Source: Patescibacteria group bacterium (GTDB taxonomy: Bacteria > Patescibacteriota > Patescibacteriia > Buchananbacterales > UBA6539). From it: 64,000 nt of DNA. The position numbers and the translations under genes were made by a program. A model generated the notes under the pieces. The model saw nothing but the letters and a program-made list of their open reading frames with translations, did not search any database and was not told the DNA's origin. The DNA is taken from assembly GCA_041662625.1 (NCBI GenBank), contig JBAZSB010000002.1:12024-76023 (forward strand). Direction: 5' to 3'. Position 1 is the stretch's first letter; the number at the start of each line of letters is the position of its first letter. This document shows positions 1-64,000 of the stretch, one piece after another.

Positions 1-317
1 TCTAAACCTAATCTGATTTCCCAGCTGTCTGGTGCGCCGTCATTGTCCGAATCAAGGCTGGATAATTTAACCGGCTCAGCCTGACGGGGCGAATAGCCAT
101 TATAAATTTCTGTATAATCGTTATAGCCATCACCATCAGTGTCAGGGTTATTCGGGTCAGTTTTAAAAAGGTTAATCTCGTCTTGGTCACTTAAACCGTC
201 ATTATCCGAATCAATAATTTCGGCGGCTAAACTTTGGTCAGAAAAAATAAAAAAAGCCGCCAATACAATAAAAGCGACAAAAATAGCAAAAAGGGTTTTT
301 GGGCAGTAATTTTTCAT
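1..317 (-). CDS. Partial secreted calcium-binding repeat protein (signal peptide plus DxDxDG thrombospondin-type-3-like repeats); 3' end lies beyond the window start
   Basis: Hand translation of the minus strand from the ATG (complement of 315-317) gives MKNYCPKTLFAIFVAFIVLAAFFIFSDQSLAAEIIDSDNDGLSDQDEINLFKTDPNNPDTDGDGYNDY...SLDSDNDGAPDSWEIRLGL with no stop to position 1. It has a hydrophobic signal sequence and repeated DxDxDG motifs. It is absent from the ORF track because it has no in-window stop. Confidence 0.5.
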   Translation of the reverse strand, partial: MKNYCPKTLFAIFVAFIVLAAFFIFSDQSLAAEIIDSDNDGLSDQDEINLFKTDPNNPDTDGDGYNDYTEIYNGYSPRQAEPVKLSSLDSDNDGAPDSWEIRLGL

Positions 318-436
318 TTTTGTTTTTATTTTGGCTAGGACCGCTAAAACAAAAAAGGTAGCACTTTCTCTACCTTCATTATTATCAGTATACCACAAAT
401 AAATTTTTTTGTCAAATCTATATTATTTATCAAATA

Positions 437-1222
437 TTAAATCGCTTCTTCTCTTAATACTTGTTTGACCAAAGGCAATAATTCTTGATATATTTTTTCA
501 TTCCCACCTACAAATATTCTATCCGCAAGATTAAAATTGGACTCTCCATCTATATTAGTAAATTTACCACCAGCTTCTCTGATGATCAACGCGCCGGCGA
601 ATTCCGGAAAACAATCCCTGGTCATGGATATAACCCCATCATATCTTCCGCTAGCTAATTCACAATAGCTTAAAGCCATTGATTTTGAATGGTTGTATTG
701 GCTAACTTTGTACGGAAAAAGTAATTGCATTACCTTGTCTTCTTGTGCCTTATCCTTCCAATGTTTTGATATTCTTAACTCAACTTTTATCACTTCCGAA
801 TTGTCATTTTTTATCCTAATTAATTGTCCATTTACTTTTGCCCCTTGACCCAGATAAGCAGTAAAAAGTTCATCTTTAGCTGGATAATAAACTGCCGCAA
901 ATTGGGCAATGCCATTATGAACATGGGAAACCACAATCGTATAAAGATCAGTACCATTAATAAATGACTCCGTGCCGCTTATCGGGTCCACAACCCATAA
1001 ATCATCCGCTTCTTTAACTAAATCATTTTCCTCTTCGGCAAAAATAGCATGCTGATTACCAAAAGTTTTAAGGATGGCATTAATACCTCTTTCGATTTTT
1101 AAATCTTCCTCAGTCAAAAATCTTTTTGTCACTCCAATATCCTTAATATTACCAGATTTCTTTATTAGATCCTTCCCGGCTCCAACCATAAAATCTAATA
1201 TTTTCTGATAGTTATGGGACAT
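437..1222 (-). CDS. Inositol monophosphatase family protein (SuhB/CysQ-like phosphatase)
   Basis: 261 aa with the WVVDPISGT motif (family signature WxxDPIDGT), DG metal-binding motifs and IMPase-family length. Confidence 0.75.
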   Translation of the reverse strand: MSHNYQKILDFMVGAGKDLIKKSGNIKDIGVTKRFLTEEDLKIERGINAILKTFGNQHAIFAEEENDLVKEADDLWVVDPISGTESFINGTDLYTIVVSHVHNGIAQFAAVYYPAKDELFTAYLGQGAKVNGQLIRIKNDNSEVIKVELRISKHWKDKAQEDKVMQLLFPYKVSQYNHSKSMALSYCELASGRYDGVISMTRDCFPEFAGALIIREAGGKFTNIDGESNFNLADRIFVGGNEKIYQELLPLVKQVLREEAI

Positions 1223-1247
1223 GAAATTGTAATTTTAGTATAAAATT

Positions 1248-2834
1248 CTAATCAAGGCTACATTTAATCTGGCCGCTGGCAGCAATAATTTGATCAATTG
1301 TCACATACTTGGTAGTCGCTTCAATTATATTACCCGTTGCCCCTGGCCCTTTTGGTTCCAAATACATAATCGGTTCAGTCATCAGTTGCTTAGGGATCAA
1401 ACCCATTAAATATAAATCAAGTTTAGAATATTTGCGCAAATTAGTGTTGGCCATTTTGGTCAGGCCGTTAGTAAAAGTCCCGTCATTATTATCAAGCCAG
1501 CCAAAACCGCCAAGCGGTGAAATAAAACCAGCATAGTTACTCCAGTGAGAATAGTCATCATTGCGCAGCAAAGCTTGGCTTTTTTGTCCGGTTTCATCAG
1601 TAAATTCAATGTAGGCTGCCCAGTTGTGTAAAATTTCGTGCATAATAACATTTAAAGCTTCGTCTAAACCATCTTGAGTTTCGGGATGATACTTATTGAT
1701 ATTACCCATCATAATTATCCCTTTGAGTTTGCCAGTTGAGCCATAAACTTCGGAGCGGTCAGCGATCGCTTTGTTTAAACCTTCAACTCGATTGGTCACT
1801 GTAATAAAATGGGCAATCTCATTGGTGTTTTCTGTAGGGATTTTGAAATTAGTGAAGACGAAAATAAAATCAAAAATATCAGGATTATTATCATAAAAAG
1901 TATTGATCACTTCATTTTTGACTTCTATCGTGCCATCATTTCTTTGCTGAATCAAATAGCCGTCATCGATAACAACGGAAGTGGGATAATTAAAACTGAT
2001 TTCCGCCAGTCCATCAGTAACCCAGGTAAAGCGGCCAGAAATAGCGTCTTTAATCGTTTGGAGCGTTTCAATTTCCGGGCCGTTATATTTTTCTGAGGCC
2101 AAAAAAATAACAGCAGCTTTTAATTTTTTGTTTTCACAATCCCGCTTATCAGTAATTGGCTCGGCCACCGGATTAAAAACATTTTTATTCAATTCAGTGA
2201 TTGGCCGGGTCCGGATGGAAAAATCACGGCTGCGGCTGAGGGCAAAAGACAAATCAAAACGGTTGGCCAAAACCGCCCCAACTGATTCAAAGGGCTGAAG
2301 GATCCCGTTATTTCTATAGTAATATTTTTTGGAAACTGAATCTTGATACAAAATACTGTCTGGTGTTTGATAATCGTGAATTAAAGGTTCGCCGATTTGA
2401 TAATTTTCAAAAAAAACATCGGGGATATCCACGACCCGCTTGGGCCAAGCCTGACCATAAATTGCTTCGGCAATATATTCATCTTGAATTTCGCGTAAAA
2501 CCCCGCCCTGCTCCACGGCATAAACTTGCGGCGCAGTCCGGACTTTGACTAAATAAGTCCCGGGTCGAATTGTAATATTTTTTCCCAAAGGATAATTATA
2601 CAAAAAATCATTACTGACGGTGACAATTCTGGAAAAATCTGATCCATACCAACTTTTGTAAGTAGTCTCGTTAGGAAAAGGATGACGCAGGCCTTGGCTA
2701 TCCAAATAATACACCGTACCAAAATCTTTTGATTTGACCAGTTCCAAAGCCGCGGCTGCGGGTGGTACAAACAAAAAATTGCCTAAAATTGTTAGGCTGA
2801 AAAAGATAAGAATTGCTCCGGCTTTAATTTTCAT
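1248..2834 (-). CDS. Secreted protein with an HExxH zinc-metallopeptidase-like motif
   Basis: 528 aa with an N-terminal signal peptide (MKIKAGAILIFFSLTILGNFLFVPPAAAA) and the motif VIMHEILHNW...IEFTDETG (HExxH with a downstream Glu, gluzincin-like). No family assigned. Confidence 0.45.
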   Translation of the reverse strand: MKIKAGAILIFFSLTILGNFLFVPPAAAALELVKSKDFGTVYYLDSQGLRHPFPNETTYKSWYGSDFSRIVTVSNDFLYNYPLGKNITIRPGTYLVKVRTAPQVYAVEQGGVLREIQDEYIAEAIYGQAWPKRVVDIPDVFFENYQIGEPLIHDYQTPDSILYQDSVSKKYYYRNNGILQPFESVGAVLANRFDLSFALSRSRDFSIRTRPITELNKNVFNPVAEPITDKRDCENKKLKAAVIFLASEKYNGPEIETLQTIKDAISGRFTWVTDGLAEISFNYPTSVVIDDGYLIQQRNDGTIEVKNEVINTFYDNNPDIFDFIFVFTNFKIPTENTNEIAHFITVTNRVEGLNKAIADRSEVYGSTGKLKGIIMMGNINKYHPETQDGLDEALNVIMHEILHNWAAYIEFTDETGQKSQALLRNDDYSHWSNYAGFISPLGGFGWLDNNDGTFTNGLTKMANTNLRKYSKLDLYLMGLIPKQLMTEPIMYLEPKGPGATGNIIEATTKYVTIDQIIAASGQIKCSLD

Positions 2835-2938
2835 TAATCTATTATATCAAATAAACCCAAAAAGAAAAACCCAGGGCAACAGGGTGCACTGGGCTGCCAA
2901 GAGACTTGGCAAAACTTGGTTAGGACGTGGGGCGAAAG

Positions 2939-3541
2939 TCAGACTTCAGCCCGCGTCGGATCCTTCCCTTGTGATCGCAACGGCGGCAACGTCGGTCCTC
3001 CTGAACCAGCCCTGGCCTTCACGGTTGGGTCACCAGCATGTGCCGGCGGCGGAGTGTCCAAAGCAGACGCAACCATTGGCGGCGGCGGGCTTCCGGCCTT
3101 CACCGGGGCACTGGCCATCGCGACCGTAGGCGCAGCCGCGGCTGACTGGAACGCTGAGCCAACCTGGAGCAGAGCCACTTCCTTCAGCGCGCTAAACCAC
3201 CGGAGTACCTGGCCTTTGGGAGAAACCAGATTCTCGTTCAGGTGTCGGATCAGCGTCTCAAAATCCACCGATAACGGCAGATTGGTCGGCAAAAATCCGA
3301 ATCCGTCTTTGGCCCACCCGGGCGGCTGCAACACTTCTGGTCGCCAGCTCTTCTTCGCCTTGGCGGTAGGGACCACTTGGCTCAGCTCGAAGATGGCGAG
3401 AACAAAGCCGCCACCTCTGACCACCAAGACTCCGTCTCCTGCCTGCTTCACTGCGGTAGGGGCCAAGGCTCCTACCTGGCCGTGGTATGTCGACTGCGAC
3501 AACAGTTCGACTGCTCCGTCTATTCGAATCGCATCCATCAT
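2939..3541 (-). CDS. Hypothetical protein with a Pro/Ala-rich C-terminal tail (GC-rich insert)
   Basis: 200-aa ORF with the strong RBS AGGAGGG 7 nt upstream of ATGATG. A globular ~130-aa N-terminus is followed by a low-complexity A/P-rich tail. The opposite-strand ORF 2916..3584 looks like a shadow ORF. Confidence 0.45.
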   Translation of the reverse strand: MMDAIRIDGAVELLSQSTYHGQVGALAPTAVKQAGDGVLVVRGGGFVLAIFELSQVVPTAKAKKSWRPEVLQPPGWAKDGFGFLPTNLPLSVDFETLIRHLNENLVSPKGQVLRWFSALKEVALLQVGSAFQSAAAAPTVAMASAPVKAGSPPPPMVASALDTPPPAHAGDPTVKARAGSGGPTLPPLRSQGKDPTRAEV

Positions 3542-3715
3542 GGTAAACGCCCTCCTATCCTTTCCTTGTTGTCTCCTTCACTAGGAACAACTCAATATTG
3601 GCAAATTTTTGCTTTTTTGTCAATCCCTAATTATATTGACGGCATGCCTAAAATATGTAAAAATTGAATTTATCCCTTGACGCAGCAGCTGGGAACAACC
3701 CATGGAGGGAGAAGT

Positions 3716-4144
3716 ATGCACCAACTCGCAGTAAAACAGCAACCGGATGCATTTGTGGTTGCCATCAACGAGGGAGCACTGAGTCATGGCGCTGAAGCCA
3801 GTGGCACCCTAAAGTGCGTCCAAGTCATGCAAGGCCGACGTCATGTCGACCGCGAAGCAGTGGCCGGCGCGATGTTTCTCTGTGAGGCGGATTTTCGCCC
3901 GCGCGAAACCTTCACGCCCGGAGATGGCACGCCGGTACCGGCAGAAAGTGAGGTCGTCTTTGTCGGCCTGGACAAAGTGCCCAAAAGGCGACTCCCGGAG
4001 AATCCGGGCTTCTATGATGTACATGGCGTCACTTTGTCGACCAATGGCCGAGTTGCCATTACCTTCGGCTCTGAGTCGATATTTGTCCCTGTACCCGCAC
4101 CGCGGAAAGTTTCCCAACATCCAAGCTCCGCAGTCCGAGTCTAG
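3716..4144 (+). CDS. Hypothetical protein (GC-rich insert), divergent from 2939..3541
   Basis: RBS GGAGGGAG lies upstream of the internal ATG at 3716 (MHQLAVKQQ...). A candidate TTGACG-N16-TAAAAA promoter lies upstream and a stem-loop plus T-run terminator follows. Confidence 0.45.
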   Translation: MHQLAVKQQPDAFVVAINEGALSHGAEASGTLKCVQVMQGRRHVDREAVAGAMFLCEADFRPRETFTPGDGTPVPAESEVVFVGLDKVPKRRLPENPGFYDVHGVTLSTNGRVAITFGSESIFVPVPAPRKVSQHPSSAVRV

Positions 4145-4203
4145 GGCGACATTGCCAAAGAAACAATAACTGTGTTGCTGCGTCGAACCGGATAACAGGC
4201 GCT

Positions 4204-4237
4204 CCGCTGCCAAGAGCGCCTGTCTTTTTAAAATTTT
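4204..4237 (+). terminator. Rho-independent terminator
   Basis: Stem CAGGCGCTC...GAGCGCCTG followed by TCTTTTT. Confidence 0.6.
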
Positions 4238-4313
4238 AAATTGCTGTTAATTTTGGTTACAAAAATAGCCCCCGCCTGGACGAAAGCTAATTAAGATAAA
4301 ATTAATTAAAAAT

Positions 4314-5135
4314 TTAAACCATTTTACCCGCGCAATATTCCTTGAATAACCGCATCAGGGCTTTGGTTTTTTGGCCAACACCACTTGCTACCACCAGTTC
4401 ATCAATTTGTCTGACGGGCATCACATTCAAAGTTGTGGCGGTTAAAAAATATTCATCATAGTCTTTAATTTTAGCCAAAGCAATATCGGCAATTTTTACT
4501 TTCATAATTTTTGGCGCAATTTCTAAAATGATTTTTTGGGTCACTCCTTCTAAAACTTTTTCGTCTGGCGAAGAAATTAAAGTATTACCTTTGATAACAA
4601 AAAAACTGCTTCGCGTGCCGCCGCAGATATTGCCAGATGGGTCAATCAATAAAGCGTCGAGGGCACCATTTTCAACGGCCTGGCCATAAGCCAAATACTG
4701 CATTAATAAATTTTTGGTTTTAGCCATGGGCAAAAACCGCTCCCCAGCATAAGTAATAACTTTAACGCCTTTTTGGTAAAAATTATTCGGGTAAAAAGTC
4801 AGGCCCACTGGAAATAAAAATAAAATCGGCTCGGTTTTGGTTTCCGGACCAATCAGTAAAACCCGAATCAAGGCATTTTCTAATTTATTTTTTTTAATTA
4901 ATTCTTCAGCCCAGTTCACTACAGTTTTAGTTTTAAATGGGTGTTTCAGACCAATAAGCCGGGCTGAGGCAAAAAGCTTTTCGATTTCCAATTCCGGCCA
5001 AAACATCTTCTTGGCCACAACTTTGATATTGGAATAAACGGCAAAGTCAAAAAACAGTGCTTTATTATAAACACTGACAGAAGCTTCCGATGAAGGGATT
5101 AATCGCCCATTTTTTATGACGTATTCAGCTGGCAT
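4314..5135 (-). CDS. Class IV (fold-type IV) PLP aminotransferase (branched-chain / D-amino-acid aminotransferase family)
   Basis: 273 aa with the family fold and length; similarity to BCAT/DAAT/ADC-lyase-type proteins judged by eye (ERFLPMAKTKN region). Confidence 0.65.
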   Translation of the reverse strand: MPAEYVIKNGRLIPSSEASVSVYNKALFFDFAVYSNIKVVAKKMFWPELEIEKLFASARLIGLKHPFKTKTVVNWAEELIKKNKLENALIRVLLIGPETKTEPILFLFPVGLTFYPNNFYQKGVKVITYAGERFLPMAKTKNLLMQYLAYGQAVENGALDALLIDPSGNICGGTRSSFFVIKGNTLISSPDEKVLEGVTQKIILEIAPKIMKVKIADIALAKIKDYDEYFLTATTLNVMPVRQIDELVVASGVGQKTKALMRLFKEYCAGKMV

Positions 5136-5141
5136 AATAAA

Positions 5142-7421
5142 CTATTTTGTAACCAACTTTTTGGCCGGCACACTTTGGCCAAATTTCTTTTCTGGCTGAG
5201 CCGAAGACAATTCATTAAGCCCAGCTTTAGTTGACAGCGAAAAACAGAACTTGGAACCTTTGTCGGCGCCTTCGCTTTCCACCCAAATCCTGCCCCGATG
5301 AGCATCAATAATCATTTTCGCTACGTAAAGCCCCAACCCCACGCCTTCGGTATGAACTCGGAAGCTGCCTTTACCCCGGGAAAATTTGCGGAACAATAAA
5401 GGCACCATGTTTTTTTCCACGCCGCGGCCGGTATCTTTAACGCAAAAAGTAATCAAATCTTTTTGGGGTTCATGCAAAAATGAAACGATAATTTCACCTT
5501 TTTCCGTATATTTAATGGCATTATCAACAAAATTCATCATCACTTCATGAATCTTATTGGGATCAGCGGTGATTTCGGGAGTGGGAACTTTTGGTTTATT
5601 AAATAATAATGTTAGATTTTTGGCTGTAGCGGTATTCTTCAAATTATCAACTACAGTCTGGGCAATATCTTCCAGGCGAACTTTTTTCCAGTCAAATTCC
5701 TGCCGGCCTGATTCAATCCGCGAAATATCAAGCAGATTTTCCACCAGTCCAATCAGCCGTTCGTTGGAAGCATAAACTTTTTCTAAATTCGCCATGATGG
5801 TCGGCGAAACCGGACCAAAAGATCCTTCACGCATCATCGAGATATAACCTTTAATCACAGTCAAAGGCGTGCGCAGCTGATGCGAAGCAATGGAAATAAA
5901 TTCAGACTTGGCCTGATCCAGCTGGCGCAGCTCCTGATTAGCTCTGCGCAACTGGGCAGTTTTACGCCGGACTTCTTCCTCCAATTTAACATTGAAATCT
6001 TTCAACTCATCATAAAGCCGGGCGTTTTCAATAGCAATACCCGCTTGACCAGAAATAAGTTTTAAGACATTTAAATCCTGACGGTTATAGGGATCACCGG
6101 ATTTTTTCGTACCAAAGGCAATTATCCCGATTAGCTGCTCTTTGACATACAGAGGAATAATCAAGGCAATATCGTTTTGATAAAGCGACAAAAGCAATTT
6201 GGCATCAACCGGCTGGAATTCGCCATTCTCATACCGCGTTTTCATTTCATCAATAACTAAAATACCTTTAATATTCTTTAATTCCTGGTTTAAAATTTTA
6301 ACGACATTGGGATAATTAGCCAATTTTTCGGCTTCCAGCGGCACGAAACCTTCCTGATAAAAAATTTCCAACTTGTTTTTTTTATTCAAAAGCACAACCC
6401 CGATTTTTTCACAGTGTAAGGACTCAACCAAAGTTTTGGCAATAGAAGCCAAAAGATTATGTAAATCCAAAATTGAAGAAGTAACTTCGGCAATCTGGGC
6501 CAACAAAATATCAGGGTTATATGACTTTTTATAAAGAAAGCGGTCAGTGATTCCTTCAATAGACCGGCGCAATGGCTGATAAGTAACAGAAACTAAAATT
6601 CCAACAATCAAACCAGAGATTAGATTTGATTTAAAGCCAAGAATGTCCTGAAAAAAAGTGGCGATTACGCCAGAAATAATGGCAAAGGTGATAGTAATAA
6701 CCAGAACAAAAAAACCAAAAGCTAGAGAACGGAAAACAACCAAACGAATATCCATTAAACGATAACGGGTAATGGCATAAGCCACAAAAACTACCATTAT
6801 AATTGTTCCAGTTGGACCTACCCAATTATATTTCGTGGTAAAAAAGAACAGAATTAAATTAGTGATTACGGCAATAATTGTCGAGGCTATTGTCCCCAAA
6901 AACAAATACCATAATTGTAAACGTGAAGTGCCCGAAGATTTTAAAAATTTTGTAACTAAATTAGCAAACGCCCAAGCCATGAATATAAAGGTAACAACTG
7001 AATGAATGTAATATCCCCATCCCACTCTAGCATCTATCTCACCATTACTATGTACAACCGCATCAGCAATAATAGAATGGGGAATTAAAGAAATAGTCCA
7101 TATTATAATTGGAGGTAAAAATAAAATTAGTTTAATTAGTTTGCTCTTGGGAAATTCACCTTTAGGGAAAACAAAAGAAAAATATAAAAAGAAGACAATT
7201 GTAAAATTGACTGCAAAATATACAAATTGTCCCCAAAAATAAACTGTTGCAAGTGTGGCCATCCTAAAAAAAGCTATACCAAAGCACCAAGCCGCAATAC
7301 CAAGAATGGTAATAGCAAAAAGAATATTAGACTTGCTTTTCTTATTTCTTATATAAACAAAAAAAGACAAAAATAAATTTATTACTCCTACAACTAATAA
7401 AATTATATTGCTATAATGCAT
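5142..7421 (-). CDS. Sensor histidine kinase: N-terminal 7TM sensor domain - GAF - HisKA - HATPase_c
   Basis: 759 aa with ~7 N-terminal TM helices, a central GAF-like region, the H-box SIASHQLRTPLTVIKGY, N/G1/G2 boxes (DNAIKYT, DTGRGV, GVGLGL) and a coiled-coil linker. Confidence 0.85.
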   Translation of the reverse strand: MHYSNIILLVVGVINLFLSFFVYIRNKKSKSNILFAITILGIAAWCFGIAFFRMATLATVYFWGQFVYFAVNFTIVFFLYFSFVFPKGEFPKSKLIKLILFLPPIIIWTISLIPHSIIADAVVHSNGEIDARVGWGYYIHSVVTFIFMAWAFANLVTKFLKSSGTSRLQLWYLFLGTIASTIIAVITNLILFFFTTKYNWVGPTGTIIMVVFVAYAITRYRLMDIRLVVFRSLAFGFFVLVITITFAIISGVIATFFQDILGFKSNLISGLIVGILVSVTYQPLRRSIEGITDRFLYKKSYNPDILLAQIAEVTSSILDLHNLLASIAKTLVESLHCEKIGVVLLNKKNKLEIFYQEGFVPLEAEKLANYPNVVKILNQELKNIKGILVIDEMKTRYENGEFQPVDAKLLLSLYQNDIALIIPLYVKEQLIGIIAFGTKKSGDPYNRQDLNVLKLISGQAGIAIENARLYDELKDFNVKLEEEVRRKTAQLRRANQELRQLDQAKSEFISIASHQLRTPLTVIKGYISMMREGSFGPVSPTIMANLEKVYASNERLIGLVENLLDISRIESGRQEFDWKKVRLEDIAQTVVDNLKNTATAKNLTLLFNKPKVPTPEITADPNKIHEVMMNFVDNAIKYTEKGEIIVSFLHEPQKDLITFCVKDTGRGVEKNMVPLLFRKFSRGKGSFRVHTEGVGLGLYVAKMIIDAHRGRIWVESEGADKGSKFCFSLSTKAGLNELSSAQPEKKFGQSVPAKKLVTK

Positions 7422-8148
7422 TCAATTTCTGAAAAACTTTAAAAATAAATTGATTTCTAAATATTAATCTCCCAGAATTTCCTCTCTTGAAAAACAATTG
7501 ATTATTAAAAATTTTATTACAATATGGCACTACCTCTTCAGATAAATAATAAATCGGCCAAACTGGATCTTTATTATCCTTAAAATAATTGCTCAGCACA
7601 CTCTTACAATAAACTTGTTTGAAATCTTTAATAAAATGAAAAGGAAATTTTAATTTTTCAAGCTTCAGCCTTAAAGAATCTTTGATAAACGAGTAACCAC
7701 CATATATATTATTTTCTAAAGCATAATTCATTACAGTATATGTCAATCCTAATAAAACTAAATGTCGAGGTAAAAACGATTTTTCATCATAGCGCTCCAC
7801 GATTAATCGACCGAGTTCAGCCCTTTTATTTCTAGGAATTTTGGAAATTTCTAATGGCTCTTGGAATTGAAAACAATCTTTCTCTGTCGGCAAATATTCA
7901 TCTCGGATTAATCTCACGGTACCAATAATCCTATCATCAATTTTAGCTATAAAATAAACACTCCGGCCATCATCATAGTCATCAACTTCTTTCTCTTCTT
8001 GATTTCTAATAATATAGCTACGTTCTAAATAAATCCTATATCTAAATTTATACATCTCAACCAGCTCCTCATTATGATCTGGCATGCCAAAATAAATTGT
8101 CTTTTCATTCTTATTTATTCTTAAGCTGATCTCGTTTAATACTTTCAT
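7411..8148 (-). CDS. GNAT-fold N-acyl amino acid synthase / autoinducer-synthase-like acyltransferase (Acetyltransf_5-like)
   Basis: 245 aa with YKFRYRIYLERSYI...DDYDD...YFIAKIDDRIIGTVRLI...ELGRLIV, which matches the NAS/LuxI-like GNAT core pattern. Overlaps the upstream methyltransferase by 38 nt; alternative start at 8085. Confidence 0.5.
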   Translation of the reverse strand: MKVLNEISLRINKNEKTIYFGMPDHNEELVEMYKFRYRIYLERSYIIRNQEEKEVDDYDDGRSVYFIAKIDDRIIGTVRLIRDEYLPTEKDCFQFQEPLEISKIPRNKRAELGRLIVERYDEKSFLPRHLVLLGLTYTVMNYALENNIYGGYSFIKDSLRLKLEKLKFPFHFIKDFKQVYCKSVLSNYFKDNKDPVWPIYYLSEEVVPYCNKIFNNQLFFKRGNSGRLIFRNQFIFKVFQKLNAL

Positions 8149-8854
8149 AATCTCTTGGCTTTATCGCTGAATTTAATATTGCCTGACCGGCATAGACTAA
8201 TTTATTCTCTGAAACTTCGACGAAACCATTACGAATGAGCAATTCTTTTTGTTCATTATCCTTCATTAAATGACCCGCTCCTTCATTTTTTTTGATCTTA
8301 GAATTGTAGTAAAACATCTTAACGGTAGGAACGATCATTTTAAAAACTTTTAAAATTAAACACCAAAAACCTATCTTTTTAATATCTTTTTTAAAATGAT
8401 CTTTATAAATATTCACTGGGTTCCAACCTTCTCGGACATTTGAGATAACAATTTTTCCACCTGGTTTTAAAATTCTGTAAAACTCCTTAAAGACTTTATC
8501 TCTATCTCCAGGGGCTAAAGTATAAATAACATTGTTTGAAACTATCTTATCAAAATAATCATCTGAAAATGACAAAGGCTTAGCTAAGTCATGAAATATA
8601 ATTCCAATTTCTTGATCTTTTACTCTAAGTTGCCTTAAACCTTCTTCGCTATTATCTAAGGCGACCACATTCGCCCCTCTTTGTTTTAATCTTACTGCTA
8701 AATTGCCTGTTCCAGCCCCAGCATCTAAGACTAAATCTCCTTTATTAACTACAGATTCTTTGATCAGTTCTTCCATTAATTCTTGGTAAGGAATAACAAT
8801 GTTCAAGATATCGTAGGTTTTAAAATACTGCTGCCAGAATTCTGCATCCAACAT
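8111..8854 (-). CDS. Class I SAM-dependent methyltransferase
   Basis: 247 aa with motif I VLDAGAGTGNLAVRL and motif post-I/II (VVALDNSE, IVSNNVIY). Confidence 0.8.
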   Translation of the reverse strand: MLDAEFWQQYFKTYDILNIVIPYQELMEELIKESVVNKGDLVLDAGAGTGNLAVRLKQRGANVVALDNSEEGLRQLRVKDQEIGIIFHDLAKPLSFSDDYFDKIVSNNVIYTLAPGDRDKVFKEFYRILKPGGKIVISNVREGWNPVNIYKDHFKKDIKKIGFWCLILKVFKMIVPTVKMFYYNSKIKKNEGAGHLMKDNEQKELLIRNGFVEVSENKLVYAGQAILNSAIKPRDYESIKRDQLKNK

Positions 8855-8859
8855 ATAAC

Positions 8860-9534
8860 TTAATCCTTCTTATAAATAAACCTGACCAAAAGAATTATCA
8901 TTGGTAAAGAAAAATATGGTCCTAACCAATATGGTCCGAGTTGCAAAAAAAATAAAGGGGCCAAAGCGGCAAAAAATGAGGCAAAAATTCCAATTATTGC
9001 CGCAGCAGTCATCATATAAGTCAATTGCGTTCTGATAAATCCCTGACTTATTTTGTATTTCTGGAATAAAGTATAAAAAGCCAGAATAACATAAAAATAG
9101 AAATGAATATTAAAGTATGTAATGCCCAGCCGACCCAATAAGTAAGTATTATTTGAGGGCCTTAAGATAATTTCTTTAACCCAGATGCCCGGTATTATTG
9201 TTACTAGAATCATAACAACAATACTTATTCCGATTAACAAAACCTGCCAAGATTTTAAAATTTTACTTTGATAAGGAAAATAAATGGAAAGAAAAAAGAA
9301 AGGAATTACTAACATTGCTCCTGACCCATTTTGTACCCAGGTCCAAATCCAGGCTGTCTGCACGGTTTGCGCTTCCCGAAAAAGCGCCATGCCCAGCGTC
9401 CAAGTACCTACCAAAAAAACCGTTATGGCAAAAGTGATATTAATTTTATTTTTTGGATTCCTTAGCCAGACCAAAAGTGCTAAACCGATATTGAGTCCGG
9501 CGACAATAATTAATCCAATATTTGTCCAGTACAT
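8860..9534 (-). CDS. Stand-alone 7TM membrane protein paralogous to the N-terminal sensor domain of the adjacent histidine kinase
   Basis: 224 aa with 6-7 TM helices. Its N-terminus MYWTNIGLIIVAGLNIGLALLVWLRNPKNKINITFAITVFLVGTWTLGMALFREA aligns with the kinase N-terminus MHYSNIILLVVGVINLFLSFFVYIRNKKSKSNILFAITILGIAAWCFGIAFFRMA. Confidence 0.6.
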   Translation of the reverse strand: MYWTNIGLIIVAGLNIGLALLVWLRNPKNKINITFAITVFLVGTWTLGMALFREAQTVQTAWIWTWVQNGSGAMLVIPFFFLSIYFPYQSKILKSWQVLLIGISIVVMILVTIIPGIWVKEIILRPSNNTYLLGRLGITYFNIHFYFYVILAFYTLFQKYKISQGFIRTQLTYMMTAAAIIGIFASFFAALAPLFFLQLGPYWLGPYFSLPMIILLVRFIYKKD

Positions 9535-9714
9535 AAATTTTTAAAACCTCATTTTAATCATGTAATCTTAGATTCACCAATAAAAATAAGTCCAACCTAA
9601 TTTTAATTATACCACAAAACCCGCTGTTTTACATAACCAAATACCTATGTTAACCAAAGTCCTTCTGATTAACATATGTTAACCTACTTTCCCGTAGTTA
9701 ACAAAGAAAAAAGC

Positions 9715-9762
9715 CCCCTTTCCTGCTGTCAGGCAAAAAAGAGGGTTTAGGTTTGATCACAA
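9715..9762 (-). terminator. Rho-independent terminator downstream of the giant CHAP protein gene
   Basis: On the minus strand: hairpin CCTGACAGCAGG followed by GGGGGCTTTTTTCTTT. Confidence 0.5.
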
Positions 9763-9778
9763 GGTGCATCTAGCTTGT

Positions 9779-12700
9779 TTACGGCCCCAGATCCCGGTAC
9801 TTCAGCGAGTAGCTGCAACTGCTGCCCACGGAGTAGGCCCGGATGCGGAGGTAATACCAGCCGGTACTGTTTGGTTTATAGGTGAAGCTGAACTGAAGAT
9901 TACCACCGCTGTCATCGTTGTAGGCAACGCGGACAGTGCCGGCAGAATTGGAGTACAGCTCACCGTAGTCATCGCCAATGCCGCCAGTTGTGTTGAAATT
10001 GTAGCGGCGGCCGCTTACCAGATACACTCTGAACCAGTCGTAGCGATCGGCGCTCGACAAGGTGTGGGGTCCGTGGGCCTGTTCCGTAGCCGTCGGGTTA
10101 TTCAACACTGTGGAACCGGAAACAATGTTGTCAGCCGGATCCCAAGCATCATTGGCAGGCGGTGGCGGTATGACGGCCAAATCCCGGTACTTCAGCGAGT
10201 AGCTACAATTACTACCTACTGAGGAGGCCCGGATACGGAGGTAATACCAGCCGCTGACTGTCGGCGCATAGGTAAAACTGAACTGCAGGTTACCACCACT
10301 GTCGTCATTGTAAGCGACGCGAGTGGTACCCGTTGCATTGGAGTACAACTCGGCGTAATCATTACCGGTCCCGCCAGTTGTGTTGAAATTGTAGCGACGG
10401 CCGCTTACCAGATACACCCTGAACCAGTCGTAGCGATCCATATTGGAAAGCGTATGTGGTCCATGGTTCTGCTCTGCAGTGGTCGGGTTGTTTAGCACTG
10501 TGGCGCTGGAGACAATCCCGTCAGCCGGATCCCAGGCGTCGATAATAGGTGTTGGAATAGTAGTAATATTCGACTCCAGCACCGTACCATCAACTTTATC
10601 CTGCAGGATAATGAACACTTGGGGTGGTGGCGCTTGGCCTAAGGGCACAGCAAACCAAATCCTGGTCAGGTCAGAGGCTTTACCAAGAGCACAGAAGCCG
10701 TAGATCCGACGTCGACTGCCGTCTGGTTTTGCCTCATAGATCTCAACCCAGGTTCGAGCGGCACTGGTGTTAAGGCCGCAAGTCACACAGTAGGCTGAAC
10801 TGAAAATCCGGTCAGGATATTCAGCCCAGTTACTGATTGACAAGAGATAGCGGGTCCAGTTACCACTGGAGGTGCTGTATTCTTCACTGCCAATGATGGT
10901 GAGCTGAGGAATTGGAACCAACTCCAAAGGCGAAATCACCTCAAAGGTAACGCCTCCTTCATTGTTGCTTTCATCCTCCTCGCTCACCTCGCTGTCACAG
11001 TCAGCATAAGCGCGCCAAGTGAAAATCCCGGAGCTGTCACAATGATCCAGATCAAAAATCACTTCCGCTGTCTGGCCAGAAGCCAGGGCCGGCAGGCGTT
11101 GCTTCAGGAAAAAATTGTTCCAGGTCAAGCCAACATTGAAAGCTGGCGCATCAACCGGACCAATATTTCCTGCCACAATAGTTACCTTGATCGGATCACC
11201 AGTCCAGGGATCAAGAGGATCGACTGAACAGTTCATGATGACGCAGTCAGCTCGCCGCGGTGGCAGGACTGTCACTGAAGCGCTTGCGGAGTTGTCGCCT
11301 TCGTTGCTTTCGGCCACAACATTGCCACTGTCAACGACCGCAGTCACCGTCTGTGTCCCTTCAGCTGTCAGATTGAAATTGACACTGAAAGGCACACTGC
11401 CACCCGCGGGAATCGCCGGCAGGTCAACAGTTGCTGTCTGCCCGCTGAAACTGATGGCCAGTTGGCAGACGCCAGAGGCCTCATTGCCACTGTTAGACAT
11501 TACACCCGAAACCGTGGCTGTTCCGCCAACTCGCAGTTCAGCCGGGCTGACTGAAAGGTTTGCAAGTGTCAGGTTAGGTTGAGCCGGCGGCGGCAAAGCT
11601 TGGATGATTGTCGATTCAGAGTTATCACCTTCGTTATACTCAGCAATAACCCCGGTTGAATCAACATAAGCATCCACCTTATAGCTGCCTTCGGCCTGTA
11701 TCCCGAGGTTGAAGGTGTGGTAATACACTCCGCCGTGAGACAAGCCGTCGATCTCAATGGCTTGACTGCTCTGGCCGGCAATGCCGACCGTCAGCACAAA
11801 CGGCGTATTGATGTTCACGTCGCCATCATTAATGATCCCAACCTGAATGCAAAGAGGATCACCAGTATGAACTTCGGCTGTTGCCAGTTCAAGTGATACA
11901 AACTTCAACTGGGCTTTTAGATCGGCTTCGTTAATAACCTTGAAACCGACTTTGACTTGGCAACCTTCAGCCGCCTGATTGATGACGTGCCAAACGTCGT
12001 TAATCCGAACGCAGGCAACCAGATAGTAGTCACCGGGTTCAGTCGAGACGTAGCTGCTGCCGACACTGCCGCTTTTCGTCTGACCCGGTTGTAAAGTTAC
12101 GGGCGTCGACATGTAGCTGGAGAAATCAACCCAGACGTTTTCGGGCAACCGGTAGGGGAAAAGCGACGGGCCTTGGTAGGTCACCACTTGGTCAGTCGGA
12201 TTTTCCACGGTGTAAGTTATCCTGGGACAAACATAGGGCAAATACGGCCCAGTGCTATCCTCGGTTAACCCAGCGACCAGCCTAAGCGGCGCTTCGGGAA
12301 AAGGCGGTTGAGGCGGTGGTTCGGGGTCAGGCAGCTTTTCCACGACAGTCACGGTCACTCTCTCTGACTGAATCGACCGGTCGTCGTAAAGCTCAATCCA
12401 TGTTTCTGCCGTACCGATGTTATTGGCAATGATGTAGCCATTGTCACCGGAGATGACAAAGACACTTGGGCTAGACGAAATGAAAAGCACTTGCACCCCA
12501 GTCATCTCATTGCCGTACTGGTCAAACACTTGAGCCGTGGCCCAGCCGTCCGTGGCATACTGCCAAGTAGTTTGCGTCAGATTGATCCGCAACGTTGTTG
12601 GCGTGGGTGCCGGTGTTGGCGGGGGCGGGGGTGTAGCTTCGGTTGTCACTGTCACCTCGTTGCTCCAACCAAAAACCAGCTCGCTGGCCGTAACTGCTGC

Positions 12701-14176
12701 CAGCTGATAGGTGCAGCTATGGCTTGGCTCCAATGGATAATCAGTCCACTGAGTAAAGCCACTGACCAGTTTGGCAATCTTTACCCCGTCACGAAACAGC
12801 CAGAGAAATGGCGCATACGGGTAGGCCGTGTTTTGCCACTGGAGGAACGCCGAGTTGTAGCCATCAGCAGTACCTTGCAGGGTAAAGCTGCCGGGATTTC
12901 CCGGGCCAGTAATGGTCACGATATTGGAGACATCAAGCGCGCCAGTACTATTGGACATGGCAAAGACTTGATATTGCCGTGTGCTGCCTGTTGGTAGGCC
13001 TGCTTCAGTGAATTCCCGAAGTGTGGTCTGGCCGATTTCAGTGCCGTTGGCAAACACGGCGTAGTAGTCGCATGTTGGACCACCTTCAATCCAAATAGTG
13101 TTGTGGTTTTCTGACATCGGTTTGCCGGTCAGAGTTAGGGCACTGAATTCACCGGTTGGCTCAAACACTTCAACCAGTGTACCGTCCAGACGGTGAAGTT
13201 CTACGCTGCCTGATTTGCAGTACCCGTTTTGGAAACACTGCTGGCCGTTAATGAAGTCACTGGTCGGACAGCCTAACACTGTTCCATCGTCCATCGGCAT
13301 ATCCGGACCATAGCGCTGGCAACCGCGAGTGTTGTCCCAACGACCGTAGCGGTAGAACTCCCAATACTTGCCGGGGATCAGGTAGGCCTGACTGCCAAAA
13401 AGCGGATCATAGATGATGATCGACTCTTCACCTCGGGCGTTGCGGAAGTTCTGGCAGAGGTAGCGGAACGGAGCCCAGTTATGGACAAAGATTCCGTCAC
13501 CGTCATCGATTGGCCAACCTACGCCATCCAAACCACCGTGGCGGTTGTAGCAGTTATTGATTTGTCGATCAATCGCTTGACCATCAGCAAACCGACCAAT
13601 GACCGAAAAACCAGGATAGTGTAACCAGCCTTTGACGAAGTAGTTAGTACTAAGTCGTTCTCCCGGCTCTACTTTCCAAGTGCCATCAGCGTTCTGACTC
13701 ATTGGCAACAGACGGAATGGCTTGGTGGAATTATTGATGTTTTGTTCAAACACCTCAATTCCATCCCTCATCACCCGTGAAACAATACCGACGTGGCCAG
13801 AACCACTATCGCAGGATGTCCAACCGTTATTCCACCAAATGATAAAGTCGCCAATCTGGGGCGGTACCACACTGCTATCGTTGGAAACAGCATGGTAACC
13901 CAACCTCTCCGGCAACCGCAACCACATATTGGCTGCACATCCGACTTCGTAGTCAATCACCTTATGGTACGCGGCAGCGAATCTCTTGGCCAAGTTAACA
14001 CACTGGTATTCCGCTTGGCTGGCCGTACAAGGCTTCTCGGTGCAGTCACCATTAGAATACGCGGTGACTCCCATGAAAGAGCCAATTTCGCGTCCGTAGT
14101 CCGGACCACAGTCGTTCGGGCACTGACCTGACGCCACTGTCGCCACAAACATAACCACACAAAATATCGTTCTCAT
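9779..14176 (-). CDS. Giant secreted cell-wall hydrolase-like surface protein: signal peptide - CHAP domain - Ig-like/CARDB repeats - Pro-rich linkers - two C-terminal PPC (pre-peptidase C-terminal) domains
   Basis: Start moved to MRTIFCVVMFVATVASG (RBS GGAGGT 9 nt upstream). The CHAP motif has a Cys near YQCVNLAKRF and a His at SGSGHVGIV. NEGDNSxST repeats are CARDB-like, linked by PPPPTPAPTPT. The two C-terminal ~130-aa units (AWDPAD...RYDWFRVYL...YNDDSGGN...YYLRIRA) are PPC-like. GC is ~57% in an AT-rich backbone. Confidence 0.75.
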   Translation of the reverse strand: MRTIFCVVMFVATVASGQCPNDCGPDYGREIGSFMGVTAYSNGDCTEKPCTASQAEYQCVNLAKRFAAAYHKVIDYEVGCAANMWLRLPERLGYHAVSNDSSVVPPQIGDFIIWWNNGWTSCDSGSGHVGIVSRVMRDGIEVFEQNINNSTKPFRLLPMSQNADGTWKVEPGERLSTNYFVKGWLHYPGFSVIGRFADGQAIDRQINNCYNRHGGLDGVGWPIDDGDGIFVHNWAPFRYLCQNFRNARGEESIIIYDPLFGSQAYLIPGKYWEFYRYGRWDNTRGCQRYGPDMPMDDGTVLGCPTSDFINGQQCFQNGYCKSGSVELHRLDGTLVEVFEPTGEFSALTLTGKPMSENHNTIWIEGGPTCDYYAVFANGTEIGQTTLREFTEAGLPTGSTRQYQVFAMSNSTGALDVSNIVTITGPGNPGSFTLQGTADGYNSAFLQWQNTAYPYAPFLWLFRDGVKIAKLVSGFTQWTDYPLEPSHSCTYQLAAVTASELVFGWSNEVTVTTEATPPPPPTPAPTPTTLRINLTQTTWQYATDGWATAQVFDQYGNEMTGVQVLFISSSPSVFVISGDNGYIIANNIGTAETWIELYDDRSIQSERVTVTVVEKLPDPEPPPQPPFPEAPLRLVAGLTEDSTGPYLPYVCPRITYTVENPTDQVVTYQGPSLFPYRLPENVWVDFSSYMSTPVTLQPGQTKSGSVGSSYVSTEPGDYYLVACVRINDVWHVINQAAEGCQVKVGFKVINEADLKAQLKFVSLELATAEVHTGDPLCIQVGIINDGDVNINTPFVLTVGIAGQSSQAIEIDGLSHGGVYYHTFNLGIQAEGSYKVDAYVDSTGVIAEYNEGDNSESTIIQALPPPAQPNLTLANLSVSPAELRVGGTATVSGVMSNSGNEASGVCQLAISFSGQTATVDLPAIPAGGSVPFSVNFNLTAEGTQTVTAVVDSGNVVAESNEGDNSASASVTVLPPRRADCVIMNCSVDPLDPWTGDPIKVTIVAGNIGPVDAPAFNVGLTWNNFFLKQRLPALASGQTAEVIFDLDHCDSSGIFTWRAYADCDSEVSEEDESNNEGGVTFEVISPLELVPIPQLTIIGSEEYSTSSGNWTRYLLSISNWAEYPDRIFSSAYCVTCGLNTSAARTWVEIYEAKPDGSRRRIYGFCALGKASDLTRIWFAVPLGQAPPPQVFIILQDKVDGTVLESNITTIPTPIIDAWDPADGIVSSATVLNNPTTAEQNHGPHTLSNMDRYDWFRVYLVSGRRYNFNTTGGTGNDYAELYSNATGTTRVAYNDDSGGNLQFSFTYAPTVSGWYYLRIRASSVGSNCSYSLKYRDLAVIPPPPANDAWDPADNIVSGSTVLNNPTATEQAHGPHTLSSADRYDWFRVYLVSGRRYNFNTTGGIGDDYGELYSNSAGTVRVAYNDDSGGNLQFSFTYKPNSTGWYYLRIRAYSVGSSCSYSLKYRDLGP
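9790..10565. repeat. Tandem duplication of ~390 bp (2 units, ~88% identical) encoding the two PPC domains
   Basis: 9790-10175 versus 10180-10565 share long identical runs, for example cccggtacttcagcgagtagct...ggaggtaataccagcc...gccagttgtgttgaaattgtagcg.cggccgcttaccagatacac.ctgaaccagtcgtagcgatc. Confidence 0.85.
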
Positions 14177-14231
14177 TTCTCGATACCTCCATATTGTCAA
14201 AGGTCTATGGTATTTCTCTTCTACTCACATC

Positions 14232-14262
14232 GTAGAAAAGGGAGCTTTTACAGAAAGCTCCT
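14232..14262 (-). terminator. Rho-independent terminator for the lipoprotein gene
   Basis: On the minus strand: GGAGCTTTCTGTAAAAGCTCC followed by CTTTTCT. Confidence 0.55.
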
Positions 14263-14340
14263 TAAAAAAATCAACATAGAACTTAATCTCTTTAAGGAGA
14301 TCTCTGGCGCTATGTTGATTATGGTCTTAGAATTTTAATT

Positions 14341-15030
14341 TTACTTCGTCGATAAAAACTTAAAACTGGATAAAATTTCGTAATAAGTTGGCAAAAACCT
14401 ACTATTTGAATCCAAATGCTCTGCTAATACAAAAACTATTTTATCATTATTCATTAAACAAAGATTTTTTTTGATAAATCTTTTATCGTTATCCATAATA
14501 TAATTAATTGAAAAAACCTTTTCACCATTAATATCCTCAAATCCTTTATCTAAAATGTTCAAATTATTATATTTATCATTCCAAATTGCATCAGAATATA
14601 ATATTAAATCTGTATCACACCATTGCTTATTGTTTTGGCCGGCATGACCAAGATCATTATCATCAGCTAAAAGAAAATGAAATTCCATATAAATTTCATC
14701 TTCCGGGACAAATACACTATTGCCGCTAGGTTCATAACGAGAAGCGAGTTGAATAATTGATCCCCCAGCATATAATTCCCAACGAGGGGGATACTTAAAC
14801 TCAAACCCATATTCCTCATTCCAATAAGTTTTCCAGTTACTCGTGTCTATTGCTTTAGTAGTTGTGGCAGTGTTGGTATTTACATTTTGATCTATCGGCT
14901 GATTCGTATTTTGATTTACATTCTGGTTCTGATTAACTACCGGATTCGGCTTTTTCAGGCACGCCGAAACAGCCAGGCTTAAGCCAGCTAAAAGGGCAAT
15001 AATTGCGAGTTTTTGGGTTAGTTTTTTCAT
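14341..15030 (-). CDS. Putative lipoprotein with an Asn/Gln-rich low-complexity region
   Basis: Signal peptide with lipobox-like LAVSAC, then NQNQNVNQNTNQPIDQNVNTN, then a globular domain. Confidence 0.45.
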   Translation of the reverse strand: MKKLTQKLAIIALLAGLSLAVSACLKKPNPVVNQNQNVNQNTNQPIDQNVNTNTATTTKAIDTSNWKTYWNEEYGFEFKYPPRWELYAGGSIIQLASRYEPSGNSVFVPEDEIYMEFHFLLADDNDLGHAGQNNKQWCDTDLILYSDAIWNDKYNNLNILDKGFEDINGEKVFSINYIMDNDKRFIKKNLCLMNNDKIVFVLAEHLDSNSRFLPTYYEILSSFKFLSTK

Positions 15031-15131
15031 ACTTTTTTGGTAAAAAATAAAGCGCTTGGGGCGCTATATTGAAACTCTTTGATTCTATTCTCATTTTATC
15101 ACTCCTAAAAACCGTGTCAATAGCAGTTATT

Positions 15132-16892
15132 TTAAAAAGTCAGCTCTTCTGGCTCGACTCGTCCATTAAGAGTCGAAGCAGACTCATCTGGTTCGGCCGG
15201 TGCTAAAACCAACCGGCAAAGCCTCAGCTCATCGTAAGAAAACCGGCCGCCTAGTTTTTCAAAAACCGGCGAAAGCCGCTCAAACCCCAGTTCATTAAAA
15301 GCTGCTGCTATTTCGGCCAGAGATTTTTGCAATGGCATTGAAAGTATCCGATTCAGATCCGCCTTCTCTACCAGATTTTTTGCCGCCAGCTTTTCCAAGT
15401 GATTTAAAATTGTGCCTTGGGTTAAGCCGCGCTGTTTGGCAATGGCCGCGATATCCTTGCCAGCGCGCCAAAGCGTTAAAGTTTCCATTTTAGTATCGGT
15501 TTTAATCTTTACGCGACGGTGCGAAGGGCGGGCGTTCAGATCACCGCCGCAGGCAATGATAAAATCGCGCTGTTGTTTTTCAATTTCTGCCGGTAAAACT
15601 TCAGCCAGCTCGGCTTGAGTCTTAAACGATAAATCCAAAAAATCTTTGTCTTTTTCTAAAACCTGCTTATCAACTTCAAAAGCGCGGCGATTATACCCAA
15701 GCAAAAAAAGTCCGGAAAGCCGCCGCACCCGCGACAGCGCCACGTAGCCTTGGCCGGCTTCAAAAACCTTGCTCAAATCAATTACGGCCTGATCCAAACT
15801 CATGCCTTGGCTTTTGTGAATGGTAATCGACCAGGCCAGCCGCAAAGGCAGCTGGCTGATTTTGGCGCGCGGGATGCCGTTTTCTTCGGCGGTCCAGTCT
15901 GCCGGTAAAACTTCAATCTGCCGGCTGTCTTTGGTTTGAACAATTGGATAATTGCTTTTCTCGTCAAAGCCTAATACCGTGCCGAGCGTGCCGTTGACAT
16001 ACCGATTGCCCGAATCATTTTTGGTAAACATCACAGCCGCGCCTTTTTTTAAACTTAAAACCTCCGGTGACAGACAGCCTTTCTGCAAAGCCGCCACCAG
16101 CGGTTTTGGCCCGCGGCCGGACATGATAAAATCCATCGCCTTGCCTGGCAGCTCGTTTAATTTTTTATCATTAATGTGGTCAACATCGGCATTATGAGAA
16201 AAAAGTTTTGGCGCACCGGCCGGCGCGGCTAAATATTCTATAACCTGAAGTTTAATCAAAGCCAAATGCGAATCAGAAAATTTGTTTTGGCGAATGGCCT
16301 GCAAAACGTTTAAAAAATCACCATCATCCTGTCGGTATTGCTCAGTTAAATAACAAACCTTTAAATCGGCTTTTTGCCAAACAAACGACTGAAAAGCAAA
16401 TCGCTGTTTGGCAGTACCAAAAAGATCAGTGGCAGCCTCCTCTTCATCCTTCTTTAAAACCGGCGGCAGCTGAAAAAAATCGCCGACTAAAATTATTTGC
16501 AAACCGCCAAACGGGCTGGAATTTTTTTTAACTTTCCGGCAAACGGCGTCAATCATTTCCAAAGTCTGTGGTTTTAGCATTGATACTTCGTCAACAATCA
16601 AAACCTTGGCATTGGCAATGCGTCTGGCCACCCGCCTGTTGGCGGCAATGTTAGTTAGGTCTGATTTGCTTAATTTTTCTTTGATGCCAATGCCGGACCA
16701 GGAATGAATAGTCAGCCCGCCGATGTGAGTCGCGGCAATGCCGGTGGCCGCGGTGATTGCCGGTTCAATGCCAAAAGATTTCAGGTAACTGACATATTCA
16801 TTAATAACATAGGTTTTGCCCGAGCCGGGTTGGCCGGTTAAAAAAACATTAACGCCGGTTTTCATTATTGCTAACGCTTGGGACTGTTTCAT
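15132..16892 (-). CDS. SF1 ATP-dependent DNA helicase, PIF1/RecD-like (AAA_30), with a C-terminal HTH-like tail
   Basis: Walker A GQPGSGKT near the N-terminus, Walker B LIVDEVSM, the PIF1-like motif VGDFFQLPPV and QYRQ in the helicase core. Confidence 0.8.
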   Translation of the reverse strand: MKQSQALAIMKTGVNVFLTGQPGSGKTYVINEYVSYLKSFGIEPAITAATGIAATHIGGLTIHSWSGIGIKEKLSKSDLTNIAANRRVARRIANAKVLIVDEVSMLKPQTLEMIDAVCRKVKKNSSPFGGLQIILVGDFFQLPPVLKKDEEEAATDLFGTAKQRFAFQSFVWQKADLKVCYLTEQYRQDDGDFLNVLQAIRQNKFSDSHLALIKLQVIEYLAAPAGAPKLFSHNADVDHINDKKLNELPGKAMDFIMSGRGPKPLVAALQKGCLSPEVLSLKKGAAVMFTKNDSGNRYVNGTLGTVLGFDEKSNYPIVQTKDSRQIEVLPADWTAEENGIPRAKISQLPLRLAWSITIHKSQGMSLDQAVIDLSKVFEAGQGYVALSRVRRLSGLFLLGYNRRAFEVDKQVLEKDKDFLDLSFKTQAELAEVLPAEIEKQQRDFIIACGGDLNARPSHRRVKIKTDTKMETLTLWRAGKDIAAIAKQRGLTQGTILNHLEKLAAKNLVEKADLNRILSMPLQKSLAEIAAAFNELGFERLSPVFEKLGGRFSYDELRLCRLVLAPAEPDESASTLNGRVEPEELTF

Positions 16893-16900
16893 AAAGATAA

Positions 16901-17614
16901 CTAGACAAAATTAATATAATCCCGCCAATACTCATATAATGCTCTGGTGGCTAGTAAATCACCGACATTGTATTTGGCAATGTCTAGAAATTTCTTTTCT
17001 TTAAAAAGCTTTCCGACATCATCGCCGGTAATGCCAGAAGCTTTCGGACTGGCAATGCCAAACGCCCGGCTCCAAAGATGCAAATTGCCTTTTTTCCTGG
17101 CGGCGCCGTAAAAAGTCAACTGGTCTAATAAATCAATGTGCCGCGCGCCGAATTTCTGGCTGGATAAATAACGGTTGGACATTAAATCTTTGGTCGGTTT
17201 AATTTTGTGAACAGCCGAGCGGATCATTAAAAAAGGCGCATCAAAACCGCGGCCGTTGAAACTGACAAAATTTTGGTAATTAGCCGCTCCCTGCCAAAAA
17301 TTTTGCAACATTTCCGCCTCAGTCATCGGTTTAAATTTAAATCCATTTTCTTCAAATTCCGCCAAGCTCTGCCCGGGCGCCTGAAAATAAATTGCTCCTT
17401 GGTTCTTTTCATAGTCCAAAATTCCAATTACCGCGATCTCGCCAGTCAGCGGTGAAAACCCCAGCCAATTTTTTAAATCAGTTAAATTGGCCTGATATTC
17501 ATTCTCATCTTTGGCTTCTTTCCTGATCCAATTAGTTAAAGAACTTTGGGTGGCTTCGTCCAAACTATCAAAATCCTCGCCAACAGTTTCTAAGTCAAAA
17601 ATTAGAGTAGACAT
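16901..17614 (-). CDS. RNase H-like 3'-5' exonuclease (PolB-exonuclease-like, YprB/MrfB-type)
   Basis: N-terminal Exo I motif IFDLETVG plus later acidic/His motifs (FNGRGFDAPFL, YNVGDL); ~237 aa as expected for this family. Confidence 0.6.
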   Translation of the reverse strand: MSTLIFDLETVGEDFDSLDEATQSSLTNWIRKEAKDENEYQANLTDLKNWLGFSPLTGEIAVIGILDYEKNQGAIYFQAPGQSLAEFEENGFKFKPMTEAEMLQNFWQGAANYQNFVSFNGRGFDAPFLMIRSAVHKIKPTKDLMSNRYLSSQKFGARHIDLLDQLTFYGAARKKGNLHLWSRAFGIASPKASGITGDDVGKLFKEKKFLDIAKYNVGDLLATRALYEYWRDYINFV

Positions 17615-17732
17615 ATTGCGGTTTATTAAAATGATATTTAGTTATTCTCAAGCTGATCTAAACCAGTACTATTATACCTTAATAATTCAACTCTTGACAT
17701 ATATTTTTAATCGAGTATTATGTAAATAAGAT

Positions 17733-17776
17733 CACGACGAAAAGTCCCCTTTAAGGTTCTGTCCTTATGGGGTCCT
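17733..17776. terminator. Bidirectional stem-loop terminator
   Basis: CCCCTTTAAGG-ttctgt-CCTTATGGGG with T-runs on both sides; 40 nt downstream of the NYN gene stop. Confidence 0.5.
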
Positions 17777-17808
17777 TTTCATATATGAAAGCTTTTTGCT
17801 TAATTCAT

Positions 17809-18264
17809 TCATAAAACTAATTTTTTGGCAGCCGCTTTCTTTAATAATCCAGAATACTTAAATATATTAGGGACTATTAAGGTCTCTAATTTGTTTTGTT
17901 CTCTTAAATACCGGATCAAACAATAAAAGTCACCATCGCCAGTAACAATAATTGCTTTATTGTAATTTTTGTATTCAATCATCGTATACAAAACTAATTC
18001 TGTATCAACATTGCCTTTAACCCGGCCGTCAGGTAATTCCATCGTTGGTTTAAAAATAAGAATATAGCCACATTTTTGCAAAGACAGGTAAAGACTGGCA
18101 TTGCCTGGCACGTAACCAACAAATAAGTAAGCTACTGCCACATTGTATTTTTCCTTAAGATAGATTCTAAATTTCAGCCAATCTAAAATCCAACCTTGAT
18201 CACGAATGGCCAGATTTAAATTCTGGCTATCAATAAAAGCGTAATTATTTTTACCAAAAGTCAT
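17809..18264 (-). CDS. NYN-domain (PIN-like) predicted ribonuclease
   Basis: AFIDSQNL at the N-terminus and the TGDGDF motif, both characteristic of NYN/LabA-like domains. Confidence 0.7.
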   Translation of the reverse strand: MTFGKNNYAFIDSQNLNLAIRDQGWILDWLKFRIYLKEKYNVAVAYLFVGYVPGNASLYLSLQKCGYILIFKPTMELPDGRVKGNVDTELVLYTMIEYKNYNKAIIVTGDGDFYCLIRYLREQNKLETLIVPNIFKYSGLLKKAAAKKLVL

Positions 18265-18418
18265 AAAAAAATAGCGCCAAAACGCTATGTTTAATCAACA
18301 CTTTCACTAACTTTGAAGTGGGTCCTAGGCTCAACCCCGCACCTTTATCTAAAAAACTATTATCAGGGCCCCAGGCTCAACATAGCGCGAAAAGCTCTAA
18401 GACCCTGATAATAATCCT

Positions 18419-18655
18419 TTAAAGAGCCGGCCGAAATAGGCGGCATTCTATCGTATTACCATTGGGTAGTTTGACCGTTACCCGCGATGGATAGCGACAA
18501 CCTAAAATCGCTTTGGCCAAAGGCGACAAAAAGGATATTTTGCCGGATTTTGGATCACCAGTTGGTAAATCAACGATTTCCAACTCTTTGATTTTGCCAT
18601 TTAAAACGACTAAGACTTTGTCCCCAATTGTAATTTTTTTAGACTTTTTGAACAT
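18419..18655 (-). CDS. Stand-alone GreA/GreB C-terminal (FKBP-like) domain protein
   Basis: 78 aa; KISFLSPLAKAILGCRYPSRVTVKLPNGNTIECRLFR matches the GreA C-terminal signature (KIS..SPlgkALlG...GD.v.v..P.G...y.I). Confidence 0.55.
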   Translation of the reverse strand: MFKKSKKITIGDKVLVVLNGKIKELEIVDLPTGDPKSGKISFLSPLAKAILGCRYPSRVTVKLPNGNTIECRLFRPAL

Positions 18656-18679
18656 AGCACGAAAAGCTTCTTATTAGTT

Positions 18680-18742
18680 TGTCATACTGAATTTATTTCA
18701 TCATCTCTACTAACTAGATTCTGAAACAAGTTCAGAATGACA
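18680..18742. repeat. REP/MITE-like nested inverted-repeat element (TGTCAYYCTGAAYTTRTTTCA family), copy 1
   Basis: TGTCATACTGAATTTATTTCA ...spacer... TGAAACAAGTTCAGAATGACA. The two arms are mutual reverse complements and each arm is internally palindromic. Confidence 0.7.
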
Positions 18743-18958
18743 ATGTAAGGGTTATCCCCAGCTTTTGCCGACGGCGGAAAAAACCGACGGCTCAAACTTA
18801 ATTTTTTCAAAAAAATTCACCGCAACTTGGATTCGGTGAACATTTTTTCAAAGTTCTTATTTACTTTTTGGTTTTTGCGACGGCGCTAGAGTATGCGACG
18901 GCTTTATTCTTATTAATAATCTTAGCATATTGAATTGCGATGTCAATAGTTTAATTGT

Positions 18959-19564
18959 TTAATCTTTTTTAACAAACTTTTGGTATTCTTCATCCTGATC
19001 AATTAATTTCTCAATTAACCCCCGCAAAAAATCGGCTTTGGAAATTGGCGTGTTATGTGTCTTCCAATGTAAAAACCGTTCAATCCGAGAATTGATTCTC
19101 AAAGTGAATTTGATCGTTGGCGCTTCGTGGCCTTCGCCCTTTTCCACAGTTTGCAAAAAATCAAGGATAATCTTTTCCAAATTTTTCTCAGTATAATATT
19201 GAAGCTGTAAGAATTTAGCTGTGCTTTTATCTTTTTGCAGATGAAGCAAATTTTTATTAATCAGCTTTCCTTTTTCTGAAAGATAAAGGATTGGTTTATG
19301 GTGCGCTAAGGCAATAGCAATTAAATAACCACTTTCGGGTAAAGGTCGACTGCCTTCAATAATTAAAGCATCCATCTTTTCTAAAAGAACTTCCCCGGCC
19401 TGATTAATTTTTTCTAAATCCTGATTAGAAAAACCGGAGATATTTTTGTCGGCCAAATTACTCATCACTAAAACTCCAGCTTGATTCAAAATATCAATTA
19501 TTTTAGAAAATCTGCTTTGGAAATTTTCTGATGCTTGATTGTCAGCAGCAAAATAGAGGCGCAT
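18959..19564 (-). CDS. Hypothetical protein: N-terminal Rossmann-like (nucleoside 2-deoxyribosyltransferase-like) domain plus C-terminal ribbon-helix-helix-like segment
   Basis: The N-terminus MRLYFAADNQ...EGSRPLPESGYLIAIALAHHKPILYL resembles NDT/DNPH1-type folds. The C-terminus TIKFTLRINSRIERFLHWKTHNTPISKADFLRGLIEKLI has a beta-alpha-alpha RHH pattern. This assignment is a weak inference. Confidence 0.3.
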   Translation of the reverse strand: MRLYFAADNQASENFQSRFSKIIDILNQAGVLVMSNLADKNISGFSNQDLEKINQAGEVLLEKMDALIIEGSRPLPESGYLIAIALAHHKPILYLSEKGKLINKNLLHLQKDKSTAKFLQLQYYTEKNLEKIILDFLQTVEKGEGHEAPTIKFTLRINSRIERFLHWKTHNTPISKADFLRGLIEKLIDQDEEYQKFVKKD

Positions 19565-19573
19565 TTAAATAAG

Positions 19574-20500
19574 TTAATAAATTATTTCTCCGGCGATATC
19601 TCTAGCCATTAATTCCTTTATTTTCGAAATATTTTTGGTTTGGGCAGTTGCCCACATGAATTTAGTTACAGTTGTTTCCCAGGTTAAATTATTAATTATT
19701 AAAATATTTTTTGGTGCCAAAACCGCGCCAGAAATTTTCTTTGACCAGATTACCACCGGCATGTCCGGCGTAATTTTTTCTAAAAGAAAAATTAAATCCT
19801 CGGGCAAAGTCTGGTAAATATTGGCATTAACCACAATTCCTTCTTTATCACTGACTTGTTTAGCCAGGGCTTTGGGGCTTAGAAACGGACCAAGCTGGAT
19901 TATCTCGATTTTATCGTTTAACTTGTCAAAAAAATTTACCTTGCCGCTGTTTTGCAAGGCCGCTTTTTCAAAAATCCGGATGCTGAAATCAATCCGGCCC
20001 AAAATACTTGGGGCTGGCGCGGTAAAAACATTTAATGATTCCTCTAGCGAACGACTGGCCTGGTTGGCGCGTAAAAGCCGGTTACCAAACATTAGGCAGA
20101 CTTCGGTGATATTATAATTGGCGCTTTGCACTGAATTAATTAAGTTAGCGCGAATTTCCAGTTTTTTGGTGTCAGCCGGATTGGATTGGCTGCCGGTAAA
20201 AATGATGGGTTTGCTCAAATTTTGCAGCAAAAATGAAAGAGCAGAAGCGGTGTAAAGCAGATTATCAATACCGTGTAAAATCACAAAACCATCAGCCGAA
20301 TCCAAACGGCTGTAAATTTCTTTGGCCAACTTTAACCAAAGCTCGGGCGTGATATCAGCGCCGGCTTTTTTGAAAAGCAAAACTGGCTCAATATCGGCAA
20401 TAATATTAAGCTCTTTGGTCTGGTCAAGCCAGTCTTTGGGCTGCAGGCCAAAAGGCTGGCTGGCCACCATTAAATAGATTTTTTTGCGGTTTTGGGTCAT
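19574..20500 (-). CDS. L-asparaginase/GatD-family-like protein, possibly non-catalytic (no N-terminal TGGT threonine motif)
   Basis: GFVILHGIDNL matches the asparaginase hinge/active-site region GFVI.HGTDT, and the two-domain length fits. The N-terminal catalytic TGGTIA motif was not seen (IYLMVASQPFG instead). Confidence 0.5.
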   Translation of the reverse strand: MTQNRKKIYLMVASQPFGLQPKDWLDQTKELNIIADIEPVLLFKKAGADITPELWLKLAKEIYSRLDSADGFVILHGIDNLLYTASALSFLLQNLSKPIIFTGSQSNPADTKKLEIRANLINSVQSANYNITEVCLMFGNRLLRANQASRSLEESLNVFTAPAPSILGRIDFSIRIFEKAALQNSGKVNFFDKLNDKIEIIQLGPFLSPKALAKQVSDKEGIVVNANIYQTLPEDLIFLLEKITPDMPVVIWSKKISGAVLAPKNILIINNLTWETTVTKFMWATAQTKNISKIKELMARDIAGEIIY

Positions 20501-20596
20501 AATCCTGCGCCGTCACGGTCTGACAGCCGTCTATATATATTTTACAATTTTAAGGACAAAAAAACAACCTCAAAAAATGTGGCATTAGCCAAATCT

Positions 20597-21097
20597 TTAG
20601 AGGCTGTTTTTTAGCAAACCACCGTAATAATCTAACTGATAAACTTCTTGGTTATTAAAACGAATAGTCTCATGACCCTGGAATCTTTTAATATCACCTT
20701 CAACCTTATTGAAATATTCAAACTCGCCTTCAGTAAAGTGGCTGGGGCCGCGGAAAGGCTTGGCAATGGTGACGTGCCGCAGGGCTTTTTTCAAAAATTC
20801 ATAAACTGTCTTTGGCTCAATGTCTGAATCAGTCACTTCGCCTTGGTAAGCCATCTCCCAGGCGGGCTGGCCTAAAAAGAAAACGGTTTCCTTGCCTTTA
20901 AAGGGATTAAAACCAGAATAATTATCCAGATACCGAAAACCATTCTGTTCAAATTCAAAAATTTTTTTGCCATCGGGCAGAACTGTTTTTTTGGCTAGTG
21001 GGGAAATATCTTCGATTTCATCGGGTGGCAAACTACTTTTGGCATAGCTACTAATTTTGGCGGAAACCAAAACATCAGCCAGTTGATTTAAATCCAT
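20597..21097 (-). CDS. Hypothetical protein
   Basis: 166-aa ORF with good coding appearance and no recognised motif. Confidence 0.4.
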   Translation of the reverse strand: MDLNQLADVLVSAKISSYAKSSLPPDEIEDISPLAKKTVLPDGKKIFEFEQNGFRYLDNYSGFNPFKGKETVFFLGQPAWEMAYQGEVTDSDIEPKTVYEFLKKALRHVTIAKPFRGPSHFTEGEFEYFNKVEGDIKRFQGHETIRFNNQEVYQLDYYGGLLKNSL

Positions 21098-21482
21098 ACT
21101 TATTTATCCTAACATATTTCCTGTTCAATCACTAATTAATTTTAATCAGTTGCTAAAGGCCGGGATATCTGCTAAACTTAAAGATATGATTTACGAGTCC
21201 TTAGAATTCTCCGCCAAAGGCGGATGCGCCTTGGGCGCAAAATAATTATACCTATTTATGATTTACGAATCATTGGAGTTCAAATAATAACAAAAGATTA
21301 GCCGCGTGTTTTTGATTTACAGGCGGTTTTTTATTACCGGACGAAGCGAGTAAAATAAAAAATGAAGTTTTCACATTTTTAAGCGAGTGAGGCAAAAAGA
21401 GTCTTTCTAAGACTTACTCTAGAGTTAATCCTATTTTTTTGCTAAGATTAAATTGCTAATTATTTAATTAGTAAATAAAATT

Positions 21483-22784
21483 ATGAAATATAAGTATCTT
21501 CAAACTCATGATCCTGAAGTCAGCCAAACTCTACAGGGAGAGATGAACCGACAAAGAGAAGGAATGGAATTGATTCCTTCGGAAAATTATGTTTCACAGG
21601 CGGTTTTGGATGCTTTGGGTTCAGAGTTCACAAATAAATATAGTGAAGGCTATCCGGGACGACGCTACTATGGCGGTCAGCAATTTACTGATCAAGTGGA
21701 GTCACTGGCTATTGAGCGAGCGAAAAAATTATTCCGTTGCGACCATGCCAATGTTCAGCCGCTTTCCGGCGCTCCCGCCAACGTCGCAGTCTATTCGGCC
21801 TGGCTTAATCCTGGTGATACCGTCATTGGGATGGACCTTTCCCATGGCGGTCATCTTACTCATGGCCATCCGGTTACCTACATGGCTAAAATTTATAATT
21901 TCGTCCGCTATAAAATTAAGGATTTGGAAACCGGGGAAATTGATTATGACCAGCTGCGGGATTTGGCCCTAAAGCATAAACCAAAAATTATCCTGGCCGG
22001 TTTTTCCGCCTACCCACGCGAATATGACTACGCCAAATTTTCTGAAATTGCTAAAGAAGTTGGCGCCATCGCTATGGCCGACATGGCTCATATTGCCGGT
22101 TTAATTGCCGCCGGCGAACTCAAAAATCCTTTTGATTATGGTTTCCAAATTGTCACTACCACTACACACAAAACTTTGCGCGGACCTCGCGGTGGCATGA
22201 TTATGTCCCAGGGCAAAGTCGGTAATCCTTTAAAAGAAGTAGAAAAAACTATTGAGAATCTACCAACCATTATTGACCGGGCGGTTTTTCCGGGTTTTCA
22301 GGGTGGACCGCATATGAATAATATCGCCGCCAAGGCTGTCGCTTTCGGCGAAGCGTTAACACCTGAATTTAAGGAATACGCCAAGCAAATTTTAAAAAAT
22401 GCCAAAGTTCTAGCGGAAACGCTAATGAGTTTAGGCTGTAAATTGGTTACCAACGGCACGGATAATCATTTAATGCTAATTGACACCGTCACTTCCTTTG
22501 GCATAACCGGCGACGTGGTGGAAAAAACCTTGGATAAAATCAATATTACTTCAAATAAAAACGCTATTCCGGATGATAAAAATCCCTATTACACACCATC
22601 AGGTATTCGGATCGGGACACCGGCCATTACCACCAGAGGCATGAAAGAACAAGAGATGAAACGAATTGCTGAATGGATTGTTGAGGCGGCGAAAAACCGG
22701 GATAATGAAGCGAAATTGAAAGAAATCCAGCAAACAGTCAAAGAGCTCTGCCTTAAATTTCCAATTCCCAGCATCCAGGAATAA
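21483..22784 (+). CDS. glyA: Serine hydroxymethyltransferase
   Basis: LIPSENYVSQAVLDALGSEFTNKYSEGYPGRRYYGG and the PLP-lysine region TTTTHKTLRGPRGGMI; 433 aa. Confidence 0.95.
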   Translation: MKYKYLQTHDPEVSQTLQGEMNRQREGMELIPSENYVSQAVLDALGSEFTNKYSEGYPGRRYYGGQQFTDQVESLAIERAKKLFRCDHANVQPLSGAPANVAVYSAWLNPGDTVIGMDLSHGGHLTHGHPVTYMAKIYNFVRYKIKDLETGEIDYDQLRDLALKHKPKIILAGFSAYPREYDYAKFSEIAKEVGAIAMADMAHIAGLIAAGELKNPFDYGFQIVTTTTHKTLRGPRGGMIMSQGKVGNPLKEVEKTIENLPTIIDRAVFPGFQGGPHMNNIAAKAVAFGEALTPEFKEYAKQILKNAKVLAETLMSLGCKLVTNGTDNHLMLIDTVTSFGITGDVVEKTLDKINITSNKNAIPDDKNPYYTPSGIRIGTPAITTRGMKEQEMKRIAEWIVEAAKNRDNEAKLKEIQQTVKELCLKFPIPSIQE

Positions 22785-22852
22785 GTGTGATTGAAAAAGA
22801 TAAGCAAGCAAATCCAGAAATTTCCGGTTTACCCCATAATGACACTGAAAAA

Positions 22853-23713
22853 ATGCCAAAAAAAACTGCTCAACTTATTGACGGCAAAAATTTGGCCGAA
22901 AAAATTCTTTTGGAACTCAAAGGCCAAATTGCCCAGCTGAACCGGCCGCCGGGACTGGCCGTGATTTTAATCGGCGACGATCCGGCCTCCAAACTTTATG
23001 TCCGAAACAAAAAACTGGCTTGCGAAAAAGTCGGCATTGTTTTCCATAGTTATTTTTGCGGCGGGACTTGTCTGCCTAACGTGACCGAAATTGAAATTTT
23101 AAAAGCAATTGATTTTTTAAATAATGATCCGACAATTGACGGCATTATCGTTCAGCTGCCAATCCCCCAAAAATTTAATACCCAAAAAATAATCAATCGG
23201 ATCGATCCGAAAAAAGATGTTGATGGTTTCCATCCAGAAAATCAGAAGAAAATTATTACCGGCACGGCAATTATAATTCCGCCTTTGATTCAGGCCGTAA
23301 ATGCGGCGTTAATGGCAACCCAGGAAGAATTAAAAGATAAAAATACAATTATTATTTCAAAAAACCCAATCTTTAGCGAGCCGCTCAAAATATATCTCAG
23401 TAATCAGGGATTGAAAGTAGAAACGGTTAAGCCTGACCAGGGCTTAGCTGATAAAACTAAAAAGGCCGACATTTTAATTACCGTTGTCGGCCAAAAACAC
23501 CTGATCAAAAAAAATATGGTCAAACCTGATGCCATTATCATTGACGTTGGAACTAATTTAATTAGTGAAAATAAGTGGACTGGTGATGTTGATCAAAAGG
23601 TAACCGAAGTGGCGGGATGGCTCACACCGGTTCCTGGCGGCATTGGCCCATTAACTGTCGCCTTTTTATTGACTAACACTTATCAATTAGCCAAAAAAAA
23701 TTTATATGCTTGA
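22853..23713 (+). CDS. folD: Bifunctional 5,10-methylene-THF dehydrogenase / 5,10-methenyl-THF cyclohydrolase
   Basis: AQLIDGKNLAEKI...YVRNKKLACEKVGI...GIIVQLPIP...PVPGGIGPLTVAFL. Start moved to MPKKTAQ; the ORF opens at 22787 immediately after glyA. Confidence 0.9.
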   Translation: MPKKTAQLIDGKNLAEKILLELKGQIAQLNRPPGLAVILIGDDPASKLYVRNKKLACEKVGIVFHSYFCGGTCLPNVTEIEILKAIDFLNNDPTIDGIIVQLPIPQKFNTQKIINRIDPKKDVDGFHPENQKKIITGTAIIIPPLIQAVNAALMATQEELKDKNTIIISKNPIFSEPLKIYLSNQGLKVETVKPDQGLADKTKKADILITVVGQKHLIKKNMVKPDAIIIDVGTNLISENKWTGDVDQKVTEVAGWLTPVPGGIGPLTVAFLLTNTYQLAKKNLYA

Positions 23714-24575
23714 CCAAAAAATCACTAAGCAAATTATCCGGGCTCAAAAAAATGAAATTACAGAATTTTACCTTTACCAAAAATTAGCCAGTATCACCAA
23801 AAATTCTCACAATCAAGAAGTACTGAAAAAAATCGCCCAAGAGGAAAAAGAACACTATAATTTCTGGCAAACTCAGACAAATCAAAAAATTAAACCACAC
23901 ACTTTAAAGCTTTGGTTTTATTTTTTAATCAGCAAATTCTTTGGCCTGACTTTCGGCATTAAGCTGATGGAAAAAGGCGAGGCCAAAGCCCAAATTAATT
24001 ACAATGAGATTGGCCGCCTTATTCCCCAGGCGCTTAAAATTTCGGCTGAAGAAAATCAGCACGAAAACAATTTGGTTAACATGATCGATGAGGAAAAATT
24101 AAAATATGTTGGCTCAATTGTCCTGGGTTTAAATGACGCCCTGGTGGAACTGACCGGCGCTTTAGCCGGCTACACTTTAGCCTTACATAATACCAAATTA
24201 ATCGCCATGACCGGCTTAATCACCGGTCTTGCAGCCTCACTTTCCATGGCCGCCTCGGAATATTTATCAACCAGTTCAGAAAAGACGGAAAAAAATCCGC
24301 TGCGGGCTTCAATTTATACCGGCATCACTTATGTTTTAGTCGTCTTATTTTTAATTCTGCCGTATTTAGTTTTAAACAATTTTTATCTTGCGCTGGTGGC
24401 CATTATTTTGGAATCGATGTTGATTATTCTAATCTTTACTTATTATGTTTCGGTCGCCCAAGATATCCCATTTAAAAAAAGGTTTATAACCATGGCTTCA
24501 GTCAGCTTGGGCGTGGCGGCGTTGACTTTTCTCATTGGCTTTATCGTCAGACTATTTTTTGGTCTTGAAGTTTAA
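23706..24575 (+). CDS. VIT1/CCC1-family iron/manganese transporter with an N-terminal ferritin-like (rubrerythrin-like) domain
   Basis: N-terminal EEKEHYNFW / AEENQHENNL di-iron-like motifs followed by a 5-TM VIT1-like C-terminus (GLNDALVELTGALAG). Confidence 0.7.
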   Translation: MLDQKITKQIIRAQKNEITEFYLYQKLASITKNSHNQEVLKKIAQEEKEHYNFWQTQTNQKIKPHTLKLWFYFLISKFFGLTFGIKLMEKGEAKAQINYNEIGRLIPQALKISAEENQHENNLVNMIDEEKLKYVGSIVLGLNDALVELTGALAGYTLALHNTKLIAMTGLITGLAASLSMAASEYLSTSSEKTEKNPLRASIYTGITYVLVVLFLILPYLVLNNFYLALVAIILESMLIILIFTYYVSVAQDIPFKKRFITMASVSLGVAALTFLIGFIVRLFFGLEV

Positions 24576-24673
24576 AAAATGATAAAGCTGGAACTACGGC
24601 TCAAAGCCTTCATAACAATTTGGTTAAAATTAAAAAAAGACGGGTTAGTCAGGCGACAACTCGTCTTGTTTGT

Positions 24674-25540
24674 TTATAACCGCCAAAGGTCGCCAGCAAC
24701 CAAATCCAGATCAGGCGACTCGAACTGCGCCAACTCAGGATGCTTCTCGACCGCAAAGGCCCAGAGCAAACTCCGTAGATAGGCAGCAACTCGCTCGCTG
24801 GTTAGCTGAATGTCGTCTCCTTGGCAAAGCTGATAAAGGGTCGTGGTGTGGTCTTGGGCCGCAATAGGCCGGCTGATCGAGTAGGTCACCCGAAAACGGC
24901 GCCAGAAAGGAAAACGCCAAGTCAAAGGCAGACGTGGCCACTGGCCTTTGTACCAAGACTCTTGACTGCCCTGATCCCAGAACAGCATGATTTTGAAATC
25001 CGCTCCCGTCCTAACAGCTTCAGCCACCAGACGACCGACTCCAGTAAGAAATGGATTTAGTATTTTATCGGCGTCCGTTCTGGTCCCTTCCCCATAGACC
25101 CAGAGAATGGCATTCCGGAATCTAGTTAGAACCTCGACTTGCCGACGGATGACTTCCCGCCGAACCGCCGCGGCACCCGCTTTACCTTTGTCCGGCAATT
25201 CGATCACCCGCAGGTGACGCAGCAGCGACCGGATCGGACCAAGGTGCTTGAGATATTTCTGTTTGCCGACAACGATAATCAGCATTGCCATATATCTCAA
25301 AACCCAGGGCCAAAGGAAGCTGTAGACGCCGAGGAAAATTCCAGGGTATGACGAATGGTTGGCAAAAATCAAAACCCGACCCTGCGTCGGGATATTGTTC
25401 CGGCCCGCCACCTGGAGACGAAAAAAAGGCAGCTTACAAATAAAGATCAAACTCGCAATCAGGGTGACGACCAGTCGATCCAGCCACCACAACACCCAGC
25501 CCTGACCTGGTTCCGAAACGTTCTGATTCTGAACCATCAA
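24674..25540 (-). CDS. Lysophospholipid (1-acyl-glycerol-3-phosphate-type) acyltransferase, PlsC/LPLAT family; GC-rich
   Basis: N-terminal TM segment, FANHSSYPG (NHxxxxD-like block I, with a G replacing the D) and YGEGTRT (EGTR block III). GC ~57%. Confidence 0.55.
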   Translation of the reverse strand: MMVQNQNVSEPGQGWVLWWLDRLVVTLIASLIFICKLPFFRLQVAGRNNIPTQGRVLIFANHSSYPGIFLGVYSFLWPWVLRYMAMLIIVVGKQKYLKHLGPIRSLLRHLRVIELPDKGKAGAAAVRREVIRRQVEVLTRFRNAILWVYGEGTRTDADKILNPFLTGVGRLVAEAVRTGADFKIMLFWDQGSQESWYKGQWPRLPLTWRFPFWRRFRVTYSISRPIAAQDHTTTLYQLCQGDDIQLTSERVAAYLRSLLWAFAVEKHPELAQFESPDLDLVAGDLWRL

Positions 25541-25596
25541 TTATCCTCCCACGGTTTTGATTTCAACTAGCCTGATTCAGCTTTTTATCTTAATAT

Positions 25597-25628
25597 AAAA
25601 AAATAGCCTTGGCAAGCCAGGCTATTTT
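25597..25628. terminator. Bidirectional stem-loop terminator
   Basis: AAAAAATAGCCTTGGCAAGCCAGGCTATTTTTT. Confidence 0.6.
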
Positions 25629-25638
25629 TTACTACTAA

Positions 25639-26100
25639 TTAAACTGTTGGTTTTTTGGGCAAGACAGGTGGCTGTTGCGGTTGCGGTGGCGGGGCAGTTG
25701 GTTTCATCAGTTGGCCACCACGAGTAGTCAAGGCGGCAATAACTAAAGCCCCAAACATCAATAAAAACCCAACCCAAAGATTCCACATGCTGTAAAAACT
25801 TTTTAAGCCAGAAAGATAAGTGCCAGCTGCCTTCACATATTGAATCGTTACCAATAAATCCAAAATGCCGCCCAAAATAAACCAGCTAACACCCAAAATC
25901 AAACCATCTTTAACACCACCAGGATGCTTTCTGAAATAGAGTCTACCCAAAACAAAGGCGGCCACACCAGATAAAATGATTTCTAAAATCTGTTGCCAAA
26001 TAACCGGCAAAGGCGTGACCATCAGGGCGCAAACGCCGATAAACATTACGGCCCACATGCCCGCACCAAGCCCTAAGGCAAGTTTTAAATTTTTGATCAT
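25639..26100 (-). CDS. Membrane protein (4 TM) with a Pro/Gln-rich C-terminus
   Basis: Hydrophobic helices and C-terminal PPPQPQQPPVLPKKP. Confidence 0.45.
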   Translation of the reverse strand: MIKNLKLALGLGAGMWAVMFIGVCALMVTPLPVIWQQILEIILSGVAAFVLGRLYFRKHPGGVKDGLILGVSWFILGGILDLLVTIQYVKAAGTYLSGLKSFYSMWNLWVGFLLMFGALVIAALTTRGGQLMKPTAPPPQPQQPPVLPKKPTV

Positions 26101-26111
26101 AGATTTTTTTA

Positions 26112-26492
26112 TTAATAAACTTTTATTAAATTGCAGTTACCGTCCACTTCGACAAAGTGATGAGCGGTACCTTCCCGAAAAGCCGGGCATTGATTTGCCA
26201 CTTCGTCATCAACGCTTTGGCGTGGATTATGGGCAACATCGCAAACCCAGTCCGGAACAATCGCATTACTCAGACACGGGCCGGCTTCAAAATCCTGGTC
26301 ACCACTGGAAAGCCTAGTTTGGCAAAGCTCCTGGCATTTAACCTGGGCCAAAGTCTTATCCGCCTGTTTTTTTTGTTCCACTTGGACCTTACCGGTTGTA
26401 TAATCAACGGCATTAATCACTCTTTGGCAGCCGGCAAGAATAAAAAAACCAGCCGCTAAAATCAGTGCTGTTTTTGTAAAACTTAATACCAT
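26112..26492 (-). CDS. Small secreted Cys-rich protein
   Basis: Signal peptide MVLSFTKTALILAAGFFILAGC followed by 8 Cys in ~100 aa. Confidence 0.4.
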   Translation of the reverse strand: MVLSFTKTALILAAGFFILAGCQRVINAVDYTTGKVQVEQKKQADKTLAQVKCQELCQTRLSSGDQDFEAGPCLSNAIVPDWVCDVAHNPRQSVDDEVANQCPAFREGTAHHFVEVDGNCNLIKVY

Positions 26493-26594
26493 ATTACCTC
26501 CTGGCTTTAGTATAGCATGGATAAGAAATTAAGAAAATAAGAAATTAATAAATTAAGACTGAGTTAGGCTTTAATTTTTTAATTTTTTAATTTC

Positions 26595-27062
26595 TTATTT
26601 TTTTACTTTAAATACCAGCCAATTCTTTTTTTGCGCCGTAAACTGGGTTAAAACATAAACTCCCCGGAGCTTTTTGCCCTTCAATTCAAACTTTAAAGAC
26701 TTGGATGTATGTTCCAACAGCTTAAATTTGCCTTTGTCCAAAATTTCCACCAGGCCGGCACCGTAATTACCTTTCGGGATTACTCCGGCAAAATTAATAT
26801 AGGCAACTGGATGATCTTCTACGGCAACAGCCAAATGTTTGACTCCGGCAATAGTTGGAATACCTTTGGGTACTGCCCAAGATTTTAAAACAACCGGACC
26901 TTTAATAATTTTATCTGGCAATTCCAACCTGAAATCATAATGCAAATGTGAGGCTGAATGTTTTTGGACAACAAAACGTGACTGGCTTTTTATTTTAGCT
27001 TGTGCCTTAGGCTCCGGCGTTTTACTAAACTTTCTTTTCTTTTGATATTTTTCTAAAGCCAT
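26595..27062 (-). CDS. Stand-alone LigD-type 3'-phosphoesterase (PE) domain protein
   Basis: RFVVQKHSASHLHYDFRLE...LKSWAVPKG matches the LigD PE active-site block (HxxHxHYDFRLE, WAVPKG); 155 aa. Confidence 0.7.
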   Translation of the reverse strand: MALEKYQKKRKFSKTPEPKAQAKIKSQSRFVVQKHSASHLHYDFRLELPDKIIKGPVVLKSWAVPKGIPTIAGVKHLAVAVEDHPVAYINFAGVIPKGNYGAGLVEILDKGKFKLLEHTSKSLKFELKGKKLRGVYVLTQFTAQKKNWLVFKVKK

Positions 27063-27068
27063 ACAAAT

Positions 27069-27130
27069 AGAAATCAGAAATTAGAAATCAGAAGAATAAT
27101 TCTGATCTCTGATCTCTGATTTCTGATCTC
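27069..27130. repeat. Long imperfect inverted repeat built of tandem AGAAATCAGA units
   Basis: agaaatcagaaattagaaatcagaagaat | aattctgatctctgatctctgatttctgatctc, lying between two minus-strand genes. Confidence 0.7.
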
Positions 27131-27134
27131 TGGA

Positions 27135-27416
27135 TTATCCCTTAAGATAAACCAAATCGCCTTCTTTGACTGACTGGGCCACTTTTAAACCAACAGCGTC
27201 ACCAGATTTAGCGACACTCACCTGTTCATGTTCGACTTGCATTGAATCAACCGGCTGCTCAAAATCACCACCATGAGTCGCGATGATAATGGTATCGCCG
27301 ACTTTAAGTTGGCCGGCTAATTCCAAGACTCCGACCCCGATTTTGTTAAAGTAGTGGGTGATTTTGCCAATCTGCTTACCTTTGGGTAATTCAATTTTTT
27401 GTGCATCGTCTGCCAT
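27135..27416 (-). CDS. Small beta-barrel protein resembling translation-factor domain 2 (EF-Tu D2-like)
   Basis: 93 aa; GKITHYFNKIGVGVLELAGQLKVGDTIII...GDAVGLKV...EGDLVYL is the pattern of the EF-Tu domain-2 barrel. Confidence 0.4.
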   Translation of the reverse strand: MADDAQKIELPKGKQIGKITHYFNKIGVGVLELAGQLKVGDTIIIATHGGDFEQPVDSMQVEHEQVSVAKSGDAVGLKVAQSVKEGDLVYLKG

Positions 27417-27461
27417 ATACTAAAATTCTAGCTTTTAAGCCAAAATAAGTCAATGGAGTCA

Positions 27462-27514
27462 AAAAAAGAGACCAGCTGACAGAGTACCTCCTTTCTTCTG
27501 TCAAACTGGTCACA
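27462..27514 (-). terminator. Rho-independent terminator ending the GC-rich purine operon
   Basis: On the minus strand: GACCAGTTTGACAG...CTGTCAGCTGGTC followed by TCTTTTTTT. Confidence 0.6.
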
Positions 27515-27540
27515 AGTAGCATTCAGGGCATCCCTCCGGA

Positions 27541-28842
27541 TTAGCCCATGTAGTTGTCGAGTTCTTCCCGACGCATCTGATCGAAGGCATACACTGCCGG
27601 ATTGGTCTGCCCCAGAATCTGCATCGCCGCTCCGATCGCGTTGCCTTCGGGCCAAGTCGTCAGATTCGGCGTCTGCGATGGCAGGTGTACGCTTGACCAA
27701 AGATCATCCGGAAATTGCTCGAGAGTCGCTGGGACCGAAATCACTGGCCAAGGACTGTGAGCCGCGACGATCGGACCCAGACCATTGGACCGGCCGGCCT
27801 TGACCACGATGACGCCACCTTGCGGATAGTCATAGAACAGCCGTTCCAGACGCTGCAGCCCCTCAACCGGACTCTTGTGGCCGGAAGCCACGATCCGTTC
27901 AACGGTGACTCCAGGCAACTGGGGAACTTTTGGTGCTTCATCCTTGTCGGACCCAAGCCAGACAACCAGCGCCTGTCTCGGGAGCACCAAGCGTTCGGCC
28001 ATCTGGGCGACGTAACGGTAGTTCTCTTCGACTTGGCCAAGGACAGCAGCGCCACCATCGCGGAACACCTGCTTATCGAGCGGTTTGCCATTTTCCCAAA
28101 GACGCCAACTGTCGTTGTCCACGACATCGGAAACTCGGAGTTCGCTGTCGGCTTCGATCTTGATGTCAAGCCATGTGAGGCCAAAGTTCGCCCAGGCCCG
28201 CTCAAGGATCAAAGACACCCGGCGAACCAATTGATCAAGCTTGGCCATATCCGCCAGATCGGTGATGACCCCACTAGCAGGAATCTTGGCAAACGGGCTA
28301 ACCCGATGTCGACTCTCACCCTCGCCCTCTTCATGCCAGATCGGCTTCTTGGGCAAGGCAAGATCCCAGGTATCCTTGAAGGGATCAAGGATCAACGGAT
28401 CGTCGCAGGGTAGTGATAGGCCTTTCCAATCTCGACCAGTCGTCTTGAGGAAGAACTCAACCAACAACCGGTGAAAACGGTACGGCTTGGTTGGATCAGC
28501 CGTTCGAAGCTGGGGATTGCGCATCAGGAAACTGCCAACTCCCAGCCGTCGGGCGACAATCTCCAGCAGCAACATCAGCGACCGCAGCGCGACAAACTCC
28601 GTTTCGGAAATCTGCTCCACGTAAGCCACCGGCACGTCGCAAGTCCGAAGAAGTTCGAAAACGCGGCAAGTGGTTATGGTAGCACATTGGGCTTTGGACC
28701 CAAACTTCTGGGTAAAACTCGGGTCATCATGGGCAGTGATGTCCGAACCATTCCTGACGATCACCAGATCGTCTCGGCCTTCTACTGCGAAGATACCCTT
28801 GGTTTTGCCCTTGGCTATCTGCTTACCTAGTGTATACTCCAT
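27541..28842 (-). CDS. purC-purE: Bifunctional SAICAR synthetase (PurC) - N5-CAIR mutase/AIR carboxylase (PurE) fusion, PAICS-like
   Basis: The N-terminal half has PurC blocks (GKTKGIF, DDLVIVRNGSDITAHDD, WLDIKIE). The C-terminal half has PurE blocks (VVWLGSDKDE, IVASGHKSP similar to SAHRTP, AGRSNGLGPIVAAHSPWPVISVP). GC ~60%. Confidence 0.75.
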   Translation of the reverse strand: MEYTLGKQIAKGKTKGIFAVEGRDDLVIVRNGSDITAHDDPSFTQKFGSKAQCATITTCRVFELLRTCDVPVAYVEQISETEFVALRSLMLLLEIVARRLGVGSFLMRNPQLRTADPTKPYRFHRLLVEFFLKTTGRDWKGLSLPCDDPLILDPFKDTWDLALPKKPIWHEEGEGESRHRVSPFAKIPASGVITDLADMAKLDQLVRRVSLILERAWANFGLTWLDIKIEADSELRVSDVVDNDSWRLWENGKPLDKQVFRDGGAAVLGQVEENYRYVAQMAERLVLPRQALVVWLGSDKDEAPKVPQLPGVTVERIVASGHKSPVEGLQRLERLFYDYPQGGVIVVKAGRSNGLGPIVAAHSPWPVISVPATLEQFPDDLWSSVHLPSQTPNLTTWPEGNAIGAAMQILGQTNPAVYAFDQMRREELDNYMG

Positions 28843-28863
28843 GGCATTCCTTTCTCCGACTTT

Positions 28864-29397
28864 TCAGCCGATCTGTTCCTGGTCTTCCGAATCTTCCGGT
28901 CGACCTTCCGATCTCTGACCACAACGGTCACAACCGTCACACTGGTGACCCACGGCAAACCGTTTCAACTCATCGAGCATCTCCAGCACTCCCGCTGCGG
29001 GTTGACCGGATTTCTCGAGTACGGCATCAGCGACCTTGATCGAACATTTGACGCGTAGCGCCACGGCAATGGCGTCGCTGGGCCGCGAATCAACCTTGAC
29101 GACCCCGCCTGCGGTTTTCAACTCGATATAGCCCAGGAAAATCCCGTTACCAGTGAGTTGGTTGATGCCAACTTCCAAAACCTCAGCATCCAAGCCAGCC
29201 AAGATGTTCACGATTAAGTCGTGGGTCATCGGCCTTATAGGCACTTGACCAGCCAAGGCCATACCGATGGCCACAGCTTCGGCTGGACCAATCATGACTG
29301 GTAAGATCAGAGCCGCCGCTTCACTGTGTAACAACACTGTTGGTCGACCTTGGCTATCCTGGACTACAGCCAACGCATGGAGTTCTTGTCTATCCAT
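28864..29397 (-). CDS. Bifunctional-nuclease (BFN/DUF151) family protein with a Cys-rich acidic C-terminal tail
   Basis: The PSDAIAVALR motif and domain length match BFN; the C-terminus carries CDGCDRCGQ. Confidence 0.55.
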   Translation of the reverse strand: MDRQELHALAVVQDSQGRPTVLLHSEAAALILPVMIGPAEAVAIGMALAGQVPIRPMTHDLIVNILAGLDAEVLEVGINQLTGNGIFLGYIELKTAGGVVKVDSRPSDAIAVALRVKCSIKVADAVLEKSGQPAAGVLEMLDELKRFAVGHQCDGCDRCGQRSEGRPEDSEDQEQIG

Positions 29398-29476
29398 CGC
29401 ATTCTCTCCTTATGTGGAGTAAGGGTGGGCCAGCCCGGCAAAGGACCGGCCCACACCAGTTTCAGGTTGGAGAACT

Positions 29477-30745
29477 CTACTCCGGCACTTTCCCGTCGGG
29501 ATAAAGGACCGAGTGGCCCTTGCCCTGCGAGATCAGCGACCGGTACGTTTCGAGTGCCGTTTGAACGGCCGGATCAGTCAGGTCCAGTGTCTGGCGTTTC
29601 TCGGCGGCCATATAGGCGGCCTGACAGAGCCTGGTGATTTCCAAGCCGTATTCCCAGTTCAACAGTCCGTCATGGCCTTCACGGAAAGCATCACGGGCAT
29701 CGACCTGCTCATCAACGTAACCGTAAAGGTCGGGTTCGTTGGGCTGAACAGCCAGAAGGCCACGCGAAGCCGTCGACTTCTCCAAGGCCCCCTCGGCATC
29801 GGTCACGGCTTCGGCCGCGGCATCGCCGATGAAGACCTCAAGCGACGAACGCAAGGAGTTGACCTCCAAAGCATAGCCCGGGCCCATTCCTTCCATCGAG
29901 AGTCGGAGGCCCTGCTTGTCGTACATCCAAGAAGTGGCAAACTGAGCCACAACACGCTGCCGGGTCTCCGGATTCTCAAAGGTGACCAGACCGGTGGCGA
30001 AGTCTTCGGCCGGAACCAACGCGTAGTCAACGCCCATCCTCTTCAGGAGTTGGGCTCGATACTTGGGCTGGCCCCACTTCAGAAGCAGGGTATCGGCCCC
30101 AATACTAACCGGCCTGAGGAATCTCAGATCCTTGCCGACCGGTGTCAAAAGACGCCAAAGCACCGCGATGGTGTGGCAAGCCATGTCCGAAAGGACACCG
30201 CCACCTTGCCGGGTTGCATCCCAGAACCAACCCTCGTGGGGTCCAGAATGTTCTTCGCCGCCACGAGCCAAAACCAACGGCCCCATCTTTCCTTGGACGC
30301 GAGCCAGACCTTTCAGCCCTGCTTTGATGGCTTTCATGTGGATCTGGTTCTCGAAGTACGAGGTCGGGCAGCCGAGAGTCTTGGCCAGCTCAACCATACG
30401 GCGAGCCTCGGTAATGGTTCGGCCCAACGGCTTTTCGCAGATCAGCCCTTTGGGTTTCTTACCCAGTCTCGTCGCCGCATCGACGACCTGTTCCATCAAT
30501 TCAACGCGGAACGGATTCGGGGCGAAATTGGCAATCACGTCGCAATGCTCGACAAGATCGGCGACGCTTTTGTATACTACGCAATCAATTTCGCCGGTAG
30601 CGGTGGCCTTAGCGGCCAGTTGTTCCGCACCCTTCAGGGCGTGGACACCGCCGAATTCCAAACCAGGTACCAACTGGTTGGCGGCCTGCTGGAAATTGGC
30701 AACAAATCCAGCACCCATCGATCCTAGTCTGAGGATTTCCTTCAT
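29477..30745 (-). CDS. Gfo/Idh/MocA-family NAD(P)-dependent oxidoreductase
   Basis: N-terminal Rossmann fold, the EKP motif (LICEKPLGRTITEARRMVELAK) and length 422 aa; RBS AAAGGAGAG. Confidence 0.75.
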   Translation of the reverse strand: MKEILRLGSMGAGFVANFQQAANQLVPGLEFGGVHALKGAEQLAAKATATGEIDCVVYKSVADLVEHCDVIANFAPNPFRVELMEQVVDAATRLGKKPKGLICEKPLGRTITEARRMVELAKTLGCPTSYFENQIHMKAIKAGLKGLARVQGKMGPLVLARGGEEHSGPHEGWFWDATRQGGGVLSDMACHTIAVLWRLLTPVGKDLRFLRPVSIGADTLLLKWGQPKYRAQLLKRMGVDYALVPAEDFATGLVTFENPETRQRVVAQFATSWMYDKQGLRLSMEGMGPGYALEVNSLRSSLEVFIGDAAAEAVTDAEGALEKSTASRGLLAVQPNEPDLYGYVDEQVDARDAFREGHDGLLNWEYGLEITRLCQAAYMAAEKRQTLDLTDPAVQTALETYRSLISQGKGHSVLYPDGKVPE

Positions 30746-30873
30746 CAGTCTCTCCTTTCAATCAAACACTGTCTCCAATCTCTCTCCCGCCCTGAAACAG
30801 ATCAGGCCGGAACACTTCTTTTTGTTTCTTTGCCGTTTCTCCTTCCTTATCTTTTGTAACTTCCCTCGCTTGG

Positions 30874-30946
30874 TTGTGAAAAAACAAGTCTTTCCCTCCC
30901 TTTGGAAAAGACTATTAAAACTGGGTTTAATTTAACAAAAAAAAGC
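30874..30946. promoter_or_regulatory. Conserved ~73-bp upstream element, copy 1 (second copy at 34510..34590), containing the palindrome AGTCTTTCC-N9-GGAAAAGACT
   Basis: ttgtgaaaaaacaagtctttccctccctttggaaaagactattaaaactgggtttaatttaacaaaaaaaagc compared with ttgtcaaaaaaacaaagtcttcccctcacgttggaaaagacttttccctacaaaactggctttaatttaacaaaaaaaagc. Both lie 5' of minus-strand operons. Confidence 0.6.
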
Positions 30947-30982
30947 TATAAAGTCAATCACATGATGCTAATCTACAATTTA

Positions 30983-31014
30983 TGCGAATGATAATAATAT
31001 TCGCAACATTCGCA
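30983..31014. promoter_or_regulatory. Perfect inverted repeat TGCGAAT-N9-ATTCGCA plus a third ATTCGCA half-site (candidate operator)
   Basis: tgcgaat gataataat attcgca ac attcgca; AT-rich and lies ~240 bp upstream of the oxidoreductase start. Confidence 0.5.
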
Positions 31015-31226
31015 TACTACTCGCATCCATTATCATTATATTAAAAAAAGGACCAGACAACCTTCTTCATCTCGCCGAATCCGCTTTCAAGCGGAGAAGG
31101 CGGGACTTGGTCGTTATGGTCCCTTGGATCTCAATAGTGTACAAAACCCTCCTTAGTCTCGCCGTAGTCCGAAGGACGTAGGCGGATTAGTCTCGCCGTA
31201 GTCCGAAGGACAAAGGCGGACTTGGG

Positions 31227-32924
31227 TTAGTGGCGAAAGCCCCGGCACTTCTTGTCTGGCATCAGGTACAGCGTCATACCGGCCGCAGTCAGTTCCTCCT
31301 GAACTTTTCCGTCGTTGACCGAACCGGACGAAGCGAATAAGACGGTGATTCCTGCTTCGTGCAACACCAGACCAGCATCACCGAAAGGCAAGAAGCTATC
31401 CGAATAGGCAGCGGCTTCCACCAACCCTACTTTTTCCTCGTCCTGTCTGTTGGCTTCACCGCGCTCATAGCCTCGAACTGCCAGCTCTGCCGCACCGACG
31501 CGATCCATCCGACCGCATCCGTTGCCTTCCAGTTCGTAGACGATCATATCTCTGACTTGCCTCTGCCTCACAATGGTGATGGTATTGCTCTTGGCCTGAG
31601 AGCCGATTGCCCAACCAGCCTTGAGACAGCCTTCCAATTCTGGTCGGCGAGGTCCGATGATTTGCAGATCCGGATCGTCAAACGACGGCACAAACTGGCT
31701 CGGCGGATAATGAGTGTAGTCCCCGCCACCGACATGGGTAAAGATCGGGGTATTATCCATAGGTAGATTGCCAGCCAGCGCCGGATTCAACATCACACGG
31801 CACTTGCCTGTCTTTTTGCGCGCCAGTATTTCGATCGCATTTTCGTCAGCGCTGGGCGCAAACACAGCATCCAGAATCCGGCGCTGTCCTTTCGGCATAT
31901 GGTAATACAGCAGCATGTCAGCGATCTCGGCAGTGATATGGAAGTTGAACAGCAGTACGCCGCCATGAATCGCCAATTCATCGCCTTCGATCATGCTTCT
32001 GACCGCCTCGACGATGGCATCTCGTCCTTTGCCTTTGACAATCCCGGCACCGCAGATATTGACGTGCTTGTCCGCCAAGGCAAAACTGTGTGTGTCTGCC
32101 GGAAATACTGCCGCCAGCCGTGTCATGGTTTCGGTCAGCGTATGGAGATCATCCAAGTTGTTGCAGCTTGGACTCATGCCTTCAACTCCGACGAAGCGGC
32201 TCGGCGCCAACTCCCAATCACCACCACCGGTATACAAGGCGGCTGGCACTTGGTGAGGATTGGGTCCATAAGCGAGCGACAAAACCCGTTCGCCGCTGAT
32301 GCCGGCGAACTGTCCGTCGCTGATGAAATCTGCTGCTGTCAGGTAATGTCTGGCAATCATTGCCAGCGCTTTGCCGGCGAGGCGCTTTCGGGTCTCGGGT
32401 AAGACATCGCCATCGTTTTTCACCATTTCTTCCCAGACCTTGGGAATGTCAGATTCATCGACAACGACGATGCGCAAACGCTTTGAACCCATCGCTGCTT
32501 GCGCCGGTCCACCGACGTCAACCTTTTCCAGCACCTCCTCAAACGATAGCGCTCCACTGTCGATCGCGGCCTGGAGATCGTAGAATCCGCCGACGAATAT
32601 CTCGCAAAGTGGCCCGCCGAGTTCACGCAGCTCATCAAGGTGTTTGGGTTTGGCTGGTTTGGCACACAGTGCACCAAGTACCTTGGGATGCAGCGATACT
32701 ACGCCGTGGTCGAACATCGGCGGCGAGCCAATGGTCGCATAGTTGTTACAGGTAATACCACTCCCTTCGAGGAAACAGGTTGTGCCGTCCGACCCATAGA
32801 GGGTCAATCCCAATGATTCATGCAGATAGCGAGCAAATGCTGCAATCCCTTCTGTCTTGTCAGCAACGCTTAAAAACGCTGCCCTGACAATTCCTGAATC
32901 TGCCGTACTCACTTTATCACTCAT
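31227..32924 (-). CDS. purH: Bifunctional AICAR transformylase / IMP cyclohydrolase
   Basis: N-terminal MGS-like block FLSVADKT...GSDGT...LHPKV and the C-terminus ...SDSFLPFGDAG...VLFASSGSVNDG...RGFRH, which matches the PurH C-terminus (ASDAFFPFRD...QPGGSIRD...RHFRH). Confidence 0.8.
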   Translation of the reverse strand: MSDKVSTADSGIVRAAFLSVADKTEGIAAFARYLHESLGLTLYGSDGTTCFLEGSGITCNNYATIGSPPMFDHGVVSLHPKVLGALCAKPAKPKHLDELRELGGPLCEIFVGGFYDLQAAIDSGALSFEEVLEKVDVGGPAQAAMGSKRLRIVVVDESDIPKVWEEMVKNDGDVLPETRKRLAGKALAMIARHYLTAADFISDGQFAGISGERVLSLAYGPNPHQVPAALYTGGGDWELAPSRFVGVEGMSPSCNNLDDLHTLTETMTRLAAVFPADTHSFALADKHVNICGAGIVKGKGRDAIVEAVRSMIEGDELAIHGGVLLFNFHITAEIADMLLYYHMPKGQRRILDAVFAPSADENAIEILARKKTGKCRVMLNPALAGNLPMDNTPIFTHVGGGDYTHYPPSQFVPSFDDPDLQIIGPRRPELEGCLKAGWAIGSQAKSNTITIVRQRQVRDMIVYELEGNGCGRMDRVGAAELAVRGYERGEANRQDEEKVGLVEAAAYSDSFLPFGDAGLVLHEAGITVLFASSGSVNDGKVQEELTAAGMTLYLMPDKKCRGFRH

Positions 32925-32954
32925 ACTCGTCTCTCTCCTTTTCTCTCTCTGTTC

Positions 32955-34481
32955 CTAGGCCACAATGGCCAAGGGTTTCATTGCCTTCAATCCATTCTTC
33001 ATTTCTCTTCGCGCATCCTTGATCGCATCACCAACATAGGCTGCCGGATGCTTCAGTAGGTAAATCTCGCGTGGAGTTAATCCTTTCCAGACGCGCCGGA
33101 ACTTAGGATCAGCCCCGTCAGACTCCATATATTGCTCGGCTGCAACGCAAAGATTGGGCGCACCAGCTTTGACCCGGGCCACTAGTTCCTTCTTGACGAA
33201 GGTGTGAGCGCCTTCAAAGCCTTGCCGCTGCAATGCGTTGTGGAGTAATTCCGCTAACGATGCTGGTCCGAATATCTTGACCCAGTGCAGGCAGCGTTCT
33301 TCGTTGAACGCCAGAGCGCCCATCTGCCGATGCACGCTGTACAACTCCTGGGTAAAGTACTCAAGGGCTTCGATGAAAGTGCGCATCACCGAGGACCACC
33401 GCAAATCGCGTTGGAAGTTGCTCCCGCGCGTCAGCCACGGTCTTAAGGCACAACTCAACACGATTGCATCGGCGCCAATGGCGTTCTCAGCCCGAATGGG
33501 GTTGGCTTCCTTGGCTGCTCCCGCCGAAGAGGTCGAGGTAATACCGACATCCTTTGAAGGAATGACCTCGCCGAGTTCAGGCATGTGCAAGATCCGGAGA
33601 TCATCACACAGACTCATCATCGGTCCGCTGATCGCGACGAGCTCGCTGTAAAAACGAACCGTGTGATGAATAGGCGGAACCTGACTAGCACCTCTGGCTA
33701 CCGGCAAGTCAAGAATATTCATCAGCGTCCGTTCGGCTTTTTTGGGAATACCGACGGCGCGCTGCGATGCGGCGGTACCGACGAAACCACAGAACTTGCC
33801 CGGCACCGCCAAGGCAGCCCGTTGCAGTTCCACAGCGCAGTCAATGTATTGCTGATGGCCACAAGCCAGATAAAATCCGACTGTACCTGGTATGGCCGGC
33901 TGCAAGTGGGTGCGAAACATCTCCCGCATCTTCAGGTTTTCACCAATCTTGGCTCGCCAAACTTCATCGAGTGCCATCATCTTTGGCCAAATAATCAGAC
34001 TGAACACAACTCGAAGCTGCAAGGCATATGCCGTCGAAATCGTGTCATAGGAAGTTGCCGTATAGTGCAACCACTTCCAAAGTCCTTTGGGAAGATAACG
34101 GCGCATCAATGCCAGAAGCGCCAGGATATCGTGGCCGATTCCTTTGGTCTTCTTCTTTCTGTCTCCGTATTCGAGGCGATCCTGTTTTGTTGTGGTGACA
34201 TTCTTGAGGACGTAGAGCAAACGCTCTTTCGTCAGCAATTTGGCGTCCTTTTCCGGCATGATTCCGATAATGGCTAACGCCACCATCCAGAACCATTCCA
34301 CCAGGACCAACCAAAGTGCCCATTGGTCATAGCCGAGGTACGGAACCAGTTCCGGTTGCTGTTCTGCATATCTGTGATCCATATGCATCACCAGCACCCG
34401 CCGTCGATCCTTGGCTAAAACCGCGAAATACGCAATCGCGGCCGCTAACATCTCTCGGGCTTTATCAATAGTCATACGCAC
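32955..34481 (-). CDS. Adenylosuccinate-lyase-like protein (fumarate-lyase superfamily), divergent with a hydrophobic N-terminal extension
   Basis: A fumarate-lyase signature-like block TSTSSAGAAKEANPIRAEN (consensus GSSxMPxKxNP), length 508 aa and operon context with purH/purC-E; RBS AAGGAGG. Confidence 0.5.
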   Translation of the reverse strand: MRMTIDKAREMLAAAIAYFAVLAKDRRRVLVMHMDHRYAEQQPELVPYLGYDQWALWLVLVEWFWMVALAIIGIMPEKDAKLLTKERLLYVLKNVTTTKQDRLEYGDRKKKTKGIGHDILALLALMRRYLPKGLWKWLHYTATSYDTISTAYALQLRVVFSLIIWPKMMALDEVWRAKIGENLKMREMFRTHLQPAIPGTVGFYLACGHQQYIDCAVELQRAALAVPGKFCGFVGTAASQRAVGIPKKAERTLMNILDLPVARGASQVPPIHHTVRFYSELVAISGPMMSLCDDLRILHMPELGEVIPSKDVGITSTSSAGAAKEANPIRAENAIGADAIVLSCALRPWLTRGSNFQRDLRWSSVMRTFIEALEYFTQELYSVHRQMGALAFNEERCLHWVKIFGPASLAELLHNALQRQGFEGAHTFVKKELVARVKAGAPNLCVAAEQYMESDGADPKFRRVWKGLTPREIYLLKHPAAYVGDAIKDARREMKNGLKAMKPLAIVA

Positions 34482-34509
34482 ACCTCCTTAGTTCCAACTC
34501 CAACCCTAA

Positions 34510-34590
34510 TTGTCAAAAAAACAAAGTCTTCCCCTCACGTTGGAAAAGACTTTTCCCTACAAAACTGGCTTTAATTTAACAAAAAAAAGC
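34510..34590. promoter_or_regulatory. Conserved ~73-bp upstream element, copy 2
   Basis: See 30874..30946; lies ~30-110 bp upstream of the purB-like start. Confidence 0.6.
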
Positions 34591-34608
34591 CTGACCGTCA
34601 AATGAAGA

Positions 34609-35229
34609 CTAATCAAGCCTGATGGCATTCAATACTTGCCAAATTTGCTCCGGCGTGGTTTCGGGCACAACGGCAAACTCGATGATTCGCACTTGGCCCG
34701 CCCGATAGTGCTGGATTAAAGGCAAGGTTTGTTGGTAGTAAATCCTAAGCCTCTCCGCAATGGCAGCAGGTGTGTTGTCGTCTCGGCCGCGGCGTTCATC
34801 ATGAGCATCAAGGGCAATCCTGGCAGCAACATCATCTGGTGAACACTCCAGTACCACCACCAGTTTGATTGTGGCAAAAGATTCAACCATGCGCGCCTGA
34901 AAGACGTTGCGGGGCAGACCGTTAAGAACTACCCAGTCATCAGCTCCAACGGCCGACTCAAGGTAATGCCTTAGGATTTTTCCCGCCACGGGAAATTCAT
35001 CGTCGGCAAGCAACCTGCTAGCAGCAAAAACTTGCCCTATTACTTCATGATCATGAGCATCCAAAAAAGGCATGACGTCCGGTTGTTTCTGAGCAGTTCT
35101 CAGCTGGTCCCCGAAGTCAAAATGACAGCAACGTCTGCCGCCAAAGCCCTGCTCTTGGATTAACTTACCCAGCGGTGATTTACCACTGCCAGTTGGACCT
35201 ACTACTAAAAGAGCTTTGTGTCGACGCAT
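34609..35229 (-). CDS. Adenylate-kinase-family nucleoside monophosphate kinase
   Basis: P-loop GPTGSGKS, NMP-binding and LID-like motifs (LNGLPRN, RRGRDDN). Start placed at the internal ATG that has RBS GGAGGAAGG; the ORF opens at 35307. Confidence 0.6.
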   Translation of the reverse strand: MRRHKALLVVGPTGSGKSPLGKLIQEQGFGGRRCCHFDFGDQLRTAQKQPDVMPFLDAHDHEVIGQVFAASRLLADDEFPVAGKILRHYLESAVGADDWVVLNGLPRNVFQARMVESFATIKLVVVLECSPDDVAARIALDAHDERRGRDDNTPAAIAERLRIYYQQTLPLIQHYRAGQVRIIEFAVVPETTPEQIWQVLNAIRLD

Positions 35230-35353
35230 TGTCCTTCCTCCGTTGTTGGGACAAACTTTTCGCCTCAAGATTAGATTAAAATTAACAGAAAATAACCAAG
35301 GCGTCAATAAAAGTCAATTGACAAAAAATAGCAACAAAACTATGCTACTAATA

Positions 35354-35552
35354 GCTGGGCGCACCGACCTTTGGTGAAACTTGTATCGGCTTCGGCCTGT
35401 CAACTGTTTGTCACCCATAACTGGTGCGCCCAACCCGAAAACTTACTGCCCTTTGTCTGGCTCACTACCAGGGCACGATCCCTGTCCTCCCCATGCAGGC
35501 CACGAATCTATGCAATGTAGTTCACCGCTACTCGTGGCCTGCTCTTTTTTTT
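35354..35552 (+). ncRNA. Candidate structured small RNA with intrinsic terminator (family unassigned)
   Basis: GC-rich segment in an intergenic region: a 9-bp closing stem GGGCGCACC/GGUGCGCCC encloses a UUCG-tetraloop hairpin (GGCUUCGGCC); further hairpins follow (CUGGCUCACUACCAG, CAGGGCACGAUCCCUG); it ends in an 11-bp stem GCAGGCCACGA/TCGTGGCCTGC plus T8. Confidence 0.35.
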
Positions 35553-35608
35553 GATTGAAAAAACTCCTCTCTTCTGCTAAGCTTAGATAGTTAAATGTTA
35601 AATGTTAA

Positions 35609-36703
35609 TTGTTAATTGTTATTATGTCGTTTAGTATCGGCATCGTCGGCCTGCCTAACGTCGGCAAATCAACACTTTTCAAAGCCCTGACCAAAAAACA
35701 GGTTGATGCTTCTAATTATCCTTTTTGCACCATTGACCCAAACATTGGAGTGGTGGCCGTGCCTGATGAACGAATTGATAAATTGTCAGTGATGTCAAAA
35801 TCAGCCAAAACGATTTATACCACCATTGAATTTGTTGACATCGCCGGCCTAGTTAAGGATGCTCATAAAGGTGAAGGGCTGGGTAACCAATTTTTAGCCA
35901 ACATCCGGGAAGTTGATGCCATTGTTCAAGTCGTCCGGCAGTTTTCCGATAAAAATGTCATTCATGTCGCCGGCAAGGTGGACCCCGAGTCGGACAAAGA
36001 AACAATTAGTCTGGAATTAATTTTTGCTGATTTACAAACTTTGGGAAAAAGAATCAGTAAAAACCAAAAAGATTTACATGCCAATTTAAAAGAAGCAAAA
36101 GAGATTCAGCCGGTTTTGGAAAAATTAAAAACCGGCTTTAACGCCGGCAAGCTGGCTTCGGAAATCATTACTGATGAAAAAGAAAAATTATTAATCCGCG
36201 ACTTGAATCTTTTGACCATCAAACCAATGATTTATGTTTTGAATGTGGATGAAGACAAAGTTTATCCCGCCTCCGCTAAAGCTACGGCGGGCAAGCAAGA
36301 AACAGATTACATTACCATTTCGGCAAAAATTGAATCGGAATTAGCCGAACTGCCCGAGGTCGAAGCTAAAGAAATGCTCAAAGAACTCAAGCTGGAATCT
36401 TCAGGTTTAGATAAACTGATCAAAAAATCATACGAAATTTTAGGCTTGATTACTTTTTTGACTACCGGTCCGACCGAATCACGCGCTTGGACAATCAAAA
36501 AAGGGACAAAAGCGCCCCAGGCCGCCGGCGTGATCCACACTGATTTTGAAAAAAACTTTATCCGCGCTGAAGTGATTAACTGGCAAAAATTGTTGGAAGT
36601 TGGCTCTGAAGCTAAGGCCAAGGAATTAGGCTTAATCCGGATTGAAGGCAAAGATTACGTGATGCAAGACGGCGACACGGTTTATTTTAGAACTAACGCC
36701 TAA
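35609..36703 (+). CDS. ychF: Ribosome-binding ATPase YchF (Obg-like GTPase family)
   Basis: G1 GIVGLPNVGKSTLF, G3 DIAGLV, NxxD, and a C-terminal TGS domain (RAWTI..GTKAPQAAGVIHTDFEKNFIRAEV); 364 aa. Confidence 0.9.
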   Translation: MLIVIMSFSIGIVGLPNVGKSTLFKALTKKQVDASNYPFCTIDPNIGVVAVPDERIDKLSVMSKSAKTIYTTIEFVDIAGLVKDAHKGEGLGNQFLANIREVDAIVQVVRQFSDKNVIHVAGKVDPESDKETISLELIFADLQTLGKRISKNQKDLHANLKEAKEIQPVLEKLKTGFNAGKLASEIITDEKEKLLIRDLNLLTIKPMIYVLNVDEDKVYPASAKATAGKQETDYITISAKIESELAELPEVEAKEMLKELKLESSGLDKLIKKSYEILGLITFLTTGPTESRAWTIKKGTKAPQAAGVIHTDFEKNFIRAEVINWQKLLEVGSEAKAKELGLIRIEGKDYVMQDGDTVYFRTNA

Positions 36704-36985
36704 AATAATGTTTTTATTTATAATTCCAATATTATTGCTCAACATTTTCGTTTCTGGTTTTATTTTGATAATTCATATTAATAAATCCTTATGGAACAGA
36801 TGGGAGCAGATGACTATAAAATATCCTGTTTCTCATTATTACATTGCTGTTTTAAATGTGATTGTCTGCGTGTCTAATATTTTTCTTCTATATTACTTAT
36901 TAAAAACTGCCCAGGGTTAAAACCCCGGGCTACAATAATAAAGCAAATGATTTTAATTTAGGACGATTACGGATTGATAAAATTT

Positions 36986-38158
36986 TTAGCGCTGGAAGAC
37001 ATAAATCTGCCGCCAGACTTTTTGGCCTTCGCGACTATAAACTAATTTATCTTTATTCAACTGGGTAAAACCCAGTTTTTTTATTTCTGGCAAAACCGGC
37101 AGTTCCAAAACTTCCTTACCGAGGCGAAAAGCCGGAAAGATAATTACCACCTTGCTACCGGGATTTAAAATCTTTCTGAACTCACCAAATGCCGCATCAT
37201 AAAGCTTTGATAATTCTTCAACAATTTCTGATATCTGTTTTCTGTCTTCTGAACCCCGAAGCGGCGGGCCAAGGTATGGCTCAGTCACCACCGCATCAAC
37301 CTGCTGGACATATTTAGAAATCTGCTTTACATCCGCCTTGATAATTTGGAATTTGGAATTTGAGATTTGGAATTTATTTGGAATTTGACCCATTCGACTA
37401 CGCTCAGGGTCACCTTGAGCAGAGGCCGAAAGGTGAGATTTGGAATTTGTAATTTTTAAAAGCCATTCTAAGTTTTTCTTTGTATCCTTAACCGCTTTAT
37501 CAGAAATATCAGAACCAATCATTTTGTAGCCAAGCAAAAGTCCTTCTTGCAAAACTGTACCGGATCCGCAAAAGGGATCTAAAATTGTTGCCCCCCTTGG
37601 CAGCTGGGCTAAATTAATCATAATTTTTGCCAGCTTCGGCGGCATTGACCCGGATAACAAATCACGGACCGGCCGGCCAAAGTCGCGCTTACTATATTCT
37701 TCAAATTCCTGAACCGCACAAGTCTCGCCTAGCCATTTATTACCCAAAACCAAAAATTCCGCACATTGATTTTTTGAAACAACAACTGAAGACAAGGCCT
37801 TGTCTTTACTGGTAACTAAACGACAACTGATACCAGCTTCTTTTAAGTCCTTTTTAATTTCCATGCCAAAATTATCCGGCTTAGCCTCATAATAACTAAT
37901 GCCGAAATTGAGCTTTGTTTCTTTTTTAAGGGCTTTTAATTTTTCAACTGTCACCTTTCGACTGATTTGATTACCAATAATTTTACCGACTTTTATTGTC
38001 CCGCCAAGCCGACTCAAAACTTCAGCGCAATCAAAATCGTCATTTTCGATAATTAAAAAAGAGCCGGTTTCAGCAATAATTTTGGCAGGGGGTAAAACTG
38101 CCAAGATTTCTGCCACGGAAAGCTTTGGGTTGTGTCCTAAGATGAAAACGTATTGCAT
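36986..38158 (-). CDS. THUMP-domain RNA methyltransferase (Trm11/RlmL/UPF0020 family) carrying an in-frame repeat-element insertion
   Basis: Motif I DPFCGSGT, motif IV VVTEPYLGPP and an N-terminal THUMP-like region. Residues ~SKSHLSASAQGDPERSRMGQIPNKFQISNSKFQI are encoded by the TTTGGAATTTG repeat block at 37326-37455. Confidence 0.7.
   Translation of the reverse strand: MQYVFILGHNPKLSVAEILAVLPPAKIIAETGSFLIIENDDFDCAEVLSRLGGTIKVGKIIGNQISRKVTVEKLKALKKETKLNFGISYYEAKPDNFGMEIKKDLKEAGISCRLVTSKDKALSSVVVSKNQCAEFLVLGNKWLGETCAVQEFEEYSKRDFGRPVRDLLSGSMPPKLAKIMINLAQLPRGATILDPFCGSGTVLQEGLLLGYKMIGSDISDKAVKDTKKNLEWLLKITNSKSHLSASAQGDPERSRMGQIPNKFQISNSKFQIIKADVKQISKYVQQVDAVVTEPYLGPPLRGSEDRKQISEIVEELSKLYDAAFGEFRKILNPGSKVVIIFPAFRLGKEVLELPVLPEIKKLGFTQLNKDKLVYSREGQKVWRQIYVFQR
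37326..37455. repeat. TTTGGAATTTG-type tandem repeat element (copy inside the methyltransferase CDS)
   Basis: tttggaatttggaatttgagatttggaatttatttggaatttg ... gagatttggaatttgtaattttt; related copies at 43600-43665 and 44040-44094. Confidence 0.8.
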
Positions 38159-38241
38159 ATTATTGGCTTAGTAACTTACCAACTTAAAAACTTACTAACT
38201 TAAGTATACCATATAAAATTAAAAACTATTAAATTTAAAAT

Positions 38242-38310
38242 AAAAAAAGCCCCGGAACGAAAACCTGGGTTCTCGTCCGGGAAAAACAAAAAAGCCTACT
38301 GTCGCTAGGC
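38242..38310 (-). terminator. Two tandem Rho-independent terminators
   Basis: On the minus strand: GCCTAGCGACAGTAGGC + TTTTTTGTTTTT, then CCCGGACGAGAACCCAGGTTTTCGTTCCGGGG + CTTTTTTT. Confidence 0.65.
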
Positions 38311-38631
38311 TACCTCTGCCAATAAGTTGGCCGGTTGGAAAACGACTTCGGCGAACGAATCTTCTTCACCTAGATCAGCAACCAACGGATCAGCCGCCTG
38401 GCACGAACCGGGGCAATCCATCCCTTTTGCTCCAATATGAAGCAACGTTCTTAGGCCATTGTTACCAATGGCACCAATAACTTGCTTCCCACAGCTCTGG
38501 CATGTGACATAACCGATAGTGAATGAACCAATCACTGCTGCCAACAAAATACCTGGACTTTCTTTCTTTTCTGACTTCAAGACTAATTCCTTCTTGTTTG
38601 ACCGGTTAAGAGCAGCAATACAAAGAACCAT
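38305..38631 (-). CDS. Small membrane protein with CxxC and CPGSC motifs
   Basis: 108 aa with two hydrophobic segments, CQSCGK...DCPGSCQ, followed by tandem terminators; no family recognised. Confidence 0.4.
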   Translation of the reverse strand: MVLCIAALNRSNKKELVLKSEKKESPGILLAAVIGSFTIGYVTCQSCGKQVIGAIGNNGLRTLLHIGAKGMDCPGSCQAADPLVADLGEEDSFAEVVFQPANLLAEVA

Positions 38632-38639
38632 TCTACCTT

Positions 38640-38880
38640 ACTTCAGAACATCTGTCAATACTATCGGTATACCTACTACATTCAAAGATTGTGGTTGGTT
38701 AATTTTTTTCGGCCAGAATAGAACTTCATCTCGCCTCTCGGCTTCCACTCGAGGCGCCCTGAGCATAGCCGAACGGGCGCCCCGCCTCAAGCCTATGATA
38801 TGAGCTTATCTTTAATAAACGTGAGCCGACCTGCCCGCCAACGTGCAGCAGGCGGGAGGCGACTCCGAGAGTAGAGGTTT
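38640..38880 (-). ncRNA. GC-rich structured 5' leader or small RNA candidate (family unassigned)
   Basis: A local GC spike in AT-rich intergenic DNA with several mutually exclusive hairpins (GCGCCC-N15-GGGCGC; CCCGCC-N11-GGCGGG; GCCTC...GAGGC). It lies immediately 5' of the 38305..38631 gene on its strand. Confidence 0.3.
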
Positions 38881-39010
38881 AATTTTTTAAAAATAACTAT
38901 TCTGGCTTGGGGCGGGGTCAATGAAAATCTCTGCCAATGATTTATATATAAAAGAAGAACCCCGGGGGTAACCCGGGGCCCTTCTGACGATAATATAGTC
39001 ATCTCTGATT

Positions 39011-39187
39011 TTAGAATCGTCTTCGTGGAGGTCGACTCTGTCGTTTCTTCCGGTGGCAATCCCGACAAAAAATTGGTCGGTCACCATCTGGTTCAAACGG
39101 TAGTTCGGTAATCTCAGCGCCGCATTCAGAACAGGTCCAATGTCCCTGGAACATCTGGCGCTGACCAAATTGATTTTGATCGTCCAT
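39011..39187 (-). CDS. Small zinc-ribbon protein (58 aa, CxxC-N17-CxxC, basic C-terminus)
   Basis: Hand translation gives MDDQNQFGQRQMFQGHWTCSECGAEITELPFEPDGDRPIFCRDCHRKKRQSRPPRRRF. A terminator hairpin GGGCCCCGGGTTACCCCCGGGG + T-run follows. Below the 60-aa ORF-track cutoff. Confidence 0.45.
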   Translation of the reverse strand: MDDQNQFGQRQMFQGHWTCSECGAEITELPFEPDGDRPIFCRDCHRKKRQSRPPRRRF

Positions 39188-39688
39188 CTAATTACCTTCT
39201 CGTTGTTTTGTTAAACTTAATGCTCAAAATCAACTTGGCTTAAACGCTAAAATTATTTTGAAAAATTAAGTGTAAACAAAACTATTAATTATTAATGGCT
39301 ATATACTAGCATACTTTTAAAATTTTGTCAATAATCCACAAATCTCCTAGATGCTAAAGGGGGAATTGACTTATTTTTTAACCTATGATAAGCTATTTAA
39401 GATCCTGAATAATCCATAAGTCGGATTCAGGCATTAGGCTTAACAATTAAACCTTTCCCCGTGTTACCCTTCTAACTTAGATCGGGTGACCATTACCTTA
39501 TCCAATTCTGCGATAAGGAAAGGCGTTTTTCAAACAGTTAACAGTTAACTGCCAAGTGTTAATTGTTATTAACATAGCGCTGGGAAAATACCGAGCGTTT
39601 TTAATAAATTAAAATAACAAGGATTTAGCAAAATTAGGAGTTGAGATCCAAAACCTACTTCCTACTACCTACTTCCTACTACCTAACT

Positions 39689-40153
39689 ATGACTAACCAC
39701 TACGAACTGCTTTATTTGGTAGGCGCTAATTACACCGATGAAGAGTTGATGCCAATTAAAGAAAAAGTAAAAGAATTACTCAAAAAATTTGGCGGCGAGA
39801 TTACGCTGGAAGACAGTTTGGGCAAAAAGAAACTGGCTTATCCCATCAAAGGTAACCACCAAGGTTATTACTTGCTGATGGAATTCAATATAGACGGGGC
39901 TAAGCTGAAAGAGTTAAACCAAAACCTTAAACTCACTAGTGAAGTTTTAAGGCATGTTGTTGTCAGCAGAAAAATTGAGACTCCCAGCTTACTGAAAACG
40001 ACTGCCGCTAAATTAAAGACTGCTGAACAAAAAGAGAGAGAAGTTAAAATCACACCCGAGGAAGAACGTAAAACCGAACCAGAAAAAGGTAAAATTAAAT
40101 TGGAAGACCTAGACCAGCGGCTTGATGAGATTTTGGAAGGTGATATAATGTAG
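39689..40153 (+). CDS. rpsF: 30S ribosomal protein S6
   Basis: Start at MTNHYELLYLV...; S6 fold pattern and the rpsF-ssb-rpsR operon context. Confidence 0.85.
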   Translation: MTNHYELLYLVGANYTDEELMPIKEKVKELLKKFGGEITLEDSLGKKKLAYPIKGNHQGYYLLMEFNIDGAKLKELNQNLKLTSEVLRHVVVSRKIETPSLLKTTAAKLKTAEQKEREVKITPEEERKTEPEKGKIKLEDLDQRLDEILEGDIM

Positions 40154-40237
40154 AAACATCAAATAAATAACGGAGCCAACAACCATATATTTCTATACAA
40201 TCAATATAGCGCGCCTAAATCTTAAACCTAAAAAAAT

Positions 40238-40675
40238 ATGAACCTAAATAAAGCCATGATTATCGGCAACTTGACCCGGGATCCGGAAACGCGAACTACG
40301 CCTTCAGGCCAAACCGTTACGTCCTTTAGCGTTGCCACCAACTTAATCTGGACTGACGCTAACGGCGAAAAACAAAAAAAAGTGGAATTCCATAATATCG
40401 TGGCCTGGCGGAAATTAGCCGAAATTTGTGCCCAGTATTTAAAAAAAGGCAATAAAGTCTATATTGAAGGCCGGCTCCAAACTCGCGATTGGGAAGGTCA
40501 AGATGGTGTTAAACGTTATCGCACTGAAATTATTGCCGAAAATATGATAATGCTTGACACTAAAGGTACCAGCTCTGGTTCAAGAGAATCCACCCCTTCC
40601 CCTACCGATGATTTCAGTCAGCCTGAGCCAACCAAACAAGAGGATGAAATCCAAGTAGAAAATATTCCCTTTTAA
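40238..40675 (+). CDS. ssb: Single-stranded DNA-binding protein
   Basis: MNLNKAMIIGNLTRDPETRTTPSGQTVTSFSVATN...VEFHNIVAWRKLAE... OB-fold and the acidic C-terminal tail ending in DIPF-like EDEIQVENIPF. Confidence 0.9.
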   Translation: MNLNKAMIIGNLTRDPETRTTPSGQTVTSFSVATNLIWTDANGEKQKKVEFHNIVAWRKLAEICAQYLKKGNKVYIEGRLQTRDWEGQDGVKRYRTEIIAENMIMLDTKGTSSGSRESTPSPTDDFSQPEPTKQEDEIQVENIPF

Positions 40676-40748
40676 TTAATAAACTCACCATTAGCCGTTG
40701 ACCGCTTTACTACCACGGTTAACGGTTAATGGTTTAGAATTATATACT

Positions 40749-40982
40749 ATGATTAAAAACAATAATAATTCAATGGCCAAAGAAAAAAATTGCCATTTTT
40801 GCCTTAATAACATCCAGGATATTGATTACAAAGATGTTCAGACTTTACGGCGATTTATTTCTTCCTATTCTAAAATTGTTCCTCGCAAAAGAAGCGGCGT
40901 CTGCTCCAAACACCAAAGAAAATTAGCTACCGCCATCAAACGAGCCCGGACAATGGCAATCTTACCCTTTACTACCCGCTAA
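40749..40982 (+). CDS. rpsR: 30S ribosomal protein S18
   Basis: CHFCLNNIQDIDYKDVQTLRRFISSYSKIVPRKRSGVCSKHQRKLATAIKRAR; the ORF opens at 40698. Confidence 0.85.
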   Translation: MIKNNNNSMAKEKNCHFCLNNIQDIDYKDVQTLRRFISSYSKIVPRKRSGVCSKHQRKLATAIKRARTMAILPFTTR

Positions 40983-40983
40983 A

Positions 40984-41556
40984 ATGGCAATCCTCAGCAC
41001 TCTCAATGACATCAAACAGGGTTTAACTATTATTTATAATGGTGAGCCTTGTAAAGTAGTCCAGGCGCGGTTTGTCCGGATGCAACAACGAAAGCCAGTA
41101 ATGCAAACCAAGCTGAAAAATCTAATCAACGGTAAAATGATTGAATATAATTTCAAGCCGGGCGAAAAAATCGAAACTGGTGATTTAATTAATAAAAAAG
41201 TCAGTTTTTTATATGCCGCCGGGGATGAATTTAGCTTCATGGATAACAAAACTTATGAGCAGTTTTCTTTTTCCAAAGAGCAACTCGGCGAACAAATCAA
41301 TTTTTTGAAAGAAGGCTCCGAAGTGAATCTATTGTCTTTTAATAACCAGCCAATCAATATTGAGCTGCCGGCAAAAATGGATTTTAAAATTACTTCTGCC
41401 CCAGAAGGCATCAGAGGCGATTCCGCTCAGGGCCGGGTGACCAAAACCGCTGAAGTTGAAACCGGCTTCACCGTTCAAGTGCCTTTGTTTGTCAAAGAAG
41501 GCGACGTAATCAAAGTTAACACGGAAACCGGCGAATACGTAGAAAGAGTCAGTTGA
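40984..41556 (+). CDS. efp: Elongation factor P
   Basis: 190 aa; the KPG loop (EYNFKPGEK) and three-OB-domain length. Confidence 0.9.
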   Translation: MAILSTLNDIKQGLTIIYNGEPCKVVQARFVRMQQRKPVMQTKLKNLINGKMIEYNFKPGEKIETGDLINKKVSFLYAAGDEFSFMDNKTYEQFSFSKEQLGEQINFLKEGSEVNLLSFNNQPINIELPAKMDFKITSAPEGIRGDSAQGRVTKTAEVETGFTVQVPLFVKEGDVIKVNTETGEYVERVS

Positions 41557-41561
41557 CACTT

Positions 41562-41634
41562 TATGTCACCCTGAACTTGTTTCAGGGTCTTGATTTAAAT
41601 CTTAGAGATGCCGAAACAAGTTCGGCATGACACA
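41562..41634. repeat. REP/MITE-like nested inverted-repeat element, copy 2
   Basis: TATGTCACCCTGAACTTGTTTCAGGGTC ... GCCGAAACAAGTTCGGCATGACACA. Confidence 0.7.
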
Positions 41635-41645
41635 TACTTAAAAAT

Positions 41646-41753
41646 ATGGGACAAAACAGCGCTTTAAGAGCCAGAATCAAACATGCGAAAAAAAATACCC
41701 GAAAAGGTAAAGAGTTAAGAATGAAAACTCGGGACCTCCGACCTAAAAGATAA
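41646..41753 (+). CDS. Small basic ORF (35 aa) resembling the N-terminus of ribosomal protein S20; possible truncated rpsT
   Basis: MGQNSALRARIKHAKKNTRKGKELRMKTRDLRPKR resembles the S20 N-terminus (..NIKSAKKR....K.R.KN..). It is followed by a terminator hairpin AGCCGGGAAACTGGCT + T7 and there is no SD. Confidence 0.25.
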   Translation: MGQNSALRARIKHAKKNTRKGKELRMKTRDLRPKR

Positions 41754-41868
41754 TAAATCTGGAAAATTATTCAAAAGATTAGCCGGGAAACTGGCTAATT
41801 TTTTTATAAAAAAAGGCCTGAGGTGTTAGCCTCAAGAGCCACGATGAACAATTTCAATTACCCTCCCT

Positions 41869-42336
41869 TTATTGTAGCGGCAGCGCCAGCAGTTTGGCCA
41901 ATGTCTCCTCGGGCAGGTCCGGCGGAACCATTAAGTAGGGCGGCAGCATACGCTGTCGGATCCGGATGAATTTCTTCAGGGCCTCAATTGTCAGAAAATG
42001 ACAAATCGTTTCGGTCATCAGACCGACGTGAGTATGAGTAGTAGAATCCAAATCCGAGATTTCCGCCTTAACGGCTTTAGCCGCGGATAGGATTTGACCA
42101 CCCAGTGACCGGCACTCCCAACAAGTCGGCAAGCGCAGCAGAACTGCCATGCCATTGCCCTCACCGAACATCAGTAGTCCGTAGTGCTGACTAATGATTT
42201 GAGGCTTTGCCTCTAATTGCTCCAGTTGTGGCAGTTCCCTGATACAAGTGGTTGGCAATTCGCTCAAGGCTAGTTCAGCCAAAATCATTGCTGCGGCTGC
42301 TTGGGGATCTGCCTCAGTCAAATTTTCCAAAGACAT
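41869..42336 (-). CDS. Hypothetical protein (downstream of recA, in the position often occupied by recX but not recognisably RecX)
   Basis: 155-aa ORF, moderately GC-rich, with a TCWECRS motif and a terminator after it. Confidence 0.35.
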   Translation of the reverse strand: MSLENLTEADPQAAAAMILAELALSELPTTCIRELPQLEQLEAKPQIISQHYGLLMFGEGNGMAVLLRLPTCWECRSLGGQILSAAKAVKAEISDLDSTTHTHVGLMTETICHFLTIEALKKFIRIRQRMLPPYLMVPPDLPEETLAKLLALPLQ

Positions 42337-42470
42337 GCTTCGACCCTCCTTCGTCTTTCTTGATTGCCTGTTTCGGATATCTCATCTTAACATATTGTGA
42401 AATTTTTGCAAATTTAAAAAACCACCCTGACATAACATCAGGGCGGTTTTCTATTTGAAGCTTTATATTA

Positions 42471-43520
42471 CTATTTTTCTTTTTTGTCTGGGCTTTCGCC
42501 GGCTTTAATCTTTTGCCAGACTTGTTTTCTCACTTCGGCAATCAGCTTGGGATTTTCTTTCAAAAACTGCTTAACATTCTCCCGGCCAGTGCCTAATTTC
42601 TCAGCGCCAAAAGTATAAGTATTGCCGGATTTACTAATCACACCATAAGTTACACCGGTATCCAAAGCATCGCCAGCAATCGAAATGCCTTCATTATACA
42701 TAATGTCAAACTCACAAATTTGGAAGGGCGGCGCCACTTTATTTTTTACTACTTTAGCCTTCACCCGGTTACCAATAATTTTCTCCCCCATTTTAATTTG
42801 AGCGGCGCGGCGGACTTCGATTCGAACGGAAGAATAAAATTTCAATGCTGTACCGCCGGTGGTGGTCTCCGGATTACCAAAGAAAATACCAATCCGCATC
42901 CGGGTCTGATTGATGAAAATGACCATCGTATTACTTTTAGAAATAATACCGGCCAATTTTCTTAAAGCCTGGCTCATCAGACGCGCCTGCAAGCCAATAT
43001 GGGTATCACCCATCTCGCCCTCAATTTCTTTTTTCGGCGTCAGGGCAGCGACAGAATCAATAACAATCACATCAATGCCATTAGACCGCACCAAAGTTTC
43101 CACAATTTCCAAAGCTTGTTCTCCGGTATCGGGTTGAGAAATCAGTAAATCCTTGATATTAACCCCGATTTTTTTGGCGTATTCGGGATCCAGGGCATGC
43201 TCGGCGTCGACAAAAGCGGCAATCCCGCCGACTTTCTGAACTTCAGCCACAATGTGCTGGGCTAAGGTGGTTTTTCCTGAAGCTTCCGGGCCAAAAATTT
43301 CAATGATTCGGCCACGCGGTACCCCACCCACGCCTAAAGCAATGTCTAAGGATAAACAACCAGTGGAAACCGCTGCCACTTCCATTCTTTTAGCTTCACC
43401 CAGTTTCATGATTGAACCATCGCCAAATCGCTGCTTGATTTGGTCAATGGCTTGTTGGGCAGCAGAAATTCGGTTGGCTATGTTTGAAGCGCTAGTTGAT
43501 TTTTCGTCTTTTTTTGCCAT
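42471..43520 (-). CDS. recA: Recombinase RecA
   Basis: [11 protein letters not shown] Walker [46 protein letters not shown]. Confidence 0.95.
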
Positions 43521-43599
43521 AAGTTTGATCGATAGTTATTTAATTCATTAAAACATTAAGGTGCTATAATCCGATGTAAAAAATAGAAGAATAGTCAAG

Positions 43600-43665
43600 A
43601 TTATTAAGCACCAAATTCTAAATTACAAATTCCAAACAAATCTCAAATTACAATCTTCAAAACAT
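43600..43665. repeat. TTTGGAATTTG-type repeat element (intergenic copy, opposite orientation)
   Basis: caaattctaaattacaaattccaaacaaatctcaaattacaatc is the reverse complement of the GGAATTTG(T/A) units. Confidence 0.7.
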
Positions 43666-43677
43666 TTAGTTATTATT

Positions 43678-44094
43678 CTACTTGGTTTTTTCTAATATTG
43701 CAGCCAGTATCCTCAGTAATTCCATATTTTCCTGTAATATCGGTTTGATTTCTTCTTGAAGTTGAGTGTTAGCTTCGATCATTAAATTCAGCCAATAAAT
43801 AGTTTCTTTGGCTTCTTTGCGGCTGATCCTTAATCGAAATTGAAAATCTTTTTTTGTTTCTGTCTCATTAGCTTCACGATAATTAGCGCCAATTGATGTG
43901 CCTGACCTTATAGCCTGGCGGCCTAATACAAAATTGATATCATTTTTAGGTAAGACCTTAGCTAGTCTAATAAGTCTTTTGCTAAATTCCAAGGTCCTAT
44001 CTTCTAAGTCATACCGTTTTGAATTTTGAACATTAGTGCTTGGAATTTGTTTGGAATTTGAGATTTTGGATTTGTAATTTTCAACATAGCCCAT
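43678..44094 (-). CDS. Four-helix-bundle protein of the '23S rRNA intervening-sequence protein' family (TIGR02436-like)
   Basis: ...SIGANYREA...DFQFRLRISRKEAKETIYWLNLM matches the family core (GANI.EA....dF..fl.iA.GS..E...wl). The N-terminal ~20 aa (ENYKSKISNSKQIPSTN) are encoded by the repeat element, so the true start is uncertain. Confidence 0.6.
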   Translation of the reverse strand: MGYVENYKSKISNSKQIPSTNVQNSKRYDLEDRTLEFSKRLIRLAKVLPKNDINFVLGRQAIRSGTSIGANYREANETETKKDFQFRLRISRKEAKETIYWLNLMIEANTQLQEEIKPILQENMELLRILAAILEKTK

Positions 44095-44195
44095 ACTACT
44101 TTATTTAATAGTTAGTTTGGCACTATGTTGATTATATTTTAATAAGTAAATCGAACCCCTAAAAACCTTCCCCTAAGAACCTAAAAACCTACAAC

Positions 44196-44900
44196 CTAAT
44201 TATTACTACTACTCTCCGCTTCATTGACCACAACCTGAAGATATTTCTTGGTTTGCTTGCCATGCCGGCTTTCCGCTGTAACTTCGATGATATTAACGCC
44301 GGACTGAAGATCGATTGTTTCGGAAAAATTGCCTTGAGTATCGGCCAGCACTTGTTGACCATTGATTTCCAAAACGGCTTCGGGCTCAGCTTGGCCGACT
44401 AATTCAATAAAACTTTGTTCAGTTATCAAGTTATTACTTGGGCTAATAATTGTCAAAAACGGCGGGGTCATGATCGCTTTAACTTTTAGTCCTAGATACG
44501 CCAGGCAGGCTAAAGCTAAAAGCCCAATAAGTATCCCCCGAACAATTTTTGGCGTCACCACCAGATGGAATCGAGAAATTCTTCTGACTGGTTTTTTAAA
44601 GTCCTCTTCGGGAAATTTTCTGGTTTTACTGTAAACTTTTCTTTCGCTCTGATAAGTCACCAGGGAATCTTTATCATTTAGGCCTAAATACTTGGCATAA
44701 ACCTTTAAAAAATTCTTTGCATAAACTTCACCGGGCAATTTATCAAATTCGCTGCTTTCGATGGCAGCCAAATATCTAGCTGAAATATTAGTCGCTTGAC
44801 TGGCCTGCGCTAGACTAACGCCCTTTTTCTCCCGGCTTAATTTTAAGCTTTCGCCTAAGTTCGGCGGATTAGAAATTTCTTTAGCCTGAAAACCAACCAT
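44196..44900 (-). CDS. RodZ-like cytoskeleton protein (N-terminal XRE-type HTH, single TM, C-terminal periplasmic domain)
   Basis: GESLKLSREKKGVSLAQASQATNISARYLAAIE HTH, a TM helix ILIGLLALACLAYLGL, and a C-terminal beta-rich domain. Confidence 0.55.
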   Translation of the reverse strand: MVGFQAKEISNPPNLGESLKLSREKKGVSLAQASQATNISARYLAAIESSEFDKLPGEVYAKNFLKVYAKYLGLNDKDSLVTYQSERKVYSKTRKFPEEDFKKPVRRISRFHLVVTPKIVRGILIGLLALACLAYLGLKVKAIMTPPFLTIISPSNNLITEQSFIELVGQAEPEAVLEINGQQVLADTQGNFSETIDLQSGVNIIEVTAESRHGKQTKKYLQVVVNEAESSSNN

Positions 44901-44909
44901 AAATTTAAG

Positions 44910-47204
44910 CTAACTTTGCTCCTCCTCATCCTCTTCAAAGTCTTCTTCCTCTTCTTCAATTTCATCATCAGAAGTATTTTCTATTGTATCACCATCAAAG
45001 TGATTTATCAAAACTTCCCTGGGTTTAGCGCCGTCACCGGGCCCAATCACTCCCTGCTCTTCCAATAAATCCAAAATTCTGGCTGCCCGGGCATAGCCAA
45101 TCCGCAACCGGCGCTGCAAAAGCGAGGCGGAAGCTTTTTTTGCCCGGACAATGACTTCTTTGGCTTCGGGCAACAAAGGATCACCATCTTCAATATCGCC
45201 AGAAAAATTTGAGGCCTCGCTGAAACCAGTTTGCTGCTTTTCCACCACTTCTTCAATATAGTCGGGCTTCGAGCGGTCTTTAAGATACTCAGTGACCCGC
45301 TTAATTTCGTCATCAGAGGCAAAAGCACCCTGGAGCCGTTTGGGTTTGGAAATTTCCGCGGAGATGTAAAGCATATCACCTTTACCCAGTAATTTTTCCG
45401 CTCCTGACATATCCAAAATCGTCCGGGAATCAACTAGTGAAGCAACCGAAAAAGCCACCCGCGAAGTAATGTTGGCTTTGATTAACCCGGTCAAAACATC
45501 AACTGATGGCCGTTGCGTTGCTAAAACTAAATGGATACCGACCGCCCGCGACATCTGCGCCAGCCGGACAATAGCGGCTTCCACTTCAGCGCCGGCGCTG
45601 GCCATCAAATCGGCCAGCTCATCAATCACAAAAACAATATAAGGCATTTTATCAGCCGCCTCATTATTATAACTTTCAATATTGCGATGATGAGAAGCGG
45701 CTAAAGTATCAAAGCGCTTTTCCATTTCTTTAATCGTCCAGCGCAAAGCGTTAATCGTTTTTCGGACGTCAATAATCACCGGCGTCAATAAATGGGGAAT
45801 ACTATTATAAATCGGCAGCTCCACCCGTTTAGGATCAACCATGATAAATTTTAAATCGCCCGGCCCATTTTCAAACAGTAAAGTTAAAATAATTGAATTG
45901 ATACAAACACTTTTTCCTGAACCGGTGGCACCAGCAATCAAAAGATGGGGCATCTTGGCTAAATCCGCCAGCCACGGCCGGCCCATGACATCTTTACCCA
46001 AAGCAACAGTCAAATTAGTTTTTCGGCCCTTGAATGGTTCACTACTAATAATATCTTTCAGCGGAACAATGGCGGCGGCTTGGTTGGGAACTTCCACGCC
46101 CACCAAAGACCGGCCGGGAATCGGGGCTTCGATCCGAATCGGATGCGCCGCCAAAGCCAAAGCTAAATTATCGGCTAAAGCAGTAATGCGGGACAGTTTA
46201 ACACCTTCGGCCGGTTTCAAAGTATACTGGGTCACGGTTGGTCCGACCTGGGCCTCCCCCATTTCCACTCTAATCCCAAAGTTCTCTAGCGTCTTTTCAA
46301 TAATCATTTTGTTGGCTTTGAGATCACCACCATTGGGGGTAGTGGTTTTACCGGTCAATAAATCAAGTGGTAAATCAATTTTGGTTTGTTTAAATTTGCT
46401 GACGCCAAGATCCAGCTGCCGATCTTCTTTTTCTTCCTCACTTTCTTGCACTTGGGCCCGATGGCCACTGCCAGCCTGTTCCACTTCAACTTCATGCTGA
46501 GAAAAATTTAATTCCTCTTCTTCCGGCTCAGGCTCAGGTGGTTCAATTTGAGATCTTTCTCTTTGGGCCTGAACCTTACGAATCTTGCGCTGGGTAAAAG
46601 AATCTCTAATTCTGCTAATCCAAGAATCTGCTTCTTCATCCTCCTCTTCTTCTGCTTGGTCGCGTCTTTTTTCCAAAAGATTAATTAAATAGGATTCAAA
46701 AAGCAAAATAAAACCAATAATGGTTAAAGCCAGTAAAACGACTAGGGCCGCCCAAAAACCCATCAGCCTCAAAAAAAGCCAGGCTAAAACTAAACCAGAA
46801 TAACCACCGCCCAAACCAATCTTAGCGGCTTCGACCAAATCGTCTGCATGGAAAACTAAATGGACTAAGCCATTAAAACTGAAAATAAAAAGAAAAAGAC
46901 CAAGCACATTTGAAGTCTTAAACTCATATTTGGCTGGCCGGAGTAAAAAATAACCAACTATTATCAAAACTACGGGCAAATACCAGCGAACGGCGCCAAA
47001 CAAAATCTTCAAAAAACTGTTGAGATAAACGCCAAGTGTTCCGGCTAAATTAAAAAGACTTAAAATTGCCACTGCGCCAAAAGCTAAAAGTAAAACAATA
47101 AGGATGCCGCGCTTGGTTTCACTAGAGACTTGAAAACCCGGCCGGCTGAAATCCAGGTCGCGTAAACCTTTGATCCTTTGAATTTTTCGTTTTCGTTGCG
47201 CCAT
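44910..47204 (-). CDS. ftsK: DNA translocase FtsK/SpoIIIE
   Basis: N-terminal 4 TM, an acidic linker, a motor domain with HLLIAGATGSGKSV Walker A, and a C-terminal gamma winged helix (SLLQRRLRIGYARAARILDLLEEQGVIGP). Confidence 0.9.
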   Translation of the reverse strand: MAQRKRKIQRIKGLRDLDFSRPGFQVSSETKRGILIVLLLAFGAVAILSLFNLAGTLGVYLNSFLKILFGAVRWYLPVVLIIVGYFLLRPAKYEFKTSNVLGLFLFIFSFNGLVHLVFHADDLVEAAKIGLGGGYSGLVLAWLFLRLMGFWAALVVLLALTIIGFILLFESYLINLLEKRRDQAEEEEDEEADSWISRIRDSFTQRKIRKVQAQRERSQIEPPEPEPEEEELNFSQHEVEVEQAGSGHRAQVQESEEEKEDRQLDLGVSKFKQTKIDLPLDLLTGKTTTPNGGDLKANKMIIEKTLENFGIRVEMGEAQVGPTVTQYTLKPAEGVKLSRITALADNLALALAAHPIRIEAPIPGRSLVGVEVPNQAAAIVPLKDIISSEPFKGRKTNLTVALGKDVMGRPWLADLAKMPHLLIAGATGSGKSVCINSIILTLLFENGPGDLKFIMVDPKRVELPIYNSIPHLLTPVIIDVRKTINALRWTIKEMEKRFDTLAASHHRNIESYNNEAADKMPYIVFVIDELADLMASAGAEVEAAIVRLAQMSRAVGIHLVLATQRPSVDVLTGLIKANITSRVAFSVASLVDSRTILDMSGAEKLLGKGDMLYISAEISKPKRLQGAFASDDEIKRVTEYLKDRSKPDYIEEVVEKQQTGFSEASNFSGDIEDGDPLLPEAKEVIVRAKKASASLLQRRLRIGYARAARILDLLEEQGVIGPGDGAKPREVLINHFDGDTIENTSDDEIEEEEEDFEEDEEEQS

Positions 47205-47384
47205 ATTTAGTTAACCAATCCTCAAATAATAGTAAACACTTGATGATATATATTTTAGCATATTTTGTCGGATAAATCATCAGTTGTTGATTTCGTGACT
47301 TTTCCTTATAACAAAGCACCCACCTGAGGTGGGCGCTATGTTGATTCTATCTAATAGATTATATTAACTCTCTAACTTTATCGT

Positions 47385-50300
47385 TTATTTTTCTTCCAGC
47401 TTAAATCCAGTACCAGCCGGAATTAACCGACCAATGATAACATTTTCCTTAAGGCCTTTCAGGTGATCAATTCGGCCTTCGACTGCGGCATTAATTAAGA
47501 CCCGCGAAGTTTCTTGGAAAGAAGCCGCCGACAAAAAGCTGGAGGTTGATAAAGAAACTTTGGAAATACCCAAAAGTAATTCTTCACCAACTGCCGACTG
47601 CGCCTCTTTCTTTTTAAGTGACGAGTTAGCTTCATCAAGTTCATCTTTTTCAATTCTTTGACCTTCTAAAAGTTGGGTGTCACCGATTTTATTAACTAAA
47701 ACCCGGGAAAACATCTGCCGGACAATTAATTCAATATGACGATTATCTAATTTCTGACCTTGGGAGGAATAAATAGTTTGAATTTCATCCACCACATACC
47801 TCTGGGTCTCTGCTTTACCTTTAAGGTGATAAAGCTGCTTTAAATCCAAACTGCCATTAGTCAAAGCATCACCTTTAGTAATCAAATCGCCATCGGCCAC
47901 TAACAAATTAAATTCGGGCGGGATCTTATAAACTTGTGATTTCTTCTCTTTGACTGAAATAATAATTTTGTCTTCTTCCAATTTAACAGTGCCATCCTGT
48001 TTAGCTAAGACTTTTTCTCCATCCTCATTAGTAAATAAAAGTTCACCCTTTTTAATCTTCTGTTTATTCTTGGCGGCAATTTTTACCTTAGCTTTGTCTT
48101 TAGCCTTTAAGGGATAAGTATCTTGATCAACATGTTCATAAAAAACTTTAATTACCTTAAACCGATTCAGACCGGATTCTTTTTTCGGTTCTTCAATTTT
48201 AACGGTACCATCAACTTCGGAGACAAAAGCTCGTCTTTTTGGCGGCCTGGCCTCAAAAATTTCCTCAACTCGAGGCAAACCTTGGGTAATATCTAATCCC
48301 GCCACACCACCAGTATGAAAAGTTCTCATCGTCAGCTGCGTTCCCGGCTCACCAATACTTTGAGCGGCAATAATTCCAACCGCTGTCCCCATGGCGACTG
48401 GCTTATTGTAAGCCAGATCCCAGCCGTAACATTTCTGGCAAATTCCCCGGTGGGTTTTACAAGCCATAACTGACCGCACTTTGATTTCGGCTAGATCTAA
48501 TTGTTTCAAAACTGCAACTTTTTCAGAATTAATTAAATCCCCTTTATTAATAATTACTTTTTTAGTTTTGGGATCAACAATTTTTTCCGCAATATAGCGA
48601 CCCTTTACCCGATCAATTAAATTCAAATTAATGGCTTCGCTGGCTTTTTTGGTCAATACTACCCCTTCAGTATCACCGCAATCTTTTTCATTAATCACCA
48701 AATCCTGCGAAACATCAACTAGCCGCCGCGTCAAATAGCCAGCATTAGCTGTTCTTAAGGCGGTGTCGGATAAACCTTTTCGGGCACCATGGGTAGAAAT
48801 GAAGTATTCCAACACATCAAAACCTTCTTTGAAATTACCTTTGACCGGTAATTCAATAATATCACCAGCCGGATTGGTCACTAAGCCCTTCATTCCAACG
48901 ATTTGAATCAACTGACTCCAACTCCCACGAGCGCCTGACTCAACCATGGTAAAAATTGGCCCATAGGGATCAAGAGTATTTTGACTCATTTTGACAATTT
49001 TATCCTTAATATTCATCCAAATCTCAATGATTTTGGTATGACGTTCACTGTCAGTGAGCAGCCCGGAATTATATTGATTTTCCACTTCTTCCACTTCTTG
49101 CTCACCAGATGTAATCACCTCTTTTTTACCAGCAATTTTAGGCACATCATCCATCCCCCAAGAATAACCCGACTGAGTCAGATATTTAAAGCCTAAATTT
49201 TTAATTTTATCCAACAGGTGGGCCACTTCGATTTCATCATATTTTTCCAAAAATTCAGAAACCATTTGGCGTAAGCTTTTACTATCCACGACGCTGTTTT
49301 GAAATGGATAATCATCGGGCAAAACTTGATTAAAAATCAGGCGGCCAACTGAAGTTTCATAAAGTTTGTCTTTGAACCCAACTGATTTCAATTTCTTTTC
49401 CAACCAGCTGCCAGGACGAACCCTGATGGTTTGCTGAATTTTAATTTTTTGCAAGTTGTAAGCTAAAATTGCTTCATCACAATCGGCAAAAATTTTGACT
49501 TTATCATCTTTAGCGTTTTGAATCAAAGTTAAATAATGACAGCCCCAGACTATATCTTTGGTCGGCCGGGCGACAGGATCACCAGTGGCTGGTTTCAAAA
49601 TATTACGTGAGGCAATCATCAAGTTAGCGGCTTCCCATTTAGCCTTCTCGGTTAATGGCACATGAACTGCCATCTGGTCACCATCAAAATCAGCATTAAA
49701 AGCCTCGCAAACCATAGGGTGAATTTGAATGGCTTTACCCTCAATCAAAACTGGCTTGAAAGCTTGAATCCCTAAACGATGGAGGGTAGGAGCACGATTA
49801 AGTAAGACGTGGGCGTCTTTAACAATATTTTCTAAAATATCCCAGACTTCGTTGCGGCCCGATTCAATAAAACGATTGGCACTTCGGACATTATGGACGT
49901 ATTCTTGCTGAATTAATTTACTGATGACAAAAGGCTTAAATAATTCTAAAGCCATTCGTTTGGGCAAGCCACACTCATAAATTTTCAATTTTGGTCCAAC
50001 AACAATCACGCTGCGGCCAGAATAGTCGATTCTTTTACCTAATAAATTTTGACGAAATCGGCCTTGCTTACCTTTCAAAATATCAGCCAAAGACTTAAGC
50101 ATCCGCTTCTGACCGGTGGAAGCCACCACCGTTTTGCCGTGGCGGGCCGAGTTATCAATCAAAGCATCAACTGCTTCCTGTAACATTCTTTTTTCATTCC
50201 GACAAATTACTTCAGGCGCATTTAATTCTTTTAATTGTTTCAACCGATTATTCCGATTGATAATGCGCCGATATAAATCATTAAGGTCAGAAGTAGCAAA

Positions 50301-51302
50301 ACGGCCGCCATCCAAAGGAACCATTGGCCGCAGGTCGGGCGGGATAACGGGCACACTTACTAAAATCATCCACTCGGGCCGGATTTTATTTTTCAAAAAA
50401 TTCTTGGCTAGTCTGAGCTGCTTTAAAAGTTTATCTTTTTGCGGCGTTTCGTTGCCTTCAATTTGCTGCTCTAATTCCGCCACTAGTTTTTCCAAATTAA
50501 TTTTTTCTAGCAGGCGCCTGACACCATCGCCGCCAATATCAGCCTCAAAGATATGGCCGTATTTCAAAGATAAATCTTGATAAACATGCTCAGAAATAAT
50601 TCTTAAAGGCTTTAAATCTTTGAGCTCTTGCTCGGCCAGGCGCAAAATCTGTTCCAACTCTTTAGTCTTTTCCTTGCGGGAATCGTCCAAAGCCACCATT
50701 TCCTTCTCGGGATCACTGCTTGATCCGCCCTTACCTTTGGTCTCTTCTTTGTTTGTTTGGCCGGCTCGGCTTTTGATTAAATTTAATTGATGATTAAAAT
50801 CACTTTCAATTTTTTTCTTTTTAACTTTAAATTCCTGACGAATTTGCTCCAAAGTTTCTTTTTTCAAATCTTCATTAACTTCAGTAATAATAAAATCGGC
50901 AAAATAAATTACTTTTTCTAAGGCTTGCGGTGACAAATTTAAAATCAAACCAATTTTAGAAGGCACACCGCGTAAAAACCAAATGTGGGAACAGGGGGCG
51001 GCTAAATCAATGTGGCCCATCCGTTCGCGTCTGACCACCGAACGAGTGACTTCCACACCGCATTTATCGCAGACAATACCTTTATAGCGGATTTTTTTGT
51101 ATTTACCGCAATAACATTCCCAGTCTTTGGAAGGTCCAAAGATTCTTTCGCAAAATAAACCATCCTTCTCAGGTTTCTGAGTTCGATAATTAATAGTTTC
51201 CGGCTTAGTCACTTCCCCAAAAGACCAATCATGAATCTGATCGGGCGAAGCTAAACTCAGCCTTAAAGCGTCAAAATCAATTACACTTTTTTCTTCGACC
51301 AT
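47385..51302 (-). CDS. rpoC: DNA-directed RNA polymerase subunit beta'
   Basis: 1305 aa; zinc-finger CYCGKYKKIRYKGIVCDKCGVEV, the NADFDGDQM catalytic motif, and the trigger loop and bridge helix regions. Confidence 0.97.
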   Translation of the reverse strand: MVEEKSVIDFDALRLSLASPDQIHDWSFGEVTKPETINYRTQKPEKDGLFCERIFGPSKDWECYCGKYKKIRYKGIVCDKCGVEVTRSVVRRERMGHIDLAAPCSHIWFLRGVPSKIGLILNLSPQALEKVIYFADFIITEVNEDLKKETLEQIRQEFKVKKKKIESDFNHQLNLIKSRAGQTNKEETKGKGGSSSDPEKEMVALDDSRKEKTKELEQILRLAEQELKDLKPLRIISEHVYQDLSLKYGHIFEADIGGDGVRRLLEKINLEKLVAELEQQIEGNETPQKDKLLKQLRLAKNFLKNKIRPEWMILVSVPVIPPDLRPMVPLDGGRFATSDLNDLYRRIINRNNRLKQLKELNAPEVICRNEKRMLQEAVDALIDNSARHGKTVVASTGQKRMLKSLADILKGKQGRFRQNLLGKRIDYSGRSVIVVGPKLKIYECGLPKRMALELFKPFVISKLIQQEYVHNVRSANRFIESGRNEVWDILENIVKDAHVLLNRAPTLHRLGIQAFKPVLIEGKAIQIHPMVCEAFNADFDGDQMAVHVPLTEKAKWEAANLMIASRNILKPATGDPVARPTKDIVWGCHYLTLIQNAKDDKVKIFADCDEAILAYNLQKIKIQQTIRVRPGSWLEKKLKSVGFKDKLYETSVGRLIFNQVLPDDYPFQNSVVDSKSLRQMVSEFLEKYDEIEVAHLLDKIKNLGFKYLTQSGYSWGMDDVPKIAGKKEVITSGEQEVEEVENQYNSGLLTDSERHTKIIEIWMNIKDKIVKMSQNTLDPYGPIFTMVESGARGSWSQLIQIVGMKGLVTNPAGDIIELPVKGNFKEGFDVLEYFISTHGARKGLSDTALRTANAGYLTRRLVDVSQDLVINEKDCGDTEGVVLTKKASEAINLNLIDRVKGRYIAEKIVDPKTKKVIINKGDLINSEKVAVLKQLDLAEIKVRSVMACKTHRGICQKCYGWDLAYNKPVAMGTAVGIIAAQSIGEPGTQLTMRTFHTGGVAGLDITQGLPRVEEIFEARPPKRRAFVSEVDGTVKIEEPKKESGLNRFKVIKVFYEHVDQDTYPLKAKDKAKVKIAAKNKQKIKKGELLFTNEDGEKVLAKQDGTVKLEEDKIIISVKEKKSQVYKIPPEFNLLVADGDLITKGDALTNGSLDLKQLYHLKGKAETQRYVVDEIQTIYSSQGQKLDNRHIELIVRQMFSRVLVNKIGDTQLLEGQRIEKDELDEANSSLKKKEAQSAVGEELLLGISKVSLSTSSFLSAASFQETSRVLINAAVEGRIDHLKGLKENVIIGRLIPAGTGFKLEEK

Positions 51303-51341
51303 ACCCGGTTATAAATTTAATGATTATTATTTACTATTAAT

Positions 51342-54300
51342 TTAACTTTTGGCTGCTTTTTCCTTTTTGTCTGCCTTAGATGTTAATTCCTCGGCCTGAT
51401 CTTTTGCTCCATCAGCTTCTTCTACCAATTCAGTCAAAACTGAAGTTGCCACTGGTTTATTTTCCTTAATTAATTCGATATTTAAACATAAACCATTTAA
51501 TTCACGCAGCAAAACATTAAATGACTCGGGAATATTTAATCGCCGAATCGGTTCACCCTTAATAATTGATTCGTAAGCTTTTGATCGGCCCGGCACATCA
51601 TCGGATTTGATTGTTAAAATCTCTTGCAAAGTATTAGCCGCCCCATAAGCTTCCAAAGCCCAAACTTCCATTTCACCAAACCGCTGACCGCCAAACTGAG
51701 CTTTACCACCCAAGGGCTGCTGAGTAATTAATGAGTAAGGACCAATTGACCGTTGGTGAATCTTATCTTCCACCATGTGATTTAATTTCATTATGTAAAT
51801 TTTGCCAACTGTTACCGGCTGCTCAAAGGCTTCGCCTGTTCGACCATCATAAACCGTCATTTTGCCATCGGGGGAAAAACCTGCTTTTTGGAGTTCTTGC
51901 TTGATTTGTTCCTCATTCATCCCATTTAAAACCGGCGTGGCCACCCGATAACCTAATTTATCAGCAGCTAACCCCAAATGAGTTTCCAAAATCTGACCTA
52001 AGTTCATCCGCGAAACTACCCCTAATGGACTTAAAATTATATCAACTGGCTTACCATCTTTTAGAAACGGCATATCTTCTAGCGGCAGAACGACAGAAAC
52101 TACACCTTTATTACCATGGCGACCGGCCATTTTATCACCCACTTGAATTTTCCGTAAGTTGGCAATAGAAACTTGGTACATCTTAATTACACCAGATGGC
52201 AACTTGTCGCCGCCTTCGCGGGTGAATAATTTGATATCAACAACTTTACCTTTTTCACCATGTTCCAAATAAAGAGAACTATCACGAACATCCCGGGCTT
52301 TCTCACCAAAAATTGCCCGGAGTAATTTTTCTTCAGCGGAAAGTTCAGTTTCACCTTTTGGCGTAATCTTACCGACTAAAATATCACCGGAAGAAACTGC
52401 CGCGCCAATTCGCACGACCCCTTCGGCATCTAAATCTTTGAGTTTTTCTTCACCAATATTAGGGATATCGGAAGTGACTAATTCCGGTCCTAATTTAGTA
52501 TCACGGACTTCAACCTGAAAATCTTCAATATAAATAGAAGTATAACGATCCTCTTGGACAACTCGCTCGGAAACAATGATGGCATCTTCATAGTTATAGC
52601 CTTCCCAAGCCATAAAGGCGACAGTAATATTTTGGCCCAAAGACAATTCACCATGATCGGTGGCTGGCCCATCGGCTAAAACATCACCTTTCTTAACTTC
52701 CTGGCCTTTTTGGACAACTGGTCTTTGATTAATACAAGTTGAAGCATTGGAACGGATAAATTTATTAAGCCGATAACGTTTCAGTCCACCGCTGTTTTCT
52801 AAAATTTGAATCCGATCGGCTTGGACTTCGGCGATTTTACCATCAGCCTGACAAACAATAACATGGCCTGAATCACAAGCCGCTTTTTCTTCCAAACCCG
52901 TACCAACGATTGGGGCTTGGGGATTAATACAGGGCACGGCCTGACGTTGCATGTTCGAACCCATCAAGGCGCGAACGGCATCATCATGTTCCAAAAATGG
53001 AATTAGGGAAGTGGCCACACTGACAATTTGATTCGGGGCCACATCCATATAATCAATAACATCAACGTGTTCAATTTCTGGCTCACCATACTTTCTGACT
53101 TCGGCGCGCTCAACCAAAAAATAGCCCTTTTCGTCAATCGGCGTAGTGGCGGCAGTGGTGATTGAATTTTCACTCTGAAAAGCGGTTAAATAAATTACCT
53201 CATCAGTTACCCTTGGCTTCAGGGGAACTTTTTTGAGGCTTTTAATTTTTTCTATTTGCTTAGCTGATTTCGAAGTAATAATTTCACCAGCCTTAACGAT
53301 AACTTCTTTAGTGGCTGGATCACTAATATCTTGCCGGGCAATTTCCTCTTGGGTTTCCACTGCGTCATTGTTGACGTCATGTTTGACTTTCCGAAAAGGA
53401 GTTTCAATAAATCCGTATTCATTAACTTTGGCGTAAGTGGCCAAGTGGCCGACTAAACCGATATTTGGACCTTCGGGAGTGGCAATCGGGCAAATCCGGC
53501 CGTAGTGAGTCGGATGCACATCGCGGACATCAAATCCAGCGCGTTCCCGCGAAAGACCGCCCGGACCCATGGCTGATAACCGACGCTTATGTTCCAGCTC
53601 GGCCAAAGGATTAGTTTGGTCCATAAACTGAGATAACTGCGAAGACATGAAAAACTCTTTAACTGCACCAATAACCGGCCGGGCATTAATCAAACGATTA
53701 GGATTAATTTCGGCCACATCCAAAGTGCTCATTCTGTCTTTGACAATTCTTTCCATTCGAGCTAAACCAATACGAAATTTGTTTTGGACTAGTTCACCAA
53801 TAGCCCGAACGCGCCGATTACCCAAATGATCAATATCATCAGGTTCTTTTTGAGAAATATTAAGTTTGATAATTTCGGAAGTGACATTAACCAAATCTTC
53901 CAGTCTTAAAACCCGGTTTTCCTTGGTGATGGGCAAATCCTGACTAAAACGCTGATTAATTTTATAACGGCCGACTTTACCAAAATCATAACGGTCAAAA
54001 TTAAAAAACATGGCATAAATTAAAGATTTCGCATTATCAACTGTCGCCAAATCGCCGGGACGAATTCTTTTATAAACTTCGATCAAACCTTCACTCTCGT
54101 TACCAGTGGCATCTTTGGCTAATGTATTTTTGATGTAAGAAATTTCTGGATGAGTATCAACGTTTTTAAAAAGTTCTAAAATTTCTTCATCATTACTATG
54201 ACCGAAAGCCCGGAGTAATGCCGTCACGGCAATTTTTCTTTTGCGATCAATTTTAACCCAAATGACATTATTGATATCAGTTTCAAATTCTAACCAGGAA

Positions 54301-54788
54301 CCGCGATTAGGAATTATCTTTGCCCCATAATAACGCCGCTCACCAAAAACTTCTGAGGTAAAGAAAATCCCAGCTGATCTAATTAACTGGGAAACCACGG
54401 CTCGCTCAATGCCATTAATGATAAAAGTGCCCCGGTCAGTCATCAAAGGAAAATCACCCAGATACACTTCTTGCTCAATTTCTTTATTTAATTTTTTGTT
54501 AACTAATTTACCAACAACGCGTAAAGGGGCTTCATAACTTAAATTTTTTTCTTTACTGGTGACTTCGTCAAATTTCGGTTCGTCCAAATAATATTTACCA
54601 AAATATAATTCCAAATCACGGCCAATAAAATCACGGATCGGCGAAACTTCTTCAAACAGCTCTGACAAGCCGTGATCTAAAAACCATTTATAAGAATCCT
54701 TCTGGACTTCAATCAAATCAGGCATCGGTACGGCTGGCCGAAGAGTGGTGAAAACCTTTCTCTTTGAAGTTGAGGTTTTGGTGGTCAT
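51342..54788 (-). CDS. rpoB: DNA-directed RNA polymerase subunit beta
   Basis: 1148 aa; GNRRVR, the rifampicin-cluster region ([13 protein letters not shown]), and [12 protein letters not shown]. Confidence 0.97.
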
Positions 54789-55152
54789 AGTTAATTTAGA
54801 TCTCCGGAAAAAACAACAAAAATCTCTCCCAACCCCTAAGCGGGAAGCGAGTTGATTTTTTTGTTTTTAGTTTTGAGAAAAAAAGAAGCCCACTATGTTT
54901 GTTTTTAAAATCAATGCGTTAGTTCGAATAGCGGGAATTTTTTAAATCGCCATTTAATGGAAATTAACTTGTCAATATTATCATAATTCCAAGGCCTTGT
55001 CAAATGTTTTCTCCTTTTATAATACGATTAATACCAATTTGGCTAAATTTAGCTAAAAAAATTCAAAAAAATAAAGACTTATCCACAATTTTTCCCACTA
55101 GCCACCTAAGGGTTAATTTTTGGGTAACCAAAAATGATGAACAATAAGTTGA

Positions 55153-55410
55153 TTAAAAATTTGGTTTTTTGGGTTTTTGCCGGGGCAGACTGTTAAATGT
55201 TTCGGGTTTTTCCACAATTCGATCCAAAACTGGATTAGGTGGCGCCCCAACATTTTTAATGGTCCGCAGACTAGTTTCTGTTGCCAAGGCAACGCCCGTA
55301 CAACCCAAAGCCCAGGCTAAATAATCCTGGGAACCCAAAAGATGGTTTATTCCTAAACCAATACCCACGCCAATGATGGTGGCTAAAATAATTCGCGACC
55401 AATAATCCAT
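55153..55410 (-). CDS. Small membrane protein
   Basis: 85 aa with two hydrophobic helices; weak evidence. Confidence 0.3.
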   Translation of the reverse strand: MDYWSRIILATIIGVGIGLGINHLLGSQDYLAWALGCTGVALATETSLRTIKNVGAPPNPVLDRIVEKPETFNSLPRQKPKKPNF

Positions 55411-55499
55411 AGGCTAAATTATAATTTTTAATTATTAATTTTGAATCAATTTTGAATATTCAAATATTAAAATATTGAATCAAAATTCGAATTTCAAAA

Positions 55500-56831
55500 T
55501 TAATAATTATAATTGCTATCTTTTAACTTTTTCAATTCTTCTCTAACAATTGCCCGGTCATCCCAGGGAATATTTTTATCCCCAACCACCATGGCTTGCT
55601 CACAACCCTTACCGGTAATCAAAACTAAATCATCAGGCCCAGCTAAACTCAAGGCTTTAGAAATTGCTTCCCGGCGATCTAAAATTTTAAATAAATTTTG
55701 ATTAATGATTTTGCCCTCTTCAATTGCTCCGGCCGCGACCTGATCAATAATGGTTTGCGGATCGTCATCATAGGGATCTTCATTAGTGACAATTACCAAA
55801 TCAGCTTTTTGGCCAGCCAACTGGCCAAGTTTGGGTCGGCGGGCAATATCCCTTCCGCCACCGGTTGAACCTAAAACCTGAATCACTTTCTGATGCGGAA
55901 TTAATTTAACAATATCATAGAGAGCACCAACCGCCTTTGGTTCATAAGCATAGTCAACAATTATTTTAAACGCTTGGCCTTCACTAATAAATTCAATGCG
56001 ACCCGGTATCCCCTCAATTGTCCCAAGGCTTTTAGCCATACTGGCCAAACTTAAACCTTGCGATAAACCAATGGTGATAGCGGCTAAAGAATTATAAATA
56101 TTATGTTGGCCAAAAAGTTTAAACTCAAAAATTTGACGGTCGATGACAAACTCAATGCCATCGGCTGTAACTTTTTGATTTTCTGCCCGAATGACTCGGC
56201 CCTGATTGGTGGACTTATTAGTCAGAGTAAAAACTAATTTTTCTTCCGCCCAATTATTTAAAAAGTCATTAACATTTTCATCGTCCAAATTTGCAATGAT
56301 AGTCTTTTTAATTTTTTGACCACTAATTAATTTTGGTGAATCATTTTTAAGCTTTTTAAATAATTTTAATTTAGCATTTTTATAGTTAGCAAACCCACCA
56401 TGGGCCTCGATATGCTCCGGGTATAAATTAGTAAAAACTAAAATATCATAATTAATACCTAAATGGCGAAATTGCTCAATGCCCTGGGAAGTCGTTTCAA
56501 TCACCGCATACTGACAATTGAATTTGACCATCTGCTTAATTAATTTCTGCAAAGCCAACCGGCCAACCATTGTCATCTTTTTATTATTCAGCCACTCTTT
56601 TCTATCCACCTGAAAAAAGAAAGTTGAAGCCGCCCCCACTTTATAACCGGCTTTTTCTAAAATTTTAGTAATCAAATAAACGACACTTGATTTGCCCGAA
56701 GTTCCGGTAACACCAATCACAATGAGTTTATCAGACGGTGAACCATAAAAAAAATTAGCGGCAATTGCCAGAGTATAATGGTAAGCCTTAATGAAAGGTT
56801 TAGGAATTATTTTACGCAGAAAAGTTAACAT
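55500..56831 (-). CDS. Mur ligase family protein, MurE-like UDP-N-acetylmuramoyl-tripeptide ligase
   Basis: P-loop VIGVTGTSGKSS, the central domain, and the C-terminal GKGCEQAMVVGDKNIPWDDRAIVREEL matching the Mur C-terminal block (GKGHE.yQ...k.pF.Dre.vreaL). Confidence 0.65.
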   Translation of the reverse strand: MLTFLRKIIPKPFIKAYHYTLAIAANFFYGSPSDKLIVIGVTGTSGKSSVVYLITKILEKAGYKVGAASTFFFQVDRKEWLNNKKMTMVGRLALQKLIKQMVKFNCQYAVIETTSQGIEQFRHLGINYDILVFTNLYPEHIEAHGGFANYKNAKLKLFKKLKNDSPKLISGQKIKKTIIANLDDENVNDFLNNWAEEKLVFTLTNKSTNQGRVIRAENQKVTADGIEFVIDRQIFEFKLFGQHNIYNSLAAITIGLSQGLSLASMAKSLGTIEGIPGRIEFISEGQAFKIIVDYAYEPKAVGALYDIVKLIPHQKVIQVLGSTGGGRDIARRPKLGQLAGQKADLVIVTNEDPYDDDPQTIIDQVAAGAIEEGKIINQNLFKILDRREAISKALSLAGPDDLVLITGKGCEQAMVVGDKNIPWDDRAIVREELKKLKDSNYNY

Positions 56832-56846
56832 AGAAAATTATGTATT

Positions 56847-56910
56847 AAGAATTATAAATTCAGAATTGTCACCCTGAATTTATTTCAGAATCTCTGAATT
56901 TATAATTCTT
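56847..56910. repeat. Perfect 18-bp inverted repeat (AAGAATTATAAATTCAGA) enclosing a REP-like arm (copy 3 of the family)
   Basis: aagaattataaattcagaa TTGTCACCCTGAATTTATTTCAGAATC tctgaatttataattctt. Confidence 0.7.
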
Positions 56911-57056
56911 GGTTGCTACTACAATTCTACCACCTTGATAGTCTTTCCGGCAAACTAGGCAGGTTTTAGATCTGACCAAAAATACTTTGCTTTTTAGGCC
57001 ATTTTCTAGCCTAATTAAACCCTTTTCTGACTTATTAACTTATCCCCTGCCTCATC

Positions 57057-57116
57057 TTGACAGGGGTTTTTGTTTTAAGGTATACTATCAATATATTGAT
57101 ATCAATATATTGATAG
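57057..57116 (+). promoter_or_regulatory. Sigma70-type promoter (TTGACA-18-TATACT) with an overlapping double palindromic operator
   Basis: ttgaca ggggtttttgttttaagg tatact followed by CTATCAATATATTGATA TCAATATATTGATAG. The 18-mer CTATCAATATATTGATAG is self-complementary and is present as two overlapping copies. Confidence 0.65.
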
Positions 57117-57131
57117 AGCAGGGGACCATGA

Positions 57132-57344
57132 ATGCGCATTAATGCCAAAAAATTAGGCAAAAACATCAAAAACAAACGGCTAAGAAAAGGCATCTCACAA
57201 GAGATGCTGGCCCGAGCCGCTAATTTGAAGCTCTCTAATTTAGCGAAATTAGAGGGCGGTTTTAATTCTAATCCAACTTTAGAAACACTGGCTAGTATTG
57301 CCGGTGTTTTAACTAACGGGAGTATCGATGCCTTGGTTAGATAG
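57132..57344 (+). CDS. XRE-family helix-turn-helix transcriptional regulator
   Basis: KNKRLRKGISQEMLARAANLKLSNLAKLEGG matches the HTH_3 pattern; 70 aa. Confidence 0.8.
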   Translation: MRINAKKLGKNIKNKRLRKGISQEMLARAANLKLSNLAKLEGGFNSNPTLETLASIAGVLTNGSIDALVR

Positions 57345-60300
57345 AAAAAGACTACTAAAATCTAGACTGGAAAACCTCCGGGAGGCAGGTAAGTTCTTGG
57401 GGTTGTCAATTTTATCTATCATTTTGGTTTTGTTTATCTTAGGCTGGGTCGCTTATGCTTTCCAAGCTTCGGCGGCAACCGGCATCAATTCTCAACTCAA
57501 CTACCAAGGTAAACTTAACGACAGTAGTGGCGTAGCAGTAAGTGACGGGACCTACAACATTAAACTGGCAATTTATGCTGCCAGTAGTGGTGGGACCTGT
57601 CTTTGGACTGCAGTTGGATCTTGCGCTGATGGCAATGTGGCAACAACCACAGTTACCACAGTCAACGGAGTCTTTTCGGTAACTTTGGGTGGATCGGGCC
57701 AAAATTCGTTAGCCACTTCAACGATTGCTACTGTTTACAAATGGAATACTGATAGTTTGTATTTAGGAGTGACGATTCGAGGCACGACTGCTTCTCCTGT
57801 CTACGATGAAGAAATGACGCCAAGAAAGAGAATTACTTCGTCAGCTTATGCTTTCAATGCTGATTTGGTGGATGGGATCAGTGCGACTTCAACTGCTGCT
57901 GTGGCCAACGAACTTTTAGCTTTAGATGCTTTTGGTAATTTGAATTTGTTTAATCAAGGGGTATCGAGTACTTATGCCACGACCAGCTGGTTATTGGTTA
58001 GAGAAAGCTCAACGATGAAAGAACTTAATGCCACTTCAACTAACGTTGATAATTTAACAGTGTTTAATACTGGGACCTTTAACTGGCTGTCAGCCACGAC
58101 ATCGTTAGACTACTGGTTTAATGCTTCGTCGACTTTGGGTAGCTGGGATTATTTAAAGATGAAACCAGCCACTTCCACCGTCTTAAGCTTGCTTGATTCG
58201 GATTATCGGATTTCAACTTTGAATGCGACGAGCACTCTGACTGACCACAGCACGACAACCGGCAACTTATATACCGGCAGACTTTGTTTTGCCAACGGCA
58301 ACTGCTATGACGATATCACCACCATTTTAAGCGGCGTCGAGTTCTTCTTACATGAAGATGATTCCGATGTGGTGGGCTACGAAAAGCTGTTGCGCGATCC
58401 GGCCAGTGGCGCTCAGACCACTGATTTCTGTAATGCGGAAGACAGCCTTTATTGCGCGATTGATGAATATGTCACGGAAACTGACGATCTTAATACGACC
58501 GTTATTCCTTCAGGAACCTGGTCGTTTCATACTTTTATCAATATTGATTCTAATACGGGCGTGTCAAATATGGTGATTAGGGTTTATGCCCGAACCGCCG
58601 GCGGGGCGGAAACCCAGCTGTTTAGCGCCACTTCCACCGAGTTGACTACCGGGCTTAAAGAATACCAGATCAGTACGGTCCAGTCTGAATTCAATATTAA
58701 TACTACCGATCGCTTGGTCGTCAAATACTTGGGCTGGTCTACCTCAGCCGCCGCCCGAACCATCACCTTATATTATGAAGGCACGGCTAATTATTCTCAT
58801 TTAGTGACACCCTTTACCGTGGTTGATTTAGGTTCTTATGTCCAACGCAATATCAATGAGACAATTACGGCTAATTGGATTTACAATTCATTGACAACTT
58901 TTTCTGATTTACGAGCTACGACTTTGAATGCCACGACGACTAATGTTGATAATCTCAAAGTCTTGAATACGGGTACCTTTAACTGGTTATCGGCCACTTC
59001 ATCTTTAGATTACTGGTTTAATGCATCATCGACCTTAGCTTCTGGTTTGAGCCAGTGGTACTACCCCTGGACTGGGGCCATTACGCCAACCAGTTCAGTT
59101 GGTATATTTGTTAATGCGTCCTCAACGATTGCGGCTAACTTTAGGGTGGATGGGAATGCGACGACAACTGGCCACTTTGAAGCGGATTCCAATTTCTATG
59201 TCAAAGACGGCATGGTTAGTATCGGTATAGAGCCAGGGATATTTGCCGGAGCATCTACTTTCATCAACTATGAAACCTGGACAGGAAATACTGGCACTCT
59301 TATCAGCAATAATTTTATATCTACCTTCAGCCCAACAACTAATTCTAATTCTTTGAACGTTGGTATAAATAATGATGCAACTGGCAATGGCACAGAACAC
59401 CAGACTTATATTGCCGGTTATCTTGGTACCACTAATTATGAAGGTACGGCTAGTCTAGAAAATCTAATTGGCCTGCAATCAACTGCTGAATTAGCCAATG
59501 CTGGAAGCGTGACCAGTACGGTAGCAATTGGCGGTCTGATTAATAATGGCATAGCTGATACTGATGGGGGCGGAGATATGACCAATGCTTATGTTTTTAA
59601 CAGCGCTTTTACCATCGGCACCCAGGCCGGAACTATTGCCAATGCCTATATGTATAATAGCAATGGATTTGTACTAAATGGTGGCACAATTACTAACGCT
59701 TACGGGTTAAATTTGGAAACACCAGCCTACAATGGTGGCACAATTACTAATTTGTATGGCATCTATATTGATAACCAAACTGGTGCTACCAATAACTATG
59801 CAATTTATACCAATACGGGTAACGTCAGATTTGGTGATGACTTATTAGTGGTGGGTAATGCCACGACTTCCGGTTACTTGGTTGTAGGCACAACTAACCC
59901 CACCACCAATTTGGGTGCCGGTGACTTGTTGGTGGGTAGAAATGCGACCACAACCAACCATTTTGAAGCTGATTCTACTTTTTATGTCAAAGAAGGACAA
60001 GTTGGCATTGCTACATCAACACCTTGGGCAACCTATGAATTAGCCGTGAATGGTGAGGCGATAATCACTGGCGATACTTTAATTAATAATGATTTGTATG
60101 TTGCTGAAAGCTATGCAGCTGATGGCGCCAACGGCAATCTATTTTTAGGCAGAAACGTCGGTAATTGGGAAAGCTTAATTTGGAACGTATCCAACAATCA
60201 ATTTGAGCTTTCGGATGAGTTAGCAGTTACAGGTAACCTTTATGTCTCTGGCTATGCCAGTACTACTAACTTGGTTTTAGGCAATGATGGGTCAAACCTC

Positions 60301-63300
60301 GGGACTTATGCTGACTTGTACGTTAATTCTGGAAACTTATTCTTTAATGGGACTCAGTTGACTGGTTCTTCTGGACTTTCTTTCTGGCAGTATAATCCCG
60401 GCTTGAGTAATAGTACCTATAAGGCGATTTCGCCAACTTCGACTGACATTGGTATTTTTGTCACGGCGTCTTCGACGATTGCCGCTAACTTCAGAGTGGA
60501 TGGGAATGCGACGACAACGGGTAATACTTCTTTACAAGGTACTTTATATGTTAAAGATGGTAACGTCGGCATTGGGACATCAACACCACAACAAGAATTA
60601 TTTGTCAATAATTCAACGGGTGAAGCTGATATTGTAATGAGTAGTGCGCTTAATAATGATGTTAATCTTAGATGGACTATTGAAGGAAAAAATAAATTTA
60701 ATATCTTTTATGATGCTAGTGATGGTGATTTGGCTTTTTATGATAACGTGGGTGTAGCTCAAAGAATGACGATTGATACAACTGGCAATGTCGGTATTGG
60801 CACGACTGCCCCGGGAGATCTATTAAGTGTTAATGGCAAAACTTTCTTGGGTGGCAATGCTTCGACGACTGGGACATTAGTTGTCAATGCTCAATCAGGT
60901 TATACTGGCTGGGCCGCACCAACCAACACTTTCACTGTCGTTGGCTCAGGGTTGTTTACCGGTAATGCCACGACTTCGGGTAACTTTACCGCTCAAAATA
61001 CTTTGTATGTTAAAGATGACAATGTCGGCATTGGGACGGCGAGCCCAAGAGCAAAATTAGAAGTAAAAAGTGCAGGAACTATAGTTACTTTCCCCGCTGG
61101 AACGCAAGATTTAATTATTGATAATTATTCAGCCGCAGCGGCCTCAGAAGCAGCAATTTTATTAGGTGGTTCGGGGACAGGCGGATATGGTATCTATTCA
61201 AAAATTTTACAGACTAATAATGGCAATTTTGGTTCTCTTCAATTTCAGTCAAGGGCTGATGCCGCAGGGACTGGCTGGACAACACGAATGACAATTGACG
61301 CTACCGCTGGCAATGTCGGTATTGGTTTAACCGCTCCCGGGTATAAACTTGATGTCTTAGGTACAGCTTCAACCACTGATTTATACGTTGGCGGTAATTT
61401 GGCCCGGACTTCGACTTCTACTAATATCTATGGCGGCATGATTGTTGATACTGATACTTTGGTGGTTAATGCCAATGAGAACCGGGTGGGAATTGGGACG
61501 GCGAGTCCGGCATATCCATTAGATATTTACACTGCAAGCGGCGACGCTAATTTGAGAGTTAAATCAAATACTGATGACGCCAACATCTCTCTTACTTCAA
61601 ACGGTGATGGAGTTGGTACCGAGAAAAGTCAAATAACATTTATAGATAATGTGACCTCAAAATGGACTATTGGTAAAAGCGATGATAACAATTTCTTATT
61701 ATATGATTACACTCGTGGAAGCACAATTTTTAGAGCTTATGCTAACGGGAATTTAGCGTTAATGGAGAACGGTGGCAATGTCGGTATTGGCACGACTGCC
61801 CCGGGAGATCTATTAAGTGTTAATGGCAAAACTTTCTTGGGTGGCAATGCTTCGACGACTGGGACATTAGTCGTCAACGCTCAATCAGGCTATTCTGGCT
61901 GGGCCGCACCAACCAACACTTTAACCGTGGTTGGGTCCGGTTACTTTACTACTAATTTGAGAGTATCAGGCAACGCCACGACTTCGGGTAACCTTAATGT
62001 CTCTGGCTATGCTTCAACTACTAACTTAGTCCTAGCTGACGGGGCGTCTAACCTAGGAACTTACTCTGATTTGTATGTTAATTCTGGGAATCTATTCTTT
62101 AATGGTACCCAGTTAACTGGCTCTAATGGTTTGGCTTTCTGGCAGTATAATCCCGGCTTGAGTAATAGTACCTATAAGGCGATTTCGCCAACTTCAACTG
62201 ACATTGGTTTCTTTGTTAATGCTTCTTCAACGGTGGCGGCAAACTTCCGGGTGGATGGGAATGCGACGACGACTGGCAATACTACCTTACAAAATACTTT
62301 GTATGTTAAAGATAGTAGCGTCGGGATTGGGACAACTGATTTAACTGACTACAAATCAAGTGGCAATAATTATTCCAGTGAATTAGTTGTAGATTTAGCT
62401 AGCACAGTAACTACTTGGAATACTGCTCAATCTCAACTTACACTAAGAAATTCCAATACGACGGCTAACAACTGGTCTGGACTCGCTTTTGCATCCAACG
62501 ACGGCACAAATACTGCTTATGGTGCTGCCATAGCCGCTCAATTCACAGACAGGACAGCTGGCGGCTGGACGAGCGCTGAACTAGCATTTTTTACTGGTAC
62601 TAAAGGAGCGGCTCCTTTGGAAAGAATGAGAATAGACAAAAGTGGCAATGTCGGGATTGGACTTACCCCAGTTGCTGGAAGAAAACTCCAGGTTACATCT
62701 GGTGCTTCAGAGCATCCTCTTTGGCTCCAGACAGCTGATCGGTGGGGTGGGTTAACATTATCTGATACAGCTGACAATATTATGATGTATGTCTATCCAG
62801 ATGATGCTGATTTGGGTGGAACAATACTTAACCTTCGTGATGCTGGAACTACAAAAGTAATGATAGATACTGATGGTGATACTTATTTCAATGGCGGCAA
62901 TGTCGGGATTGGGACGACTATACCTTTGACAAAATTGCAAGTTGGAGTTGATAATGCGGGAGAGGCATTATCAATGGGTTCACTTGTGCCACAAGTGGCG
63001 ATAATGGGAGCGCAAAATAATACATCAGAAGATAGTATTTTGAGATTAATAAGGCCTACTTATTCAGGTAATTTATATCCTGCATCAGTTGATTTTAAAA
63101 TGAGCACTTGGAATTCACTTGGTTGTGTTAATGGTTGTGCATCTAGAACCAAACTTACAATTGGGTTAAAAGATGGCACTTTATACGACACCAGTAATGT
63201 TGCGGATATTATGACATTATTATCAAGTGGTAATGTCGGTATTGGCACGACTGCCCCTTACTACAAGCTTGAAGTTTCAGCGCCAACTGCTACTACCACT

Positions 63301-64000
63301 TTGTATGTGGTGGGCAATACCAGATTAGAAGGCAATGCCACCACTACTGGTAATGTCTACCTTGGCACTAATCAAAATAACTTTGTCCGGTTAGAAGATG
63401 GCCAGGTTGACTCTCTTAGTCTAGCACCTGCTACTTCGACGGTTTTAATTTTTGATAGTCAAGCTTATTGGTCTGATGACAGTACTTATTTAGACGGCCA
63501 AACTTTATTATCAAACAAAGGTACTAATCATCCATATTTTTCTATAGATATGACTTATAGTGAAATGGTGGCAGGTCCAGTCGTAACCAGTAAAGATGTA
63601 TTTTCAGTAATGCATACTAGCAGTGGCGATAGTGTTGGTATTGGTTTAGAAAATGGTGCTAATAGTGATTTAATTTGGTTTGATACTTGGGGTACGTATC
63701 AACAAGGAAGACAAGGAACTCAATATTTTGGCTGGCTAGATACCCTAAATGAATTTTATCTAACGAATAATTTTGCTATTTCTGGCAATGCCACCACCAC
63801 CGGCTGGCTGACGGTTGGAATAGTCTCTCCGGCTCGGACTTGGGCAACGGGTGATGCCAGTATCGGCAACCGCCTCTTAGTGGATGAAGACATTTATGTT
63901 GGTGAATCTGCTAGTAATGATGATGATTCCATATTCTTTGATGCCGGTAATGAATCTATCGTCTGGGATGATAGCCCAGGAGAATTTGACTTTAGCGATG
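57328..64000 (+). CDS. Partial giant secreted, repeat-rich surface protein (>2,200 aa in window) with tail-fibre-like 'GNVGIGTTAP / GNATTTG...LYVKDG' beta-helix repeats; N-terminal signal/anchor; continues past the window end
   Basis: Frame established by hand: ATG at 57328 (MPWLDRKRLLKSRLENLREAGKFLGLSILSIILVLFILGWVAYAFQASAATGINSQ...) overlaps the XRE stop by 17 nt. The frame stays open through sampled blocks to 64000. No complete ORFs >=60 aa occur on the + strand over 6.6 kb in the track (expected when the long frame has no stop in the window). Internal DNA repeats: 60238-60575 ~ 61997-62335; 60781-60960 ~ 61781-61960; 58020-58140 ~ 58930-59050. Confidence 0.6.
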   Translation, partial: MPWLDRKRLLKSRLENLREAGKFLGLSILSIILVLFILGWVAYAFQASAATGINSQLNYQGKLNDSSGVAVSDGTYNIKLAIYAASSGGTCLWTAVGSCADGNVATTTVTTVNGVFSVTLGGSGQNSLATSTIATVYKWNTDSLYLGVTIRGTTASPVYDEEMTPRKRITSSAYAFNADLVDGISATSTAAVANELLALDAFGNLNLFNQGVSSTYATTSWLLVRESSTMKELNATSTNVDNLTVFNTGTFNWLSATTSLDYWFNASSTLGSWDYLKMKPATSTVLSLLDSDYRISTLNATSTLTDHSTTTGNLYTGRLCFANGNCYDDITTILSGVEFFLHEDDSDVVGYEKLLRDPASGAQTTDFCNAEDSLYCAIDEYVTETDDLNTTVIPSGTWSFHTFINIDSNTGVSNMVIRVYARTAGGAETQLFSATSTELTTGLKEYQISTVQSEFNINTTDRLVVKYLGWSTSAAARTITLYYEGTANYSHLVTPFTVVDLGSYVQRNINETITANWIYNSLTTFSDLRATTLNATTTNVDNLKVLNTGTFNWLSATSSLDYWFNASSTLASGLSQWYYPWTGAITPTSSVGIFVNASSTIAANFRVDGNATTTGHFEADSNFYVKDGMVSIGIEPGIFAGASTFINYETWTGNTGTLISNNFISTFSPTTNSNSLNVGINNDATGNGTEHQTYIAGYLGTTNYEGTASLENLIGLQSTAELANAGSVTSTVAIGGLINNGIADTDGGGDMTNAYVFNSAFTIGTQAGTIANAYMYNSNGFVLNGGTITNAYGLNLETPAYNGGTITNLYGIYIDNQTGATNNYAIYTNTGNVRFGDDLLVVGNATTSGYLVVGTTNPTTNLGAGDLLVGRNATTTNHFEADSTFYVKEGQVGIATSTPWATYELAVNGEAIITGDTLINNDLYVAESYAADGANGNLFLGRNVGNWESLIWNVSNNQFELSDELAVTGNLYVSGYASTTNLVLGNDGSNLGTYADLYVNSGNLFFNGTQLTGSSGLSFWQYNPGLSNSTYKAISPTSTDIGIFVTASSTIAANFRVDGNATTTGNTSLQGTLYVKDGNVGIGTSTPQQELFVNNSTGEADIVMSSALNNDVNLRWTIEGKNKFNIFYDASDGDLAFYDNVGVAQRMTIDTTGNVGIGTTAPGDLLSVNGKTFLGGNASTTGTLVVNAQSGYTGWAAPTNTFTVVGSGLFTGNATTSGNFTAQNTLYVKDDNVGIGTASPRAKLEVKSAGTIVTFPAGTQDLIIDNYSAAAASEAAILLGGSGTGGYGIYSKILQTNNGNFGSLQFQSRADAAGTGWTTRMTIDATAGNVGIGLTAPGYKLDVLGTASTTDLYVGGNLARTSTSTNIYGGMIVDTDTLVVNANENRVGIGTASPAYPLDIYTASGDANLRVKSNTDDANISLTSNGDGVGTEKSQITFIDNVTSKWTIGKSDDNNFLLYDYTRGSTIFRAYANGNLALMENGGNVGIGTTAPGDLLSVNGKTFLGGNASTTGTLVVNAQSGYSGWAAPTNTLTVVGSGYFTTNLRVSGNATTSGNLNVSGYASTTNLVLADGASNLGTYSDLYVNSGNLFFNGTQLTGSNGLAFWQYNPGLSNSTYKAISPTSTDIGFFVNASSTVAANFRVDGNATTTGNTTLQNTLYVKDSSVGIGTTDLTDYKSSGNNYSSELVVDLASTVTTWNTAQSQLTLRNSNTTANNWSGLAFASNDGTNTAYGAAIAAQFTDRTAGGWTSAELAFFTGTKGAAPLERMRIDKSGNVGIGLTPVAGRKLQVTSGASEHPLWLQTADRWGGLTLSDTADNIMMYVYPDDADLGGTILNLRDAGTTKVMIDTDGDTYFNGGNVGIGTTIPLTKLQVGVDNAGEALSMGSLVPQVAIMGAQNNTSEDSILRLIRPTYSGNLYPASVDFKMSTWNSLGCVNGCASRTKLTIGLKDGTLYDTSNVADIMTLLSSGNVGIGTTAPYYKLEVSAPTATTTLYVVGNTRLEGNATTTGNVYLGTNQNNFVRLEDGQVDSLSLAPATSTVLIFDSQAYWSDDSTYLDGQTLLSNKGTNHPYFSIDMTYSEMVAGPVVTSKDVFSVMHTSSGDSVGIGLENGANSDLIWFDTWGTYQQGRQGTQYFGWLDTLNEFYLTNNFAISGNATTTGWLTVGIVSPARTWATGDASIGNRLLVDEDIYVGESASNDDDSIFFDAGNESIVWDDSPGEFDFSD

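What the first reader, a model, noticed from the sequence alone, without database searches (positions are those of the whole stretch)
57040..64000. Unannotated >6.6-kb open frame: XRE repressor with a perfect double-palindrome operator, overlapping a giant tail-fibre-like repeat protein
The ORF track shows nothing on the + strand after 57344. The reason is that a single frame is open from the ATG at 57328 to the window end, so it has no in-window stop. Its N-terminus is a signal/anchor (FLGLSILSIILVLFILGWVAYAFQASAA). Downstream are dozens of degenerate ~60-100-aa repeats with the motifs GN(A/V)TT(T/S)G, (L/F)YVKDGNVGIGT(T/S)TP and AANFRVDGNATTTG, which recur in phage tail-fibre and bacterial beta-helical adhesin proteins. 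Three long near-identical DNA blocks recur inside the gene. The 70-aa XRE gene immediately upstream overlaps it by 17 nt, so the two are probably co-transcribed. The shared promoter TTGACA-18-TATACT is followed directly by the 32-bp element CTATCAATATATTGATATCAATATATTGATAG, which is two overlapping copies of a self-complementary 18-mer, an unusually clean candidate autoregulatory operator. A giant, recombinogenic, repressor-controlled surface fibre in a small-genome (possibly episymbiotic) bacterium is a plausible host-attachment or phase-variable adhesin locus.
Basis: partly seen in the sequence, partly recalled or inferred. Interest (0 to 1): 0.7.

Follow-up and report, generated by a model that had tools for sequence, protein, structure and literature searches.

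The report
Self-repressed giant surface fibre operon
A tiny, probably host-dependent bacterium (Patescibacteria) encodes a 2,779-residue phage-tail-fibre-like surface fibre of the kind the predator Bdellovibrio uses to grip prey, behind a small repressor gene whose DNA-binding site is conserved across relatives; the fibre is a good host-attachment candidate, but both parts belong to known families.

Summary
The sequence observation holds. The frame from ATG 57328 is open to the window end. The XRE gene overlaps it by 17 nt. A near-consensus promoter is followed by a perfect 32-bp palindrome.

"Unannotated" is an artefact of ORF lists that drop genes running off the window. The full protein (2,779 aa) is in GenBank as a Patescibacteria "tail fiber domain-containing protein".

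It has the hallmarks of Bdellovibrio mosaic adhesive trimer (MAT) fibres:
- a signal/anchor followed by a MAT_N-like domain;
- a shaft with 7 exact (11-13 loose) capping-loop motifs, homologous to the Bd3182 beta-helix;
- an S74 chaperone/protease domain with the SDxxxK motif.

It differs in being about three times longer and in carrying a conserved module after S74.

The neighbours are core genes (rpoBC, Mur ligase), so this is not a prophage.

Comparative data support the operator. The 16-mer TATCAATATATTGATA lies upstream of all 33 XRE orthologues of at least 58% identity, roughly 190-380-fold enriched. In about 23 of these the next gene is such a fibre.

Best reading: a negatively autoregulated XRE-fibre operon. 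"Dozens" of repeats, "near-identical" blocks and phase variation are overstated or unsupported.

Verdict: new variant of a known kind, moderate interest.

The parts
57057..57086 (+). Sigma-70-type promoter: -35 TTGACA (57057-57062), 18-nt spacer, -10 TATACT (57081-57086)
   Evidence: 11 of 12 consensus positions. Both hexamers are kept while the spacer varies in orthologous loci L006, L082, L083, L085, L086, L088, L091 and L093.
57085..57116 (.). Operator: perfect 32-bp palindrome made of two 16-bp palindromes TATCAATATATTGATA (57086-57101 and 57100-57115). It starts inside the -10 hexamer and covers the expected transcription start.
   Evidence: The exact 16-mer occurs in 15 of 118 fetched loci, and every one of those loci carries an XRE orthologue. 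Sites with up to 3 mismatches number 66 in the 7.6 kb upstream of XREs, against 17 in 367 kb elsewhere in those loci. The operator is 31/32 conserved in L006, where the flanks are 70-75% identical.
57132..57344 (+). XRE-family (HTH_3) regulator, 70 aa, HTH domain only. Shine-Dalgarno-like AGGGGA at 57120-57125.
   Evidence: Pfam HTH_3 E 2e-9. (GenBank MFA6255337.1). (nearest solved relatives are SinR, the ComR DNA-binding domain, C.BclI and 434 repressor, all at E about 1e-3).
57230..57257 (+). Conserved 12-bp-stem hairpin inside the XRE coding region, followed by GGTTTTAATT. Its role is unknown (candidate attenuator or processing site).
   Evidence: terminator-like site. (-15 kcal/mol, z -3.9). 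(93.6% of cells paired in 26 orthologues; two synonymous-site pairs switch CG<->UA in 8 sequences each; 0 of 500 shuffles reach the observed value).
57328..64000 (+). First 2224 codons of a 2779-aa MAT-like (phage-tail-fibre-like) surface fibre gene. It runs off the window; the stop is predicted about 1.67 kb beyond the window end. Shine-Dalgarno-like GGGAG at 57318-57322.
   Evidence: P0001 is 100% identical over the whole in-window part. (GenBank MFA6255338.1). (PHROG tail fibre families, E 1e-15 and 1.5e-9).
57394..57462 (+). N-terminal hydrophobic segment (aa 23-45), followed by ASA|A: either a signal peptide or a membrane anchor
   Evidence: the only strongly hydrophobic stretch. (helix aa 3-44). 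An Ala-rich motif immediately before the conserved domain appears in the family consensus.
57478..57837 (+). MAT_N-like beta-rich domain (aa ~51-170). The conserved N-module extends to aa ~230 (58017).
   Evidence: NCBIfam NF053851 Bdello_MAT_N at E 3e-5 for this protein and in 27 of 28 family members (best 2e-12); the window protein scores 23.8 bits, below the 60-bit cutoff; beta domain with pLDDT 85-93; this is the most conserved part across homologues.
58138..58926 (+). Cys-containing, non-repetitive (probably globular) insert (aa ~271-533) flanked by 110-nt direct repeats at 58027-58136 and 58927-59036. Fold not determined.
   Evidence: D7, 81% identity. (sequence). Homologue P0003 matches aa 1-314 and 514-1222, so it appears to lack the insert.
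59131..63657 (+). Fibre shaft (aa ~602-2110): irregular modules carrying GNATTTG and (N)VGIGTxxP...L capping-loop motifs
   Evidence: 7 exact and 11-13 loose capping-loop motifs. One search gives the consensus capping-loop motif of MAT/S74 fibres from PMC10769870.
60982..61374 (+). Segment (aa 1219-1349) with sequence homology to the crystallised trimeric beta-helix of Bdellovibrio MAT protein Bd3182 (PDB 8OJN)
   Evidence: E 1.8e-4, aligned across both capping loops. (8OJN is Bd3182 residues 632-922).
60232..62286 (+). Region holding the long dispersed in-frame direct repeats: 60232-60531/61987-62286 (82%) and 60783-60966/61773-61956 (92%)
   Evidence: The longest exact stretches are 99 nt (spacing 990 nt) and 61 nt (spacing 1755 nt).

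Best explanation
This is a chromosomal two-gene operon of a Patescibacteria (CPR) bacterium.

**Regulator.** Gene 1 encodes a 70-residue, HTH-only XRE protein. It most likely binds as dimers to two adjacent 16-bp palindromes (TATCAATATATTGATA, 14-bp period). These start inside the -10 hexamer of a near-consensus sigma-70 promoter and cover the expected transcription start. Bound protein would block RNA polymerase, which is negative autoregulation.

**Fibre.** Gene 2 overlaps gene 1 by 17 nt, has its own Shine-Dalgarno sequence, and has no promoter-like site in between. The repressor would therefore set the level of both products. Gene 2 encodes a 2,779-residue exported protein built like the mosaic adhesive trimer (MAT) fibres of Bdellovibrio, in this order:
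- a signal peptide or anchor;
- a MAT_N-like beta-rich base domain;
- a long mosaic shaft of beta-helix modules bounded by VGIGTxxP...L capping loops;
- a peptidase-S74 intramolecular chaperone/protease with an SDGRFK motif, which in characterised relatives drives trimerisation and then cuts itself off.

The mature product is inferred to be a trimeric fibre on the cell surface. Scaling from the Bd3182 and Bd2133 dimensions suggests roughly 90-100 nm. Its inferred role is recognition of the surface of a partner or host cell.

**Shown versus inferred.** Shown: domain content, conservation of the operator, the gene pairing, and the chromosomal context. Inferred: repression itself, co-transcription, trimerisation and self-cleavage, and the adhesive role.
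For: **Gene and family**
- The frame is open and the full-length protein is known.
- Pfam Peptidase_S74 scores 32.3 bits against a cutoff of 22 at aa 2314-2376. The SDGRFK motif starts at aa 2314.
- A profile of the C-module hits the S74 chaperones of phage tail fibres (6f45 at 2e-9, 8jov) and of MyRF (7dc3).
- Bdello_MAT_N matches 27 of 28 family N-termini.
- 8OJN (Bd3182 beta-helix) matches at E 2e-4.
- Capping-loop motifs: 7 exact, 11-13 loose.
- PHROG tail-fibre families match.
- The family is widespread in Patescibacteria: 209 confirmed loci in GTDB representative genomes.

**Not a phage**
- The neighbours are a Mur ligase, rpoB, rpoC, FtsK and RecA.
- The same synteny is seen in L006.
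- No relative of the N-module was found in 2.9 million viral contigs.

**Regulation**
- Promoter and palindrome.
- All 33 XRE orthologues of at least 58% identity carry at least one operator-like site within 200 nt upstream, while the surrounding DNA is unalignable.
- Every locus holding the exact 16-mer carries an XRE orthologue.
- About 23 of the 33 have a MAT_N-type fibre gene as the next ORF.
- A second XRE-fibre cassette sits in the same assembly, as adjacent accessions MFA6255438/439.
Against: - No experiment supports binding, repression or co-transcription.
- The NCBIfam MAT_N hit is far below the curated cutoff (23.8 against 60 bits), so formal family membership fails at that threshold.
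- The N-domain model has only generic Ig/fn3-like structural matches. The library that holds the Bdellovibrio models (afdb50) was unavailable.
- Unlike S74 MATs, which end in the chaperone, this protein has about 360 further conserved residues after the chaperone: two Ig-like sandwiches and Cys-pair repeats. Self-cleavage would release them, and the model does not explain that.
- It is undecided whether the N-terminus is cleaved or acts as an anchor.
- A conserved hairpin inside the XRE gene may reduce read-through into the fibre gene.
- In more distant orthologous loci, gaps of 120-430 nt separate XRE and fibre, which leaves room for separate promoters.
- Only 1 of about 79 fibre loci in representative genomes has this XRE.
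Confidence: 0.65

Rival explanations
1. The giant gene is a prophage, tailocin or contractile-injection-system tail fibre, and the XRE is the element's CI/Cro-like repressor.
For: - PHROG tail-fibre families match, there is an S74 chaperone as in phage T5 and K1F fibres, and GenBank names it 'tail fiber domain-containing'.
- XRE, and the HTH_17 regulators found at sister loci, are typical of mobile elements.
Against: - The upstream flank is core genes (Mur ligase, rpoB, rpoC, FtsK, RecA), and the same order is kept in a genome 25-30% diverged at the nucleotide level.
- The protein has an N-terminal signal or anchor, which I would not expect in a virion fibre (own knowledge).
- No relative of the N-module was found in IMG/VR.
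- Downstream neighbours at sister loci are heterogeneous cellular genes.
- The DNA downstream of this particular gene was not seen.
Confidence: 0.05
2. It is a real surface fibre, but its job is not partner-cell recognition. Alternatives are a structural coat or spacer, a cell-cell aggregation factor, or a decoy or shield against phages.
For: - No receptor-binding tip could be assigned. The C-module gives only generic Ig-like matches and the insert at aa 271-533 is unassigned.
- Fibre genes often sit among other large surface-protein genes (fn3, CarboxypepD_reg, Laminin_G_3).
Against: - The closest characterised relatives, Bdellovibrio MATs, sit on the predator surface, and one binds prey glycans (PMC10769870).
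- The architecture is mosaic and highly variable between conserved ends, and there are several paralogues per genome. From general knowledge, that pattern is typical of receptor-binding proteins under diversifying pressure.
Confidence: 0.2
3. The XRE regulates only itself (or activates transcription), and the fibre gene is controlled independently. Examples would be termination at the intragenic hairpin or an internal promoter. The adjacency would then reflect inheritance as a cassette rather than shared repression.
For: - There is a conserved hairpin followed by a U-rich stretch inside the XRE gene, with compensatory changes.
- Gaps of 120-430 nt separate XRE and fibre in more distant loci.
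- About 10 of 33 XRE orthologues precede other genes.
Against: - In the window and its closest relatives the genes overlap or lie 2-7 nt apart.
- No + strand promoter-like site was found between 57132 and 57328.
- The operator covers -10 and +1 of a near-consensus promoter that should need no activator.
- The U-tract of the hairpin is weak: 4 U here and 3 U in L109.
Confidence: 0.15
4. The locus is a phase- or length-variable adhesin, with expression or structure switching by recombination between the internal repeats.
For: - There are exact in-frame direct repeats of 99 nt (990 nt apart) and 61 nt (1755 nt apart).
- recA is present in the window.
- A paralogue in the same assembly shares 94% of the N-module and 87% of the compared C-terminal stretch but only 57-76% in the middle.
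Against: - There are no tandem arrays or simple-sequence tracts in the promoter or gene.
- I did not search specifically for an invertible promoter, a recombinase or a retroelement; none turned up in the genes I scanned.
- No variant allele was observed. The only other copy of the locus found (L099) is 99.93% identical and ends before the fibre gene.
Confidence: 0.1

Closest known systems
Bdellovibrio bacteriovorus mosaic adhesive trimer (MAT) fibres, S74 subgroup, e.g. Bd3182 (Caulton et al. 2024, PMC10769870; PDB 8OJN/8ONB/8ONC)
   Same: - The order of parts: export signal, conserved beta-rich N-domain, trimeric beta-helix shaft with VG(I/V)GTxxPxxxL capping loops, then an S74 chaperone/protease with SDxxxK.
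- Conserved ends with a mosaic middle, and several paralogues per genome.
- The organism lives on other cells.
   Different: - About 2.8 times longer (2779 against about 1000 aa).
- Patescibacteria are thought to lack an outer membrane (own knowledge).
- The N-domain scores far below the NCBIfam cutoff (23.8 against 60 bits).
- S74 is not terminal: a conserved module of about 360 aa follows it.
- A dedicated small HTH regulator gene sits directly upstream. I saw no mention of such a gene in the passages of the MAT paper that I searched.
- The paper's text and supplements do not mention Patescibacteria, Parcubacteria or 'candidate division' in a term search.
Phage tail fibres and tailspikes with a C-terminal intramolecular chaperone (peptidase S74): T5 pb1 L-shaped fibre, K1F endosialidase, S16 long tail fibre (PDB 6f45)
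   Same: S74 domain with the Ser-Lys motif, a beta-helical fibre with capping loops, and PHROG tail-fibre profile matches.
   Different: - Chromosomal gene among core genes.
- N-terminal signal or anchor and a MAT_N domain, which are cellular rather than viral features: no relative in IMG/VR.
- No virion-attachment domain was detected.
Small autoregulatory XRE repressors with tandem palindromic operators: phage 434 Cro/CI, SinR, and restriction-modification controller (C) proteins such as C.BclI
   Same: - An HTH_3 protein of about 70 aa.
- Weak sequence similarity to SinR, C.BclI and 434 repressor.
- Two adjacent dyad-symmetric sites at its own promoter.
- The regulator is the first gene and is tightly coupled to the gene it would control, as C proteins are with their endonuclease gene (own knowledge).
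   Different: - No close characterised relative (best E about 5e-4).
- Both sites lie downstream of -35 and over -10/+1, so pure repression is expected rather than the activate-then-repress logic of C proteins.
- The controlled gene is a giant surface fibre, not a nuclease or a lysis/lysogeny module.
- There is no sensor or oligomerisation domain, so the inducing signal is unknown.

Membership tests
MAT (mosaic adhesive trimer) superfamily | Signal peptide at the N-terminus | tested here: inconclusive
   There is a positively charged N-region, then a 23-residue hydrophobic stretch, then ASA|A, and an Ala-rich motif before the domain appears in the family consensus. No signal-peptide predictor was available, and the long hydrophobic region would also fit an uncleaved anchor.
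MAT (mosaic adhesive trimer) superfamily | Conserved beta-rich domain of about 130 aa directly after the signal peptide | tested here: inconclusive
   NCBIfam NF053851 Bdello_MAT_N matches aa 44-138 at E 3e-5 (23.8 bits), which fails the 60-bit cutoff. It also matches 27 of 28 family members (best E 2e-12). AlphaFold gives a confident beta domain at aa 57-170. The structural comparison with Bdellovibrio models could not be run because afdb50 was unavailable. This supports homology at superfamily level, not membership by the curated threshold.
MAT (mosaic adhesive trimer) superfamily | Beta-helix shaft with capping-loop motif (V-G-...-P-x-x-x-L) | tested here: met
   There are 7 exact matches to VG.[GN][TSAG]..P...L and 11-13 looser ones. 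aa 1219-1349 align to the Bd3182 beta-helix (8OJN) at E 1.8e-4, across both capping loops. The motif is as described in PMC10769870.
MAT (mosaic adhesive trimer) superfamily | Intertwined trimer located on the cell surface | not testable with these tools
   Only monomer prediction was available, and no localisation data exist.
Peptidase S74 intramolecular chaperone (PF13884) | Domain match above the curated threshold | tested here: met
   Pfam scores 32.3 bits against a cutoff of 22 at aa 2314-2376. A profile of the C-module hits the 6f45 and 8jov tail-fibre chaperones and MyRF 7dc3.
Peptidase S74 intramolecular chaperone (PF13884) | Catalytic SDxxxK (Ser-Lys) motif | tested here: met
   SDGRFK at aa 2314-2319 is the only SDxxxK in the protein. 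The Ser and Lys columns are invariant in the 12-sequence C-module alignment (S25 and K30 of A2).
Peptidase S74 intramolecular chaperone (PF13884) | Chaperone forms the extreme C-terminus and is released by self-cleavage | tested here: not met
   About 360 conserved residues follow the chaperone (aa ~2420-2779): a linker, two Ig-like sandwiches and 2-3 Cys-pair repeats. Cleavage itself cannot be tested here.
XRE / HTH_3 transcriptional regulators | Cro/C1-type helix-turn-helix domain | tested here: met
   Pfam HTH_3 at E 2.3e-9, 37.6 bits against a cutoff of 23.
XRE / HTH_3 transcriptional regulators | Binds a dyad-symmetric operator at its own promoter (autoregulation) | tested here: inconclusive
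   Comparative evidence only. The operator motif co-occurs with the orthologues and is absent from more distant XREs. Binding was not tested.
Restriction-modification controller (C) proteins | Precedes and controls a restriction endonuclease gene, with a C-box operator | tested here: not met
   The downstream gene is the fibre. The similarity to C.BclI is weak (E 4e-3). The operator sequence is unlike the GACT/AGTC C-boxes (own knowledge).

The most novel reading that the evidence does not exclude
Giant MAT-like, S74-matured fibres are the host-recognition organelles of many non-Saccharibacteria Patescibacteria. They are carried as self-contained cassettes of 'small HTH regulator plus fibre'. 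The regulator has been replaced non-orthologously (XRE here; HTH_17 or MerR-like at about a quarter of sister loci). Near-identical regulators at paralogous cassettes would couple their expression. A conserved hairpin inside the regulator gene would set the regulator-to-fibre ratio. The mosaic shafts would be reshuffled by recombination to change host range.
Probability: 0.3. Interest if true: 0.75.

Novelty: new variant of a known kind. Interest (0 to 1): 0.5.

Why it matters
How ultrasmall, host-dependent Patescibacteria find and hold their hosts is largely unknown outside Saccharibacteria, where type IV pili and some unnamed adhesins have been implicated (PMC10633639; PMC12206443).

This locus gives concrete, testable candidates:
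- a family of very long tail-fibre-like surface proteins, homologous to the prey-handling fibres of Bdellovibrio and present in at least 209 loci of representative genomes;
- a defined repressor-operator pair that could be tested in vitro or used as a genetic switch.

It also extends the MAT superfamily to a phylum thought to lack an outer membrane, and shows an S74 domain followed by a conserved extra module.

The individual parts (XRE autorepressor, S74 tail-fibre-like protein) are known kinds, and GenBank's automatic annotation already names both.

Tried and rejected
**Searches that led nowhere**
- Exact-protein look-ups for the XRE, P0001 and P0002 all returned 'not on record'. The rest of the source contig, including what lies downstream of the fibre gene, was therefore not seen.
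- The source MAG is not a GTDB representative; the best locus has 65% identity in the N-module.
- The afdb50 Foldseek library was unavailable, so the N-domain could not be compared with Bdellovibrio MAT models.
- The C-module model was weak overall (pLDDT 57.7). Its two confident domains gave only generic cadherin/Ig hits. My guess of an H-type lectin fold from the sequence pattern was not supported.
- Pfam finds nothing in the 2224 in-window residues.
- Rfam has no family for the leader or the intragenic hairpin.
- TRF finds no tandem array in the gene.
- No further operator site with 2 or fewer mismatches exists in the 64-kb window.
- Literature searches found no paper linking Patescibacteria to tail-fibre-like, S74 or MAT proteins.

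**Ideas considered and rejected**
- Prophage origin, because of the core-gene synteny.
- Toxin-antitoxin or restriction-modification controller roles for the XRE, because of the downstream gene.
- GC3 drift as the sole cause of the hairpin covariation. The two covarying pairs are in opposite GC states within single sequences.


Full report
**Observation.** Translating 57328-64000 gives 2224 codons without a stop. The ORF lister shows no long + strand ORF after 57344 only because it omits ORFs that run off the source. The 70-aa ORF at 57132-57344 is an HTH_3/XRE protein (Pfam E 2e-9, above the cutoff), and it overlaps the ATG at 57328 by 17 nt. The promoter TTGACA-18-TATACT (57057-57086) matches 11 of 12 consensus positions. 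Starting inside the -10 hexamer, 57085-57116 is a perfect 32-bp palindrome. More exactly it is two copies of the 16-bp palindrome TATCAATATATTGATA with a 14-bp period. Both genes have plausible Shine-Dalgarno sequences, AGGGGA at 57120-57125 and GGGAG at 57318-57322. Some descriptors are overstated. The motif counts are 11 (GNATTTG-like), 13 (VGIG-like), 3 and 5, not dozens. The internal DNA repeats are 81-92% identical, not near-identical, although they hold exact cores of 99 and 61 nt.

**The full gene.** A protein search returned a 2779-aa protein that is 100% identical over the whole in-window part. It sits on a 172-kb contig and is named in GenBank 'MAG: tail fiber domain-containing protein [Patescibacteria group bacterium]' (MFA6255338.1). 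The XRE is MFA6255337.1. 'Unannotated' therefore reflects only the ORF track. The part beyond the window contains a Peptidase_S74 domain (32.3 bits against a cutoff of 22, aa 2314-2376) that begins with SDGRFK, the SDxxxK catalytic motif. A profile of the C-terminal module hits the intramolecular chaperones of phage tail fibres (6f45, 8jov) and of MyRF.

**What kind of fibre.** Three independent sequence links point to the mosaic adhesive trimer (MAT) fibres of Bdellovibrio (Caulton et al. 2024, PMC10769870).
- The N-terminal domain matches NCBIfam Bdello_MAT_N. The match is weak for this protein (E 3e-5, 23.8 bits against a 60-bit cutoff), but it holds in 27 of 28 family members, with a best E of 2e-12.
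- aa 1219-1349 align to the crystallised beta-helix of the S74-type MAT Bd3182 (8OJN, E 1.8e-4), across both of its capping loops.
It occurs 7 times exactly and 11-13 times loosely.

The paper defines MATs by four features: a signal peptide, a conserved beta-rich N-domain of about 130 aa, a trimeric fibre, and either an S74 end or another adhesive tip. This protein shows the same order of parts. AlphaFold models a TM-like helix at aa 3-44 and a confident beta domain at aa 57-170. That domain has only generic Ig/fn3-like matches in the PDB and in viral models, which fits the paper's remark that the MAT N-domain has no PDB homologue. The decisive comparison with Bdellovibrio models could not be run.

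**Differences from MATs.**
- The protein is about 2.8 times longer.
- The S74 chaperone is followed by a conserved module of about 360 aa. It comprises a linker, two Ig-like sandwiches (pLDDT 70-88, generic matches) and two or three Cys-pair repeats (GCTDxxAxNYNxxATxDDGSCxY). If S74 cuts as in Bd3182, this module is released. Its role is unexplained.

**Family and context.**
- Homologues of 1,400-3,000 aa share the N-module (aa 1-230) and the C-module (aa ~2310-2770), while the middle is mosaic.
- A pattern scan of one genome per species found 209 confirmed loci. Of the 80 kept, many are titled Patescibacteria lineages (Buchanan-, Falkow-, Uhr-, Magasanik-, Moranii-, Pacei-, Saccharibacteria). 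Another large share carry generic or apparently mislabelled titles such as 'uncultured Gammaproteobacteria'.
- No relative of the N-module exists in 2.9 million viral contigs.
- In the window the locus lies next to a Mur ligase, rpoB, rpoC, FtsK and RecA. The order rpoC-rpoB-Mur ligase-XRE-fibre is kept in Parcubacteria ARS52 (L006), at 70-75% nucleotide identity. This is a chromosomal gene, not a prophage.
- The same assembly holds a second cassette, with adjacent accessions MFA6255438.1 (fibre) and MFA6255439.1 (XRE, 69/70 identical). Its fibre is 94% identical in the N-module and 87% in the compared C-terminal stretch, but 57-76% in the middle.

**The regulator and its operator.** A metagenome scan with the XRE gave 38 loci.
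- In all 33 loci with an XRE of at least 58% identity, at least one site within 3 mismatches of the 16-mer lies within 200 nt upstream of the start codon. There are usually two sites and sometimes four at the 14-bp period (L093). The rest of the upstream DNA cannot be aligned.
- Site density is 66 in 7.6 kb upstream, against 17 in 367 kb elsewhere in those loci and 27 in 1.19 Mb of loci without the XRE. That is roughly a 190- to 380-fold enrichment.
- Every locus holding the exact 16-mer carries an XRE orthologue.
- XREs of 47-50% identity have other repeats upstream and other downstream genes.
- In the closest group, -35 and -10 are kept while the spacer varies, and the operator always begins in the -10 hexamer. 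In L006 the operator is 31/32 identical.

This is strong comparative evidence that the palindrome is the XRE's binding site. Its position over -10/+1 of a near-consensus promoter predicts repression by occlusion, which is an inference. The protein is an HTH domain only, with no sensor, and its nearest solved relatives (SinR, ComR DNA-binding domain, C.BclI, 434 repressor) are distant. The signal that relieves repression, if there is one, is unknown. The simplest reading is a homeostatic negative-feedback loop that caps the expression of a very costly protein.

**Linkage of regulator and fibre.** In about 23 of the 33 orthologous loci the next ORF starts with a hydrophobic segment plus the INYQGK motif of the MAT_N domain. 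In the closest ones the genes overlap or lie 2-7 nt apart. In distant ones the gaps are 120-430 nt. Seen from the fibre side, only 1 of about 79 fibre loci in representative genomes has this XRE. However, 20 others have a different small HTH gene directly upstream on the same strand. Of those 20, 16 match Pfam HTH_17 (best E 4e-16) and the rest are MerR-like. The fibres with the most similar N-modules (L001, L003, L004) have HTH_17, whereas the syntenic L006 has the XRE. The type of regulator therefore does not track N-module similarity.

**Variation.** I found no simple-sequence tract or tandem array, so classical phase variation is unsupported. I did not search specifically for invertible elements. 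Recombination between the 99-nt or 61-nt exact repeats would delete 330 or 585 residues in frame. That is possible but was not observed. The only other copy of the locus (L099, 99.93% identical) ends before the fibre.

**An unexpected extra.** A 12-bp-stem hairpin lies inside the XRE coding region at 57230-57257 (-15 kcal/mol, z -3.9), and it is conserved in 26 orthologues. Overall, 93.6% of cells pair. Two pairs formed by synonymous third positions switch CG<->UA in 8 sequences each. There are 19 double changes against 9.1 +/- 2.8 in shuffles (0 of 500 reach the observed value), and slid controls pair at only 32-58%. Within single sequences the two pairs can be in opposite GC states, so GC drift alone does not explain the pattern. 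The stated caveats of these controls still apply: the shuffles ignore relatedness, and the structure was taken from one of the sequences. The hairpin may attenuate read-through into the fibre gene or mark a processing site. This is unresolved.

**Verdict.** The locus is an XRE-controlled operon for a giant MAT-like, S74-type surface fibre of a Patescibacteria bacterium. The parts belong to known kinds and are already named by automatic annotation. What is new:
- the placement of the fibre in the MAT superfamily, in a phylum the MAT paper does not mention;
- the conserved module after S74;
- the comparative definition of the operator;
- the recurrent pairing of such fibres with small HTH regulators.

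I found no paper on tail-fibre-like or MAT proteins in Patescibacteria. Host attachment is the most likely function by analogy (about 0.45) but remains untested.

Noticed in passing
window 57230-57257 (alignment A3 columns 99-126): A conserved 12-bp-stem hairpin lies inside the XRE coding region, over the recognition-helix codons, and is followed by GGTTTTAATT. Two pairs of synonymous sites show compensatory CG<->UA changes across 26 orthologues. Its function is unknown.
   Followed up: partly
L001 9798-9971; L003 2080-2280; L004, L007, L008, L012, L014, L022, L024, L025, L040, L047, L051, L065, L074, L078; MerR-like in L005, L009, L013, L054: About a quarter of patescibacterial fibre loci have a different small one-domain HTH gene directly upstream of the fibre gene: HTH_17/excisionase-like in 16 of 20 scanned, MerR-like in the rest. 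This looks like non-orthologous replacement of the XRE.
   Followed up: partly
beyond the window: P0001 aa ~2420-2779 (alignment A2): A conserved module follows the S74 chaperone: two Ig-like beta-sandwiches and 2-3 repeats of GCTDxxAxNYNxxATxDDGSCxY, then an acidic tail. S74 self-cleavage would release it. It matches no Pfam family.
   Followed up: partly
GenBank MFA6255438.1 / MFA6255439.1 (P0002, P0041), 127,996-bp contig of the same assembly: A second XRE-fibre cassette exists in the same MAG. Its XRE differs by one residue, and its fibre shares the ends but not the middle. The two loci would be cross-regulated if the operators are alike. Its DNA was not seen.
   Followed up: partly
window 58138-58926, flanked by 58027-58136 and 58927-59036: A Cys-containing, non-repetitive insert (aa ~271-533) sits in the fibre between two 110-nt direct repeats (81% identical). 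Homologue P0003 appears to lack it. It looks like an inserted cassette and could be a binding domain.
   Followed up: no
window 56836-56907: AT-rich inverted and 14-bp direct repeats (AATTATAAATTCAGA / TCTGAATTTATAATT plus a third copy) lie just upstream of the divergently transcribed Mur ligase gene (start at 56831). This may be another operator.
   Followed up: no
window 9779-14200 (- strand): A 1473-aa protein with CHAP (cell-wall amidase/peptidase), three CARDB domains and a PPC domain. A large secreted cell-wall hydrolase would fit an epibiotic or predatory lifestyle.
   Followed up: no
L094/L095 9504 and 9518; L100 931 and 973; L101 5969 and 6011; L105 20 and 263: Further operator-like sites lie 350-500 nt upstream of some XRE orthologues, one pair again at the 14-bp period. 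This suggests extra targets or DNA looping.
   Followed up: no
L086 6802-9255; L009 (ORF after the fibre): A similar membrane protein of about 817 aa (N-terminus ...LLAQIEDLPIKPWQLLAWWYF...) follows the XRE directly in L086 and follows the fibre gene in L009. It is a possible third member of some cassettes.
   Followed up: no
L024, L026, L030, L037 (about 1000-1200 aa); L046 (1355 aa); L058, L069 (about 520 aa): Fibre genes often sit directly downstream of other large surface-protein genes (fn3 + CarboxypepD_reg; Laminin_G_3/Gly_rich). These look like surface-protein gene clusters.
   Followed up: no
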